This document shows positions 1-64,000 of a stretch of DNA of 64,000 nt, piece after piece. This DNA comes from Nitrospirae bacterium MYbin3 (lineage in GTDB: Bacteria > Nitrospirota > Thermodesulfovibrionia > Thermodesulfovibrionales > Dissulfurispiraceae). Position 1 is the first letter of the stretch, and each line of letters starts with the position of its first letter. Below the pieces are notes generated by a model. It was not told where the DNA came from, made no database searches, and was given only the letters and a program-made list of their open reading frames with translations. The DNA lies in contig PEAD01000001.1 in assembly GCA_002753335.1 (NCBI GenBank), positions 1 to 64,000 of the forward strand, written 5' to 3'. A program made the position numbers and the translations under genes.

Positions 1-32
1 GCATCATTCCGGGTGCCATTGTTCCCAGCGCC

Positions 33-1450
33 TGGAGCAGCAATGGGACCTGGCGGACCGGCACCAGCACCTGGAGCAGCAATGGGACCAATGGCAGGCC
101 CAGGTGGACCTATGCCCGGCCCAGCTGGTATGGCACCCGGAACGATGACTCCTGGTATGTCCCCTATGGGTGGACCGGCGGGAATGGCACCAGGAACGAT
201 GACTCCCGGAATGGCTCCGACTGGCCCAATGGGAAGTCCAACCGGACCTATGGGAGCGCCGATAATGGGTGGCGCACCCTCAGGCCCGATGATGCCCGGA
301 GCAATGGGCCCGATGGCCGGACCAGCACCTGGAATGATGGGGCCTGACCCGATGATGGCAGGTGCGCCCGGCGGAATGTATCCGGCAGGAGGACCTGCTG
401 GTATGGCACCTGGAGCAATGGGAACAGCGCCTATGCCTGGAGGTATGATGGGACCGATGGGTGGACCAACACCTGGAATGATGGGGCCTGACCCGATGAT
501 GGCAGGAGCGCCCGGGATGATGGCACCCGGAATGCCCGGAACACCGGGAATGGCGCCGGGGACAATGACACCCGGGATGATGCCAGGAGCAATGGGCCCG
601 ATGGCCGGACCGGGAAGCATGGACTTTGGCATGCCTGCAGGAATGGCGCCGGGAACAATGGCACCCGGAATGATGCCTGGAACAATGGGAACAACAACGA
701 TGCCGGGAATGATGCCCGGTATGACAGGTGGAATGTATCCGGCAGGAGGAATGGCACCGGGTATGACGACTCCCGGAATGATGGGGCCTGATCCTATGAT
801 GGCAGGAGCCCCCGGAATGATGCCCGGAATGCCTGCCCCTATGGCCCCTGGAATGGCGCCAATGGGAACAACAACGATGCCGGGAATGATGCCCGGTATG
901 ATGGGGCCGATGGCCGGACCGGGAAGCATGGATTTTGGCATGCCTGCAGGAATGGCGCCTGGAACAATGGCCCCCGGAATGATGCCCGGGATGACAGGTG
1001 GAATGTATCCGGCAGGAGGAATGGCACCGGGTATGACAACACCCGGAATGATGGGGCCTGACCCTATGATGGCTGGCGGAATGTATCCGGCAGGAACAAC
1101 GATGCCGGGAATGATGCCCGGAATGACAGGTGGGATGTACACAACCGCTCCTACTGGCACAATGATGCCGGGAACATATACAGATCCAATGATGGCGGGA
1201 ATGACAGGTGGGATGTACACAACCGCCCCTACAGGCACAATGATGCCGGGTACTACAATGCCTGGCACATACACTATGCCCGGAACTTACACGATGCCTG
1301 GCATGACAACTATGCCTGGTATGTACACAGACCCAATGATGACGACCATGCCCGGAATGTATCCGGCGGGGACGATGATGCCCGGAACCTATGTAATGCC
1401 GGGGACGACAATGCCTGGAACGTACACATACATGCCTGGAACACCGTATG
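33..1450 (+). repeat. Intragenic low-complexity repeats (MAPG/MMPG/GPDPMMAG/GGMYPAG)
   Basis: Recurrent blocks: MGPMAGPGSMDFGMPAGMAPGTMAPGMMPG at ~592-680 and ~901-990; GMTGGMYPAGGMAPGMTTPGMMGPDPMMAG twice; GMTGGMYTTAPTGTMMPGT twice. Confidence 0.9.
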
Positions 1451-3942
1451 TTCCTTATACCGATACTTATGGCGCAATAACCACAACAACTACAAACTTT
1501 TACGGCAGCATGGGAAATATTTTAGGTCTTTCCGGCTCGTATCCTAATAATGTTTTAGCAATTAGCGGTGGTTCACTTTCCGGCTCGGCAACAACAATGC
1601 CGGCAATCACAAATGAGTTGTCCGGCCCGGTAAGCTTCAGCATTTCTCCTTACAGCAACCCCGGTTCTAAAAGCATATTTGCCTCTGATATTTCTGGGAC
1701 TAACGACAGAGGCGGGGCCTTCGTCGGATTTACAGGAAGCACAACGCCTTCATCCCCGGGCAAGGGCGCATATGTTGCGTTTTATGCTGAAGGAGGTATG
1801 CTGGGCATCATAGAGGGTTCCTATACAGGATATCTTGATCCGTCATTAACCATGTTTAATGCGAGCGGCACGGGTAGAGTACATCTTATTGGCCCCGGCA
1901 TTACCTTTTCGCCTACGATAGCGGGGCTGCAAAGCGCTATGACCGCTAATCTTCAATCCAGAGTAAACCAAACAGATTATGGTTTTAAGATTGGAGCTGC
2001 AAACAACTTTGACGTAACACTGGGCGTTCTTGCCAACCAAAGCGGAATTACCTATACAGAATTTGAAAGCTCCTTAAGCACCTATGGCTCAAATGCCGGC
2101 ATAAGAATGCGGTTTGAGACAGGAACCTATTTTTATTTGAATGACTATCTGAGCAGAGGTGGATATATAAGCGGCACCTCTTATTTGGGTACAAGAACGC
2201 CGGTTAAATATTCCGTATCGTCTGCATCCATTAACAACGATCCATCCAACAACCTTTTATCCGCAGATTATGACGGAACATCTATAATTTTTGATTCGGC
2301 AAATAGCATCTATTCTTTAGGTCATGAGGGCGGCCATTTCAACGCTAGATACACTTATATGTATGGCGGCACCTATACCGCTGTTGATATAGGCGGGTTT
2401 CAGGGCAGTCCTATGACTTATGCGAGCAGTTTCAGCAATGTTCCTATAACCGGCAAGGGAGCTGCTTGGGGCTCTGATGGATCCTTATATGCTTTTATGG
2501 GCGGCACAACGAACTTTTATAACGGCAGCGGATCTATAACTATACTCGGAGGAGCTGACTGGAGTGCCGGAGTTGTGCCATCAAGGTTCGGTCAGATTTG
2601 GCAAACAGGCTTTTATAATGCAGCTATTAGCAACAGCGCAGCATTTGATGGTTACATGAGCGGCATTCTCCGTTATAATGTGCCGAACCAGTATGGCCCT
2701 AACCCGACAGGCCATAATATTGAAGGGCTTATCTATGCCCTTTACATATCACCTTCAGGTACAGCAGGAATAGCTTACGGTGATTTTGGCGTGCCCTACA
2801 GCGGCTATAAAGGCGAATTTTTTTCTGATATAAACATGTTTGCGGCTGACGGGTGGATAAACACTGTTCAAATGGAATATACAACCCCTGTATCAAGTTT
2901 GAACGCACTTAAAAGAACAACAACTTTTCAGTATCAATCTGTTAATGAGGCGGGTTCGTTTTTAGATAACAACTATTACCTTTCAGGCTATGCTTTTGCA
3001 TCATCGAGCCCGACGCTAAGTGTTGAGTGGATTAATGGCGGTTCAACAGGAATTTTGGGCAATATGGGCGTATGGAGAACCTATGATTACGGAACGTATG
3101 TAAATGGTGGGTTTAACAACGGATGGATTAGGGTCTTAACAGGTTGGGATGGTGCAGCTTCAGGTTATGTAGCGGGGGCTTTGATAGAAGGCGGCCCGAT
3201 GGGAAACAAAAACACTTTTTCGTATGATTATTCGTCAGCAAGCGGATATGTAAATGTTTATAGTTCCATGCCTGCGGACAAGCGGTTTGACGCCATGGTT
3301 TATGGCTACTGGGCAGATACCGGGGGAAGGGCTAATTCCGGCAATCCAATCACCGCAATAATGGCAGGAAAGCTGGTCGGAACTTTTGATGCTTCCAACT
3401 ACACAGCTGTTGCTGCTGGAGCTTTTATAGAGACCACGAAATACCTGCAGATGGCATGCGGGGGTGATGCTTCATGCCCCGGGTGGTATTATGGGGCCGG
3501 CAACAATTCTGACTACAAACTCAACCAGCTGAATGTGCCCTCTTTTGTTGTTGGAAAAACAACGCTGTCAGGTGTTGGTGGTGGAAATATTTCTTCTGTA
3601 ACAATGTCTGATGTGGTGTTTCTTGCGCCTCAAGGCGGGGCGGCCCCTAAAGTGTGGGCTACAGCTAATGTAAATGGAACTGTTACCGGGGACCCAACCA
3701 ACGCTTCCGTCAATTTAAGCGGCTCCGGTATTTCGAATGTCAGTTTTACAATGAAGCAATGGACAGGAGCCAGCGGCAATTGGCTTGCAACGGTTGGAGG
3801 GACAAATCAGGTTTCTCCGGGCGCTTTGCAAGGCTACACTCAACAGTCTGTCCCCTTGACGATGAAGGGCGCTGCTGCCGGCCGTATTAACGCAGGCGCC
3901 ACAGGATTCACCGGCACAGCGGCAGGCACCGTAAACAAATAG
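33..3942 (+). CDS. Large Met/Pro/Gly-repeat, beta-rich putative secreted or surface protein, 5'-truncated
   Basis: Frame is open from the window edge to TAG at 3940-3942. The first ~480 aa are MxPG low-complexity repeats. The remainder is Gly/Thr/Ser/Tyr-rich beta-strand sequence ending GAAAG...FTGTAAGTVNK. The GTG at 13 lies in the inverted terminal segment and is probably not the true start. Confidence 0.75.
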
Positions 3943-3977
3943 ATAGCATACTAAACTGATATATAAATATCCTTATC

Positions 3978-4008
3978 AAAGGCGGGATTTCGCAATCCCG
4001 CCTTTTTT
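3978..4008 (+). terminator. Rho-independent terminator
   Basis: aaaGGCGGGATT-tcgc-AATCCCGCC followed by a T6 tract, just after the ORF stop. Confidence 0.85.
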
Positions 4009-4044
4009 GTGGTAATATTTTGAAAAATCATTTCGGAGGAATAT

Positions 4045-4560
4045 ATGAGAAAATTCTTTTATACATTTTTTTGCAGCACAGTAATATTTTTTTCGGCATT
4101 GGCGGTTCAGGCAGAGCCGTTAAAGATAGCGCTGTTCGACACGCAGAGGATACTTGCTGAATCAAAGGTGGTTAAAAAATACAGGCAGAAGCTGATGGAG
4201 ACGACTGACGCTAAACGCAAGATGTTTTCGGACAAGCAGGAGGCCATGAGGCAGACCGCCGAAAAGCTTAGGACAGACGGCGGGAAAATGACTTTTTTTG
4301 AGAAGAAAAACCTAGAAGAAAAACTTGCGTTGGAGGACAAGGAGCTTAGGCGCTTGCGTGAAGACCTTGATTATGAAATCCAGAAGATGGACAAAGACCT
4401 TACGCAGCAGGCGCTTTTGGACATAGAGAAAATCATTCGTGAAATTGTGCGCAAAGAGGACTTTACCATAATATTCGAGAGGGGCTCCGCAGGCATCGTG
4501 CATTTCAAAGAATCGGTTGACCTTACCCCAAGAATCATTAACCTTTACGACAAACAGTAA
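4045..4560 (+). CDS. skp: OmpH/Skp family periplasmic chaperone
   Basis: Signal peptide ending VQA-E, KIALFDTQRIL start, long coiled coil, and C-terminal VDLTPRII typical of OmpH. RBS ggagga. Confidence 0.85.
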   Translation: MRKFFYTFFCSTVIFFSALAVQAEPLKIALFDTQRILAESKVVKKYRQKLMETTDAKRKMFSDKQEAMRQTAEKLRTDGGKMTFFEKKNLEEKLALEDKELRRLREDLDYEIQKMDKDLTQQALLDIEKIIREIVRKEDFTIIFERGSAGIVHFKESVDLTPRIINLYDKQ

Positions 4561-4575
4561 TTACAAGAGAAAACA

Positions 4576-4700
4576 TAAACCACAGCCAAAAATAGGCGCT
4601 TTTAAGCTAGGGCACAGAGAGAAGATAATGCTGTTTAAACGAAACAAAGATCACAGAGGAATTCTGATGCTAGTATTTTCTCTGCGTTCTCTGTGGTTTA
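4576..4700. repeat. Palindromic intergenic repeat (REP/MITE-like), copy 1
   Basis: Terminal inverted repeat TAAACCACAG (4576-4585) / CTGTGGTTTA (4691-4700), with internal CACAGAG motifs. Confidence 0.7.
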
Positions 4701-4715
4701 GCTTCTTTTAATTCT

Positions 4716-7700
4716 ATGCCTGAACAGGACAAGCAAAAGGAGTCCCGCAGAGGCCTTATTCGGAAGGTTTTTCAGGGATTGCTTGTGGGCGCTGTTGTGG
4801 GGCTCTTGGCTGTCTTTGCCGGTTTTTTAGAAACAACCGAGCATCTAGAGCTTATGGCTCTTGATCTGCGGTTCAAGCTGAGGCCGCAGATAGAGATGCT
4901 GCCTGAAGTGGGCTACATAGAATTTGATGATTCATCGCTCGAACGCTTTGGCAAATGGCCGTGGTCGCGCTCCCGGCAGGTGGCGCTTGTAAACACCCTT
5001 GGTTTTTACGGTGCACGCGCAGCCGGATATGACGTTTTTTTTGTAGAAAAAGAAAATGTGGTTTTCCATCCCGCAGAAATTAAACAGCATCTTTTAGGCC
5101 AAACAGGCGATGCTGATTATCAAACCTTGATTAATGATTCATTCAGGGATTACGACTATGAGTTTGGAAAAGCGCTTCGCAAAGCCGGAAACATCTATCT
5201 TGCATATTTTTCTCATGACCCTAGAACCGCAGAAAAGACGCTAGCCGGGATACTAAAAGAGACAAAGGAAAATATAAAGGGTTATCCTGCAGAAAAAAAA
5301 GAGTCTATCGCTGAACTCGAAAAAACATTCTTAACCCCTTACAAAGATGCAGAGCAAAGCGCCTATAAGACTGTTGACATTGATGGCCCGTTGCCCGATT
5401 TTATAAGATCTGCAAAGGGCATAGGCTTTGCGCAGCCCGGATACAACAAGGACTCTATTGTCCGCAACTATATTTTTTACCGGTACTATAACGGCAAGCT
5501 GCTTTATCCGATTACTATGAGAATGCTGGCGGATATTATGGACTTTAAGCTTTCTGAGATCGAAGCTGTTCCGGGGCAGCATCTTATAATAAAAAATGCA
5601 AAAGATTACAAAACAGGACAAAGAATAAATCTCAAAATACCGATTGATGATCACTTCCAAACGCTGCTAAACTGGGCAGGCTCTTTTAATAAAGCCTTTC
5701 TCCGCATTCCTTTTGAATATATCAACTACCACTACTCATACAATTTAGCAAAAGAGATAGCGAGAAAATCGATGTCAGCACAGGCCGACATAAATGAGAA
5801 GACTCTTGTCCGCACCGCCACTCGCATTCGCAACAGGCTCGAAACAGAAGGCATTGCGATCGGCAGTGAAGCGGAAAGGGTTGGCAAAGAGGTTGCAGCA
5901 GCTCAATTGGCAAATATCGGGCTTGATAGAAACATGACAGAAAAACAGATACTTGCTATTCTCGAAAAACATATAGAAGCTAATCAGGCCCAACAAATTT
6001 TTGATTCGGTCTTTACAGGGTACAATGCTGCAAAGGCGACAAAAAACAATCCGCAGATCTCTGCTCCTGAGTTCTTTGCAACCGGAAATTGGCGCGGGGA
6101 CAGGCCGCAGAGAGAAGAGGCGTTTAAGAGTATTCAATTTTTTGCGACGGCAGGAAAGCTCGAAGATGTACGGCCCTTTTATTTTCCACCGCTCAGGCCT
6201 GTGAAGAAAAACGAGAAAGAGGTCTTGTTGTCGCCGCTCGATCTTTATGGAAAGATATTTATGATAGGGCTTACCGGCACGAACACCATAGATCTAAAAC
6301 CTATGCCATTTGATGAATCAGCGCCGATGGTCGCGTATCACGTCAATGCGTTGAACATGATGCTTACCAAGAATTTTCTTTCATTCCCTCCGCAATATTT
6401 CAAATATGCGGCAACACTTGGTTTAGCGCTTATAATAGGCATGCTTGGAAGTTTGTTCAGCATACCTGTATTTTCGGCCTTAACCGCTGCTGTGGCCTCA
6501 AGCTACCTTTTCGTGACCTATCAGATATGGGTGTCCAAGGGTGTCTGGCTCGAATGGGCTGTTCCCCTTGCAGCTATTTTGTTGGCTTTTCTTTCTAGCG
6601 CGGTCATACAGCTTATCAGGGAGTTCCGTGAAAAGAAAAAGGTCAGGGGCATCTTCTCTACAATGGTTTCACCGGCGGTGTTAAAGGTGATGGAAGAAAA
6701 TCCGGACAAGTTTTCGCTTACAGGCGAGCGCAAGCCGGCCACAATGCTGTTTTCGAAAATAGACGGCATCGGGGATGTGATAAAAACTATCGCACCGGAT
6801 GAGCTTACGCAGCTATTGAGCATATATCTCACGCCCAACAGTGAGATTATTATGGAGTACGACGGATATATAGACAAATATGAAGGCCACGTTATCATGG
6901 CCGATTTTGGAGTGCCTCTGGACGATCCGGATAATCCCTGGAAATGCGCCTTTTCAACTATTGAGCAGCGCCTCGATATAGAGGCGTTCAAATATTTTGT
7001 GAAGGTCAGATACGGTCTGAATGTTGGTGTTTCTATGGGCTTCAACCACGGCTATGTTTCTGCCGGCAACATGGGTTCGGAGCGAAAATTTCAATATACG
7101 GTTATGGGAGACCCAGTCAATGTTTCGGCCCGTTTTATGGCGGCCAACTACATATACAACTCACCTTACTCTATAACCGGCGAAGAGTCTGTTTCTGTCC
7201 TTGAAGATTTTGTGCATCTGCGTATTTTGGACAAGCTTCTTCTTAAAGGCAAAACCAGACCGACAGAGATAGCGGATATTTTAGGCTGGAAATCGGACGT
7301 CTATCTAAAGATGAGGGGCAAAAGCCCTGTTCCTGAGTTTTTGCGCACTGTATGGTCCAAATGTCCTCCAGAAAAGATCTTTGGGTATTATGCTTTGTGG
7401 GAAACGCGGCAAAAGCGCCTAAACAGCGGGCTTGCAAAAGAGATATCCGGATTTTTTGAGGGCGAACTCAGCACCGCCGAAAAAATGATGGCTGCAGAAT
7501 GGAAGCGTAATATTCTTTTGTGCATAAAGCGTATAGAAAGCATTGAGCTAAATGCTAAGGCTTTGCTGGGATATGCAGTTGAGCGAAAGTCTGTATCCGG
7601 CGGCTCCGAAATTCTGGGCCAATGGCATGAAAGCATTGCTGATATAACAAACAAGGCGGCAGATGCTTTGAGAAAAGAAACGGATCAAACAGCGAAGCTC

Positions 7701-8213
7701 GATGGCCTTATCCGTGATTGCGGGATACTGCAGGCTCAGATAGCGCTGCTTATGAACAGGCTTAACATCGATGCTGAAGAGGGTCAGGATGAAAGGATCT
7801 TAAAAGTATTCGGAATGATTAAAGAGTTTGTTTCCTCCACAGTATCTATTCAAAACAATGACGAGGCGAGCAAAAAAGTTGAAGCTGAACTCAATGGAAT
7901 CCGAAATAGTTATGCAGCCTCAGCCAGCAGCTTTTTCGATAAGATTAAAACAAGAAAAGAGGAGTACCACCATATTATGGCGGTCATAGGCGCTCCGGAT
8001 GAGGATACATTAAAGACAAGCGCTTTCTTTGACAATGGGCTAAGGCTTTATTGGGAGCGGCGGTGGGATGCTGCAATCGAGGAGTTTAAAAAGGCGGCAA
8101 CGCTAGGCGCTGATGGCGGTCCTGCCCGCTCTTTTATAGAAAGGATAGAGTCTTATAAAATTTCACCTCCCGGCGATAAATGGCAGGGAGAGTTTGTGCA
8201 GACCAAAAAATGA
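4716..8213 (+). CDS. CHASE2-domain class III adenylate/guanylate cyclase A (lacks metal-binding Asp; C2-like)
   Basis: N-terminal TM, CHASE2 motifs (FGKWPWSRS, YDVFF, DSIVR, LLNWAG), 3 TM, then cyclase core FSKIDG / IDKYEGH / GNMGSERKFQYTVMGDPVNVSAR, and a C-terminal TPR-like tail ending WQG. Confidence 0.9.
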   Translation: MPEQDKQKESRRGLIRKVFQGLLVGAVVGLLAVFAGFLETTEHLELMALDLRFKLRPQIEMLPEVGYIEFDDSSLERFGKWPWSRSRQVALVNTLGFYGARAAGYDVFFVEKENVVFHPAEIKQHLLGQTGDADYQTLINDSFRDYDYEFGKALRKAGNIYLAYFSHDPRTAEKTLAGILKETKENIKGYPAEKKESIAELEKTFLTPYKDAEQSAYKTVDIDGPLPDFIRSAKGIGFAQPGYNKDSIVRNYIFYRYYNGKLLYPITMRMLADIMDFKLSEIEAVPGQHLIIKNAKDYKTGQRINLKIPIDDHFQTLLNWAGSFNKAFLRIPFEYINYHYSYNLAKEIARKSMSAQADINEKTLVRTATRIRNRLETEGIAIGSEAERVGKEVAAAQLANIGLDRNMTEKQILAILEKHIEANQAQQIFDSVFTGYNAAKATKNNPQISAPEFFATGNWRGDRPQREEAFKSIQFFATAGKLEDVRPFYFPPLRPVKKNEKEVLLSPLDLYGKIFMIGLTGTNTIDLKPMPFDESAPMVAYHVNALNMMLTKNFLSFPPQYFKYAATLGLALIIGMLGSLFSIPVFSALTAAVASSYLFVTYQIWVSKGVWLEWAVPLAAILLAFLSSAVIQLIREFREKKKVRGIFSTMVSPAVLKVMEENPDKFSLTGERKPATMLFSKIDGIGDVIKTIAPDELTQLLSIYLTPNSEIIMEYDGYIDKYEGHVIMADFGVPLDDPDNPWKCAFSTIEQRLDIEAFKYFVKVRYGLNVGVSMGFNHGYVSAGNMGSERKFQYTVMGDPVNVSARFMAANYIYNSPYSITGEESVSVLEDFVHLRILDKLLLKGKTRPTEIADILGWKSDVYLKMRGKSPVPEFLRTVWSKCPPEKIFGYYALWETRQKRLNSGLAKEISGFFEGELSTAEKMMAAEWKRNILLCIKRIESIELNAKALLGYAVERKSVSGGSEILGQWHESIADITNKAADALRKETDQTAKLDGLIRDCGILQAQIALLMNRLNIDAEEGQDERILKVFGMIKEFVSSTVSIQNNDEASKKVEAELNGIRNSYAASASSFFDKIKTRKEEYHHIMAVIGAPDEDTLKTSAFFDNGLRLYWERRWDAAIEEFKKAATLGADGGPARSFIERIESYKISPPGDKWQGEFVQTKK

Positions 8214-11200
8214 TAAAAAATGCAGAGCACAAAATAAACATTTTTCTAAAAGCCCATTTAAAGACAGGCTTGATTATAGGATGCGCTTTGTTTATCGTGC
8301 TGTCGCTGATGATCTATTTGCAGGCCTTTGAGTCGTTGGAGTTTAACCTTTTCAATAAAGCTTTTTTGAAGAAGGCGGCGCCTGTTCAAAATCAAGAGAT
8401 TGTAACCCTTGATATTGACGATCCTTCTTTGGCTTATGTGGGCAGATGGCCATGGTCATGGAATATCCATGCGATGGTGCTGGACTTTCTCTCGATGCAT
8501 GGCGTTCGCAACACAGTTTTTATAGATATGGATTTTTCGAGGGAAGAACCGGAGCGTTTAAACAGCGAAGCTGCTGTACAACTTAAAAGATCTTTACAGG
8601 CCTCTGTAGGTAAAGGCAAGGCCGCAGCTTCATTAATGCCGGAAGCAGGGCTGAACTTTTATAAAAGTGTTGAAAAGAGCGGCAGCGCTATTTTTTCTTA
8701 TGCACTTAAACATCCGCTGCCTGATTCTTCTTTTGCAGAAATAAGAGAGGCTGCAAAACAGAAAGAAAAGTTGTTTCTTCCGGATAAAGTTGCTGCAATA
8801 GAATTTCTTAAAAAGAAGCTCGAAATAAAGGGCTCGCCACAAAAGCTTCTGTCAGCGATTGATATGGATCCGCCTGTGATCAGGATAATGCGGTCTGCCA
8901 AGAAAACCGGGTTTAACGCCATAGATCTTGACTCTGACGGATTTGTAAGAAGGTATTCTCTATTTGCAGAGTATCAAGGCGAGGTCTATCCTTCGGTTGG
9001 TCTTAATGTAGCGATGAATTTTTTGAACGCCGGCCGGATAGACTTTGGCGACAGATACGTAGATCTGGGAGGCAAGGCCAAGATCCCGGTGGATAGTGAA
9101 GGTAAAATGCTGATAAACTGGGCGGGTTCGTACGCCGACTCGTTTACCCATGTGCCGTTCAATTTGCTATCTTCTTTTATTGCGCTTCAGTCGGCTAAAG
9201 AGGAGGCTTCAAAGCATTCGCTTCAAGATATGCCGGATCCTATGGCGCTTCAGGAGATTATACTTGCTAGGCTTTCGGGGCTTCACATACTGCCTGACGA
9301 GCAGTGCAAATATATTTCGACCGTTGTTTTTGTATCGACACTTATTGAGTTTTATCTGAAGAACACACCAAATTCTGTCGAGGAAATATTAGATTCTTTA
9401 GGAGTTGATGCCAAGGACGAGCAGTGGTTGGCGCTTGGCAAGCAGATTCAGGTGAACAATTTTCTTGCAGATGTTTATAAAAAATCTAAAAAAATTCCTC
9501 CCTTCGCTGATTTGCTTAAAATGGCGCGTACAGGCAAGATCACGAAAAATGTGGAGAATCAGTTGAAAGATGCGTATGACCAGATGGTGTTTTATCTTGA
9601 AAACGGAAAGGTCGAGAAGGCAAGGCCGTTTTTCTTTGACGGCTCGAAAAAGCTTACGCTAGGCAAAAGAGTAATAAGCATAAGTCCTGCGTTTTTCAAA
9701 AACAAGACCGTATTTTACGGGCTGACAGCAACCGGGCTGACAGCGCAATAAGCAACGCCTTTCCTCGAACGGCATCCTATGCTTGATGTCGTGCCTAATG
9801 TGGTAAATACCATTGTTACCGGCAGTTTTATTTCGGAGGCCCCTGTGTGGACCAAATACGCAATCAGCGCCCTGTATCTTTTCGGGGTTCTTTTGCTTGC
9901 GCTCGTTCTGTCGCCCTTCCAAGGTCTTTTGTTTGCAGGCCTTGTGGCTGTTTTTCATGGTTCTCTTTCTTGGTCTTTATTTGTGAGCAGGGGATATATT
10001 CTGCCTGTAATCCCGCCGCTTGCGGCTGTTGTTATTTCTTATGGCGCCGCCTTGTTCTATCGCTACCTTCAGGAGCAGAAAGAAAAAAGAAAAGTAAGGG
10101 GCATGTTCTCAACCATGGTCTCTCCTGAAGTGTTGAGGATAATGGAAGAAAATCCGGCAGCCTTCAAGCTTGCCGGAGAGCAGCGCGAGGCCACGATGTT
10201 CTCATCCGACGTTTCTGGTTTTACCACCATATCTGAGGGGGTTACCGCCCGCGAACTGGCGAATATTCTTAATATTTACCTTACGCCGATGAGCAACATA
10301 ATAATGTCCTATAACGGATATATCGACAAATACGAAGGTGATGCGATTAAGGCGGAATTCGGAGTACCGCTTTATGACACGGACCATAGCTGGAAGGCCT
10401 GCTTCTCGGCCCTGTATCAGCAGGAAGAGCTTACGGTGATACAAAGAATGATCTTTCTGAAATACGGCGTGAGCATAACCGCAAGGATGGGGGTAAATAC
10501 AGGCATCGTGACCGCCGGCAATATGGGTTCGGAGAAGAGGATGCAATATACGGTTATGGGCGATGCGGTTACTATAGCCGAAGAACTCGAACCGGCGAAT
10601 AAGCTTTTTGATACATGGATCGCTATTGGACAGGCCACGCATGCACAAGCAGAGGGATATATAGAGACACGCTATTTAAACAACCTGATCATGGGCCACG
10701 CCCACCACTCCCTCCCTGTATATGAACTGACCGGGTGGAACAAAGAAAAATATTTGGAGTATTGGCTCGGTAAACCGGTGCCTGAACTGTATCTGGAGGC
10801 GTTCAAGAAGATGATCCCCGAAAAGGTGATCGCCTATGATGATTTTTTTGCATCCAAGCAGCTTCCTGATTCGAAGATGCTTGGTGACATGAAAACTCTG
10901 CTTTCGGGCCTACGGCCTAAGGTGGTTGAGTATATGAATGCAAATAATATCTCTAGCGTTCTTTTTGTGAGGCAGGGGCTTGAGGGGTTGGCCGCAGGCA
11001 TAAGAAAGCATGAAGGATTGTATTCCGGTGTTGCGCTGCCGGCACTGTACGCAACTGATATCAGTTTGTTGAAAGAAAAAATTTCTGCTGCAGGCGAGGA
11101 CTGGAGCCGTGTTCTTCTGGGGTGGAGAGTGCAGCTGAGGGAATGTGCTGGGCTGCATTTTATCCTGAAAGAGAAAATAGCAAAAGATGAGGCGGACTCT

Positions 11201-11689
11201 TATTACAGCATTATAGATATGCTGGAGAAGAGCATGGAATGTATAAATAAGCGGATAATATTTGCCAAGCCCGAAGATGAAATCGCAACAAAAATGGCGA
11301 GTCATCTGAAAGAGCTTATTATCGACAAGGATTCCACGTTGCTTTCGTATAAAACCGCCGAGCTTGCCGAAACATGTCTGCGGTTCGAAAAAGAGATACA
11401 TGACAGGCTTGCGGTCTTTGCCGAAGAGCTGAGAACGCGTGCTGATGAGTACCACATGTTTTTGGCTGACTTCTGCATAGTTTCTGACAGGCAGAGAGAA
11501 GCTGCGGCCATATACGCGCAGGCGCACAAACATTATCTAAAAAAGGAATGGAGCGAAGCAAAGGAATTATTCAAAAAGGTTGGTTCTGTTGTACCGGATG
11601 ATGGGCCTTCTAAGAAAATGCTCGAAAAAATAGAGCAGCTTGAAAAGACCATGCTGCCTCAGGATTGGGACGGAGCATGGGAGGAATAA
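8210..11689 (+). pseudogene. CHASE2-domain class III cyclase B (lacks Asn/Arg; C1-like), interrupted by in-frame TAA at 9749-9751 (nonsense mutation or sequence error)
   Basis: ORFs 8180..9751 and 9779..11689 share a frame and align continuously with cyclase A across the stop. ATG 8210 overlaps the cyclase A stop (ATGA). Core motifs FSSDVSGFT / IDKYEGDA / YTVMGDAVTIAEE. About 1159 codons if read through. Confidence 0.8.
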
Positions 11690-11702
11690 AAACAAACTAA
11701 AG

Positions 11703-13493
11703 TTATGTGTCTTCTGCCAGAGTGTTTTCTACTACCTGGTTCACAGTAATAACGCCTTTTAGAGCTTTATCTATCGCTTCCTGTCTTAGGGTCATCATTC
11801 CGCTTTTTATGGCAGCAGCCCGCAAAGCTTCGGTGCTTGAGCCTTTAATAAGCAGGGACCTGAATTCTTTTGATACCAGCAATACTTCATATATGCCGGT
11901 ACGGCCTCTTTCGCCTGAGCCGTCACAGGCATCGCAACCTTTGCCGCGATATAGGGTTGTTCCTTCCTTGATATCTCCTTTTGTTAGCTCTTCTTCGTCT
12001 TTTGTTGACACGTAGGATTCCTTGCAATGGGAGCATATTCTTCTGGCAAGTCGCTGGGCGCATACGAGTACAACAGAGTCCGCAATAAGGTACGATTCTA
12101 TGCCCATCTCAACTAATCTGGTGATAGTGCCGACAGCATCATTTGTATGCAGGGTAGAGAAAACCATGTGGCCGGTAAGCGATGCCTCAACAGCAGATTT
12201 CGCTGTTTCGAGGTCTCTAATTTCACCGATCAGAATAATGTCAGGGTCATGCCTCATAAAGGCCTTAAGCGCTTTTGCAAAGGTGTATCCGGTGGCCGGG
12301 TTAACGCTGCTCTGTATGATGTTGCCGCCGAGGCTTGTTTCTACCGGGTCTTCGGCCGTACAGATTTTAAGATCGGGTGTATCCAGCGTTTTAAGCGCAG
12401 CAAACAAGCCTGTGGACTTACCGCTTCCTGTAGGTCCCACATGCAAAAGAATGCCGTACGGTACCTGTATCGCCTCTTTGTAAAGCTTCATGCAGTGGTC
12501 ATTAAATCCGAGCATGTCCAGGGTAAGAACATTCCCAGACTTGTCCAGAAGTCTCATGACCACATCTTCGCCGAACGGTGTGGGTACGGTAGAAACGCGC
12601 AGGTCTATTTCGAAAGAGGGATTGTATTTTGTAAAATCGATTCTTCCATCCTGAGGCACACGCTTCTCATCTATTCTCAGGTCGGCCATTATCTTAAATC
12701 TTGTGATTAAGGCGTCCTGCGCATATTTAGGCACTCTCATAACCTCTTCAAGGTCGCCGTCTATACGGTACCTGACGCGAAGGTTGAACTGGGTGGGCTC
12801 CAGATGTATGTCGCTTGTCCTCTTTGCAACGGCCTCTTCAACGATTCTGCTTGCGAGCATCACGACCGGCCCGCTGTTTTCGGTTGCCTGATCCTGAGCA
12901 ACCTCAGCCATTTCAACATCAGTACGGTAACTCTCGGCAAGGTTGTCCATCAGGGTTCCAAGTCCAAGGTTGTCCTTGTCCTTGTCTTTTGCCTTGTCTT
13001 TTAAACCGTACAGCTTGTCAACGGCAGCTATTAATTTTGCCTGAGTGGTAACCGCGATTTTTACGGTCTTTACGTTGTATCTTGCGTCTTTGGAGAAACG
13101 TGTTATTTCATCAAGCGCCATCAAGTCTCGCGGCTCTACCATGGCTACGGTGAGAACCGGATCCGCATATTTAATCGGGAGAACCCTCAAATGTTTTGCA
13201 TAAGCAGGTTTAACGATTTTAAGGAGTTCTGACTGCACAGGGATAGTGGTAACATCCACAAACTCATAGCCGAGAGATTCTGCAACAATGGCGGCCACTT
13301 TATCACCCGGAATTCCGGTCTCTATTAAAAGTTGATCGAGATTTTTCCTTTCCTTGGCAACTCTCGGCAGCAGCTCTTGCAGCTGTTCATTAGTTACGAG
13401 CCCTTTTTCTATAGCAAGCTGTTCAAGGCTTTTTCTGACAACCTTTTTTACTTCGGGGCCTTTTGCAGCGTCAGCCGGTTTTTTTTCTTCCAT
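11703..13493 (-). CDS. GspE/PilB family type II secretion or type IV pilus assembly ATPase
   Basis: SDIHLEP, RYRIDG, PQDGRI, Walker A GPTGSGKST, AEDPVE, DPDIILIGEIRD, TGHMVFSTLHTND, and Cys4 zinc motif (CSHC...CDAC). Confidence 0.92.
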   Translation of the reverse strand: MEEKKPADAAKGPEVKKVVRKSLEQLAIEKGLVTNEQLQELLPRVAKERKNLDQLLIETGIPGDKVAAIVAESLGYEFVDVTTIPVQSELLKIVKPAYAKHLRVLPIKYADPVLTVAMVEPRDLMALDEITRFSKDARYNVKTVKIAVTTQAKLIAAVDKLYGLKDKAKDKDKDNLGLGTLMDNLAESYRTDVEMAEVAQDQATENSGPVVMLASRIVEEAVAKRTSDIHLEPTQFNLRVRYRIDGDLEEVMRVPKYAQDALITRFKIMADLRIDEKRVPQDGRIDFTKYNPSFEIDLRVSTVPTPFGEDVVMRLLDKSGNVLTLDMLGFNDHCMKLYKEAIQVPYGILLHVGPTGSGKSTGLFAALKTLDTPDLKICTAEDPVETSLGGNIIQSSVNPATGYTFAKALKAFMRHDPDIILIGEIRDLETAKSAVEASLTGHMVFSTLHTNDAVGTITRLVEMGIESYLIADSVVLVCAQRLARRICSHCKESYVSTKDEEELTKGDIKEGTTLYRGKGCDACDGSGERGRTGIYEVLLVSKEFRSLLIKGSSTEALRAAAIKSGMMTLRQEAIDKALKGVITVNQVVENTLAEDT

Positions 13494-13502
13494 AAATGTT
13501 TT

Positions 13503-14366
13503 CTATATCCTCGTAATTATGAGAATCAGCTGCCGTACCTTGTTTTTATCATCAACGTACGGGATGACCTTTACTTCAAGCACAGACAGCTGGCAGATCA
13601 TTTTATAGCCTTTTGCCAATACATCATTTAGTATCTCTTCAAGTTCGGTGCCGACAAAATTAGGGAATATTTCTAAAAAGTTGGCGCCAATCATAGAATC
13701 TACGGTGTATCTCATGCCGCTCATCATCTCCATAAACCTGCTTGCGGACATTATTGTTTTTTTCGTGTTCAGGATGCAGATCCCTTCCTCAATGTCGTCC
13801 ATAATGTAGGTTCTGAGCAGGCGCTCCTCATCCACCTTCTGATAAAGCAGCGCATTGTTCACAGCTATTCCTATCAAAATCGCAAGCTCCTGCATCATCT
13901 CAACATCCTTCTGGGTAAAGCCTCCGGGCTTGTTCAGCGCCTGCAAGACCCCGATAGTAGGCCCATTGGTTCTGAAAGGAATCGGGATTACAAGGACGCT
14001 TTGTGTTCTGTAACCGCTTTTCATGTCCCAGCTTTTGTCGAAGGCGAGTTCCGGGTCAGCGGCCTTAAGTTCTGCGTCATCGTAAGCATCTTTGATGTTG
14101 AGATAGTTGGCTGTTTCTGCCGAATAACCGGCAAGGCTTGATTTTTTTATAGGAACCCGTATCTCTACAAGATTTTCGGCCTGCAGCACTTTCGAATACA
14201 TCTCATAGTTTTCTCTATCAAGGATATACAGGGTGCAGCGTTCGGCCTTCAGTATATTACGAACCTGTTCAACAACCGAGGTCAGTATCTCGTTGATGTC
14301 TAAAGACGTAAGTATCGTCTCTAAAATATTGAAGAAGTTGTCTATGCTTTGTGTGAGTTCTTTCAA
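13503..14366 (-). CDS. GAF domain protein with C-terminal PAS-like domain and no catalytic output
   Basis: TTG start with RBS aggaga. GAF motifs AERCTLYILD, FDKSWDMKSGYRTQSVLVIPI and LNKPGGFTQKD. PAS-like segment IMDDIEEGICILN. Confidence 0.85.
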   Translation of the reverse strand: MKELTQSIDNFFNILETILTSLDINEILTSVVEQVRNILKAERCTLYILDRENYEMYSKVLQAENLVEIRVPIKKSSLAGYSAETANYLNIKDAYDDAELKAADPELAFDKSWDMKSGYRTQSVLVIPIPFRTNGPTIGVLQALNKPGGFTQKDVEMMQELAILIGIAVNNALLYQKVDEERLLRTYIMDDIEEGICILNTKKTIMSASRFMEMMSGMRYTVDSMIGANFLEIFPNFVGTELEEILNDVLAKGYKMICQLSVLEVKVIPYVDDKNKVRQLILIITRI

Positions 14367-14518
14367 GCCGTCTCCTGACTAATAAAAATAAAAACTATTA
14401 TATCACAGAACAAAAGAACTTTTTTACAGCATACTGGACAGACAAAAGAATGAGGGGTTAAACTAATCCCGGTTCCGGAGAGCAAGTTTATTACATATTT
14501 GTGCGGGGTGAAAAAACT

Positions 14519-15391
14519 ATGAAAGGCATTATCCTTGCGGGCGGCAGCGGCACAAGGCTCTATCCCATAACCAAATCGGTATGCAAACAGCTTCTGCCCA
14601 TTTACGACAAGCCGATGGTTTACTATCCATTGTCTGTTTTGATGCTTGCGGGCATCAGAGAAGTTCTTATAATTTCTACTCCCGCAGATCTGCCGCGCTT
14701 TAAAGAGATATTCGGAGACGGAGAAGAGTTTGGCCTTAAGCTTTCATATAAGGAACAACCTAAGCCAAATGGGCTTGCCGAGGCGTTCATAATCGGCGAA
14801 GAGTTTATAGGCGACAGTGATGTATGTCTTATTTTGGGCGATAATATTTTCTACGGCCACGGACTTACGAAGCTTCTGGTAAAGGCCGCTGAAGACGTTA
14901 AATCCGAAAGGGGAGCGACGATATTCGGATACTATGTCAAAGATCCGCAGAGATACGGCATTGTTGAGTTTGACAGCAACGGAAGCGTTCTTTCGATCGA
15001 AGAAAAACCTGATTCGCCCAAGTCCAATTATGCTGTTACGGGTCTGTATTTCTATGATAATGGCGTAGTTAAAGTGGCGAAGTCTATTAAGCCTTCGGCA
15101 AGGGGTGAACTCGAGATAACCGATGTAAATAATGAGTATCTTAAAAAAGGCAATTTAAGGGTTGAGCTGTTGGGCAGAGGCTACGCATGGCTCGATACAG
15201 GCACGCATGACAGCCTGCTTGATGCAGGGGAGTTCATCGCAACCATAGAAAAAAGGCAGGGCCTGAAGGTCGCCTGCATCGAAGAGATAGCTTTTAAATC
15301 AGGATATATAGACAAGGCGCAGGTAAAGAAGCTTGCCGGCCAATATAAAAATAATGGATACGGACAGTATCTGTTGAATTTGGTAAAGTAA
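14519..15391 (+). CDS. rmlA: Glucose-1-phosphate thymidylyltransferase
   Basis: [33 protein letters not shown]. Confidence 0.97.
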
Positions 15392-15394
15392 CCG

Positions 15395-15946
15395 ATGCCA
15401 TTCAGTTTTAAAAAACTTGAGCTGCAGGATGTGATACTTATCGAGCCAAAGGTTATTGGTGACGACAGGGGTTTTTTTATCGAAACCTATAAGCAGACCG
15501 ATTTTGCTGCTGCGGGCATAGAAGAATGTTTTGTACAGGACAATCTCTCGCGGTCTGCGAAGGGAGTTCTGCGCGGCCTTCATTATCAGAAAAATCCGAA
15601 GTCTCAGGGCAAGCTTATCCGTTGTCCTAAAGGCAGTATTTTTGATGTTGCTGTTGATATCAGGAAGGGATCGCCAACGTATGCCAAATGGGTCGGCGTG
15701 GAGCTTTCTGAAGAGAACAAGCGGATGCTTTATGTGCCCAAGGGCTTTGCGCATGGTTTTATTGTGCTGAGCGATTATGCCGACCTTTTCTACAAATGCA
15801 CGGATGAATATTCGCCGGAACATGATGCCGGAATTATCTGGAGCGATCCGACGATCAACATATCGTGGCCTTTCGAAGCGCCGCTTCTCTCCCCCAAAGA
15901 CACCCGCTTGCCGCTGCTTGTAGATGCGGACAATAATTTCGAATAA
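15395..15946 (+). CDS. rmlC: dTDP-4-dehydrorhamnose 3,5-epimerase
   Basis: DDRGFF, VQDNLSRS.KGVLRGLHYQ, GFAHGF. Confidence 0.96.
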   Translation: MPFSFKKLELQDVILIEPKVIGDDRGFFIETYKQTDFAAAGIEECFVQDNLSRSAKGVLRGLHYQKNPKSQGKLIRCPKGSIFDVAVDIRKGSPTYAKWVGVELSEENKRMLYVPKGFAHGFIVLSDYADLFYKCTDEYSPEHDAGIIWSDPTINISWPFEAPLLSPKDTRLPLLVDADNNFE

Positions 15947-15954
15947 AAAGCTCT

Positions 15955-16065
15955 ACCACTGAGGGCACGGAGAAAATATAATATTTATTAAAACACACTA
16001 TAGAGCACACAGAGCAAAAGCTGCTTTTGTTTTCTATCTAAGGCTTTCTCTGAGTTCTCTGTGGT
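15955..16065. repeat. Palindromic intergenic repeat, copy 2
   Basis: ACCACTGAGGGCACGGAGAA ... CACACAGAG ... TTCTCTGAGTTCTCTGTGGT, between rmlC and rmlD. Confidence 0.7.
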
Positions 16066-16093
16066 TTATTTTTTAGGTTGAAAAGGAGTTGCT

Positions 16094-16942
16094 GTGAAAT
16101 TTCTGATAACAGGCGCAAATGGCCAGCTCGCAACCGAATTCAGGAGAACATTTGAGCGTGAAGGCTGCGAACACTTAGCGCTGACAAGGGCGCAGCTAGA
16201 TCTGTCGGATGCAAAGGCGGTTCAGGATGCGGTATCTCAATATAACCCCGATGTGGCGCTGAACTGTGCAGCCTACAATAATGTTGACGCTGCCGAAAAA
16301 GATTTTGACGCTGCCTTTGAGGCAAACGCAGTTGCTGTGAAGAACCTTGCTGCTGCCTGTGTTGAAAACAATGCGCTAATCGTTCATTACGGCAGCGATT
16401 ATGTTTTTGACGGGTTGAAAGGGGACCTGTATTCGGAGGAAGACATTCCTAATCCGATAAGCAGCTACGGAAAGAGCAAGCATGCCGGAGAACTGCTGCT
16501 GAAGGAAGAGACGGATAATTTTTTGATGTTCCGTGTCAGCTGGTTGTTCGGTAAGGGCAGGCAGAATTTTTTATATAAACTGTCCGAATGGGCGCAAAAA
16601 AATAGAACGCTGAAGATAGTCTGCGATCAGGTTTCAATTCCCACATATACGGAAGATATTGTGAACGGAACGATGCTTGCCATAAAAAAAGGTTTGCGCG
16701 GAGCGTATCATCTCACCAACAGTGGATACGCATCAAGGTACGAAGTGGCGCATTACTTCATCGAGCGCATGGGATTTGACAATATCCTTTTGCCGGTGGA
16801 TTCCGGTTTTTTTGAACTGCCCGCAAAGAGGCCCGCCTTTTCGCCTATGTCCAATGCCAAGCTTTCGAGGCAGCTTAATACCCGCTTTCCCCACTGGCAA
16901 GACGGCGTTGACAGATATATAAAGGCATTCAGGGAGGATTGA
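16094..16942 (+). CDS. rmlD: dTDP-4-dehydrorhamnose reductase
   Basis: ITGANGQL, NCAAYNNVD.AE, SDYVFDG, YGKSK. Confidence 0.95.
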   Translation: MKFLITGANGQLATEFRRTFEREGCEHLALTRAQLDLSDAKAVQDAVSQYNPDVALNCAAYNNVDAAEKDFDAAFEANAVAVKNLAAACVENNALIVHYGSDYVFDGLKGDLYSEEDIPNPISSYGKSKHAGELLLKEETDNFLMFRVSWLFGKGRQNFLYKLSEWAQKNRTLKIVCDQVSIPTYTEDIVNGTMLAIKKGLRGAYHLTNSGYASRYEVAHYFIERMGFDNILLPVDSGFFELPAKRPAFSPMSNAKLSRQLNTRFPHWQDGVDRYIKAFRED

Positions 16943-17934
16943 TGAAAAGGCTTTTGGTTACTGGAGGCGCCGGTTTTATAGGCAGCGAGTTTGTGAGGCA
17001 GGGCGTAAGAAAAGGTTATGGGATCATACTTGCTGACAGCCTCACTTATGCCGGGGATTTATTGAGGATAAAGGAGTTCGAAAAAGAGATCTCGTTTCAC
17101 AAAATATCAGTAACAGACAGGGATGCTGTCGAAAAACTATTCATCGCAGAAAAGCCGGATGCTGTTGTGCATTGGGCTGCAGAAAGCCATGTTGACCGAA
17201 GCATTATGGACGCGGGGCCTTTTATCGACTCGAATGTTAAAGGGACTTCGATTATGCTGGACGCTGCTAGAAGGCATGGGGTTGAATGTTTTGTAAATGT
17301 CTCTACTGACGAGGTGTATGGAGATCTCGACGAGTCGGGCAGTTTTTTTGAGACTACTCCGCTGAATCCCAGCTCCCCGTATTCTGTGAGCAAGGCTTCT
17401 GCGGATATGCTCGGAAGGGCGTTCCACAGGACTTACGGACTGCCTGTCATCACCGTCCGTCCGTCCAACAACTACGGGCAGTGGCAGTACCCCGAAAAAC
17501 TTATACCGGTTGTTGTTGTTAAAGCTTTGAGGAACGAAAGCGTGCCTGTTTATGCGCAGGGACTGAATGTGCGGGAATGGCTCTGTGTTTCGGACTGCGC
17601 TGATGCGGTGTTTCGGATTCTCGAAAAAGGAAAGGCCGGAGATGTTTACAACATCGGCAGCGGCGAAGAAAGAAAAAACATAGAAGTTGTGAAAGAGATA
17701 CTAAAAATTCTTGGCAAGCCTGAAGATTTGATAAAGTTCACAAAAGACAGGCCGGGCCATGATTTCCGCTATTCGCTTAATTCCGGCAAGCTTAGAAAAG
17801 AGCTTTCATGGAGCCCTTCAACCGATTTTGGTTCAGGGTTGAACAATACCGTAGAATGGTTTTTGTCCAACATAAATTGGGTGAACGCAAAGATTGCGGC
17901 GCTTCAGGAATATTGGAGCAAAGCCTACTCCTAA
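16939..17934 (+). CDS. rmlB: dTDP-glucose 4,6-dehydratase
   Basis: VTGGAGFIGS, AAESHVDRSI, STDEVYG, YSVSK, DRPGHDFRY. Confidence 0.96.
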   Translation: MMKRLLVTGGAGFIGSEFVRQGVRKGYGIILADSLTYAGDLLRIKEFEKEISFHKISVTDRDAVEKLFIAEKPDAVVHWAAESHVDRSIMDAGPFIDSNVKGTSIMLDAARRHGVECFVNVSTDEVYGDLDESGSFFETTPLNPSSPYSVSKASADMLGRAFHRTYGLPVITVRPSNNYGQWQYPEKLIPVVVVKALRNESVPVYAQGLNVREWLCVSDCADAVFRILEKGKAGDVYNIGSGEERKNIEVVKEILKILGKPEDLIKFTKDRPGHDFRYSLNSGKLRKELSWSPSTDFGSGLNNTVEWFLSNINWVNAKIAALQEYWSKAYS

Positions 17935-18941
17935 AGAGCTGTTATTTTGTCTCCCACGCCTATTTGCTGTTCAGCCTTAATTATTAAGGCGACCGAGGTT
18001 TTTTCACCCACGTTGATAATCCTTACCTGGCCTATCGGCATATAAGGCTCTTCTTGCGAAAGCACCTTAAAGATGTCGCCTATCTCTATTCCGTGCATAG
18101 ATCCTCTGTCCAAATAAGCCACCTGCAGGCTGCCGGCCAAGATCTTTCCTTCTGTCAGCTTGATTACTATACCGCCTTCAGCCTCGGCACGCTTTTCGGA
18201 TTTGGCGTCAAAGGGCGGCTCTATCTCATAATGTCTTTTCAGGAGATCATCAGTCACAATCTCTTCATAGGATTCTGTTATCAGCGCCGTTGTTTTCGAG
18301 CCTTCTTTGGCTGAAAGTTCGAGCACTCCTTTTACTCTTATGAGATTGCCGACAGCTTCTTCGGTTTTGGGATGGAGCACCTGTTCGGGCTGGCTCATCA
18401 CAAAGAATTTCTTGATCGACGAAATGCCCGGGCCTGTTTCAACATAAACATAATCGCCCTTGCCCATAATAAGCTTGCCGGCCCTCGATGCCAAAACTTT
18501 TCCGTCATGCTTGAAGTCCTGATAGATGTACCCGCTCTGCAGAAGCATATCCAGAGGAACGAAATACTGTTTTTTCTGACCGCTTACTTTTTTTGCTGTA
18601 ACTTTATCCGGAGCAATAATATTCTTTTTGGGACGTTCGGTTATTGTTTCTGTGGCCGAATGTTTTTTGCCTTTCCCTGTTTGTCCTGACTCATCAATGA
18701 GATTTAATTTTTGTCCGGGGTATATCATGTGCGGATTCTTTAACTGCGGGTTGGATTTCCAGAGCTCCGGCCAAAGAAAAGCATCCTTAAGTTTTCCGGA
18801 CGATATTGTCCAGAGGGTGTCACCCTTTTGCACCGTGTATTCGCCTTCTCCTGCATCGAGTGCGTATGTGGCTGCAGGCAAAAACAGAAAAGCAAAGAAT
18901 AGCGTTGCAATCAATTTATCTAAAGACAGGTTTCTTATCAT
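17931..18941 (-). CDS. LysM peptidoglycan-binding protein (TsaP-like)
   Basis: Signal peptide and LysM motif YTVQKGDTLWTIS...WPELWKSNPQLKNPHMIYPGQ. Probable ATG at 18941 after RBS ggaggg. Confidence 0.8.
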   Translation of the reverse strand: MIRNLSLDKLIATLFFAFLFLPAATYALDAGEGEYTVQKGDTLWTISSGKLKDAFLWPELWKSNPQLKNPHMIYPGQKLNLIDESGQTGKGKKHSATETITERPKKNIIAPDKVTAKKVSGQKKQYFVPLDMLLQSGYIYQDFKHDGKVLASRAGKLIMGKGDYVYVETGPGISSIKKFFVMSQPEQVLHPKTEEAVGNLIRVKGVLELSAKEGSKTTALITESYEEIVTDDLLKRHYEIEPPFDAKSEKRAEAEGGIVIKLTEGKILAGSLQVAYLDRGSMHGIEIGDIFKVLSQEEPYMPIGQVRIINVGEKTSVALIIKAEQQIGVGDKITAL

Positions 18942-18970
18942 ATCCCCTCCCAAATTTTGCTTCTTCAAAA

Positions 18971-20338
18971 TCAAGCCATTACAGAGATTATAGATTTTTT
19001 TGTCGTATCCATCAAGTAGTTTAAGTTATCCACGCTTATAGAAAGAGGCGGCATAACCACAATCACATTGCCGAGAGGCCGCATCAGAACCCCTTTATCT
19101 CTGGCGTTGTCAGCAACTTTCCAGCCCATTTTATCTTCCCACGGATAAGGCTCTTTAGATTTTTTGTCCTTGACCAGTTCTATTCCCGAGATCATTCCTT
19201 TGTTTCTGACATTCCCGACGCAGGACAGTTCAGATATTTCGGAAAGCCTTTCTTCGAGCAGTTTTATTTTGGGCTGCAATTCCGCAACTGTATTTTCTTT
19301 TTCGAAAATATCGAGGCAGGCTATTGCAGCTGCGCAGGCCAAAGGATTCCCAGTGTAGGAATGGCCATGGAAAAAGGTTTTTAGTTCGCTGTACTCGCCT
19401 AAGAATGCGTTGTATATTTCGTCTGTGGCGATGGTTACGGCCAAAGGCATGTAGCCGTTTGTGATTCCTTTTGAAAGACAGATGATATCAGGAGCAACAG
19501 ACTCATGCTCGCATGCGAACATCTTTCCTGTTCTTCCGAATCCGGTTGCAACTTCATCCGCAATCAACATAACTTTGTATCGGTCGCATAATTCACGCAC
19601 GCCTTTCAGATAACCTTCGGGCCAGACGAGCATGCCGCCGGCAGCCTGCACCAGAGGCTCGACGATAAAAGCGGAGATCTCATCCGCATATGCTTTAAAT
19701 ATTTTTTCTATCTCGCCCAAACATGCAAAGGAGCAGGCTGCCCGCTCTTTTTTTAGTTCGCAGCGGTAACAAAATGGGGCAGGGGCTTTAAAAGTTTTAA
19801 AGAGCAGCGGCCTGAATGTATCATGAAAAATCTCTATGCCGCCAACACTGACTGCGCCGAGAGTATCGCCGTGATAAGCATTATTGAGCGATAGGAAAGA
19901 AGTTTTCTTTTTTTCGCCCTTATGAATCCAGTACTGAAAGGCCATTTTAAGCGCCACTTCAACTGCAGTAGAGCCGTTGTCCGAATAGAATACTTTTGAC
20001 AAATTTGGCTTCAGTCCATAAAAAGATTTGTTGATCAGGTGTATAAGTTTTTCTGCATATTTTATTGCCGGTTCGTTAGAGAGTCCCAGCAGTGTGGAGT
20101 GGGCGATGCTGCCAAGCTGAGCTATAATCGCATCATCAATCTCTTTTTTTCTGTGGCCATGAATGTTGACCCAGAGGGAAGAAACAGCATCAAGGTACCA
20201 TCTGCCGTTGGTGTCTTTTAAAAAACAGCCCTTGCCTTCTTTGATGATTATCGGTTTTTCTTCGGCCCATCCCTTCATCTGGGTGAAGGGATGCCAGATG
20301 AATTTTTTGTCCAAGTCTGCTAGAAACAAGTCGCTCAT
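18971..20338 (-). CDS. bioA: Adenosylmethionine-8-amino-7-oxononanoate aminotransferase
   Basis: IWHPFTQM, SSLWVNIHGH, YHGDTLGA, DEVATGFGRTG, PLP-binding Lys in LSKG. Confidence 0.96.
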   Translation of the reverse strand: MSDLFLADLDKKFIWHPFTQMKGWAEEKPIIIKEGKGCFLKDTNGRWYLDAVSSLWVNIHGHRKKEIDDAIIAQLGSIAHSTLLGLSNEPAIKYAEKLIHLINKSFYGLKPNLSKVFYSDNGSTAVEVALKMAFQYWIHKGEKKKTSFLSLNNAYHGDTLGAVSVGGIEIFHDTFRPLLFKTFKAPAPFCYRCELKKERAACSFACLGEIEKIFKAYADEISAFIVEPLVQAAGGMLVWPEGYLKGVRELCDRYKVMLIADEVATGFGRTGKMFACEHESVAPDIICLSKGITNGYMPLAVTIATDEIYNAFLGEYSELKTFFHGHSYTGNPLACAAAIACLDIFEKENTVAELQPKIKLLEERLSEISELSCVGNVRNKGMISGIELVKDKKSKEPYPWEDKMGWKVADNARDKGVLMRPLGNVIVVMPPLSISVDNLNYLMDTTKKSIISVMA

Positions 20339-20608
20339 TCAGTTATTTTAGCCCAGACAACTTTGCAATTCATAGGCCCTCGGGGCGTTACCTTTTTACT
20401 CATCGCGCTACACTATGTAACGGAGGCGCCAGCATAATAGTAAGTGGCAAATATAGCCATACTACTCCTAAAAATTCTCTTAAACAATTATTTAGGTTTT
20501 AAATTCAATGACATTTCCGGTCTTAGTTCTGGGCGCCGAATAATTTTTAAGCTTTTATATGGCCTGTTGAGGCGCGGGCATGCTATTTGCAAAATCTTTA
20601 CACTTAAT

Positions 20609-22519
20609 ATGTTACTTGAAGACACCACAAACTTTTTAAAGGACATTCCGCCCTTTCAGTTTCTTGAGCCTGCGGCGGTCAAGGCTCTTGCAGGGAAGAT
20701 GTCACTTGAGTTTTACCCGCAGAACACCATAATCCTGAAGCAGGACGGCCCGCCGAGCGAGACCCTTTTGGTGATCAAAAAAGGCGGGGTCAAGGTATTT
20801 ATCAGGTCGGGCGATGGCGAGGAAGTATTAACAGACTATCGCGGTGAAGGCGACCTTATCGGATACCTATCTCTGTTCAGCGGGGACAAATCAAGGGCTA
20901 ATGTCGCAACCGTTGAAGACACTATGTGCTATGTGATCAATAAAGAGACGATACAGGCTCTTTACGACTCAGAGCCGATTATAAGGGAATTCTTCCATAA
21001 ATCATTCGTCAACAAATATGTGGACAAGACTTTCAAGGAGATGCACAACAAAACGCTGATGATAGGCGGCGGCACCGATACCCTGATGTTTACCACCACC
21101 GTCGGGGAGTTGGCCACAAAAGGCGTTGCAACCGTTTCCAAGGATGTTTCTATACAAGAGGCAGCAGCAATAATGTCAACAAACAAGATAAGCAGCATCG
21201 TACTCATAGATGAAAACTCGGTGCCTGCAGGCATAGTCACCGACAGGGACCTCCAGGACAAGGTTGTTTCAAAGGGCCGCGACACAAAAGAAAAAGTAAG
21301 CAACATAATGAGCCCGTCATTGATAAAGGCAGAGGCAAGGGAATACTGCTTCGAGGCTCTGCTTAAAATGCTTCGCTATAACATCCACCACCTGCTTGTG
21401 GTTGACGACGGCAAACTCAAAGGCATAATAACCAACCACGACCTTATGATGCTTCAGGGCAAATCCCCGCTCTCTTTTGCAAAGGACATAGAAAGCCAGT
21501 TCACGATAGAGGGACTTATACCGGTTTCGCTTAAGGTGAATACCGTTGTGAACCTGCTTTTGAAAGAGGGTGTGAAGGCAAGCAACATATCGAAAATAAT
21601 CTCTGAGCTTAATGACCGGGTTGTAAGAAAAGTCATTGAAATGGCAGAAAAGAAGTTTGGCCAACCGCCGCTTCCTTACTGCTGGATAGTGTTCGGAAGC
21701 GAGGGCAGAAAAGAGCAGACCTTCAAGACGGATCAGGACAACGCGATAATCTTTGCGAACCCTGCATCGCCTGAAGAAAAGCAAAAGGCAAAAGAATATT
21801 TCCATACCTTTGCAGAGTTTGTGAGGGATGGACTTATAAAATGCGGCTTCCCTCCATGCCCGGCAGACAACATGGCCAGCAATCCTGAATGGTGCCAGCC
21901 CTTGAGCGTATGGAAGGGATATTTCGGCGACTGGATTTCGAGGCCTAATCCGGAAGCTGTTTTGAAATCGCTAATATTTTTTGATTTCAGGCCGATCCAT
22001 GGTGATTTCAGCCTTGCTGAAGATTTGAGAATGTATCTTATAAAAATATTGAAAGACCAGAATGTTTTTATGGCCAAGATGGCTTCTGTCATAACCAAAA
22101 ACAGGCCGCCGCTCGGCTTCTTCAAGACCTTTATAGTCGAAAAGAGCGGGGAGCATAAAGATGAAGTAAATCTTAAGATAAACGGTACCGGGCCTCTTGT
22201 GGATGTTGTCAGGATTATGGCTCTTGAGGCAGGAATTTCAGAAACCTCAACGCTCGAAAGGCTTGAGAAGCTGAAAGAGGTGCATCCAACAGCGAGGGAT
22301 CTGGGCGAGGAACTGGCCAATGGTTTTGAGTTTATTACCCTTCTCAGGATTCATCATCAGGTCGAGAGCATCGAAAAGTCAGGGTCGCCGGACAACTTTT
22401 TGAATCCTAACAAGCTTAGCAATCTCGAAAAGAAGACTCTCAAAGAATCTTTTCAGATTATCTCAAAGGCTCAGGATGCTATTGCGGCGCAGTATGGTCC
22501 GGGGATGGTTGGCGGATAA
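20609..22519 (+). CDS. cNMP-binding / CBS-pair / DUF294 nucleotidyltransferase-like protein
   Basis: N-terminal cNMP domain, CBS pair (GIVTDRDL, GIITNHDL), NTase motif FGSEGRKEQTFKTDQDN, IFFDFR. Probable start ATG 20609. Confidence 0.9.
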   Translation: MLLEDTTNFLKDIPPFQFLEPAAVKALAGKMSLEFYPQNTIILKQDGPPSETLLVIKKGGVKVFIRSGDGEEVLTDYRGEGDLIGYLSLFSGDKSRANVATVEDTMCYVINKETIQALYDSEPIIREFFHKSFVNKYVDKTFKEMHNKTLMIGGGTDTLMFTTTVGELATKGVATVSKDVSIQEAAAIMSTNKISSIVLIDENSVPAGIVTDRDLQDKVVSKGRDTKEKVSNIMSPSLIKAEAREYCFEALLKMLRYNIHHLLVVDDGKLKGIITNHDLMMLQGKSPLSFAKDIESQFTIEGLIPVSLKVNTVVNLLLKEGVKASNISKIISELNDRVVRKVIEMAEKKFGQPPLPYCWIVFGSEGRKEQTFKTDQDNAIIFANPASPEEKQKAKEYFHTFAEFVRDGLIKCGFPPCPADNMASNPEWCQPLSVWKGYFGDWISRPNPEAVLKSLIFFDFRPIHGDFSLAEDLRMYLIKILKDQNVFMAKMASVITKNRPPLGFFKTFIVEKSGEHKDEVNLKINGTGPLVDVVRIMALEAGISETSTLERLEKLKEVHPTARDLGEELANGFEFITLLRIHHQVESIEKSGSPDNFLNPNKLSNLEKKTLKESFQIISKAQDAIAAQYGPGMVGG

Positions 22520-22527
22520 GGGCCGCA

Positions 22528-23199
22528 ATGGCCGGATTATTAGAAAGGCTGCTGGGCATTGCGGCAGCAGAAAGCCTTGAACCGGATACAACGGTTCCGA
22601 TAGAAAAGGGCAGATATTTAGTAGTTGATACCGAGTTGACAGGCTTTGACAGGAAAAGGGATTCGATAGTTTCGATAGGGGCTATAAAAATGGACGGCAA
22701 AAGCATAGCGATAGGCGATAGTTTTTATCAGGTGGTCAGTCCGACTACGGCGCTGACAGCGCAGAGTATTGTTGTTCATGAGATAATGCCTTCCGAAACC
22801 GAAGCAAAACCTTTGATAGATAAGGTCTTGTACGAGTTTCTGGAATATGCTAAAGGGTATATTATTGTCGGACATTATATTTCTCTTGACCTTTCATTTA
22901 TCGGCAGAGAGGTAAAAAGAGTGTGTAGGAAAACACTTAAAACACCTGCTGTTGATACGATGACGATTTACGAATGGATAAAAGAGCAGACCCTTGGCCC
23001 GCAAGGCCATCATGGGGCAGCTGCTAATGATATGGATCTGTTTTCGCTAGCAAAGAAGTACAGGATACCGGTAAGCGGGGCGCATAATGCCTTGATGGAC
23101 TCATTTTTGACCGCGCAATTATTTCAGAGATTTTTGTGTTCGCTGCCGGAATTAGGAGTAAGAACAGTTAAAGACCTTCTCAAAATAGGAAGGCCATAA
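22528..23199 (+). CDS. DEDDh 3'-5' exonuclease (DNA pol III epsilon-like)
   Basis: VVDTELTG, VGHYISLD, AHNALMD. Confidence 0.88.
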   Translation: MAGLLERLLGIAAAESLEPDTTVPIEKGRYLVVDTELTGFDRKRDSIVSIGAIKMDGKSIAIGDSFYQVVSPTTALTAQSIVVHEIMPSETEAKPLIDKVLYEFLEYAKGYIIVGHYISLDLSFIGREVKRVCRKTLKTPAVDTMTIYEWIKEQTLGPQGHHGAAANDMDLFSLAKKYRIPVSGAHNALMDSFLTAQLFQRFLCSLPELGVRTVKDLLKIGRP

Positions 23200-23292
23200 A
23201 AAAGGGGGTGATGAAGGGGAGGAAGTAACAAGGCTGCTTGCGTATTTGTATTGCCTTAGTTTAGGGCAAAAAAAGCCAAAAAGGAGGAAGTA

Positions 23293-23598
23293 ATGGCAGA
23301 CGTATTGCACGAAGAAGACAAATTACACGGTTTAGAAGGGATGGACAAGCAGAAGCTCAAAGATTACTGGGCATACAGCGTTAAGCTGACCATTTACACT
23401 CTTATAGTGTGGGCTGTGGTCACATATGGCTGCGCCGCAATAGCCGGCTCGCTGAACAGCATCGTAATATTCGGCTTCCCGCTCGGGTATTACATGGGCG
23501 CGCAGGGCTCATTGATCATCTATGTATGGCTGATCTTCAACTATGCCTTTAAGATGAACAAGGCAGACAAAGACTACGGCGTAGAGGAGGAGGAATAA
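23293..23598 (+). CDS. DUF4212 small membrane subunit of solute:sodium symporter
   Basis: YW...GFPLGYYMGAQGS motif, two TMs, directly upstream of the symporter. Confidence 0.88.
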   Translation: MADVLHEEDKLHGLEGMDKQKLKDYWAYSVKLTIYTLIVWAVVTYGCAAIAGSLNSIVIFGFPLGYYMGAQGSLIIYVWLIFNYAFKMNKADKDYGVEEEE

Positions 23599-25614
23599 AT
23601 GGCATCAGTCGGAGGCAAATCATTTCTTGACAACTTAGGCAAGATTTACGCGATATACACAGGCGTATTTATACTCTTTGTTATCGCGCTCGGCATCGGT
23701 GAGAGCATGGGCATGTCAAATGCCGCAATAGGTTACACCTACATGGGCATCACCATCGGTCTTTACGCTGTTATCGGCATCTCTTCAAGAACAGCAAAGG
23801 CTTCAGAGTATTATGTTGCGGGCCGCTCTGTTCCTGCGTTCTTCAACGGTATGGCAACCGGCTCGGACTGGATGTCTGCTGCATCATTTATCGGTATGGC
23901 AGGCACGATCTTCGGCCTCGGTTATGACGGCCTCGCCTACATTATGGGTTGGACCGGCGGCTATGTTCTTTTGGCCGTCTTCCTCGGCCCCTACCTCAGA
24001 AAGTTCGGTCAGTTCACGATCCCCGACTTTCTCGGCGCACGTTTTGGCGGCCATGCAGCAAGAACAATAGGCATCATTGCTGCCATCACAGCATCCTTCA
24101 CCTACCTGATAGCTCAGGTTACCGGTGTTGGAATCATCATGTCCAGATTCTTGGGCCTCGATTTTACGATTGGAGTATTTGTCGGTCTCGGCGGCATCCT
24201 AGTCTGTTCCTTGCTCGGCGGAATGAAGGCCGTTACATGGACGCAGGTTGCTCAGTACATCATTCTTATCATCGCATACCTTATCCCGCCTACGGTTATG
24301 TCTTACAAAATGACAGGCGTTCCTGTATCCGAGATAATGTATGGTCAGATACTTCAGAAGATAGATGCAAAGGAAAAAGTGATAAACGCTGATGCAAAAG
24401 AAACTGAGGTCCGGGAATTATGGAAGCAGGAGGCTGCAAAGCTCGATGCTGACATTAAAGGACTGCCCGGAAGCCTTGATGCAAAGAAGGCTGATCTTCA
24501 GGCAAAGATAGCTGCAATTACTCCTGAATCACCTGCCGGCGAAAAGGAAAAGCTCGAAAAGGCGTTGAAAGCTCTTCCCCCAGACGCTGAAGTGGCAAAA
24601 GAGAAATGGGATGCGGCAAAAAAGGCTGCAGCCGCAAAGTCTAAGCCTATCAAGCCTTACATCGAGCCGTTCGCAAGGCTTGACATGAAGAACATGCTGG
24701 CGCTCACCTTCTGCCTTATGGTCGGCACAGCAGGACTGCCGCATATTTTGATGAGGTACTACACCGTTCCTTCTGTTAAGGACGCACGTATCTCTTGCGG
24801 ATGGTCGCTCTTCTTCATATTCCTCCTCTATTTTACAGCGCCCGCTTACGCGGCGTTTGCGAGGGACACGGTTTTAAGCAATATTGTCGGGTTGCCTATC
24901 GCTTCGCTTCCGGCATGGATGGCGAACTGGGCAAAGGTCGGATTGGTTTCGTTCAAGGACATCAATGCTGACGGAATACTCCAGTTCTATGAGTTGACCA
25001 TAGGTGCGGATGCTATCGTTCTTGCGATGCCCGAAATGGCCGGACTTCCTTATGTTATCTCCGGTCTTGTTGCAGCGGGCGGTCTTGCAGCAGCGCTCTC
25101 AACAGCGGACGGTCTGCTTCTGACCATATCCAATGCGCTTTCGCATGACCTTTATTACAAAATGATCAATCCGCAGGCATCCATTCTTAAGAGACTTACC
25201 GTTTCCAGAATCTTGCTGGTTTTGACAGCCCTTTTCTCTGCATGGGTCGCCACCTTTAAGCTGACGATTATCGTTGAGCTCGTTGCATGGGCCTTCTCGA
25301 TAGCGGCAGCCTCCTTCTTCCCTGCTCTCGTTATGGGAATCTGGGACAAGAGGTCGAACAAGGCCGGCGCGCTTGCAGGCATGTGGATCGGCTTCACCAC
25401 CTGCCTTGTTTACATGATAGGCAGCCGTTTCTACGGCCTTGACATCTGGGGAATCAGGACCATCTCATCAGGTCTGTTCGGTATTCCGTTAGGGTTTATA
25501 GCATGCTATGCTGTTTCGAGAATGACCGCGCCTCCTTCACAGGAGCTGCAGGACTTTGTCGAGAGCGTCAGAATTCCAAGAGGCGCAGCAAAAGCATCAA
25601 CTCACGACGATTAA
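23599..25614 (+). CDS. actP: Cation/acetate symporter, ActP-like (SSS family, VC_2705 type)
   Basis: YYVAGR, NGMATGSDWMSAASF, GTAGLPHILMRYYT, AAALSTADGLLL; lies next to acs. Confidence 0.85.
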   Translation: MASVGGKSFLDNLGKIYAIYTGVFILFVIALGIGESMGMSNAAIGYTYMGITIGLYAVIGISSRTAKASEYYVAGRSVPAFFNGMATGSDWMSAASFIGMAGTIFGLGYDGLAYIMGWTGGYVLLAVFLGPYLRKFGQFTIPDFLGARFGGHAARTIGIIAAITASFTYLIAQVTGVGIIMSRFLGLDFTIGVFVGLGGILVCSLLGGMKAVTWTQVAQYIILIIAYLIPPTVMSYKMTGVPVSEIMYGQILQKIDAKEKVINADAKETEVRELWKQEAAKLDADIKGLPGSLDAKKADLQAKIAAITPESPAGEKEKLEKALKALPPDAEVAKEKWDAAKKAAAAKSKPIKPYIEPFARLDMKNMLALTFCLMVGTAGLPHILMRYYTVPSVKDARISCGWSLFFIFLLYFTAPAYAAFARDTVLSNIVGLPIASLPAWMANWAKVGLVSFKDINADGILQFYELTIGADAIVLAMPEMAGLPYVISGLVAAGGLAAALSTADGLLLTISNALSHDLYYKMINPQASILKRLTVSRILLVLTALFSAWVATFKLTIIVELVAWAFSIAAASFFPALVMGIWDKRSNKAGALAGMWIGFTTCLVYMIGSRFYGLDIWGIRTISSGLFGIPLGFIACYAVSRMTAPPSQELQDFVESVRIPRGAAKASTHDD

Positions 25615-25620
25615 TATTTT

Positions 25621-25654
25621 ATACAGGCAGCGGGCATCTGCCCGCTGCCTGTAT
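25621..25654 (+). terminator. Strong hairpin after the symporter (terminator or stabiliser)
   Basis: ATACAGGCAGCGGGCA-tc-TGCCCGCTGCCTGTAT perfect inverted repeat with a weak U tract. Confidence 0.55.
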
Positions 25655-25668
25655 CCTAAACCAAAATT

Positions 25669-25938
25669 ATGAATATCTGGGTAATACAGGGAATAAACTA
25701 CACGCTTTCTTTTTTAATGTGGGCCATAGTGGGAAGAGGGTTTCTGCGTATGATAACCGGCAACAGGCAGTCTATCTTTATGAATGCCTTTATTAAGCTG
25801 ACAGAGCCTGTTTACAACATCACGAGGAAACTGGTGCCGTTTGCAAAAGGCGGATGGATACCGGTAATTTCATTCATTTTAATCTTTGCTGTTCGTCTTT
25901 CTATAATCATAATTTTTCAGCCCGGAACAAATAGGTAG
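25669..25938 (+). CDS. YggT-like small membrane protein
   Basis: Hydrophobic 89 aa with KLTEPVY...RKLVP, resembling YggT. Confidence 0.65.
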   Translation: MNIWVIQGINYTLSFLMWAIVGRGFLRMITGNRQSIFMNAFIKLTEPVYNITRKLVPFAKGGWIPVISFILIFAVRLSIIIIFQPGTNR

Positions 25939-25947
25939 GAGAGTTCG

Positions 25948-27183
25948 ATGGAATCCCCAGCATCAATAGAAATAGCCAAGAGTGTCCTTTACACCTTCGG
26001 GGTGATCCTTGCGGCAGGCTCATTTTCGGGCCTTCTGGCGCAGAAGCTCAAGATACCGGACATAGTTGTATTTTTACTTGTGGGCATGCTGCTCGGCCCT
26101 GAGCTGACCGGTATAGTAACCATAACTCAGGAATCGACGCTTAACCAGCTTATACTTATATTCGGCTCCTGCTATATACTTTTTGACGGCGGTGCATCGT
26201 TAAGATTTAATGTTCTGAAAGAGGTCTGGATAACGATTACTATAATCGCGACTATCGGCGTAGTTATAATGACCTTTATTACCGGCATAGCAGCCTATTA
26301 CATAATCGGCGTGCCATTTATAATCGCGCTTCTTTTGGGTGCAACCATCGCATCCACAGACCCAGCCACACTCGTTCCTATTTTCAAGCAGGTAAAGATA
26401 AAGGACAGGGTTTCACAGACCGTGATGAGCGAGTCTGCGTTCAATGATGCTATGGGCGCGATAGTAACTTTTGCTGTTCTTGCGGTGGCGATGGGTTCTG
26501 GGGAATTCTCTGTTTCTGAGTCACTTATAAAACTGCTTAAAGAATCATTTATCGGGATAATAGTCGGCGCTGTTGCGGGCTACCTCGCAGCTCTTTTGAT
26601 AGCGCATGAAAAATATGATTTTCTTGCCGAATATGCCCCTGTCGTAACTTTGATGGCGGTAATGGGCGCTTACTTGGGCGCTGACAACCTGCATGCAAGC
26701 GGTTTCATGGCTGTGTTTGTGTTCGGCATTATGCTTGGCAACAAGGAATCGTTCGGGTTTAAGGCAGAGCATGGCGAAAACGAGAAGCTCGAAGAGTATG
26801 TGCTCACGACAGCCTTTATCATGCGGATGTTCATATTCATACTGCTCGGGGCGCAGGTCAATTTCGGCCTTATGAACAAATACCTCTTTGGCGGGGTTGC
26901 TGTTGTTACAATCTTTATGCTGATAGGAAGGCCTTTGACAGTCTTTCTATGCGCTATGCCCGACAGAAGGGCTAAATGGAGCATGAACGAACTGCTGTTT
27001 ATGTGCTGGACAAGGGAGACGGGAGTAATCCCTGCAGCGCTTGCAGGGTTGCTGGTGGGAATGAACGCACCGGGGGCGCAGATGATCTCGTCCGTCACTT
27101 TCATAGCTATTTTGATGACGATAATCATACAGGCAACAACCACAAAATGGCTGGCCGGCAAGCTCGGCCTGCTTGTGGAATAA
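25948..27183 (+). CDS. CPA1 family Na+(K+)/H+ antiporter (NhaP-like)
   Basis: Multiple TMs, ILFDGG, ASTDPA, ESAFNDA. Confidence 0.9.
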   Translation: MESPASIEIAKSVLYTFGVILAAGSFSGLLAQKLKIPDIVVFLLVGMLLGPELTGIVTITQESTLNQLILIFGSCYILFDGGASLRFNVLKEVWITITIIATIGVVIMTFITGIAAYYIIGVPFIIALLLGATIASTDPATLVPIFKQVKIKDRVSQTVMSESAFNDAMGAIVTFAVLAVAMGSGEFSVSESLIKLLKESFIGIIVGAVAGYLAALLIAHEKYDFLAEYAPVVTLMAVMGAYLGADNLHASGFMAVFVFGIMLGNKESFGFKAEHGENEKLEEYVLTTAFIMRMFIFILLGAQVNFGLMNKYLFGGVAVVTIFMLIGRPLTVFLCAMPDRRAKWSMNELLFMCWTRETGVIPAALAGLLVGMNAPGAQMISSVTFIAILMTIIIQATTTKWLAGKLGLLVE

Positions 27184-27234
27184 CATTAGGTTTCAGGCAG
27201 CATATTTCATATAAAAAAAGAGAAGGAGGAGAGG

Positions 27235-29211
27235 ATGGCAGAAGCTAACAAGATTGATGTTTTGATGGAGGAGAAAAGGACATTTCCCCCGTCAAAGGAG
27301 TTCAGCGCACAGGCTCATATCAAGAGCTTGGCAGAGTACGAGGCTATGTACAAGCGGTCGGTTGAAGACCCCGAGGGATTCTGGGCCGAGATGGCAGAGA
27401 AGAACCTCACATGGTTTAAAAAATGGGATAAGGTTCTTGAGTATGATTTTAACAAGCCTTTTATCAAATGGTTTCAGGGCGGCAAGCTGAATGTATCCTA
27501 CAACTGCCTCGACAGACACATAAATACAGCCACAAGGAACAAGGCCGCCATAATATGGGAGGCTGACGACGGCTCATACAAGACCTATACATATCAGCAG
27601 CTTTTTATGGAGGTCAACAGGTTTGCGAACGTCCTGCATAAAAATGGAATAAAGAGGGGTGACAGGGTAACAATCTATCTACCGATGATTCCTGAACTTG
27701 CAATAGCGATGCTTGCCTGCTCCAGAATCGGCGCGATACACAGCATAGTTTTCGGCGGCTTCAGCGCTACAGCGCTCAGGGACAGGATACAGGACTGTCA
27801 GTCGAAGCTTTGCATTACGGCTGACAAGGGAGTCAGAGGCGGAAAGTTCGTTCCTCTTAAATCCAACAATGACGAAGCTATCGAAGAATGCCCCACAGTC
27901 GAGAAGGTGATAGTTGTAAAGCGCGGCGACGGTGAGGTCGCTATGAAAGCAGGCAGAGATATATGGTGGCATGAAGAAATGAAAGCTGCTGACATAAAGA
28001 ACGTGTGTGAGCCTGAGCAGATGGATGCAGAAGACCCGCTCTTCATACTGTACACCTCCGGTTCTACAGGAAAACCGAAGGGCGTGCTTCACACCACCGG
28101 AGGCTATTCACTTTATGCAAATCTTACGTTCAAATATATCTTCGACTACCATGATGAAGATATACATTTCTGCCACCCCGACATCGGCTGGGTTACCGGC
28201 CATAGCTACATCGTTTACGGGCCTCTGTCTGCAGGCGCTACAAGCCTCATGTTTGAGGGCATACCGTCTTATCCTGATGCAGGAAGGTTCTGGGAAATAT
28301 GTGCAAAGCATAGGGTAAATATTTTCTACACCGCTCCGACAGCGATAAGAGCTCTTATGAGGGAAGGTGAAACATGGCCTGCAAAGCATGACCTCTCATC
28401 CCTGAGAGTGCTTGGCTCTGTTGGTGAGCCGATCAATCCCGAGGCATGGATGTGGTATCACAGAAACATAGGAAAAGAGAAGCTTCCGATAGTTGACACA
28501 TGGTGGCAGACAGAAACCGGAGGCATTCTGATAACCCCGCTTCCGGGCGCAATGACACTGAAGCCAGGCTCTGCTACAAGACCGTTCTTTGGCGTTGTAC
28601 CGAAAGTTCTTAAGGATGACGGCAGTCCGGCAGCAGCAAACGAAGGCGGAAAGCTTGTTATCGAAAAACCGTGGCCCGGAATGCTCCGTGGTACCTATGG
28701 CGATCCTGAGAACAAACGCATCAAGGAAGTATATTTCTCACAGTATGCTGGCAAATACTTCACCGGAGACGGAGCCAGAGTGGATGAGGACGGCGACTAC
28801 TGGCTTATGGGGCGTATTGATGATGTTATTAATATCTCGGGCCACCGCTTAGGCACTGCCGAAGTAGAGTCGGCGCTGGTAAGCCATGCAAAGGTGGCAG
28901 AGGCGGCGGTTGTCGGATATCCGCACGACATAAAAGGCGAAGGCATCTATGTGTATGTAACGCTAAAGCAGGGAATCGATCCTTCAGATGCGCTTAAAAA
29001 GGAACTGGTCGGCCATGTCAGGACCGTTATCGGACCTATTGCTACACCTGACAAACTTCAGTTCGCTCCCGGACTGCCAAAGACAAGAAGCGGCAAGATT
29101 ATGAGAAGAATTCTCAGAAAGATCGCCCATGGACAGACGGACGAGCTTGGGGATACATCCACGCTTGCTGATCCTTCGGTTGTGGAAAGTCTTGTAAAAG
29201 GCAAACTATAG
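27235..29211 (+). CDS. acs: Acetyl-CoA synthetase (AMP-forming)
   Basis: [44 protein letters not shown]. Confidence 0.97.
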
Positions 29212-29227
29212 AAGCATAATCGTACAA

Positions 29228-29261
29228 AAGAAAGAGGGCGGTATTTTCCGCCCTCTTTCTT
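29228..29261 (+). terminator. Rho-independent terminator
   Basis: aagaaagaGGGCGG-tattt-tCCGCCCtctttctt after acs. Confidence 0.8.
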
Positions 29262-29469
29262 GCATTTTGGGCCTTATAATGTTATAACTAAGCACAGGGA
29301 AAGGGGAGGATGCTGACGTGATTTTAGACAATTCATCAATCGCCCGTCATAGCGGAAACAAAATCAGTGATAAGTTTCTGCAATGGTTTTTCCCCAGACA
29401 CTCAGGGATTTCGCCTCCAGAAGCATCTATCTTAACTGTAGAATAAAAAATATACTTAAGGAGGTTCTT

Positions 29470-29910
29470 ATGGGTTTTTTTAGCAAGCTGTTTGGTGGTG
29501 GAGCAGAAAAGGAATATCCTGCACTCGACGCTGCGTCTTCTGCAGGACAGTCTTTAGAAAAGTTTCGTCCCCAGTTGGAGACGTTGATAAAAAAAATTGA
29601 TGACAAATACGAGGTGGTTCCTTCGGCCAAGGCGCTTTATACCTTTCTCGGCAACCCTCCCGGAATGTTTGGCATGGTCTGGTTTTTAGAAAATGATCCT
29701 GCAGAGCATAACATGAAAAGTCTGATGGCAAAAAAGGGTTTTGGACAAAAGAAGATAGACACCATTATGATCAAGCTTAGGGAGGCTTATACCGAAGCCG
29801 AAGCTGAGGCACGTTTTTCGGCGGAGGCGGCCGGAAAGAAAATTATTGTTATTCCTTCCGAGGTCTTAGCAGAAAAGCTTTACAAGATACTGCATACGAT
29901 GGACGAATAA
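29470..29910 (+). CDS. Hypothetical protein
   Basis: RBS aggagg before ATG 29470 (MGFFSKLFGG), and followed by a terminator. Confidence 0.75.
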   Translation: MGFFSKLFGGGAEKEYPALDAASSAGQSLEKFRPQLETLIKKIDDKYEVVPSAKALYTFLGNPPGMFGMVWFLENDPAEHNMKSLMAKKGFGQKKIDTIMIKLREAYTEAEAEARFSAEAAGKKIIVIPSEVLAEKLYKILHTMDE

Positions 29911-29938
29911 GCTAAAAGATTGTTAGCATAGTTAACAC

Positions 29939-29970
29939 AAAAAAGAAGCGGCGTATGCCGCTTCTTTTTT
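29939..29970 (+). terminator. Rho-independent terminator (possibly bidirectional)
   Basis: aaaaaaGAAGCGGC-gtat-GCCGCTTCtttttt. Confidence 0.85.
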
Positions 29971-30008
29971 GTAGAAGTTAGCCGTGCCAAGGAGGTATCT
30001 TTTTTAAA

Positions 30009-30581
30009 ATGAATCATTTAAAGCATTTTGCAAAAAAGGTTATAAGCAAAGAGTACAGACAGCTCTGCAAACAGGTTGAAGCGCTTAAAACCCTGCCGAT
30101 AGACGATGCCTACGACAAGGCCGGTGATATGCTGCATCAGCTTTGCATAAGAAAGGCGGCCGAGTTTGTTAAAGACGCACAGGCGCGTGATGAATCTCCG
30201 TTTAGAGACCTGCATGAACATGACTTTTTTCATGAGATGCTTATAGTTGACCTCTGGATGGCTGACAAAGTATTTGCCGGAAAGAGAAAGGCTGTTGCCG
30301 ACAGCCTTCATAAACAGTATGAGAGAGTCTTTTATCTTTCGGGCCATGCTGATAAATCTCTCGAAGAGATGCGCAGAAAGTTCGAAATGTATTCAGACAC
30401 ATGGTGCGATATTACAGGGCATCAGGATGAATTTGGGCTTGCTGTTTCTAAAAACCTCTTTGGCAATCGTGAGTTTAGGGCACCTCACACTTCGTTCTGG
30501 ATAGTCTGGCATGCTGATGAAATGAAAAAACTGTTTGTCGAGATTCGCAAGCTTATGAAGGGGCTGAAAAGCAAGGCCTAA
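30009..30581 (+). CDS. Hypothetical protein
   Basis: 190-aa ORF with RBS aggagg upstream. No family recognised. Confidence 0.65.
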   Translation: MNHLKHFAKKVISKEYRQLCKQVEALKTLPIDDAYDKAGDMLHQLCIRKAAEFVKDAQARDESPFRDLHEHDFFHEMLIVDLWMADKVFAGKRKAVADSLHKQYERVFYLSGHADKSLEEMRRKFEMYSDTWCDITGHQDEFGLAVSKNLFGNREFRAPHTSFWIVWHADEMKKLFVEIRKLMKGLKSKA

Positions 30582-30725
30582 AATGCCTGACAACATGCTG
30601 ATTTACAATGTTTTAATGCGTTCGCTTTTCTGTTGTTCTGGTTGACATTAATAGGGGTATTAAAATAAAATATACCGTTTGTGAAACAAAAACAAAATTT
30701 AAAATAAAGAAAAGAGGTGAAGAAA

Positions 30726-31070
30726 ATGAGAAAAGATTTTAAACTGTTTTCCCTGATTGTTTTCGTCTGTATGTTTGCATTCATATTTGTCGGATGCTCC
30801 TCAAAACCTGCAGGACCGGATCCGGCCGAAATCATAAAGGCTATCCAGACAACGGTTGAAGGCACTCCAGCAGGGCTGAAAATCAAGTCGCCGATAACAA
30901 TAGTGGAGCCTGCTAAACCGGTGGGAGACGGCAAAGAATATTCTGTTAAGTCAGAATACACCGTTGTTGACAAAGAGGGCAAAGAGAAGAAAGAAACAGT
31001 AACCTATAAACTTACATCCTCCATAAATGATATGGGTGTTGTTGTTTGGATGGCTATGGATATGAAATAA
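30726..31070 (+). CDS. Putative lipoprotein
   Basis: Signal peptide with lipobox FVGC and RBS aagagg. Confidence 0.75.
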   Translation: MRKDFKLFSLIVFVCMFAFIFVGCSSKPAGPDPAEIIKAIQTTVEGTPAGLKIKSPITIVEPAKPVGDGKEYSVKSEYTVVDKEGKEKKETVTYKLTSSINDMGVVVWMAMDMK

Positions 31071-31098
31071 GCTTTTTGTAAGGGTTCGAAGTTTTTGA

Positions 31099-31130
31099 TA
31101 AAGAGGGCGATGCAATCGCCCTCTTTTTTT
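31099..31130 (+). terminator. Rho-independent terminator
   Basis: aaaaGAGGGCGAT-gca-ATCGCCCTC followed by a T tract. Confidence 0.85.
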
Positions 31131-31156
31131 ACGCTAAATGTTAGAATTGAACTGAA

Positions 31157-31582
31157 ATGATCGGAACAAAAATATATATTAAAAAAACGCAGGCATATTT
31201 TTTTCTCGCCATGTATGCGCTGCTGGCTGTGATAGGCGGTTATCTAAGCATAAAACCTGCATTGAATGATCAGGACCCGAACAATGCGGCCGGGTTTATG
31301 CTGGTTTTCGGAACAGGCATGTTCATCTTGACGCTCACAAAAATTATGAAGCCTCAAATATCTTTTGAAGGAGATTTTCTTGAGCTGTCGCAGAAGCGGA
31401 CAAAACAGATTGTCCGGTATAGAAATATTACGGCGGTGGACAGGCCTAACCCTAACTCCATAGTTGTTACGCTCAGAGAAGATGGCAAAAAGACCGAAGT
31501 CACGATTTGGCTGAATGAACTAGAGAAGGCTGATATAGAAAAAATCTACGATTTTTTATCCAACAAAAGATGGAAAAAATAA
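31157..31582 (+). CDS. Hypothetical membrane protein (2 TM plus PH-like soluble domain)
   Basis: Two hydrophobic segments followed by a beta-rich tail. Confidence 0.65.
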   Translation: MIGTKIYIKKTQAYFFLAMYALLAVIGGYLSIKPALNDQDPNNAAGFMLVFGTGMFILTLTKIMKPQISFEGDFLELSQKRTKQIVRYRNITAVDRPNPNSIVVTLREDGKKTEVTIWLNELEKADIEKIYDFLSNKRWKK

Positions 31583-31616
31583 ACTGAAGGGGCCGGTTTT
31601 CCCGGCCCCTTCAGTT

Positions 31617-31617
<1 letters not shown>
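31581..31617. terminator. Bidirectional terminator between convergent genes
   Basis: AAACTGAAGGGGCCGG-ttttc-CCGGCCCCTTCAGTTT. Confidence 0.85.
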
Positions 31618-33349
<1,732 letters not shown>

Positions 33350-33357
33350 AGCCTCCT

Positions 33358-34296
33358 TTAAAAGTTTAGTGTTACGTTCAGCCCATAGACCACTGTTGGG
33401 TCAAGGTGTCCGTTAGGGTTGTACTCAAATTTGCGATACGAGTCCCTGCTGCTTACGGGTGTTCCGTTGGCGTCAGCAACTAGCCTGGATGCATTATGCG
33501 AAAGCGGGAACCAGTACTGTACGCTAGGCTGTATGGTGAACTTGCCGACAGGTATGTTGACCGCTGCTTTAAGCATTCCGTCATGAAGCCCCTGATACTT
33601 TTTGCCGTTATAGTTTGTTGCAATCCCGTTTATAAGCGGGGTAGCCTGCCCGGCCGGTGTTGCATTGTAGGTTCTCCAGTATGCGTCGGTCATAGCAAAA
33701 TAGCCGCCAGCTGCTGCGCCAAGATCAAGGGTGACAGCCTTGGTAACATTTACCGTGTGCGCAAACGAAAGATTCGCGTAAGTGCCAGCATAGTGCCCTA
33801 TGTCGCGATAAACCGAGAGCGTCGGCTTTGATATGACATCCAGCGCCGCAGTAAGGAAAAGCTCTTCAGTCTGTCTTACATATCCTGTGCCGTAATAAAT
33901 CCAGCCTCCGGTAAGAGCCAGCTTGCTGATGTTATAAGTGTAGCTCAGCGTTATATCCGTCTCGTTAAGATTTTTGGAGCCGCCGAGCTGTCCGGGGTCA
34001 GCCTGCGTTCCCCCGTTGCCGGTGTTGGATTTCCAATCCGAAGTCATCGAGGACTGCGTCCAGCGCTCTTTGCTGTCTATGTTGCTCCACATGCCGATAG
34101 AAAAACCTGAGTAGTTGACCGTAACCGCAGGCTGGACAACTATGCTGCCTCTGCTTATTTCATAGCCTCTGAATATATACTTGTTGAACGCGCCCACCGA
34201 TGCGCTGCCAGTAACCTTTGCCTCTTCAGCATAGACGCTGCCTAATAATGCCGAAACCAAAACTGCTGTTAATACTAAAACTCTTAACCCTTTCAT
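33358..34296 (-). CDS. Putative outer-membrane beta-barrel or porin (TorF/Gcw_chp-like)
   Basis: Signal peptide, NKYIFRG, VVQP, ETDITLSY, and C-terminal aromatic strand YGLNVTLNF. Confidence 0.7.
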   Translation of the reverse strand: MKGLRVLVLTAVLVSALLGSVYAEEAKVTGSASVGAFNKYIFRGYEISRGSIVVQPAVTVNYSGFSIGMWSNIDSKERWTQSSMTSDWKSNTGNGGTQADPGQLGGSKNLNETDITLSYTYNISKLALTGGWIYYGTGYVRQTEELFLTAALDVISKPTLSVYRDIGHYAGTYANLSFAHTVNVTKAVTLDLGAAAGGYFAMTDAYWRTYNATPAGQATPLINGIATNYNGKKYQGLHDGMLKAAVNIPVGKFTIQPSVQYWFPLSHNASRLVADANGTPVSSRDSYRKFEYNPNGHLDPTVVYGLNVTLNF

Positions 34297-34323
34297 CTCT
34301 CTGTCCTCCTGTTTGATTTTTAT

Positions 34324-34548
34324 TCAGGCCGAATGCCTGTGTTTTATCGGTTCTTCTGATACCTTTAAATCTGTAATCTCCTTTGCCCTCTCCTTCCTTA
34401 TGCCGTATTTTTTTATTTTGTAGCCAATCATGCGTTCTGTTATCCCGAGATTTCTGGCGGCCTGTGCCATAATCCATTTGCACCCTATAAGCGCGGCCGT
34501 TATCTCGGTTTTTTCGATCTCTTTAATTCTGTCTTTCAAGGTTCCCAT
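34324..34548 (-). CDS. Stand-alone Fis-type HTH protein resembling the C-terminus of NifA-like sigma54 activators
   Basis: LKDRIKEIEK.EI.AAL...WIMAQAARNLGITERMIGYKIKKYGI, with RBS aggagg. Confidence 0.8.
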   Translation of the reverse strand: MGTLKDRIKEIEKTEITAALIGCKWIMAQAARNLGITERMIGYKIKKYGIRKERAKEITDLKVSEEPIKHRHSA

Positions 34549-34568
34549 AAAACCTCCTATAGCTTTAA

Positions 34569-34584
34569 AGCATTTGCCGTGCCA
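34569..34584 (-). promoter_or_regulatory. Sigma54 (-24/-12) promoter of the HTH-porin-amtB-glnK operon
   Basis: Minus strand TGGCACGGCAAATGCT has exact GG-N10-GC spacing, ~20 nt upstream of the first start codon. Confidence 0.85.
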
Positions 34585-34628
34585 AAAGGGAACATATTGA
34601 TTTTTAATGATACTGATGCAAGCATATA

Positions 34629-34672
34629 CGACAAAAAAGTAGATTTGGTGTTTGTATGCTACAATTTTGTAA
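34629..34672. promoter_or_regulatory. Two candidate enhancer (UAS) sites for a sigma54 activator
   Basis: CGACAAAAAAGTAG (34629-34642) and CTACAATTTTGTAA (34659-34672) are related imperfect palindromes 30 bp apart, upstream of the -24 box. Confidence 0.5.
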
Positions 34673-34737
34673 CGAAAGACGATTGGCTATGACTATTCAG
34701 GAAAGTTGTTTTCTGCTTATAATGGTAAAATATTTTC

Positions 34738-35631
34738 ATGAAAGATCAACGAAAAATTATCGTCGAAAATGCTTTAAGGATGTCGAAGGAGACAGGGAGC
34801 GAAAAAATATTACTGTTTCTTGATACCATTCAGTCTTGCCGCTGGTGGATAACAGCAGATGTTAAAGAAAAGAAGCGGATTATAGTTGTCTTGCCAAAAA
34901 AATTAGAACTTAAAAATCTAACTTTAAAAAAAACTTGCTCTGAAATTATCCGGAGCTGGTCAGGCAATCAGACCCGATTTTCAAGGATTAAATATGCTTT
35001 TCTTCACGGTGTTATTCACGAAATGATTAATGAGAATAGCAAGGTGGTCTGCGTTCTCGGCCCCTCGGGAAAGAGCCATCTTGATACTATAACGATCCAC
35101 GACTTGTCTCTTTCCTGGAGCGAGGAATTCCCGTTTGACGTAAAAGGGCTTATCAGGAACAAGGCTTTTTATACAATAATGGCGGTAATTGATATTGCTC
35201 TGGATATAGGGGCTTTAGGCAGGGAGGGAAAATCCATAGGCACGATCTTTGTTATAGGGGACTCGCAAAAAGTCCTGAAATTGTCGCATCAGGCGGTTTT
35301 TAATCCGTTTAAGGGATATCCTCTAAGAGATAGAAAGATAACCAGGACAGAGGTGGTTGAAAGCTTGAAAGAGTTTGCAAAACTTGATGGGGCAATTGTC
35401 ATATCAGATGACGGTACTGTTGAAGCAGCCGGCAGACACCTTGATGCAGGAGGATCAACAGCAAAGACTCTGAGAGGCTTGGGGGCAAGGCACAGATCAG
35501 CTGCGGGGATCTCCAGAAAAACAATGTCTGTATCTATTGTTGTCTCTGAAAGCACCGGCAAAGTAACCATTTTTGACAAAGGCGCTATAGCTTTAACGCT
35601 AGAGCCCTTGATAAGCCGGCGTTTAGTATAA
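34738..35631 (+). CDS. Diadenylate cyclase (DisA_N domain, DacZ/CdaZ-like)
   Basis: GREGKSIGTIFV, catalytic DGA (KLDGAIV) and RHR (GARHRSA), VVSESTG. Soluble N-terminal domain with no TM. Confidence 0.88.
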   Translation: MKDQRKIIVENALRMSKETGSEKILLFLDTIQSCRWWITADVKEKKRIIVVLPKKLELKNLTLKKTCSEIIRSWSGNQTRFSRIKYAFLHGVIHEMINENSKVVCVLGPSGKSHLDTITIHDLSLSWSEEFPFDVKGLIRNKAFYTIMAVIDIALDIGALGREGKSIGTIFVIGDSQKVLKLSHQAVFNPFKGYPLRDRKITRTEVVESLKEFAKLDGAIVISDDGTVEAAGRHLDAGGSTAKTLRGLGARHRSAAGISRKTMSVSIVVSESTGKVTIFDKGAIALTLEPLISRRLV

Positions 35632-35752
35632 AAGCAGTTTTCTTAGCTTTTCTTTTTTGTTTCATGAATAAAGCAAACAAGATTGATATTGGTACTGTAG
35701 CGGAGCCCTCGACCACCAAATGCGATGAGAACAATATGGTATTCTTAAAATC

Positions 35753-38386
35753 ATGGATTTAATTGTCACCCACCTGAATGCCGACTTTGATGCGCTCGCA
35801 TCGATGATGGCGGCAAAGAAACTTTACCCTGAAGCAGAGATGGTCTTCCCCGGCTCAATCGAAAAGAGGGTAAGGGATTTTATAGAGGCCTACAAACCGC
35901 TCGAGATAAAGAGACTGCGCCAGATTCAGTTCGATAAGGTCAGCAGGCTGATTGTTGTGGATACGCGGCATCTGGGCAAGACGGAGCAGCTCAAGAAACT
36001 TTTAAACGCAAAAGTTACGGTGCATATTTACGACCACCACCCGGCAACTCCGGATGATATTAAGGGTGAGCTTGAGATTGTTGAGAATGTTGGCGCCGCA
36101 GCAACAATTTTTACCGAGATTTTCGAGAAGAAAAAAATTCATCTGACCCCGTTTGAGGCGACGATTCTTTGCCTCGGGATTTATGAAGAGACAGGCTCTC
36201 TTACCTTCACATCTACGACGCCCAGAGATCTTATCGCTGTTGCATATCTTTTGAGACGGGGGGCAAATCTGAACATAGTCGCAAATTTTTTGACCTCAGA
36301 GATGAGCAGGGAAGAACTTGCATTGATGAACGAGCTCACCCAGTCTCTGCGTGAAGTGATAATAGACGGCGTTCGGATAAAGATAGCCAAAGGATCTCTC
36401 GAAGGTTACGGAGACGTAGCACATCTTGCCCACAAAATAATGGATATCAAAGATACCGATGCTGTGTTTTTGTTTATAGGCATCTCAGATAAGATTCTTA
36501 TTGTTGGAAGAAGCCGGGTTCCGGAATTGAGCGCATCGGAAGTGTTGTCCGATTTTGGCGGCGGCGGCCATGCATATGCAGCGTCTGCCACTATTACCGA
36601 ATCGCCTTTTGAGATGGTTGAAGAGCGGCTTATTGTTTCTATACACAAGCATGTAAAGCCTCAGAAAACAGCTAGGGGCGTAATGACCGCGCCTGTGGTG
36701 GTTGTCTCTTTTGACAAGATGATAAAAGAGGCTGAAGATATGATGACCCGTTACAGTGTGAATGTTCTGCCGCTGGTAAAGAAAGGGAAATACGCAGGTA
36801 TTATCACAAGAGAGGTTGTGGAGAAGGCGCTGTTTCATGGGTTCGGAAAGAGCAGGTGCATAGATTTTGCTTCAACAGATGCGCATACCGTAACCGTTGA
36901 TACGCCTGCTCCCGAAATAGAAACATTGATGATAGAGCATAACCAGCGTTTTGTACCTGTACTGGATGGCGACAGCGTCATCGGTGCGATAACCAGAACT
37001 GATATTATGAGGTCGCTTTACGAAAATTTTCTGCGCAGAAGCGGAATCTCATTTCAGGAGCCGCACGAGGTTAAGTCATCGGCGGTGTTTGGCAAGAACA
37101 TAGCTGCGCTTATCAGGGAGCGCCTTCCTGAGCCCTTGTTCGATTTTCTTCGTACGGCAGGGGCGGCGGCTGACAACCTCGGTATCAGTGTTTATATTGT
37201 GGGCGGGTGCGTCAGGGATCTGCTGAGGGGTGATGAGAATCTTGATATCGATATCGTTGCTGAGGGCGACGGTATAGCGTTTGCAAAAGAGCTCGGCATG
37301 CGTCTAGGCGCGAAGGTTACGGTACACCAAAGGTTCGGCACTGCACAGCTTCTCATCAAAAACTGCCCATGGATGGATGGCCAGAAGGGAAGGATTGACG
37401 TGGCCACCGCAAGGACCGAGTATTACGAATCTCCTGCTGCGCTGCCGAAGGTCGAGACCTCTTCTATAAAGAAAGATCTGTACAGGCGTGATTTTACGAT
37501 AAACACTCTGGCGGTAAAGCTTAATAAAAATGATTTCGGGCGGCTGATAGATTTTTTTGGCGGACAGCGAGACCTGAAGGACAAGGCGATTCGGGTTCTT
37601 CACAACCTTAGTTTTGTGGAAGACCCGACCCGCGCATTCAGGGCGATAAGATTTTCGGAGCGGTTTGGATTCAAAATTACCCGGCATACAGAGAATCTTA
37701 TTAAAACCGCTTTTAAGATGAATATTTTCGGGAAACTTTCGGGAACAAGAATTTATGACGAGATGATGCTGATATTTGCCGAAACAAATCCTCTCAAGGC
37801 TATGAAACGCCTTGATGACTACAATCTGCTCAAGGTTATACATCCAACACTTGCCTTTGACCATACCGCAGAGGCGCTTTTTCAATCGGTGCATGACGCG
37901 CTTTCTTGGTTTGACCTGCTTTTTCTGGGCGAGGAATATGACAGCAGGTTTGTTTATCTTATGGCGCTGCTTCAACCTCTTTCTGTTTCAGAGCGGGAGA
38001 AAGCGCTTGCACGCCTTGCGGTGCCCTCCAAGCCTGCCGAAAAAATAACTGCAGCACTAACACGCACCGCTTTTGTGATCAATAGACTTAAGGGTGATGC
38101 GCCTGTTGAAGCCTACCACCTGCTGATAGCGCAGCCGGTGGAAGCGGTTCTTTTCATAATGGCGATAGCTGATAAAAAGCAGAAAAAGGGTGTCTCACGG
38201 TTCCTTATAGAATTGAGAAGAACGAAGCCTCTGGTTAACGGCAAAGATCTTAAAGCGTGCGGAGTGGCCGAGGGGCCGGTCTATTCCGTAATATTCGAAA
38301 AACTGCTGGATGAAAAACTGCGGGGCAGGCTTCACACAAAGGAAGATGAAATAGAATTTTTGAAAAAGCATAAGTTTTTCTTATAA
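35753..38386 (+). CDS. cca: DHH-DHHA1-CBS tRNA nucleotidyltransferase (CCA/A-adding family)
   Basis: THLNADFD, YDHH, GGGGH, CBS pair, VGGCVRD, DIDI, RRDFTIN, EDPTR. Confidence 0.88.
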   Translation: MDLIVTHLNADFDALASMMAAKKLYPEAEMVFPGSIEKRVRDFIEAYKPLEIKRLRQIQFDKVSRLIVVDTRHLGKTEQLKKLLNAKVTVHIYDHHPATPDDIKGELEIVENVGAAATIFTEIFEKKKIHLTPFEATILCLGIYEETGSLTFTSTTPRDLIAVAYLLRRGANLNIVANFLTSEMSREELALMNELTQSLREVIIDGVRIKIAKGSLEGYGDVAHLAHKIMDIKDTDAVFLFIGISDKILIVGRSRVPELSASEVLSDFGGGGHAYAASATITESPFEMVEERLIVSIHKHVKPQKTARGVMTAPVVVVSFDKMIKEAEDMMTRYSVNVLPLVKKGKYAGIITREVVEKALFHGFGKSRCIDFASTDAHTVTVDTPAPEIETLMIEHNQRFVPVLDGDSVIGAITRTDIMRSLYENFLRRSGISFQEPHEVKSSAVFGKNIAALIRERLPEPLFDFLRTAGAAADNLGISVYIVGGCVRDLLRGDENLDIDIVAEGDGIAFAKELGMRLGAKVTVHQRFGTAQLLIKNCPWMDGQKGRIDVATARTEYYESPAALPKVETSSIKKDLYRRDFTINTLAVKLNKNDFGRLIDFFGGQRDLKDKAIRVLHNLSFVEDPTRAFRAIRFSERFGFKITRHTENLIKTAFKMNIFGKLSGTRIYDEMMLIFAETNPLKAMKRLDDYNLLKVIHPTLAFDHTAEALFQSVHDALSWFDLLFLGEEYDSRFVYLMALLQPLSVSEREKALARLAVPSKPAEKITAALTRTAFVINRLKGDAPVEAYHLLIAQPVEAVLFIMAIADKKQKKGVSRFLIELRRTKPLVNGKDLKACGVAEGPVYSVIFEKLLDEKLRGRLHTKEDEIEFLKKHKFFL

Positions 38387-38461
38387 TCACTTTAAATCCC
38401 TTGTTTTTTCGTTTTAGAAATGTTTTAGTACTTATAATTAATAATTTCTCGAATCAAGCCT

Positions 38462-38905
38462 ATGAAAAATACAGACAAACCCAAAGACACCCTAAAAGAA
38501 GCGATGGCTCTCTACCCTATCGGGATAGTGGCAGAACTTATAGGCATTACGGATCAGACCTTGCGGCTTTATGAAAAGCACGGACTTATTAAGCCGGCAA
38601 GACGCAACAAAAACAGATACTATTCAGAAAATGACGTTAAATGGCTGACTTGTGTAAGGGACCTTATACACAGGAAAAAGATCAGCATAGAAGGTATCAA
38701 GAAACTTCTTGAGTATGCGCCATGTTGGGAGATAACCGACTGTCCACAAGACAAACGTTCAATATGCTCAGCGTATATCGATAAGGGCAAACCCTGCTGG
38801 GAGATGAATAAAACGATCTGCAAAAGAGAGTCGGGCAAGGTGTGTGATGAATGTGTTGTGTATCTTGCCCGCAATTCTAAAAGCAAACAAGAAAAAAAAG
38901 CTTAA
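38462..38905 (+). CDS. MerR/HspR-like regulator with Cys-rich two-CW C-terminal domain
   Basis: YPIGIVAELIG...TLRLYEKHGLI.P.R...RYYS, then CWE...C...C...CWE...C...CxxC. Confidence 0.85.
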   Translation: MKNTDKPKDTLKEAMALYPIGIVAELIGITDQTLRLYEKHGLIKPARRNKNRYYSENDVKWLTCVRDLIHRKKISIEGIKKLLEYAPCWEITDCPQDKRSICSAYIDKGKPCWEMNKTICKRESGKVCDECVVYLARNSKSKQEKKA

Positions 38906-38908
38906 ACC

Positions 38909-41206
38909 CTAATCGTAAAGAGTATCTGCAGGCAGTTTCTCCTGAGGTTTGTCGCCAATCTTCTTTTCTGCATGTTTTTTGGGTTGGGTGCCGGATTTAA
39001 AATATTCGAAGATGGCAGACTTTTCATCTCCCGGCAACAAGCCCGAAACTGGATCTATTTGTATTCTTATTATGTCTTCAGGAGCTTGAAAATCTTCGAC
39101 CGAATCACCAGCTAAAACATTCCTCATCATATTGGCCCAGACCGGTGCGGCTGCCCTGCCGCCGACCTCTCCGCTTCCAAGGGATTTTCGCATATCATCA
39201 AAGCCTACCCATACGCATCCCACAAGCTGCGGTGTGTATCCGACGAACCATGCATCTTTATAGTCGTTGCTTGTGCCTGTTTTGCCTGCAGCAGGCCTGC
39301 CAATGGTTGCTCTCATTCCGGTGCCGTAGCGAATGACATCCTGCATCATGGAGGTGATCAGAAAAGATGTCTGAGCGCTTATCGATTCGAGGCCTTCCGG
39401 ATCATTTTCTTCTATCACCGTGCCTATGGAATCGGCCACGTATTTTATCGCAACGGGCGTCATTCTGGTTCCGTTGTTTGCGAATGTGGAATACGCTGCC
39501 GCAAGTTCTAATGGGGTGATGCTTATAGAGCCGAGCGCTATTGTCAGTTCCCTCGGGATTTGTGCCTCTATGCCTAAGTCTTTTGCGAAGGTCAGAACCT
39601 TATCTATGCCTACAGCCTCTACAAGCTTTACGGTAACTATGTTTCGGGAATACGCTAACGCCTCGCGGAGTCTTGTGGGGCCGTAATACTTGCGGTCATA
39701 GTTTTCCGGTCTCCATTCGCCGTTTGGGCCCCCAGAATAGGAAACGGGCTCATCATTAATTATGGTGGCAGGGGTTAAGCCGTGCTCAAGCGCCGAACCA
39801 TAAATAACCGGTTTGAATGCCGAACCCGGCTGCCTTTTGGCGTAAGCAGCGCGGTTGAACTCGCTCTTTGCAAAACTGAACCCGCCAACCAAAGCTTTAA
39901 TATGGCCTGTTTCAGGGTCGATCGCGGTCACAGCCCCTTCAACTTCAGGCTCCTGCTCAAGGCTGAAAGTTACAGCTTTTCCGGCGATGTTCTTAAAACG
40001 AACCCAGACAATATCCCCTTTTTTAAGAATGTCCGGTAGCTTAAAGTTTTTTGTTGTCTTTGTTTTGCCTGTTGCCTTGTCAAATACATTTGCTGCCCAT
40101 GACGCATCGCCCAAATTCAGCTTGCCGGTAATGCCGCGCGCTTTTATTACTGCTTCTTTAGAAGATACCGAATAAACAACTCCGGTAGAAATATCTCCGG
40201 CCGATGCGGAAAACGAAACTCTGTTTTCGCTGTTGTTTTCTTTTAATTCTGCTTTGTGGCCTATAGGGCCGCGCCAGCCACGGCGTTTATCAACCTCACG
40301 CAGCCCCTCCTGCAGGGCTTTCTGGGCTTCGGCCTGCGTTTTCTTGTCCATAGTCGTATAGACACTCAGGCCGCCTTTATAAACCACATCCACGCCGTAT
40401 TTTTTTTCGAGATACTGCCTTACATATTCAAGAAAATAGTTGTAGGAGTCGGTCTGCGAACGTAGAGACGAAAGGTTTATCGGCTGATTTTTGGCGGAGG
40501 AACGCTGAGAAGGGGTGATATATCCTTCCTCTTCCATACGCGCAAGAACCAGCTCCTGACGCTCTTTTGCTTTTACAAGATCATTATAGGGCGAATATGT
40601 GGCCGGCGCTTTAACAAGCGCCGCAAGCAGCGCAGCCTCCGGAAGAGTTATCTGGCCAAGCGATTTGCCGAAATATGTTTTGGCAGCCATTTCTGCTCCG
40701 TAAGCGCCATGCCCAAAATAGACCCTGTTAAGGTACAGCTCGAGTATCTCGTTTTTGGTCAGCTCCTTTTCGAGCTTCATCGCCAACTGCGCCTCTTTAA
40801 GTTTTCTCGCAAAGGTCTTTTCTGATGAGAGGAAAAGCACTTTGGCGAGCTGCTGCGTGATTGTGCTTCCGCCTTCTTTCAGGCTTGCATGCATGATGTC
40901 TTTTACAATCGCACGGGCTATTCCGATATAGTCCAGCCCCTTGTGCTTAAGAAATCTCGAATCTTCCACAGCTACGATCGCATTTTTAAGGTGGGCAGGC
41001 AATTTATCAAATGTAATGTATATGCCCTTTTCGATTTTAAACTCGCCGATAAGAGTATCATCGTCCGCGTAAACCTTTGTGCCCGGAACAGAACGGTATT
41101 TTTTCAGCTCCGAAATCGAGGGAATCCCCATTGCAACGGCCAGATACCCGCCAACAATAAAACCAATAACAACAACTGATATGATTAAGGCAACCTTTGA
41201 ACGCAT
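38909..41206 (-). CDS. mrcA: Penicillin-binding protein 1A
   Basis: Transglycosylase EDSRF and GGSTITQQLAK; transpeptidase SAFK, SRN and KTG. Confidence 0.93.
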   Translation of the reverse strand: MRSKVALIISVVVIGFIVGGYLAVAMGIPSISELKKYRSVPGTKVYADDDTLIGEFKIEKGIYITFDKLPAHLKNAIVAVEDSRFLKHKGLDYIGIARAIVKDIMHASLKEGGSTITQQLAKVLFLSSEKTFARKLKEAQLAMKLEKELTKNEILELYLNRVYFGHGAYGAEMAAKTYFGKSLGQITLPEAALLAALVKAPATYSPYNDLVKAKERQELVLARMEEEGYITPSQRSSAKNQPINLSSLRSQTDSYNYFLEYVRQYLEKKYGVDVVYKGGLSVYTTMDKKTQAEAQKALQEGLREVDKRRGWRGPIGHKAELKENNSENRVSFSASAGDISTGVVYSVSSKEAVIKARGITGKLNLGDASWAANVFDKATGKTKTTKNFKLPDILKKGDIVWVRFKNIAGKAVTFSLEQEPEVEGAVTAIDPETGHIKALVGGFSFAKSEFNRAAYAKRQPGSAFKPVIYGSALEHGLTPATIINDEPVSYSGGPNGEWRPENYDRKYYGPTRLREALAYSRNIVTVKLVEAVGIDKVLTFAKDLGIEAQIPRELTIALGSISITPLELAAAYSTFANNGTRMTPVAIKYVADSIGTVIEENDPEGLESISAQTSFLITSMMQDVIRYGTGMRATIGRPAAGKTGTSNDYKDAWFVGYTPQLVGCVWVGFDDMRKSLGSGEVGGRAAAPVWANMMRNVLAGDSVEDFQAPEDIIRIQIDPVSGLLPGDEKSAIFEYFKSGTQPKKHAEKKIGDKPQEKLPADTLYD

Positions 41207-41282
41207 CAGAAAATTATAAACAGGGGGTCATCTTTTTTACAACGCGCTTGACAAGAATCTTCGGGTGCGGTAATTTTCATTT

Positions 41283-41783
41283 GTGGAACAAAACTTAACA
41301 ACCTTTTTCTACCCAAGCCCCATCGGCGATATCTACTGCACATTTGCTGGTGATTTTATTGTGGACGTGTCGATAGGGAAAAACGAGTCCGGCAATTCTG
41401 TTTCAGAAAAACCATCAAAAACCGCGACACTGTTTTTTAAAGAACTTGACGCTTATTTCAATGGCGATCTGCACAACTTCAAACAGCGTCTGAAATTTCT
41501 TATCGGCACCCCGTTTGAGCAGAAGATATGGCTTGCGCTTAAAACCATTCCTTACGGAGAGTTCAGGACTTACAAATGGATTGCGGAGCAGGCAGGGAGC
41601 CCTTATGCTGTGAGGGCTGCAGGGCAGGCTTTGAAAAAGAACCCGCTGCCCATTGTTCTGCCTTGTCATAGGATTGTGGCGTCAGGTGGAGGCCTCGGCG
41701 GCTTCTCATGCGGGGTTGAAAAAAAGATTTGGCTGTTGAGACATGAAGGAGCGCTAGGCCGCCAGAGTTTGAGGTGGGGCTGA
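41283..41783 (+). CDS. ogt: Methylated-DNA-protein-cysteine methyltransferase
   Basis: GTPFEQ, IPYGE, RAAG, NPLPIVLPCHR. Confidence 0.92.
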   Translation: MEQNLTTFFYPSPIGDIYCTFAGDFIVDVSIGKNESGNSVSEKPSKTATLFFKELDAYFNGDLHNFKQRLKFLIGTPFEQKIWLALKTIPYGEFRTYKWIAEQAGSPYAVRAAGQALKKNPLPIVLPCHRIVASGGGLGGFSCGVEKKIWLLRHEGALGRQSLRWG

Positions 41784-41836
41784 GAACAATGGTAGGATTA
41801 AGCAGAGCATCAATAATTTAATGCCGGGAGTTAATA

Positions 41837-42631
41837 ATGAAAGTTACCATTAATGATTTTTTGAAAAAGAAAAATGAGGGCCGGAAGATTACGATTCTTA
41901 CGGCCTATGATTATCCTACCGCCAAAATGGTTGACGAGGCTGGTTTGGACGCGATACTTGTAGGCGATTCACTCGGCATGGTTGTTCAGGGGCTCGAAAA
42001 CACGCTGCCGGTTACTATGGACGAGATGATCTACCACACAAAGATGGTTTCGAGAGCTGCTTTGAGGGCCATGGTTATAGGCGATATGCCGTATATGTCG
42101 TATCAGGCGAGTATCGAGGAAGCGGTTAGAAATGCTGGCAGATTTATCAAAGAGGCAGGGGCGCAGGCTGTCAAACTCGAAGGCGGGCGGGAGGTTGCCG
42201 ACCGCGTGGAGGCGATGACAAAGGCCGAAATTCCGGTTATGGCGCATATCGGTCTTACGCCTCAGGCTGTTCACAGGATGGGCGGTTACAAGGTTCAGGG
42301 CAAGACCGAGGAGGCTGCAAAGCGGTTGCTTGAAGACGCTAAGATTATGCAGGAAGCAGGGGCTGCTTCATTGATTCTTGAAGCGATTCCGTCGGATCTT
42401 GCAAAGCAGATAACGTCAGAGCTTGCTATTCCTACAATCGGTATAGGCGCCGGTGTGTTCTGTGATGGACAGGTTTTGGTAATTCACGATGTTCTTGGAT
42501 TATTCGAGCGCTTTACGCCGAAGTTCGTTAAGAACATCGCCAACCTTAAAGATTCGGCAATGCAGGCGATAGGTGAATACCGCAAAGAAGTTGAAGAGGG
42601 CTTATTTCCTGGCAAGGGACATAGTTTTTGA
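41837..42631 (+). CDS. panB: 3-methyl-2-oxobutanoate hydroxymethyltransferase
   Basis: TAYDY, LVGDSLG, VKLEGG, HIGLTPQ, GIGAG..CDGQVLV. Confidence 0.97.
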
Positions 42632-43414
42632 CAGCTTTTCTCCGAAAGTCCAAGCCTGATTGCCATATTTCTTAGAAACAAGATCTACCGCAAGTTCTTC
42701 TTCATATCGGCTTGGAGTTTCGGTCTTCAGCGTACATCCCAAAGTTTTTTCGAAAGCAGCTTTAACATTTTGTTTAAACCGGTCATAATCCCAATCGTCC
42801 AGGATTTCTTTAATCGCAATCATATGGCTGTCGCTTTTGTTTTTTTGTTTAAATACTGAGCGCTGCAGTTCATAGTTGATCGAATAGGGGATTGACCCTT
42901 GCTGAAGAAAGGCATCCTCCCATCGCTTCTGCGCAGATCCGATAAGTTTTTTGCCTCTGCATGAAACTTCGCCGTAGGATGTGGATTCAAAACATACCGG
43001 GCTTTTTGTCAGGACCGCACCCGATTCTTTTTCAAGTTTCATGGTTACCGGCAGACCTGATTTTTCAAGAGCCTCAGAAAAGGCAAGGCTGATTGCATGA
43101 TAAGTTTCAAAAAGGTTTTTTGCGAACACACCCTCGTTTTTGGCCGAAAAACTGTAGGTCAATTCATCGCCGTGAAGTATGGCCCTTCCTCCGGTAGGTC
43201 TTCTGACAACAGGGATTTGGTGTGCAAAACAGAAATCCGAATCTATATCCGAGATTTTTTGAAAAGAGCCTAAACTTATTGAAACGAGATTCCAGCCGTA
43301 TAGTCTGAGTGTGGGAGTGGATTCGCCTTTTCTAACCGCAGCCGCTATGGCCTCATCGAGCGCCATATTGTAGGCTGCTTCGCATGAGCCTGAATCAAGC
43401 AGCCGCCAAAGCAC
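42602..43414 (-). CDS. Lipoate-protein ligase / octanoyltransferase (LplA/LipM family)
   Basis: [26 protein letters not shown]. Confidence 0.9.
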
Positions 43415-43419
43415 AGGCT

Positions 43420-43611
43420 CTATTTGCTTTCTTCCAGGAGTATCTTGTGTTTAAGGAGAGAGATTTCCTTTACGCTGCCTTCAAAGGTTTTTTGTTCCCC
43501 GAAAAGGTTTCTAAGGTAAATCCTGCTACCTTCCGGTACAAGCAGGTCAACATTTTCGAGATAAAGATCTTCTTTGCCGTCTTTTACTATGTAGGCGTTG
43601 GCTTCACACAT
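43420..43611 (-). CDS. CooT family nickel-binding protein
   Basis: N-terminal MCEANAY with Cys2, LFGEQK, HKI; about 63 aa. Confidence 0.75.
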   Translation of the reverse strand: MCEANAYIVKDGKEDLYLENVDLLVPEGSRIYLRNLFGEQKTFEGSVKEISLLKHKILLEESK

Positions 43612-44020
43612 TTGCATCCTCCTTCACAGCTTCTATCAATTTTTCTATCAGATGAGGCAGCGGCTCTTTAAGGGTTCCGATAATTTCTACGCCTTCCTGA
43701 TTAAGAGGAATAAGCAGCTTGCGTGCTGATGATGAAGTTATAGCCTCCACCATCTTGGGCGTGAGTTCTCCGAGCATACCGTTGGGAAGCACGATGCTCA
43801 AGGAACCCGCAATTATATCAACCCTGCCGACATTCCAGATTATCGCGTTTTCTCCTGTGGCGCCCTTGTTTGCCCGCGTCTTCATCATTGCTGTTGTTGC
43901 TGTTGAGTTTGTTCCGAGCGCCACAATCTCTACTTTGTCGCCAAAAGCCTCTCGAAGCCTTTTTGTTATCAGGCTTCCGATTCCGCCGCCCTGGCCGTCT
44001 ATAACCGCTATTTTCTTCAT
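43604..44020 (-). CDS. DUF3842 family protein
   Basis: IAVIDGQGGGIG, ALGTNS.AT.AM, ATGENAI, GELTP. Confidence 0.82.
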   Translation of the reverse strand: MKKIAVIDGQGGGIGSLITKRLREAFGDKVEIVALGTNSTATTAMMKTRANKGATGENAIIWNVGRVDIIAGSLSIVLPNGMLGELTPKMVEAITSSSARKLLIPLNQEGVEIIGTLKEPLPHLIEKLIEAVKEDANV

Positions 44021-44137
44021 GTTTTTAAGTATAGAGACTGCTTTGAATGGGTGTCAACCGATTATGGACAAATAGTTCTGCCATATTTCATTATAAAAGT
44101 AAGGGCTTATGCCTTTAACTTTTCCCGGAGGAATGAA

Positions 44138-44902
44138 ATGCTAAACATGAACGCGGTGGATATGGTCCACCACACAATTGATCATAAATTTAAATTCAGA
44201 TGTCATAAAGATATTGCTTGCTTCACCAAATGCTGCAGCGGTATAAACATAATGCTTACGCCCTACGACATTCTAAGGTTGAAAAACAGGCTCGGAATAT
44301 CGTCCGGTGAACTGCTTGGCAAGCACACCTACCTCTATATTGATGAAAAGACCTCGCACCCTTTTATATTCCTGAAAATGAGCAATACGCCTGAACGACT
44401 TTGCCCTTTTTTAAAAGAAGGAGGCTGCAGCATATATGAGGACAGGCCTGCGAACTGCCGCTATTATCCTGTTGGACAGGCTTCGATGAAGAAAACGAAT
44501 GAGGCGACAAATCTGCCTGTGACAGAAGAGTTTTATTTCTTTGTCACAGAACCGCACTGTTTGGGATTTAAAGAGGACAAGGAGTGGACCATAAGAAGCT
44601 GGCGGGATGATCAAGGAGTTGATGTTTACGACGAGATGAACAGAGGCTGGAAGGATATTCTTTTCAGGAAAAACCTGCCTGGACATGAGCTTAACGATAA
44701 GAAGCAAGAGGTCTTTTATATGGCCTGTTACGACCTGGACCGGTTTAGGGATTTTGTGTTCAAAAGCGGTTTTCTTGATAAATTCGATGTTGATGCTCAA
44801 AAGGTCGAAAAGATCAAGAATGATGAAACCGAGCTTATGAAATTTGGTTTCGAATACACGAAGTTTATCTTGATGATGGAGCAGACGCTCAAACTGAAGT
44901 AA
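44138..44902 (+). CDS. YkgJ family Cys-cluster protein
   Basis: FRCHKDIACFTKCC, LTPYD, CPFL...CSIYEDRPANCRYYP. Start placed after RBS ggagg. Confidence 0.85.
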   Translation: MLNMNAVDMVHHTIDHKFKFRCHKDIACFTKCCSGINIMLTPYDILRLKNRLGISSGELLGKHTYLYIDEKTSHPFIFLKMSNTPERLCPFLKEGGCSIYEDRPANCRYYPVGQASMKKTNEATNLPVTEEFYFFVTEPHCLGFKEDKEWTIRSWRDDQGVDVYDEMNRGWKDILFRKNLPGHELNDKKQEVFYMACYDLDRFRDFVFKSGFLDKFDVDAQKVEKIKNDETELMKFGFEYTKFILMMEQTLKLK

Positions 44903-44924
44903 CTTTGCAGAGGAATCTAAATTT

Positions 44925-45914
44925 TCAGTAAGGCGGGATGATTATCTTTTTTTCGGACCGTCGGATCTCTTCTATCAGCGCAGTCATCTCCTGCAGCGTT
45001 GCTGCTTTAAAAGCCTTTTCTTTATAGTGACGTATTTCGGCAAGGCCACGGATGTACCAGACAAAATATTTTCTAAAAAGCATCACGCCTCTTCTTTCGC
45101 CTTTTTCTCCTATGCATAAGTTGAGGTGTCTTGTCATTGTATTTGCGGTTTCGTCGAGCGAAGGCCTTTCAGGAACAATACCGTTTTTTAGATATTCCTG
45201 AATGTCCCGAAATATCCATGGATTGCCGAGAGCTCCGCGCGCAACAGCAACTCCGTCACAGCCTGTTTCATCAAACATTTTTTTGACCAGCTGAGGGGAA
45301 AGACAGTCACCGCTGGCTATCACAGGTATCTGCAGTGCCTGTTTAACCTCTTTTATAACTGCATAATCTACGCGTCCGCGATACCCCTGCACCCTTGTCC
45401 TGCCGTGAATAAAGAGGGCATTGATGCCTGCGTCCTGCGCAAGCAGCGCAATATTTTTTGCATTCACAGAACGTTCATCCCATCCTGCTCTTATCTTCAG
45501 AGTTACCGGAGCTTCCGCGCCTCTGACCATAATCTTAAGCAGCCGCTCCAATTTTGCAGGGGCTTTTAAAAGAGCTGCGCCGGCGCCTTTGGCCGTTACC
45601 TTGCCGACAGGGCAGGCTGCATTAAAATCTATCAGTTCAAAACCGAAACTGTTTGCAAGTTCGAGCGCTTTTCCCAGCGAAACTTCATCCTCTCCCAGCA
45701 GCTGAAGGCCGATCGGCCTGTCGGCCGGATTTGAAGGGATCATTCTGAGTGTGTTTTTGCTGCGGTATGCGAGCGCCTTGGCGCTTATCATTTCTGAGAA
45801 CGCAAAGACGCAGCCTGCTTGGCGCGTAATCAGCCTGAAAGGAAAGTCTGCAACCCCGGCCATTGGGGCTAAGATGCATTTAGAGGGTATATTTAAAACG
45901 CCTATTTTAAGCAT
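44925..45914 (-). CDS. dusB: tRNA-dihydrouridine synthase
   Basis: LAPMAGV, DFNAACP, KIRAGW, HGRT, ARGALGNPW. Probable ATG at 45914. Confidence 0.9.
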   Translation of the reverse strand: MLKIGVLNIPSKCILAPMAGVADFPFRLITRQAGCVFAFSEMISAKALAYRSKNTLRMIPSNPADRPIGLQLLGEDEVSLGKALELANSFGFELIDFNAACPVGKVTAKGAGAALLKAPAKLERLLKIMVRGAEAPVTLKIRAGWDERSVNAKNIALLAQDAGINALFIHGRTRVQGYRGRVDYAVIKEVKQALQIPVIASGDCLSPQLVKKMFDETGCDGVAVARGALGNPWIFRDIQEYLKNGIVPERPSLDETANTMTRHLNLCIGEKGERRGVMLFRKYFVWYIRGLAEIRHYKEKAFKAATLQEMTALIEEIRRSEKKIIIPPY

Positions 45915-45941
45915 TTCGATAGTTTTTTGAAATAGCAGCAA

Positions 45942-46029
45942 ACCACAGAGCACTCAGAGAAGCAACCATACAAAAAGAGCTCACAGAGTTTTGAATCTCT
46001 AAATTTTTCTCCTCCGTGTTCTCTGTGGT
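45942..46029. repeat. Palindromic intergenic repeat, copy 3
   Basis: ACCACAGAGCACTCAGAGA ... CTCACAGAG ... CCTCCGTGTTCTCTGTGGT. Confidence 0.72.
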
Positions 46030-46110
46030 GAATGTTTTTTCTGATTTTTAGCTTCACATTCAAAAACCTTTTCTATTATTATATCCAATTAACAGGAGGC
46101 TAAGAGAAAA

Positions 46111-46884
46111 TTGAGAAAATTTGGGAACCTGCAAGCAGTTTACATGTCCTTTTATTCGAAAGAGCTTTATCAGGATATCGCAAAGAACTGGTCAGGTCTT
46201 TGCATTTCTTATTTTTTTCTGCTGATAATGCTTTACCTTGTGCCAGAAATGTCACGCTTTCACCAAACAATAGCCGAATATGTGGATGAGCATTCGCCCA
46301 AGTTATTAGCTCAGGTTCCTGTCATAAACATACAAAAGGGACAGGTTTCGATGGATATGGATTCTCCTCATGTGATACCTTATCCCAACAAACAGGATCC
46401 TTTAGTCATCATTGATGTTTCCGGAACAATCAATTCTCTAGATAATTCTACCGCGTTGGTGCTGTTGACCCAAAACCGGCTGCTGATAAAAAGAGATGCT
46501 AATGATGTAAGGATCATAGATCTTAAAGAGGTGGATGGCCTTAGCATAGACAAAAAACGCGTTGGTGATTGGATAGAGCTTTTTAAAAACTGGATCTCGA
46601 TCATAATCTTTCCTGTTGTTTTCGCAATAACTACTGTGCTTTATTTTCTGCTCGCGATGCTTGCGGTATCGGTGGGCAGGCTTTTTGCCAAACTGCTGAA
46701 TGCTGACCTAAACTTTCAGGCAATTTTACGGCTCTCTATCGTGTCATTCACACCAGCAACCGCCTTGCAGGCAGCGCATTCGCTTCTGGATATTGATTTC
46801 CCAATGGGGATGTCGGTCTCATTTCTGCTCGCCCTAGGCTATCTTTACAACGCAATTTCGGTAAACACAGCGAAAGAAGAATAG
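46111..46884 (+). CDS. DUF1189-like membrane protein
   Basis: SFYSKELY motif, one TM, a periplasmic domain and three C-terminal TMs. TTG start with RBS aggagg. Confidence 0.7.
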   Translation: MRKFGNLQAVYMSFYSKELYQDIAKNWSGLCISYFFLLIMLYLVPEMSRFHQTIAEYVDEHSPKLLAQVPVINIQKGQVSMDMDSPHVIPYPNKQDPLVIIDVSGTINSLDNSTALVLLTQNRLLIKRDANDVRIIDLKEVDGLSIDKKRVGDWIELFKNWISIIIFPVVFAITTVLYFLLAMLAVSVGRLFAKLLNADLNFQAILRLSIVSFTPATALQAAHSLLDIDFPMGMSVSFLLALGYLYNAISVNTAKEE

Positions 46885-46885
46885 T

Positions 46886-47527
46886 TCAGGATATCTTTAT
46901 CTCGATTAGATTCGGGAGCGTCTTCAGGCTGCTGTAGAGCTGTTTTAATTGAGCTTGGCTGCTGTATTTAACCGACACCTCAATTTCACAGTTGTTGTCC
47001 TTTGCATTATACTTGTGCTTGGTTTCGAGCGCCTTTATTTTAAAAGCGCCGATACGCTCTTTTATATCAAGTTCCTCTATGCCTGAGGTCCTGATAGTGA
47101 GGAAAGCATACATCTCTTTAGGCAGAATGGTTTCCATATGCTTCAGGATTATCAGATTCGCTATTACAAGCAGCGTTGCAAAACCTCCGAGCCCGTATTC
47201 CCCAAAGCCTACAGCCATACCTATTGCGCTGACCATCCAGAGAGAGGCTGCGGTGGTAAGGCCTCTTATATAATTGCCGTGTTTGAGTATCGCACCTGCG
47301 CCCAAGAAACCGATGCCGGTTATTATCTGCGCAGCTATCCTTCCCGGATCGGCCGGTTTGCCGTAAATTTCGAATACTTTGATCGAAATAATAGTGAAAA
47401 GACATGAGCCCACGCAAACTATTAGCTGGGTGCGGAAGCCCGCATATTGGCCGCGTATTCGGCGTTCTATGCCTACCAGCCCGCCATAAACAGCCGCCAC
47501 AAAAAGCTTTGCGAACTCTTCAACCAT
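46886..47527 (-). CDS. MgtC/SapB family membrane protein
   Basis: GIER, AGFRT, DPGRIAAQIITGIGFLGAG, GLTTAA. Confidence 0.92.
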   Translation of the reverse strand: MVEEFAKLFVAAVYGGLVGIERRIRGQYAGFRTQLIVCVGSCLFTIISIKVFEIYGKPADPGRIAAQIITGIGFLGAGAILKHGNYIRGLTTAASLWMVSAIGMAVGFGEYGLGGFATLLVIANLIILKHMETILPKEMYAFLTIRTSGIEELDIKERIGAFKIKALETKHKYNAKDNNCEIEVSVKYSSQAQLKQLYSSLKTLPNLIEIKIS

Positions 47528-47530
47528 CGC

Positions 47531-48514
47531 TTATTTTATGGGAGGGAAAATTTTGACTATGCCCCACGCAAGGGCTATGCAGACGGGCAGTGTAAGCAGC
47601 CATGCCATCAGTATCTTGCCTGCTATGCCCCACCTGACTGCCGACAGCCGTTTGGTTGCGCCGACACCGAGTATTGACGAGGATATAACATGAGTTGTGC
47701 TCACAGGCATGCCTAAATGGCTTGCGGTGAGTATAGTGAGGGTTGCGGATGTCTCTGCCGCAAAACCATGAATGGGCTCAAGCTTGAGCATCTTGACCCC
47801 AAGGGTTTTTATAATTTTCCATCCGCCAAAGAGTGTTCCTACACCCATGGCCAGCGCAGAAACAAGCATAACCCAACCCGGAACTTCCAGTGTCTGGATT
47901 GTTCCGGCGCTAAAAAGAGCCATCGTGATTATTCCCATGACCTTCTGGGCATCATTTGAGCCATGGCCCAAGGCCATCATAGCGGAAGAAAGTATCTGGA
48001 GTCTTGCAAAATGCTTGCTGATAGTTCCGGGCGCAAGCCGCCCGAAAATGTAGAGTATAAGCTTCATAAACATATATCCAATCGCAAAACCAACTACCGG
48101 CGAAATCAGCAGCACAATGACAATCTTGGATATGCCGGCAAAGTTCAGCAGCCCCACTCCGCCGTGAGAAACGGATGCGCCTATAATACCGCCTATTAAT
48201 GCGTGTGAAGAGCTTACCGGCAGCCCCATCAATATCGTTATAAGGTTCCAGAGAAAGGCGCTTAACAAAGCCGCGATTATTACTACGTCGGTTATGGCTT
48301 TTGGATCAACAATGCCTTTGCCCATTGTCTTTGCGACAGCGGTTGTAAGAAACGCGCCTAAAATGTTCATTATCGCCGCAAGGGAAACTGCTACGGTTGG
48401 GGAAAGCACCCTCGTCGAAACTACTGTGGCTATTGCGTTGGCGCAATCGTGCCAACCATTGCTTATATCGAAGATAATAGCAAGGACTATAAGAAGAATA
48501 AGGATTTCATGCAT
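47531..48514 (-). CDS. pit: Inorganic phosphate transporter (PiT family)
   Basis: NGWHDCANAIAT, PVSSSH, HGSNDAQK, PVSTTH. Confidence 0.93.
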   Translation of the reverse strand: MHEILILLIVLAIIFDISNGWHDCANAIATVVSTRVLSPTVAVSLAAIMNILGAFLTTAVAKTMGKGIVDPKAITDVVIIAALLSAFLWNLITILMGLPVSSSHALIGGIIGASVSHGGVGLLNFAGISKIVIVLLISPVVGFAIGYMFMKLILYIFGRLAPGTISKHFARLQILSSAMMALGHGSNDAQKVMGIITMALFSAGTIQTLEVPGWVMLVSALAMGVGTLFGGWKIIKTLGVKMLKLEPIHGFAAETSATLTILTASHLGMPVSTTHVISSSILGVGATKRLSAVRWGIAGKILMAWLLTLPVCIALAWGIVKIFPPIK

Positions 48515-49124
48515 TTTTGAGGACTATAGCTTCGAGTATGTTGGCGATGTCTTCGCATTTGTCCGAGGCATCTTCGAGATGCTGGTAAACATCTTTCCAT
48601 TTGATTATGAATATGGGATCGTTGGTTTCATTAACAAGGGTTCCGAGCGCATCCCTGAACTTTCTGTCTATACGGTTTTCGAGCCTGTTTATCTCTATGC
48701 AGTATTCCTGCACATGCGAGTACTGTTTGGCGCGCAGGCTGTTGAGCGCCTTTTGGAGCATCTCGGCAGTAAGAAGCAGGTCTTCGGATATCGAGATTGC
48801 TGCAACCGTCGGTTTGGTTATCATGTAAACAGACATTCTGTCGGTGCCGCTCCAGATAAGGTCTAATACATCGTCAATGCGTGCTGCGAGGGCATGTATG
48901 TCCTCTCTGTCAATTGGGGTCAGAAAGGTTTTGTTCAGTTCCTTCATTATCTCATGTGTGAGTATATCCCCTTCGTGCTCACAGTCGTATATGGCCTTGG
49001 TTTTCTTCTCTATGTCCTCATAGTTTTTCATAAGGTCAACGAGAATTGTCGAGGCCTTTAAGAGGTTTGCGAGCGCCTTGTCGAATATTTCGAAAAAGTC
49101 TATTTTGTGTGGAAATAAGCCCAT
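48507..49124 (-). CDS. DUF47 / PhoU-like phosphate transport regulator
   Basis: EHEGD, TFLTPIDREDI, LENRID, DKCED; coupled to pit. Confidence 0.9.
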   Translation of the reverse strand: MGLFPHKIDFFEIFDKALANLLKASTILVDLMKNYEDIEKKTKAIYDCEHEGDILTHEIMKELNKTFLTPIDREDIHALAARIDDVLDLIWSGTDRMSVYMITKPTVAAISISEDLLLTAEMLQKALNSLRAKQYSHVQEYCIEINRLENRIDRKFRDALGTLVNETNDPIFIIKWKDVYQHLEDASDKCEDIANILEAIVLKNA

Positions 49125-49207
49125 GGTTTAATAAGATAAACAAAGGCAGGTTATTTAGTCAATTTAAACATAGAATAAACTCCGGCAACTTTGTTATATT
49201 CAAAAAT

Positions 49208-50548
49208 ATGTTTGTTACAAGATTGTTTATTATTATTGTTTGCCTGTTTTTTGCTTCTGGCTCGCATGCTTCACAGATCAAAGAATACAGGCTTAAAAAT
49301 GGCTTAAAGGTGCTGATAATAGAGGATCATAAGGCGCCGCTCGCCACTTTTCAGATATGGTACAGAGTCGGGTCTATGGATGAGCCGACAGGCAAGACAG
49401 GCATAAGCCACCTGCTCGAGCATATGATGTTCAAAGGAACCCCGAAATACGGCTCGAAGGTCTTCTCGAACATAATCCAGAAAAACGGCGGTGGCGATAA
49501 CGCGCATACCAGCAAGGATTATACGATGTATTTTCAGACGCTCTCTTCCGACCGGCTGCATCTTTCGATAAAGCTCGAAGCTGACAGAATGAGAAACCTC
49601 CTCTTGAGTCCCAAGGAGGTTGCCTCCGAAAAGAATGTTGTAATGGAAGAGAGGCGCATGAGGTATGAGGATTCGCCGCAGAATCTGCTTTATGAAGAAG
49701 TGATAGCAGCCTCGATGAAAACGCATTCCTACCGTTGGCCTGTCATAGGGTGGATGTCGGATATCGCCTCGATAGAAAGAAAAGACCTTTTTGAACATTA
49801 TAGCAAAATGTATTCTCCGGATAATGCTTTCATAGTGATAGCAGGCGATGTTAATCCGGAAAAAATAATGAAGGATATTAAAAAGAATTTCGGCAAAATT
49901 AAGCCTGCGCGGTTAAGCAAAAAAAATACGATTAAAAGTGTTGTCAATTCAGAGCCTAAACAGAACGGCGAACGCAGGATATACCTGAAAAAAGAGGCTG
50001 AACTGCCTTATATTGTCATGGCTTACCATACGCCGAGTTTTCCGGACAATGACAGCTTTGCACTTGATGTATTGGCCACGGTGCTGTCGGACGGCAAGAG
50101 CTCAAGGCTGTATAAAAGCCTTGTTTACGAAAAAAAGGTGGCGCTTAATTCAGGAGCGGATTATAACGGCTTCCATCGCGCTCCGTTTCTTTTCACTTTC
50201 GGTGCGAACGCCGCACCCGCAAAGAGCGTGGAAGAAATAGAAAAGACTATTTATGAAGAAATAGAAAAAATAAAAAAAGAGCCCCCTTCTGAAAGAGAGC
50301 TGCAGAAAGCAAAGAATCAGATAGAGTCCTCTTTTGTATTTGCGCAGGATGCTACCTATACAAAAGCTTATTACTCCGGCATGTTCGAAATGCTTGGGGA
50401 CTGGAGGCTGATGGATAAATATTTAGAGGGTATTCGCAAAGTTACTGCCTATGATTTGCAGACTGTTGCCAAAAAATATTTATACGAATCCAACAGAACG
50501 GTCGGAATCCTTATACCGCAGAAAAAGAAAGGCACGCAAAGTGAATAG
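49208..50548 (+). CDS. M16 family zinc peptidase, catalytic subunit
   Basis: Signal peptide, LKNGLKV, and inverted zinc motif HLLEH. Probable ATG at 49208. Confidence 0.92.
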   Translation: MFVTRLFIIIVCLFFASGSHASQIKEYRLKNGLKVLIIEDHKAPLATFQIWYRVGSMDEPTGKTGISHLLEHMMFKGTPKYGSKVFSNIIQKNGGGDNAHTSKDYTMYFQTLSSDRLHLSIKLEADRMRNLLLSPKEVASEKNVVMEERRMRYEDSPQNLLYEEVIAASMKTHSYRWPVIGWMSDIASIERKDLFEHYSKMYSPDNAFIVIAGDVNPEKIMKDIKKNFGKIKPARLSKKNTIKSVVNSEPKQNGERRIYLKKEAELPYIVMAYHTPSFPDNDSFALDVLATVLSDGKSSRLYKSLVYEKKVALNSGADYNGFHRAPFLFTFGANAAPAKSVEEIEKTIYEEIEKIKKEPPSERELQKAKNQIESSFVFAQDATYTKAYYSGMFEMLGDWRLMDKYLEGIRKVTAYDLQTVAKKYLYESNRTVGILIPQKKKGTQSE

Positions 50549-51902
50549 CAATAAAGTCATCCGACAGTTTTTCACGACAGCCATAATTCTGGCAATACTT
50601 TCATTTTCCGCCGAAAGTTTTGCGCTTGATATTGCAAAACAGACCCTTCCGAACGGACTGAAGGTTTTTCATTCTGAGCGTAAAAACCTGCCTATTGTTG
50701 TTTTAACTCTTTTAATAAAGACCTCTTCTCTCAATGAGACTGATGAAAAAGCGGGCACCGCATCCTTGACCGCAAAACTGTTGACCGAAGGAACAACAAA
50801 CCGAAGCTCCATACAGATCAGTGAAGAGATAGATTTCTTGGGCGCATCTATTGGTGCCGGTGCAAATAAAGATTACACAACCGTAAGCCTCGGTGTGCTT
50901 AAAAAAGATCTGCAGAAAGGATTTGAGCTTTTTGCTGATATTCTTCTTAAGCCCTCATTCCCGGAAGAAGAGCTTAAGCGGAAAAAAGAACAGCTTAAAG
51001 GCATGCTTAAAAGGCAGGAGGATGAGCCGGGGTTTCTCGCTGACAAAGCTTTTATCAGAGAGGTTTTTGGCAGCCATCCCTATGGCAGACTCTCTGAAGG
51101 AAGCGTAGAGAGCATCGATAAAATCACACGTAAGGACCTTGCCGATTTTTACAGGGCAAATTACAGGCCGGATAATGCTTTGTTGACCGTTGCGGGCGAT
51201 ATTTCAAAAACCGAGCTGGATGCGCTTATTGATCGATATCTTAAAAGCTGGACTGTAGCTGAAGTTGCCGCTCCTTCTACCCATAAAGCTCCCGAAAACA
51301 TACAGCGTAATGCTCCGAAAGTGGTCATTATTGACAAAAATATTACTCAGGCAAATATCATCTTGGGACATGCCGGAATATCTAGAGAAAATCCAGATTA
51401 TTATGCGGTATCGGTGATGAACTATATTTTAGGCGGGGGCGGGTTTGCATCAAGACTTATGAAGATTGTACGCGACGATATGGGGCTAGCGTATTCAATT
51501 CATAGCAGTTTTGCGAGCAATAAATAGTCTGGGGCATTCGAAGTTGAGGTTCAGACCAAGAATGAATCGGCTGATGTTGTGGTAAAAGAAATTCTTAAAC
51601 AGATGCAAAGAATGAGGTCGGAATATGTATCTGAACAGGAGCTTTCGGATGCAAAGGCTTATCTGACAGGCAGCTTCCCGAGAAGGCTCGAAACAACATC
51701 TAAGATAGTAGATTTTATATCAGCGGTTCAGTTCTTTAATTTAGGCGACGACTATATTCAAAAATATCCTTCCTACATCAAAAGCATCACAAAAGAAGAT
51801 GTCCGCAGGGTTGCAGAAAAATATCTCAATCCTGAGGCTTATGTGCTGGTGCTTGTGGGCAGGCAGAGCGAAATGAAGCTGCATCAGCTCCAAGCACCTT
51901 GA
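50541..51902 (+). pseudogene. M16 family peptidase, non-catalytic partner subunit, interrupted by in-frame TAG at 51525-51527
   Basis: ORFs ending at 51527 and starting at 51579 are in frame. The sequence reads VRDDMGLAYSIHSSFASNK*SGAFEVEVQTKN across the stop. No HxxEH motif. GTG 50541 overlaps the upstream gene. Confidence 0.8.
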
Positions 51903-52602
51903 GCCTTCGGAATATATAGACGAGCTCCGATATCGATATCTGGCCGGGCGCGGTCGGCTGAGAAACATAGCCATAAGTTATCAGAGAACCGCAGAGCGGG
52001 CTGCAGATTCTTGAAGGCAAACCTATATCTCCCATAGAAATAGAGACTATCCCATCATCCCTGTGCTTTAGAGTGAATTCTGTCAGTCTGAACATATCCT
52101 GCCTGCTTTTCCCGGTTACCGCTATTTTTACTAAATCAGCTCCCAAACTTTTTCCTTTTTGAAAAATATCTTCTAGAAAACTATTGTCAGGCGTGTATTC
52201 GAAATTATGATACGAACCCAGAACTATCTTTTCGTGCGTATCACATAGGTGCCGAAGATCCTTGAAGAGTTCCGGCGAGCTTATTTCAACATCAACGATA
52301 TCTGCCAAATTGATAATATTAGAAAATATCGAGAGCCTGTCCGCAATCTCCTGTCTGCCGCCTTCTGCAACCGAGCGGATAGTTGCAATTATAGGTTTTT
52401 TGTATTTATCAACCGCTTTGCAAAAGATATTTTTAACATGCTTAACGGCAACATCTTCGAACATATCAATACGCAGCTCTAGGATGTCCGCAGCGCCTAC
52501 CGTCGCATTTTCGAGCGTAATAACATCATTGTCCGTAAGGCTGCCGGCTATGAGAGGGAAATCTCCGATTTTTTTTGTGCTGTGGATATAAAGTTCAGGC
52601 AT
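51826..52602 (-). CDS. aroD: Type I 3-dehydroquinate dehydratase
   Basis: ADILELRID, IATIRS..EGG, SYHNF..TP, DLVKIA, SMG..G..SR, TAPGQ. Confidence 0.92.
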   Translation of the reverse strand: MPELYIHSTKKIGDFPLIAGSLTDNDVITLENATVGAADILELRIDMFEDVAVKHVKNIFCKAVDKYKKPIIATIRSVAEGGRQEIADRLSIFSNIINLADIVDVEISSPELFKDLRHLCDTHEKIVLGSYHNFEYTPDNSFLEDIFQKGKSLGADLVKIAVTGKSRQDMFRLTEFTLKHRDDGIVSISMGDIGLPSRICSPLCGSLITYGYVSQPTAPGQISISELVYIFRRLKVLGADAASFRSACPQAPAHKPQD

Positions 52603-52671
52603 GAATCACCTCTAAGTTAAATTTATAATTATTATACTTGACCGCTTTATAAAAAATCCGTTTTCTTCTTC

Positions 52672-53400
52672 TCAGCTCTGTTTTGTGGTATTTATGGCAG
52701 AACGGGCAAGCGCAGCCACACAAACATCGGCAGCACCCTGCTCCAGAAGAGTCCGGGCACACTCGCGGGCTGTGGCTCCTGTTGTGACAACATCATCAAC
52801 CAAAAGAACGCGCAGCCCCTTTACCTCTTCTGACGAACTGAAAGCCCCTTTGAGGTTTTTTTGCCTCTCGTTTCTGTTCAATGAATATTGGGGCATAGTA
52901 GCCCTATTTTTAATAAGCACATTATTCAAAATAGGCATTCCCCCCGCTTTAGAAAGAACGGCCGCAAGCGCAGTCGTCTGGTTAAATCCGCGCTCAATCA
53001 GGCTTGCCTTATGAAGAGGCACAGGAACAATGCAATCGGTGTTTTTAAGCATCGCATTCTTTAACGCTGCGTGCAGAAGAAAAGCGCCCAGCGGAGCAGC
53101 AAGCTTTCTTGCAGAGCAGAATTTAAATCTGTGAATAGCCTCTTTCAATACCCCCTCATATATGCCGTAAAAGGATACCTTTGTAAATGGCTGCTTGTTT
53201 TTAAGGCAAGAATCGCAGACCGAAGCATAATTTGATACTGCTGGTTCTCCACAAACAGGACAGGCGGCGCCTATGTAAGGTTTTATCTTGGCCCAGCAGG
53301 CTGTGCAAAAAGGATCATGCAGAAAAATGTCAGAATTGTTTTTGCAGACAGGACATTTTGATGGGAATAAAACGTTTATTATCAATCCAATATTAAACAT
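52672..53400 (-). CDS. comF: ComF family protein (zinc ribbon plus PRTase)
   Basis: Several CxxC motifs, VPVPLH, RGFNQ, LLVDDVVTTGAT. Confidence 0.9.
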   Translation of the reverse strand: MFNIGLIINVLFPSKCPVCKNNSDIFLHDPFCTACWAKIKPYIGAACPVCGEPAVSNYASVCDSCLKNKQPFTKVSFYGIYEGVLKEAIHRFKFCSARKLAAPLGAFLLHAALKNAMLKNTDCIVPVPLHKASLIERGFNQTTALAAVLSKAGGMPILNNVLIKNRATMPQYSLNRNERQKNLKGAFSSSEEVKGLRVLLVDDVVTTGATARECARTLLEQGAADVCVAALARSAINTTKQS

Positions 53401-53514
53401 GTGACACCATAGCAGGAGCTATCAAAAAACATCAACTTTTTATGGATTAAAGGTTTTTTTGCAGACCCCGATAAAGAAAATGTACAATAGTCTTCATTCG
53501 AGGAGGGACGCAAA

Positions 53515-53832
53515 ATGCCGGTAAATACAGTTGCTCCATATGTACCACCACAGAACACAGACGACCTTAGAAAAACAATGGATGACCCTCGCAGTAAGGG
53601 GCAGCCGGTTAACACAAACGGCGCAAGCGTTCAGGCGCAGACACAGCAAAATGCTACATTAACGCCGCAGGCTATAGGCCCTGCTGTTCGCGTTGATATT
53701 TCTAATCAGGCCCGGCAGGTGGCAGGCAGTTCTGCCGAAAAAACCTCAGGTACCAAAAAAGAGGATGATCAAGCCTCGGCCAAGAAGGACGGCGGAGCAT
53801 CAGTAAAGCGTAAAATAGACGTAGTAGCCTAA
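53515..53832 (+). CDS. Hypothetical low-complexity protein, possibly flagellum-associated
   Basis: RBS gaggagg, VDISNQAR motif, C-terminal KIDVVA; upstream of flaG. Confidence 0.6.
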   Translation: MPVNTVAPYVPPQNTDDLRKTMDDPRSKGQPVNTNGASVQAQTQQNATLTPQAIGPAVRVDISNQARQVAGSSAEKTSGTKKEDDQASAKKDGGASVKRKIDVVA

Positions 53833-53846
53833 GTGGGGGAGTAGAA

Positions 53847-54242
53847 ATGGAAAGCGTATCTGCAGTTAGCATAGCTTCTCAAGCTCCGGCTATTCAGCCT
53901 GTTCCGGATGTCTTGAAGGATAATGACAACAAAGCCGCAAAGGCGATGCAGCCTGCTGAACCGAAAGTCGAAAAGCAGAAGCAGGAGTCTGCGTCTGAGC
54001 CTAAGCCTAAACCTAAACAGGATACATTACTGGATTCTAACGTAGAAGAAGCTCCGGTTCCGCAGCTGGACAGCCGTTTTTCATTAAAGTTTGAAACTGA
54101 CCGGGAGTTGAACATTATAGTGGCCAAGATTGTGGACAAAAAAACAGGTGATACGGTAAGCCAGATTCCACCTGAACAGATGTTCAAGACAATGAAATAC
54201 CTGCGTGATAATCCCGGCAGTCTTTTAGACCGTCAGGCATAA
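53847..54242 (+). CDS. flaG: FlaG family protein
   Basis: LKFETDRELNIIVAKIVDKKTGDTVSQIPPEQ...GSLLDRQA. Confidence 0.82.
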   Translation: MESVSAVSIASQAPAIQPVPDVLKDNDNKAAKAMQPAEPKVEKQKQESASEPKPKPKQDTLLDSNVEEAPVPQLDSRFSLKFETDRELNIIVAKIVDKKTGDTVSQIPPEQMFKTMKYLRDNPGSLLDRQA

Positions 54243-54300
54243 AAAATCTTTAGAATCTGTAGCTGCAGTTCAAATCGTTTGAATCACATATAATAATCTT

Positions 54301-57300
54301 ATGCCTTCGCTGCGGACTATCGTTCAAAATCAGATCAATCTTGTCTCCAAATCGCTGAATGAAAGTGATTGCAAGAGAATTTTCAACTTTCCCATACCGT
54401 TTTTTGCGCTTTTCCTTCTTTCTGCAAAAAAACCTTTTATTATAGTCGAGGATTCGGCCGAAGCAGCCGAAGCTCTTTATTCTGACATGCTTTTTTTCGC
54501 AGAGTTTGCAGGAAGTAATTCGATATTTCTCTACTTGCCTCCTTTTGCCGGCTCCGGCAGCGCAGGGGAAAGGACAAAGGTTTTAAGCCGTATAACATCA
54601 GAAAAGAATGTGAGCATTATCGCCTGCTCCGAAGCATGCAATATCGGCCTGCAAATCACCGAGTTGCCGAAGCGCAACCTAACCCTAACAAAAAAGATGT
54701 ATTTGTCGAGAAACGCGCTTAGAGATTCGCTTATCAGCCTAGGATACCGCAGTGTAAGTGTTGTGGTGGAGCAGGGTGAGTTTTGCGAGAGAGGATGGCT
54801 TTTTGACCTCTATCCTTCAACTGCCGAACTGCCTATCAGAATAGAATTTTTCGGGGATGAGATAGAACTGATAAGAAATTTCGATATAGAAACTCAGAGG
54901 TCAGCAGAAGAAATAGAACAGATTGTTTTGTTTCCTGCGGATGAACCGGAACCTTCCTCAAACCTTATCGATGAATTCATAAAAGAGCCCAGCATAGAAA
55001 TATTTGCGGTTGAAGGTGTACTGAATTTCGAAGAAGAAAAAAACAGGGTAACATTTATTTCACACATGCCGTTTCACGGCGAAGGTGTTGATGCCGGCGG
55101 ACTTTCTATAAACGGACTGGGCATATTGCCCGCCGAGAGAAAGAGCATAGCGGATATGCCGAAAGCTCTATGCAAAGCCGAAAAAGCAACTATTGTTGTT
55201 ATGCAGTCTCGGGCGCAGGCAGAGCGGTTGAAAGAAATCATAAGCGATGCAGATATTGCCGCTCCTGTAACCGCAGCAGAAAATATTGGTGATTTTGACG
55301 GAAGGCTTTGCCTGACATCCGGCACACTTTCAGGAGGCTTTCGCCTTCCAGGCCTGCTTTTTCTAACAGACAGAGAAATCTTTGGGGAGAGGCCTGCGTA
55401 CAGGCAGTTAAAAAAATCCAAAACTTCAGGCCTTCTTTTGTCGGTTGACGATATCAAGCCCGGAGATTTTATCGTGCACAAAGACCATGGGATCGGCCGG
55501 TTCGTAAAGCTTGCACGCCGCAAAACAGAGGATTTCGAAGAAGATCTTATATCCCTTGAGTATAGCGGCGGCGACCTGGTATATGTTCCTTTTCAGGGCA
55601 TCTCAAGGCTTAAGCGGTACAGTATCGCCGAAGGCCAGATCCCTGTTCTTGACCGGCTCGGAAGCAAGCGCTGGCAGAAAACCAAACAGCGCGTAAAAGA
55701 AGGCGTAAAGGAGATGGCGGACAAACTGCTTAAGCTTTATGCCGAACGTAAAGTGTCTAGAGGTTTTGTGTTTAGTGAAGACACCCATATGCATAAAGAA
55801 TTCGATGAATTTTTCCCATACGAAGAAACAGCTGATCAGTTGAAAGCGGTTGAAGAAATCAAAAAACATATGACATCAGATACGCCGATGGATATGCTCC
55901 TGTGCGGAGATGTGGGCTACGGCAAGACCGAGGTTGCGCTGAGAGCGGTGTTCCGTGCGGTATATGACGGCAAGCAGGTGGCGGTGCTGGTTCCAACAAC
56001 CCTGCTTGCAGAGCAGCATTTTAAGACATTCAGAGCCCGTTTTTCGGGCTTTCCCATTAATATCTGCCGTCTCGACAGGTTCCGAAGCAAAGCAGAAGTT
56101 GAACGCTGTATTGTGGCCGCTTCAAAAGGAGAGAGCGACATAGTAATAGGCACCCATATGCTTTTAAACAAGCGGTTAAATTTTCAGAACCTCGGTCTTC
56201 TGGTAATAGATGAGGAGCACAGGTTCGGTGTGGCCCAAAAGGAAAAGCTTAAAGAGCTTAAAAAAGGTGTCGATGTCCTTTCTCTTACCGCAACTCCGAT
56301 ACCGAGGACTCTGCATATGTCGCTTTCTGGCATACGTGAGATGTGTACGATAGAAACTCCTCCTGAACAAAGAATTTCTATTAGAAGCATCGTGACCGCA
56401 TTCAACGACAAAGTAATAAGAGAGGCGATAAACAGGGAACTTCATCGCAATGGGCAGGTGTTTTTTGTTCATAACCGCATCAACGATATAGAGTCAGTTG
56501 GCGCGTATCTGAAAAAAATTGTGCCTGAAGCGAAGATTTCTATAGCACATGGACAGATGACCGAATCTTTGGTCGAAAAAGTAATGCTGAACTTCTTCAA
56601 TAAAGAAGTCGATATACTGCTGTGCACATCGATAATCGGCTCGGGGCTTGATATAACTAACGCAAATACAATACTAATTGACAGGGCAGACACTTTCGGG
56701 CTTTCGGATTTATATCAACTGAAAGGGCGTGTGGGAAGAGGAAACGTTCAGGCCTATGCCTATTTTCTTATGCCTGGAGAAGATATTATCACACCTGAAG
56801 CAAAAAAAAGACTGCAGGCGATTCAGGAAATGAGTTATCTGGGTGCGGGTTTCAGGCTTGCGATGCGCGACATGGAAATAAGGGGGGCCGGCAATCTGCT
56901 GGGCGCAGAGCAATCAGGGCATATACATAGGGTGGGGTTTGATATGTACATAGAACTTCTCGAAAAAGCTGTGGCTGAACTTAAGGGAGAACAAAGCGGG
57001 GATGAGATCGAGCCGCAGATAAATTTAAGAATTTCGGCTTTTATTTCGGAAAGCTATATACCGGACATATCACTTAGACTCAGCATTTATCGCAGGATCT
57101 CGGCAGCAGCTTCTATAAATGCATTAGCAGAAATGCATGACGAAATAGCCGACAGATTCGGCAAGCTGCCTGCAGAGGCTTCTGCTTTAATAGGAATAAT
57201 GCGTATTAAAGTGCTTGCCCAAAAACTGTACGTATCCAAAATCAGCGAGTCTTCAGGAAAATGCAAAATAACATTTGCTGTACATCAGGGCTTAGGTGCT

Positions 57301-57480
57301 GTAATGCCTGAAGGTTTTACTGATAACCTAATGCGTGCGCTGCTTGGCATGAAATCGGTTTCTTTTTTCCCGGATGGCTTTGAGTTTAGTACACAAAAAA
57401 TGAGCCCACCTAAAATGCTTGATGCAATTGAACAAAAACTCGCCTACCTTTGCAAAATGCTTTTTCAGACCAAAGTTTGA
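54301..57480 (+). CDS. mfd: Transcription-repair coupling factor
   Basis: VHKDHGIG, FPYEETADQ, CGDVGYGKTEVA, DEEHRFGV, QLKGRVGR, and TRCF C-terminus. Confidence 0.95.
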   Translation: MPSLRTIVQNQINLVSKSLNESDCKRIFNFPIPFFALFLLSAKKPFIIVEDSAEAAEALYSDMLFFAEFAGSNSIFLYLPPFAGSGSAGERTKVLSRITSEKNVSIIACSEACNIGLQITELPKRNLTLTKKMYLSRNALRDSLISLGYRSVSVVVEQGEFCERGWLFDLYPSTAELPIRIEFFGDEIELIRNFDIETQRSAEEIEQIVLFPADEPEPSSNLIDEFIKEPSIEIFAVEGVLNFEEEKNRVTFISHMPFHGEGVDAGGLSINGLGILPAERKSIADMPKALCKAEKATIVVMQSRAQAERLKEIISDADIAAPVTAAENIGDFDGRLCLTSGTLSGGFRLPGLLFLTDREIFGERPAYRQLKKSKTSGLLLSVDDIKPGDFIVHKDHGIGRFVKLARRKTEDFEEDLISLEYSGGDLVYVPFQGISRLKRYSIAEGQIPVLDRLGSKRWQKTKQRVKEGVKEMADKLLKLYAERKVSRGFVFSEDTHMHKEFDEFFPYEETADQLKAVEEIKKHMTSDTPMDMLLCGDVGYGKTEVALRAVFRAVYDGKQVAVLVPTTLLAEQHFKTFRARFSGFPINICRLDRFRSKAEVERCIVAASKGESDIVIGTHMLLNKRLNFQNLGLLVIDEEHRFGVAQKEKLKELKKGVDVLSLTATPIPRTLHMSLSGIREMCTIETPPEQRISIRSIVTAFNDKVIREAINRELHRNGQVFFVHNRINDIESVGAYLKKIVPEAKISIAHGQMTESLVEKVMLNFFNKEVDILLCTSIIGSGLDITNANTILIDRADTFGLSDLYQLKGRVGRGNVQAYAYFLMPGEDIITPEAKKRLQAIQEMSYLGAGFRLAMRDMEIRGAGNLLGAEQSGHIHRVGFDMYIELLEKAVAELKGEQSGDEIEPQINLRISAFISESYIPDISLRLSIYRRISAAASINALAEMHDEIADRFGKLPAEASALIGIMRIKVLAQKLYVSKISESSGKCKITFAVHQGLGAVMPEGFTDNLMRALLGMKSVSFFPDGFEFSTQKMSPPKMLDAIEQKLAYLCKMLFQTKV

Positions 57481-57519
57481 TATGCTATGATTTAAACCGG
57501 TTGTTCATCGGGGAGGTTT

Positions 57520-59199
57520 ATGGACAAAAGCTTGTTTTGGAAGATATACGGTTTCCTCGAAAAAAACTTCTTCAACTCTCTCACAAAAAAAATAGCCGGC
57601 AATCTGGCGCCTTTTTTGGCGCTGCAGGCTTTAATTCTCGGCTGTTTTTATGCAGCGGCTGCCAATGTTCAGAATATGCTGACACAAAAACAGGCTGCAG
57701 CCGACATTAATTCCACACTGAATTGCTATCTTATGATCGGCGCCGGAATCTTTTTGTTTTCGCTCGTTGCGGCCGTCGTTTCTGTGCTGTTTCTCCGCTT
57801 TTTAATAGTAAGACCTATAAAAAAGACCGGCGAGTTTTTAAAAGAGGTGGGCGGTTCTTTTGATGCGGCCAACAGCGGCAAAGGTGCGATTACAGACCTA
57901 AGCCGAACTATAGAAGTTAATACTGTAGATGAGATAGGCGATATGGTGCAAGCCTACAACAACTTATCCGCAAATCTTGATAAAGTGATCGAACAGTTCC
58001 AGAGAATCTCTAATAGCATCTTCGGGAACATAATATCTCTGACCAATGAATCCAATGCCACAGCCAATAACATGCGGCAGCAGACAAGCCAGTCGGATTC
58101 CATAGCAGGCGCTGCGGACAGTATGAACAGAACTATAACCGGAATAGCACAGAATTCTTCGAAAGCTTCAGAAAGCTCGGAAGATGCGGAGACTCTTGCA
58201 GAAAAAGGGAAAGTAACGGCGATATCATCCGTAAACACAATAAACCATGTACATGAGGCTACCATGGAGCTTTCTGAGATGATAGACCGTCTAAGCAAGC
58301 ATATCAGGGAGATAGGCGATATACTCACCGTTATAGAAGATATAGCGGATCAGACAAACCTGTTGGCGCTTAATGCTTCGATTGAAGCTGCACGGGCAGG
58401 AGAGCATGGACGAGGCTTTTCTATCGTTGCAGAGGAGGTGCGCAAACTTGCAGAGCGCACGATAAGGGCAACTGCAGAGATTTCTGACAAAATCAAGGCT
58501 GTTCAATCAGAGTCTGACGGCACGACCGAATCCATGAAAAGTACTGCTGATGAGGTTACAAAGGCGACCGAATCTATGAAACAGGTAGAAAGCTCGCTTA
58601 ACCTGATAGTCGGCAGGGTTAACAGTGTAAAGGGGCAGATAACACAAATAGCCGCCTCGGTTGAAGAGCAGTCGGCCGCTTCGTCCGAGATTGTATTAAA
58701 CGCGGAGCAGTCATCTGCAATAGCAAAAAAGACCTTTGAAATGACCCGGCTGATGGACGAACAGATAAAAGATCTGCGCGACAGCTCTATAAAACTCAAC
58801 AGGCTTGTAGGCGGCTTCAGAACAGCAAACTACAAAGTTATATCGATCGAAAATGCTGTAACCGATCACAGGGTTTTTGTTTCGAGAATTCATGCGCATT
58901 TTTCGGGCATAAAAGAAATGGATGCATCAAAAATTTCTGATCCCAAGCAGGGCAAGTTCGGCAAATGGTATTACGGTGAGGGGGAAAGATTTTTTGCAGG
59001 CATAAAGGCCTATCAGGAAATTGGTGAGCAGAACAAAGAGTTTCTGAATGCAGCAGTAAGGGCATTAGGAGCACATAAATCGGGTCAGCATTCAACAGCA
59101 GAAAAACTTTTGTCAGAGGCAGAGGGAAAAAGCACAAGATTAATCGAGATTCTGAACCGCTTTAAGGCTGAAGTCGAAAGGATGAACAGCAGGACGTGA
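57520..59199 (+). CDS. Methyl-accepting chemotaxis protein (2 TM, HAMP, MA, degenerate CZB)
   Basis: [40 protein letters not shown], and C-terminal DH...FGKWYYGEG. Confidence 0.92.
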
Positions 59200-61136
59200 A
59201 AAAAATTCCGGTAAAAAAGATTTATACCACCGATGTGATAAGCGTATCACCGGCGATGCCGCTAGCAGAGGCTGCTTTGCTTATGGGCAGGCATAAGATA
59301 AGCTGCATAATCGCTGTCGAAAACAAAAAACCTGTTGGGATATTCACCGAAAGGGATTTCATCCGCACTATATCCACAAGCCGCGGTATTTCGGGACTGA
59401 GAGTTTCTGACATAATGAAATCGTCTCTGATAAAGGCCTCAGCCGATGCAACCCTTTACGAAGCGTATGATCTAATCGAGACCAACGGCATAAGACATCT
59501 CGTGATCGTTGATTCAAAAGGCAGACTGGCCGGAGTAGCTACACAGACCGATGTGATGAAGCATTTAGGCATGGAATCGTTTATTGAGGTCAAAGACATA
59601 TCCAAGATTATGTCAAAGAATGTTGTTACGGTTATGCCCGATGCAACTATTGAGGACATCCTTTCAAAAATGGTTTCCTGTTCGATAAGCTGCGTTGTCG
59701 TTGAGGAGAAAATGCGGCCTGTCGGCATACTTACCGAACGTGACATCGTAAGGCTTTACAATGAAAGCGGTGACGTATCAAAGCTGACCGCCGGTGACGT
59801 TATGCGCACACCTGTTGAAACCATACCGATCGAAATGCCTGTTCATAAAGCGGTCAGCATAATGAATCACAAAAAAATACGCAGGCTGGTCGTGGCCGAC
59901 CGCAGAAAAAAAATTATAGGCATTGTAACGCAGACCGATGTAATAAAAAGGGTTGAGGAGCACTATATAGAATTTCTTAAAGAAATAATGTCAAAGAAAG
60001 AAGCCCTTCTTCATGAAAATATCAAGATGCTGAGCGAGAAGGTGGTTCTCGATAACCTGCTGCGCTCTTCGACCGAGACCGCAATTTTGGCGCTTGATGC
60101 AGACTTCCGGATACTTTACTACAACACCGCTACAGAAAATATTTTTGAATGGAACAAAGGTGGCCTAGCCGGACAAAATATAACAGAACTCTATTTAAAT
60201 GCAGCGAACGAAAAATTTTCGACCCGCCGAGTGCAGCAAGAAACTGCTGCGGAAGGCATGTTCAGGGATTTTGTTGTCCTGGGGGGAAGGCATATAGAAT
60301 CAACAATAACCGCCATACGAGATGATAAAAATGAAACTGTCGGCTATATGGTGTTGGCACGAGATATAACAGAGTATAAGCGGTTGGAAGAGGAGTCGGT
60401 CAAGGCTCAGAAACTTGAGTCGATAAGCATTTTGGCAGGAGGCCTTGCGCATGATTTTAACAATCTTATAACAGGCATCCTGAGCTGTCTTTCGCTGGCC
60501 AAATCAGTTATGGCGCCTCAGCACACAGCTTACGAGAGCTTGCTTATGGCAGAAAAAGCGGCCAATATTGCAAGTGATTTAACGCATCAGCTTACAACAT
60601 TTTCGAGAATCGGAAATCCGGATATAACATCTGTTAATCTTGCCGAAATTCCGCTTGATGCAGCCTGTGTATTGCCGCAGGACTTTAACAAGGTTAGATG
60701 CGATTTTTTAATACCGGACGGCCTATGGACTTTTCGTGCCGACGAAACCCAGATACTCAGGGTTTTTAACAATCTTGTTGTTAATGCGGCAGAAGCTATG
60801 CCTGGCGGCGGTTCCGTAACGGTGACAGCCAAAAACATTACGGTAAAACATAGAGACGGGCTGCCTTTGCCGTATGGTCCTTATGTTAAAATTTCGATAA
60901 AAGATACAGGCACCGGGATAAAGAAGAAACATCTGCCCAAAATCTTTGACCCATATTTTTCAACTAAGCATAGGGGGAAAACAAAGGGTGCCGGTCTCGG
61001 CCTTGCGATATGCTATGCAATAATAAGAAACCACAACGGTTATATTTCGGTTGATTCCGAAGAGGGTAAAGGCTCGACCTTTTACGTCTATCTTCCGGTG
61101 GAAGAGATGCAGCCGGAAAATAGTATCAGGAAATAA
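59196..61136 (+). CDS. Cytoplasmic CBS x4 - PAS - histidine kinase
   Basis: Four CBS repeats (GIFTERD, ATQTD, GILTERD, VTQTD), H-box [29 protein letters not shown]. Confidence 0.9.
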
Positions 61137-61791
61137 GCTCCATCTTCACTTTGACATTGAGCTTCTGTTTTGCAGCATCAACAAATGATTTAACAGCCAC
61201 AGCTTTCTTGTTTGCAAGCGCCGCCTGCTTCAGTTCTTCATTTTTCTTTGCATCGCTAGATGCAGACTTAAGTTCAGATGGGCTAATATCAACGACAGAT
61301 TCTATAAGGCTTCTCATCTTAAAAAGCATTATCTGCTGACGGAGAGAATTTTCGAATCCCTCAGGGGTCATCCGGTTAAGACTGAGGGTTTTGAAGTAAA
61401 CATCTTTTCTGAACACCCCATCTCTTAGAAAGCGGGGGTCTCTTACTATTGTGTTTTGAAGTTCTTTGTCTGTCACGGTTATGCCCGATTCTTTGGCACA
61501 GATAAGCAGAACCTTTTCTTCTATCAGGTTTGCGAGAATCATTTCTTTAAGCTTAAGTTTTTTTTCGATCTCTTCAGAAAACTGGCCTTTAAATGTTTCG
61601 CGATAAGCCTCCCGGATTCTCTCGTAAGCACGCCAGTATTCTTCTACAGATATTTTTTCGCTGCCTATCTGGGCAAGATTTACGGTCGAGGGGTTGTCCT
61701 GCGTTCCTACCCCCCAAAAAACAAATGACAGGATTACTATGAAAAATAAAAAATAGAAAAAGCGTGCATGTTTTCTCATTGATTGAAGCAT
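61126..61791 (-). CDS. SurA N-terminal-domain protein (PpiD-like, no PPIase domain)
   Basis: MLQSMRK, TM ending SFVFWG, GITVTDKEL...F.RDGVF. Confidence 0.8.
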   Translation of the reverse strand: MLQSMRKHARFFYFLFFIVILSFVFWGVGTQDNPSTVNLAQIGSEKISVEEYWRAYERIREAYRETFKGQFSEEIEKKLKLKEMILANLIEEKVLLICAKESGITVTDKELQNTIVRDPRFLRDGVFRKDVYFKTLSLNRMTPEGFENSLRQQIMLFKMRSLIESVVDISPSELKSASSDAKKNEELKQAALANKKAVAVKSFVDAAKQKLNVKVKMELIS

Positions 61792-61827
61792 ATGTTCATT
61801 CCTCCGTTTTTATCTTTGATCGAAATA

Positions 61828-62082
61828 TTATTTTGCCTCATGCCCCTGTTCAGTTAATTCAGGCCTAAGGTCCACATTTTTTTCCGGAACTATTGTTGAT
61901 ATCGCATGCTTGTAAATCAGCTGATCGTTGGAGTCTTTAAGAAGCACTACAAAGCTGTCGAATCCTTTTACCACGCCCTTTAGCCTGACGCCGTTCATAA
62001 GGTAGATTACGACAGGTATTTTTTCCTTCCTGATAACGTTCAAAAAATTGTCCTGTAGATTCTGCCCCTTGTTTCCAAGCAA
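61828..62082 (-). CDS. hfq: RNA chaperone Hfq
   Basis: [36 protein letters not shown] start at 62082 after RBS gggagg. Confidence 0.93.
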
Positions 62083-62207
62083 ATTGAACCTCCCCCTGCC
62101 CTGCCGGATTATCATATATCCACCGGACTTTTTGAACTTTTACCTTAAAAGATTTTGCTCAATAATGCAAGCTGTATGATATTATATCCCAATAAAAGGA
62201 GATTTTA

Positions 62208-62411
62208 ATGCCTATTTACGAATACCTTTGCAACAAATGCAACAATGAGTTTGAGAAGCTTGTTTTCGGAAACCAGCAGGTTGTGTGCCCCCAATGCTCT
62301 TCTACGGAGCTCAAAAAAAAGTTTTCGGTCTTTGGCACAAGCGGCACCGAGAAAAAAGTTTCATCTGGCTGCTCATCCTGCAGCTCCGGATCCTGCAGTA
62401 CCTGCAAATAA
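62208..62411 (+). CDS. FmdB family zinc-ribbon protein
   Basis: MPIYEYLCNKC...CPQC with a Cys-rich tail. Confidence 0.88.
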   Translation: MPIYEYLCNKCNNEFEKLVFGNQQVVCPQCSSTELKKKFSVFGTSGTEKKVSSGCSSCSSGSCSTCK

Positions 62412-62413
62412 GC

Positions 62414-62830
62414 TTACTCCGGATATTTGAAAGGGCTTGTCCGCAAAATATTGTCAACCTTAAGAGGCCTGCCGCTCATCACAAATACGGCAACTCCGCG
62501 CTCTTCGGTTTTCTTTGTTCCCCTGAGCCAGCGGCCTTTCCACGAAGAATGCACCATCACCTTGTTCCCGTCTATTTCAACAAGTGTCGGGGCAAACGAA
62601 AGCTCGGCGCTGTCAAAAGCCTTGATACTGCTCTTAATTGTCCTGAACCCTTCGCGCGTACAGTTCTTCTCGATAGAAGAATACTCTTTTTTGAGGTAGG
62701 CTTCTTTTATTGATTCCAGCACCCCAAATGCTTCTGTAGCCGTTTTTGAATCTTGGGTCGGTTTTGTTGCCTTACCGCAAGCAGCGGTAAATAGGGATAA
62801 GACTACAGCAAGCAAGAGAAGACTCCTCAT
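62414..62830 (-). CDS. Putative lipoprotein
   Basis: MRSLLLLAVVLSLFTAAC lipobox and RBS ggagga. Confidence 0.72.
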   Translation of the reverse strand: MRSLLLLAVVLSLFTAACGKATKPTQDSKTATEAFGVLESIKEAYLKKEYSSIEKNCTREGFRTIKSSIKAFDSAELSFAPTLVEIDGNKVMVHSSWKGRWLRGTKKTEERGVAVFVMSGRPLKVDNILRTSPFKYPE

Positions 62831-62892
62831 TTTAATCCTCCGAACGTTTCCTGATTTTTGAACTTCTATTATAATCCTGCTATGATAAAATT

Positions 62893-63336
62893 GTGAAGAC
62901 AGTTTGTCAGAACCGCAAGGCATACCATGACTACACCATCGAAGAAACCCTTGAAGCCGGCATACAGCTTGTTGGAACAGAGGTTAAGTCTTTGCGCGAA
63001 GGGAAGGCAAATCTTAAAGACAGCCATGCAATAATAAAAGGTGACGAAGTATTTCTGCTGAGCTGCCATGTAAGCCCGTACAGCCACGGCAACATAATGA
63101 ACCACGACCCCTTAAGAACAAGGAAGCTGCTGCTTCACCGCAAAGAGATTGAACGTATGCGCGGAAAGATGCAGCAAAAAGGATACACTTTAGTTCCGCT
63201 GAAAATATATTTTAAAGGCCCTTTCGCAAAAGTGGAGCTGGGTCTCGCAAAAGGTAAGCGCACTTATGAGAAGCGCGAGGCAATCAAAGAGCGCGAGGCA
63301 AAACGTGATATAGAACGGGTTATGAAGTCCCGTTGA
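62893..63336 (+). CDS. smpB: SsrA-binding protein
   Basis: NRKAYHDY, EAGIQLVGTEVKSLR, RKLLLH, AKGK; adjacent to tmRNA. Confidence 0.97.
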   Translation: MKTVCQNRKAYHDYTIEETLEAGIQLVGTEVKSLREGKANLKDSHAIIKGDEVFLLSCHVSPYSHGNIMNHDPLRTRKLLLHRKEIERMRGKMQQKGYTLVPLKIYFKGPFAKVELGLAKGKRTYEKREAIKEREAKRDIERVMKSR

Positions 63337-63372
63337 TTGTGTTAAACTAAATAGAGAAGTTCTTTGACATTT

Positions 63373-63712
63373 GGGGGCGATAGGACTCGACGGGGGTTAT
63401 GAGGCTCAAGTTGCATGCCGTGGCTCCGTCACCACGTAAAAAGATGGAAAAAAACACAAACGCCAATAACGAACTGGCAATCGCTGCTTAGGCAGCACGC
63501 TCCTCTGAAGATGTCTGCGCTTTAGAGTACAGCGTCATATAGCAGGCTGCCGCCGGGTGACTCCCTTAAATCCGGCGAAAGATTAAGGGATGGGATGTCG
63601 GCAGGCCCGTCAGCCGGCAATCCGGCATTCGAGATTAAATAGGCTGAATACGCATGTAGATGCTTGGGAGTAGTGCTTTCGGACGCGGGTTCGATTCCCG
63701 CCGCCTCCACCA
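63373..63712 (+). ncRNA. ssrA: tmRNA (tag peptide ANNELAIAA, 63462-63491)
   Basis: 5' GGGGGCG pairs with 3' CGCCTCC-ACCA including the G3:U wobble. T-arm GCGGGTTCGATTCCCGC. Tag ORF gcc aat aac gaa ctg gca atc gct gct tag. Confidence 0.96.
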
Positions 63713-63797
63713 AACAACCAACTCCAGAGACAGATAGAATCTTATACGCCTGTTTTGTTATCATTACCGACAAAACGAAATTATCAGGAGGTTATTT

Positions 63798-63980
63798 ATG
63801 GGAACACCAACAGTTGATGCCGATCTTTGCATCGGTTGCGGTTCATGCGTTGAAGTTTGTCCTGAGGTTTTTGAACTCAGGGACGACAAGGCATGGGTTG
63901 TAGGTTATGACAAATGCAGCACCTGTAATTGCGAAGAAGCTGCTAGCATATGTCCGGTAGAAGCTATTAAATTTGAGTAG
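63798..63980 (+). CDS. Ferredoxin (single 4Fe-4S cluster type)
   Basis: CIGCGSCVEVCP...EAASICPVEAI, with RBS aggagg. Confidence 0.9.
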   Translation: MGTPTVDADLCIGCGSCVEVCPEVFELRDDKAWVVGYDKCSTCNCEEAASICPVEAIKFE

Positions 63981-64000
63981 TGGTGTTTAGTGATAAGGCG

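Follow-up and report, generated by a model that had tools for sequence, protein, structure and literature searches.

Two adjacent genes, A and B, in 64,000 nucleotides of contig sequence from Nitrospirae bacterium MYbin3 (the whole stretch analyzed here, referred to as the window) code for CHASE2 receptor cyclases with complementary catalytic defects. We show that the catalytic residues are split between the two genes, that the split is conserved, that the genes are adjacent, and that they originate as sister clades. Each gene has lost the catalytic half that the other keeps and the proteins are thus likely to function only in combination; the reading that we favor, with a probability of about 85%, is that A and B together constitute an obligate heterodimeric adenylate cyclase with one site, derived by duplication and complementary loss. 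A heterodimer with a single ATP-specific site was predicted in the first-pass annotation of this DNA, and the conserved split, which includes an Arg in strand beta4 and a Lys in the beta7-beta8 region, supports that prediction at the level of sequence.

Division of catalytic residues between A and B

Gene A (4716..8213; an open reading frame of 1165 aa) and gene B (8210..11689; 1159 codons) are on the + strand, as are all of the features described below, and were characterized by Pfam, hydropathy, and AF2 models (pLDDT 89.7 for A, and 88.7 for an intact copy of B, protein P0219, in which the beta2-beta3 region is of low confidence). The A product has an N-terminal membrane helix, a CHASE2 region with a helical insert, three membrane helices, a cyclase core, and an all-helical C-terminal extension, in that order, and the architecture of B is alike. 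The CHASE2 region of A (aa 45-555; 4848..6380; PF05226, E 4e-31) contains the insert of ~170 aa seen in the model secondary structure, and its flanking hydrophobic segments suggest a periplasmic location. The A core (aa 673-858; 6732..7289; PF00211) is the C2-like half of a class III cyclase, with a Foldseek match of the A model to CyaB (3r5g) at a TM-score of 0.85 on the target, and B is the C1-like half. Both proteins have CHASE2 and Guanylate_cyc (PF00211) domains, the latter denoting the class III fold, as well as about four hydrophobic segments each (1+3 membrane helices), and they align with 319 identities in 1206 columns, as expected of the collinear paralogues described previously. ESM Atlas searches with the C-terminal extension and the CHASE2 insert matched only short TPR-like or CHASE2 clusters.

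We compared 70 A-type, 79 B-type, and 67 single-gene relatives (protein clusters), with the groups assigned by search rank, independently of the residue signature. A has Lys681 (6756..6758) at the first metal-binding Asp position, which is variable across A-type proteins and never Asp, and His725 (6888..6890) at the second, which is His in 59/70 and never Asp. It retains the adenine-specifying Lys721 (6876..6878), together with Thr795, Asn802 (codon start 7119), and Arg806 (codon start 7131; 7098..7133 for the three), each present in 70/70. These assignments are as first claimed, and a gapless alignment to 3r5g agrees. The Lys/Thr substrate-specifying pair defines class IIIb, as does a dimer arm of the length seen in A (779-795), which in the same alignment matches the 15 residues of CyaB. 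Lys844 (7245..7247), in the KGK motif at beta7-beta8, a position with a phosphate-positioning role (PMC2576301), is also present in 70/70 and the motif is gone in B. The first-pass annotation raised the possibility that Asp683 of A replaces the lost metal-binding Asp, but this is unlikely because it is not conserved, being Asp in only 14/70 A-type proteins.

B presents the reciprocal pattern. Asp667 (10208..10210), within a near-invariant phosphate-binding loop and helix, and Asp711 (10340..10342) are the two metal-binding residues, both invariant (79/79), and Arg759 in strand beta4 (10484..10486), also phosphate positioning (PMC2576301), is present in 79/79 B-type and 0/70 A-type proteins, the latter mostly having Ser. 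Thr788, Glu791, and Glu792 (10571..10585) replace Asn, Ala, and Arg in the alignment, with Glu791 in 79/79 and Glu792 (codon start 10583) in 78/79. The loss of Asn and Arg and the retention of both Asp were read correctly at the outset, again in agreement with 3r5g. B also keeps Lys707 and Thr781, the latter usual but not universal across the B-type proteins. Lys714 (10349..10351) is newly invariant (79/79; Met in 70/70 A-type and 67/67 single-gene proteins), is located in the modeled interface, and is predicted to face the dead site.

The reciprocal substitutions are thus conserved throughout both groups, as orthologous pairs were expected to show. Lys, Thr, Asn, and Arg are kept in all 70 A-type proteins, none of which has either metal-binding Asp, and the Asp, Lys, and Asp are kept in all 79 B-type proteins, none of which has the Asn or Arg. 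All six catalytic residues are present in one chain in 67/67 single-gene relatives, and in 0/70 A-type and 0/79 B-type proteins; this split exceeds chance expectation. The beta4 Arg and the KGK Lys were outside the list of residues considered initially, and eight positions in all are divided between A and B as in C1/C2. Column identity follows the same division: in the phosphate-binding loop it is 0.97 for B against 0.40 for A, and in beta7-beta8 it is 0.80 for A against 0.29 for B. We note that, among 30 A/B sets paired by proxy, seven have lost His725 from A and gained a His or Lys at position 788 of B, which fits a contact across the subunits; the seven sets belong to one clade and therefore represent one event.

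Gene linkage, origin, and a premature stop in B

The B start codon at 8210 overlaps the A stop codon in the ATGA arrangement described previously. The genes are adjacent and in the same order in 27 loci, including the window and with several phylum labels, and in 22 of these B starts -4 to +10 nt from the A stop. Both genes are present in every genome examined with enough flanking DNA, although they are on separate contigs in genome G277. There is no support for an insertion element splitting them in G277, where the shared neighbor is an AAA/TIR protein and not a transposase, and what looks like a frameshift in A at another locus (L055) is due to a gap in the scaffold, where sequence is duplicated. 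The 791 long candidates screened included no A-B fusion, which is weak evidence.

Upstream of A is a gene (1..3942) cut by the contig start. Its orthologue at L089:3866-7933, with 53% identity over 812 aa, codes for a protein with an N-terminal FecR domain (PF04773); the gene is a possible signal input to A/B. Between it and A is an OmpH/Skp-like gene (4045..4560; PF03938), in the same place in L086, whose link to A/B is uncertain. A TPR gene with a weak barrel match lies upstream, together with the FecR gene, only in L075, L086, and L089, and the window's contig ends before this position. These three related loci may be comparable to S. meliloti, where the signal for CHASE2 cyclases arrives via the outer-membrane barrel NsrA; the CHASE2-membrane-cyclase layout of A and B is also that of S. 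meliloti CyaD1, CyaD2, and CyaK (PMC6005667, PMC13001267).

In trees obtained by quick searches without bootstrap, the A and B clades have SH-aLRT values of 100 and 99, and are sisters at 96 (93 in a second tree) among intact cyclases. The pair likely originated when an ordinary homodimeric cyclase was duplicated in tandem and the two copies then lost complementary residues. Comparison of the cores with the orthologues at L021 gives dN/dS values of 0.015 and 0.019, and A and B are under purifying selection.

The description of B as an ~1159-aa protein holds for its 1159 codons and for an intact copy, but not for an open frame in the window, where an in-frame TAA at codon 514 (9749..9751) cuts B into 513-aa and 636-aa pieces. 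P0219, on a different contig of 77,680 nt, is identical to B at the other 1158 positions and has His at 514, the L021 orthologue has CAC, and the position is occupied by a residue in 79/79 B-type proteins. An alternative genetic code is ruled out, as TAA also terminates B and the intact copy has His. Because an otherwise identical intact B is present on another contig, the stop probably reflects an assembly error or strain-level variation. It is less likely, though a reasonable minority view for this genome, that the TAA is real, in which case B would have become a pseudogene recently, or would be translated in two parts with a second start at the ATG at 9779; the downstream part would then lack the sensor but retain the membrane helices and cyclase core. 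The TAA is, after all, in the assembly and differs from the His codon at two bases, and the in-frame ATG 27 nt downstream starts the 636-aa frame. Set against this are the intact protein, the low dN/dS on both sides of the stop, and the lack of a ribosome-binding-like sequence before 9779 (read by eye). The family-level conclusion is unaffected.

The predicted heterodimer and its alternatives

From the structure of class III cyclases, B would contribute Asp667, Asp711, the phosphate-binding loop, and Arg759 to the working site, and A would contribute Lys721, Thr795, Asn802, Arg806, and Lys844, with ATP chosen as substrate through the A side. The second, pseudo-symmetric site would not bind metal and, lined by the newly conserved charged residues His725 of A and Lys714, Glu791, and Glu792 of B, is probably a structural plug or a regulatory pocket. 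The overlapping or abutting frames presumably lead to co-expression, and a periplasmic signal is predicted to be sensed by the paired CHASE2 domains and transmitted through both the membrane helices and a helical linker; a single composite sensor is as plausible as a two-input AND gate. A model of one A core in complex with two B cores scores 0.70, with the best control at 0.01, although likeness to solved dimers may explain this; the mark used for this score is reached by 116/157 solved complexes and 2/215 mismatched pairs. The runs share at least 80% of contacts, with partner pLDDT of 81-82.

Some characterized bacterial cyclases are active despite non-canonical residues. It is conceivable, but very improbable, that B is active by itself as a non-canonical homodimer while A acts separately, as a regulator or decoy. 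In favor of this, both Asp and Lys707 are retained in B, as is Thr781 in most cases, within a core whose metal/phosphate loop is near-invariant, and single-subunit homodimers of soluble guanylyl cyclase form readily (PMC6005667). In 78/79 B-type proteins, however, Glu replaces the transition-state Arg; the Asn and the KGK motif are also missing, and Ser and Lys occupy two positions where every A-type and single-gene protein has Phe and Met. The residues missing in B are exactly those that A keeps, and with two B cores on offer the model sets A against one B. That both proteins are catalytically dead receptors, alone or together, which bind nucleotide or scaffold proteins and make no cAMP, is equally hard to sustain: every catalytic position is kept between A and B, invariant, and on the correct subunit, and a dead pair would have no use for Asn802, Arg806, or the two Asp. 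Such a role would nonetheless account for the essential residues missing from each chain alone, the new invariant residues in the predicted second site, and the unusual helical C-terminal extension on A and B that is absent in single-gene relatives.

The host genome has four intact class III cyclases, and A and B are unlinked in G277, so that each might pair mainly with the intact enzymes, tuning them as half-active partners. We consider this the least probable of the alternatives, in view of the close A-B linkage in 27 loci and the finding of both genes wherever flanking DNA sufficed; divergence of A and B is also mirrored (Mantel r 0.905 for 30 proxy pairs), although common ancestry alone yields such a value. 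The obligate A/B heterodimer remains the preferred reading.

Relation to known cyclases and implications

The A/B arrangement resembles that of mammalian membrane cyclases AC1-9, which have one active and one non-functional site and in which each half supplies residues missing from the other (PMC2576301, PMC8815786); B is like C1 (two Asp and the beta4 Arg) and A like C2 (Lys, Asn, Arg, and the beta7-beta8 Lys). The mammalian enzymes, however, are one chain with two six-helix membrane domains and an Asp as the specificity residue, whereas A and B are two genes, each carrying a CHASE2 sensor with 1+3 membrane helices, with Thr at that position and conserved charged residues in the dead site, and according to the tree their origin is a separate one, among bacterial CHASE2 cyclases. 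Soluble guanylyl cyclase alpha/beta (GC-1) is, like A/B, coded by two paralogous genes, with a heterodimeric class III core from both subunits (PMC6005667), but A and B are membrane-bound with only CHASE2 and cyclase domains, no H-NOX or PAS, and Lys/Thr rather than the Glu/Cys of guanine specificity, predicting ATP over GTP. The chytrid proteins NeoR, RGC1, and RGC2 are obligate two-gene heterodimers uniting two different sensors (PMC8815786), which, unlike A/B, are eukaryotic, light-sensing, and GTP-specific; RGC1 and RGC2 keep all catalytic residues, and their heterodimer rule thus does not come from residue loss.

The closest solved sequences to A and B are P. aeruginosa CyaB (3r5g) and Synechocystis Cya2 (2w01), which share the fold and arm length, although CyaB has all six residues in one chain and Cya2 is reported to be a two-site homodimer (PMC6005667). 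A and B further differ from homodimeric bacterial class IIIb and CHASE2 cyclases by their large insertions, located within CHASE2 and downstream of the core. Single-chain tandem relatives of soluble adenylyl cyclase (sAC) exist in bacteria, and the host genome codes for one sAC-like cyclase of this kind. sAC has two complementary catalytic domains, both required (PMC11006738), but carries them in a single soluble chain.

Split-site class III cyclases are known mainly from higher eukaryotes (PMC8815786), bacterial receptor cyclases are described as homodimers in the literature examined, and no example of a bacterial two-gene split cyclase was found in the literature searched, most subscription class III reviews being outside its scope. 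We raise, tentatively, the broader idea that the C1/C2 split evolved more than once in bacteria as two-gene receptor cyclases; here, the dead site (A His725; B Lys714, Glu791, and Glu792) may be a conserved regulatory pocket, a counterpart of the forskolin/bicarbonate site, and the two diverged CHASE2 domains may integrate two inputs. A cAMP source requiring two subunits could serve as a split reporter. Annotation from single sequences would label A and B as dead, or count two enzymes, whereas the conserved two-gene bacterial pair, together with its surviving intact single-gene relatives, would display, in testable form, how a homodimer becomes an obligate heterodimer.

Reciprocal catalytic residues in two adjacent CHASE2 cyclases

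Gene A (4716-8213) is an open frame of 1165 aa and gene B (8210-11689) begins at an ATG overlapping the stop codon of A; domain searches assign CHASE2 and class III cyclase domains to both, and hydropathy and the A model indicate one N-terminal hydrophobic segment followed by about three more. The first-pass annotation proposed that the two carry reciprocal catalytic defects and form an obligate heterodimeric adenylate cyclase, and the coordinates of every residue it named are correct, with the catalytic positions of both proteins aligning without gaps to those of Pseudomonas aeruginosa CyaB. Its gene layout stands for the A frame and for the start and overlap of B, but the annotation overlooked that codon 514 of B (9749-9751) is TAA, a stop in frame. 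The database protein P0219, an intact B of 1159 aa encoded on a different contig (77,680 nt), agrees with the window B at 1158 residues, the remaining one being His514; codon 514 is CAC in L021, the closest orthologous locus, and all 79 B-type proteins among the matches listed have a residue in this alignment column. The stop is thus peculiar to this assembly and would be either an assembly error or a mutation at the strain level. Two recorded contigs carry the exact A sequence. Purifying selection acts on both genes of the window pair, with dN/dS values against the L021 orthologues of 0.086 (A) and 0.072 (B) at full length and 0.015 (A) and 0.019 (B) for the cores, all rough estimates with dS >1.

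When the C-terminal half of A and that of an intact B were used as queries, the best 120 of 161 matches and the best 120 of 160 together gave 216 proteins; search rank and the higher score place 70 of them as A-type and 79 as B-type, leaving 67 others. Among these listed matches, no A-type protein has an Asp at either metal position (0/70), and Lys721, Thr795, Asn802, and Arg806 are each present in 70/70. The B-type proteins have Asp667, Lys707, and Asp711 in 79/79 each, never Asn at 788 nor Arg at 792 (0/79 for both), the latter being Glu in 78 and Lys in one. The reciprocal split of A and B is real and conserved in every listed protein of both types, and all 67 others have the complete D-K-D-T-N-R set. 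A profile search over 1.84 billion representatives added 98 proteins from the best 150 listed: 87 fully canonical, four with a single deviation, five A-like, one fragment, and one without a core match.

Two positions unused by the first-pass annotation follow the same division. According to PMC2576301, the subunit with the two Asp also bears the phosphate-positioning Arg of strand beta4, and the subunit with Asn and Arg also bears the Lys of the beta7-beta8 loop. Among the matches listed, the beta4 Arg is present in 79/79 B-type and 0/70 A-type proteins, and the KGK Lys is in 70/70 A-type proteins, the motif being gone from B. For the phosphate-binding loop, B reaches a column identity of 0.97 against 0.40 for A; for beta7-beta8 the values are 0.80 (A) and 0.29 (B). 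Each chain retains its would-be contribution to one shared site, with the remainder relaxed.

We also note that A (aa 860-1090) and B (aa 845-1085) have in common a helical extension of ~230 aa that separates the core from the TPR-like tail. It is missing in single-gene relatives and partially deleted in some orthologues; a search for a known match to it found none.

A predicted heterodimer and its second site

The AlphaFold2 model of A (pLDDT 89.7) matches class III cyclases, with a TM-score of 0.85 to CyaB on the target, and has all-helical inserts both within CHASE2 and following the core. A complex of two B cores and one A core was modelled with ATP and Mg; across three runs the score of A was 0.70, against 0.01 for the best control, with at least 80% of contacts agreeing between runs and a partner pLDDT of 81-82; the 0.70 mark is reached by 116/157 solved complexes and 2/215 mismatched pairs, a rough guide for custom alignments and ligands. 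The confident contacts of A are to one B copy through the usual head-to-tail interface, placing B 671-676 and 707-710 beside A 795-802 and 845. The A:B score may stem from likeness, however, because cyclase dimers have been solved many times over.

We consider it probable (roughly 0.85) that A and B form an obligate heterodimer with one ATP-specific site, built from Asp667 and Asp711 of B and Lys721, Thr795, Asn802, and Arg806 of A. The two could instead be dead pseudo-enzymes, B could be active as a homodimer, or each could pair with other cyclases, but each of the three accounts for less of the exact residue complementarity.

The pseudo-symmetric second, dead site of this predicted heterodimer is not drifting. 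Lys714, Glu791, and Ser665 are new to B and invariant in the 79 B-type proteins among the matches listed, in which A-type and single-gene proteins all have Met at the Lys714 position; His725 of A is in 59/70 listed A-type proteins. When 30 A/B sets were matched on identical length of the longest contig, as a proxy for same genome, B788 was Thr or Ala in the 23 with His725, and His or Lys in all seven without it, these seven representing a single event since all are from one clade. The dead site in another genome, G277, has Asn725 in A and Glu788 and Lys792 in B. Both this arrangement and the 788/725 swap would be consistent with a network of charges spanning the interface, which may act as a plug or as a ligand pocket.

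Origin and distribution of the pair

In a tree of 94 cores from a quick search, with near-duplicates (>80% identity) removed, the A-type and B-type clades (SH-aLRT 100 and 99) are sisters (96) among intact CHASE2 cyclases, and a second tree, built on 70 selected cores, gives supports of 99, 99, and 93; these sister clades fit a single tandem duplication with complementary loss afterwards. Separate from the A-type in the second tree is an A-like clade of CHASE2 cyclases (P0262, P0294, and P0295; support 100) that has lost both metal Asp independently. One of its members carries His where the second Asp would be.

A B-type gene is present in 16 of 54 species-genome loci, with an A-type gene directly upstream in 16/16; at another of these loci, L030, A lies at a contig end. 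The pair is also in two of four metagenome loci (the remaining two are short fragments) and in eight further genomes, a total of 27 adjacent pairs, window included, with a B start -4 to +10 nt from the A stop in 22. In G277, A (L081:5244-8741) and B (L082:7073-10426) are on separate contigs and long-branched, with all working-site residues kept and dead-site residues changed. Of 401 sampled genomes of the host phylum, 19 have a match of E 1e-45 or lower: nine have both paralogues and ten one weaker match. The record labels, as deposited, include Nitrospirae, Lindowbacteria, Hydrogenedentota, Dependentiae, Planctomycetes, and Syntrophales, and the label of the nearest relative makes Nitrospirota the probable phylum of the window. 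At L076:13318-14441 (+) a third cyclase with canonical residues follows straight after the pair; it is spread over two overlapping frames and appears frameshifted.

Related systems and signaling context

The predicted working mode is like those of mammalian C1/C2 and soluble guanylyl cyclase, although A and B are outside both families, and the one-chain criterion of class IIIb-type CHASE2 cyclases, their ancestors, excludes them. Such heterodimers are placed mainly in higher eukaryotes by PMC8815786, and the forms treated in PMC6005667, PMC9433096, and PMC11006738 are bacterial homodimers or single-chain sAC; no bacterial two-gene split cyclase was found in the literature searched, key subscription reviews being outside its reach. 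Elsewhere in the host genome, a 1318-codon frame (G000:C1:126668-130621, +) has two partial matches to the cyclase core within a single chain, both Asp in the first and Asn and Arg in the second, and is probably an sAC-like single-chain pseudo-heterodimer.

The gene upstream in the window is an orthologue of a FecR-domain protein, with a long Gly/Pro/Met/Thr-rich low-complexity stretch (1-1500, +), also in the L089 orthologue, that probably serves as a flexible linker in the periplasm. The upstream cluster includes a TPR protein weakly matching a barrel in a minority of loci (L075, L086, and L089), recalling the Sinorhizobium meliloti NsrA-CHASE2 cyclase system as described in PMC13001267 and PMC7529298. 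The window also encodes a diadenylate cyclase (DAC) with a DacZ_P sensor domain (34738-35631, +).

The two-receptor AND gate of the first-pass annotation is possible but unsupported; both CHASE2 sensors are conserved yet diverged, and could jointly form a single composite site. A GspE/PilB-type ATPase gene (MshEN domain) with a GAF protein gene, at 11703-14366 (-) in the window, adjoins the pair in 6/27 loci, lying downstream in convergent orientation at four of them and upstream in the same direction at L053 and L087, and a connection of the cyclase pair to pili is possible. A cNMP-binding/CBS/DUF294 nucleotidyltransferase gene (20444-22519, +), near a sodium:solute symporter and acetyl-CoA synthetase, is a possible local cAMP receiver. 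With ten cNMP-binding matches, four intact cyclases, and one two-domain cyclase in the genome, cAMP has receivers and other sources in this organism.
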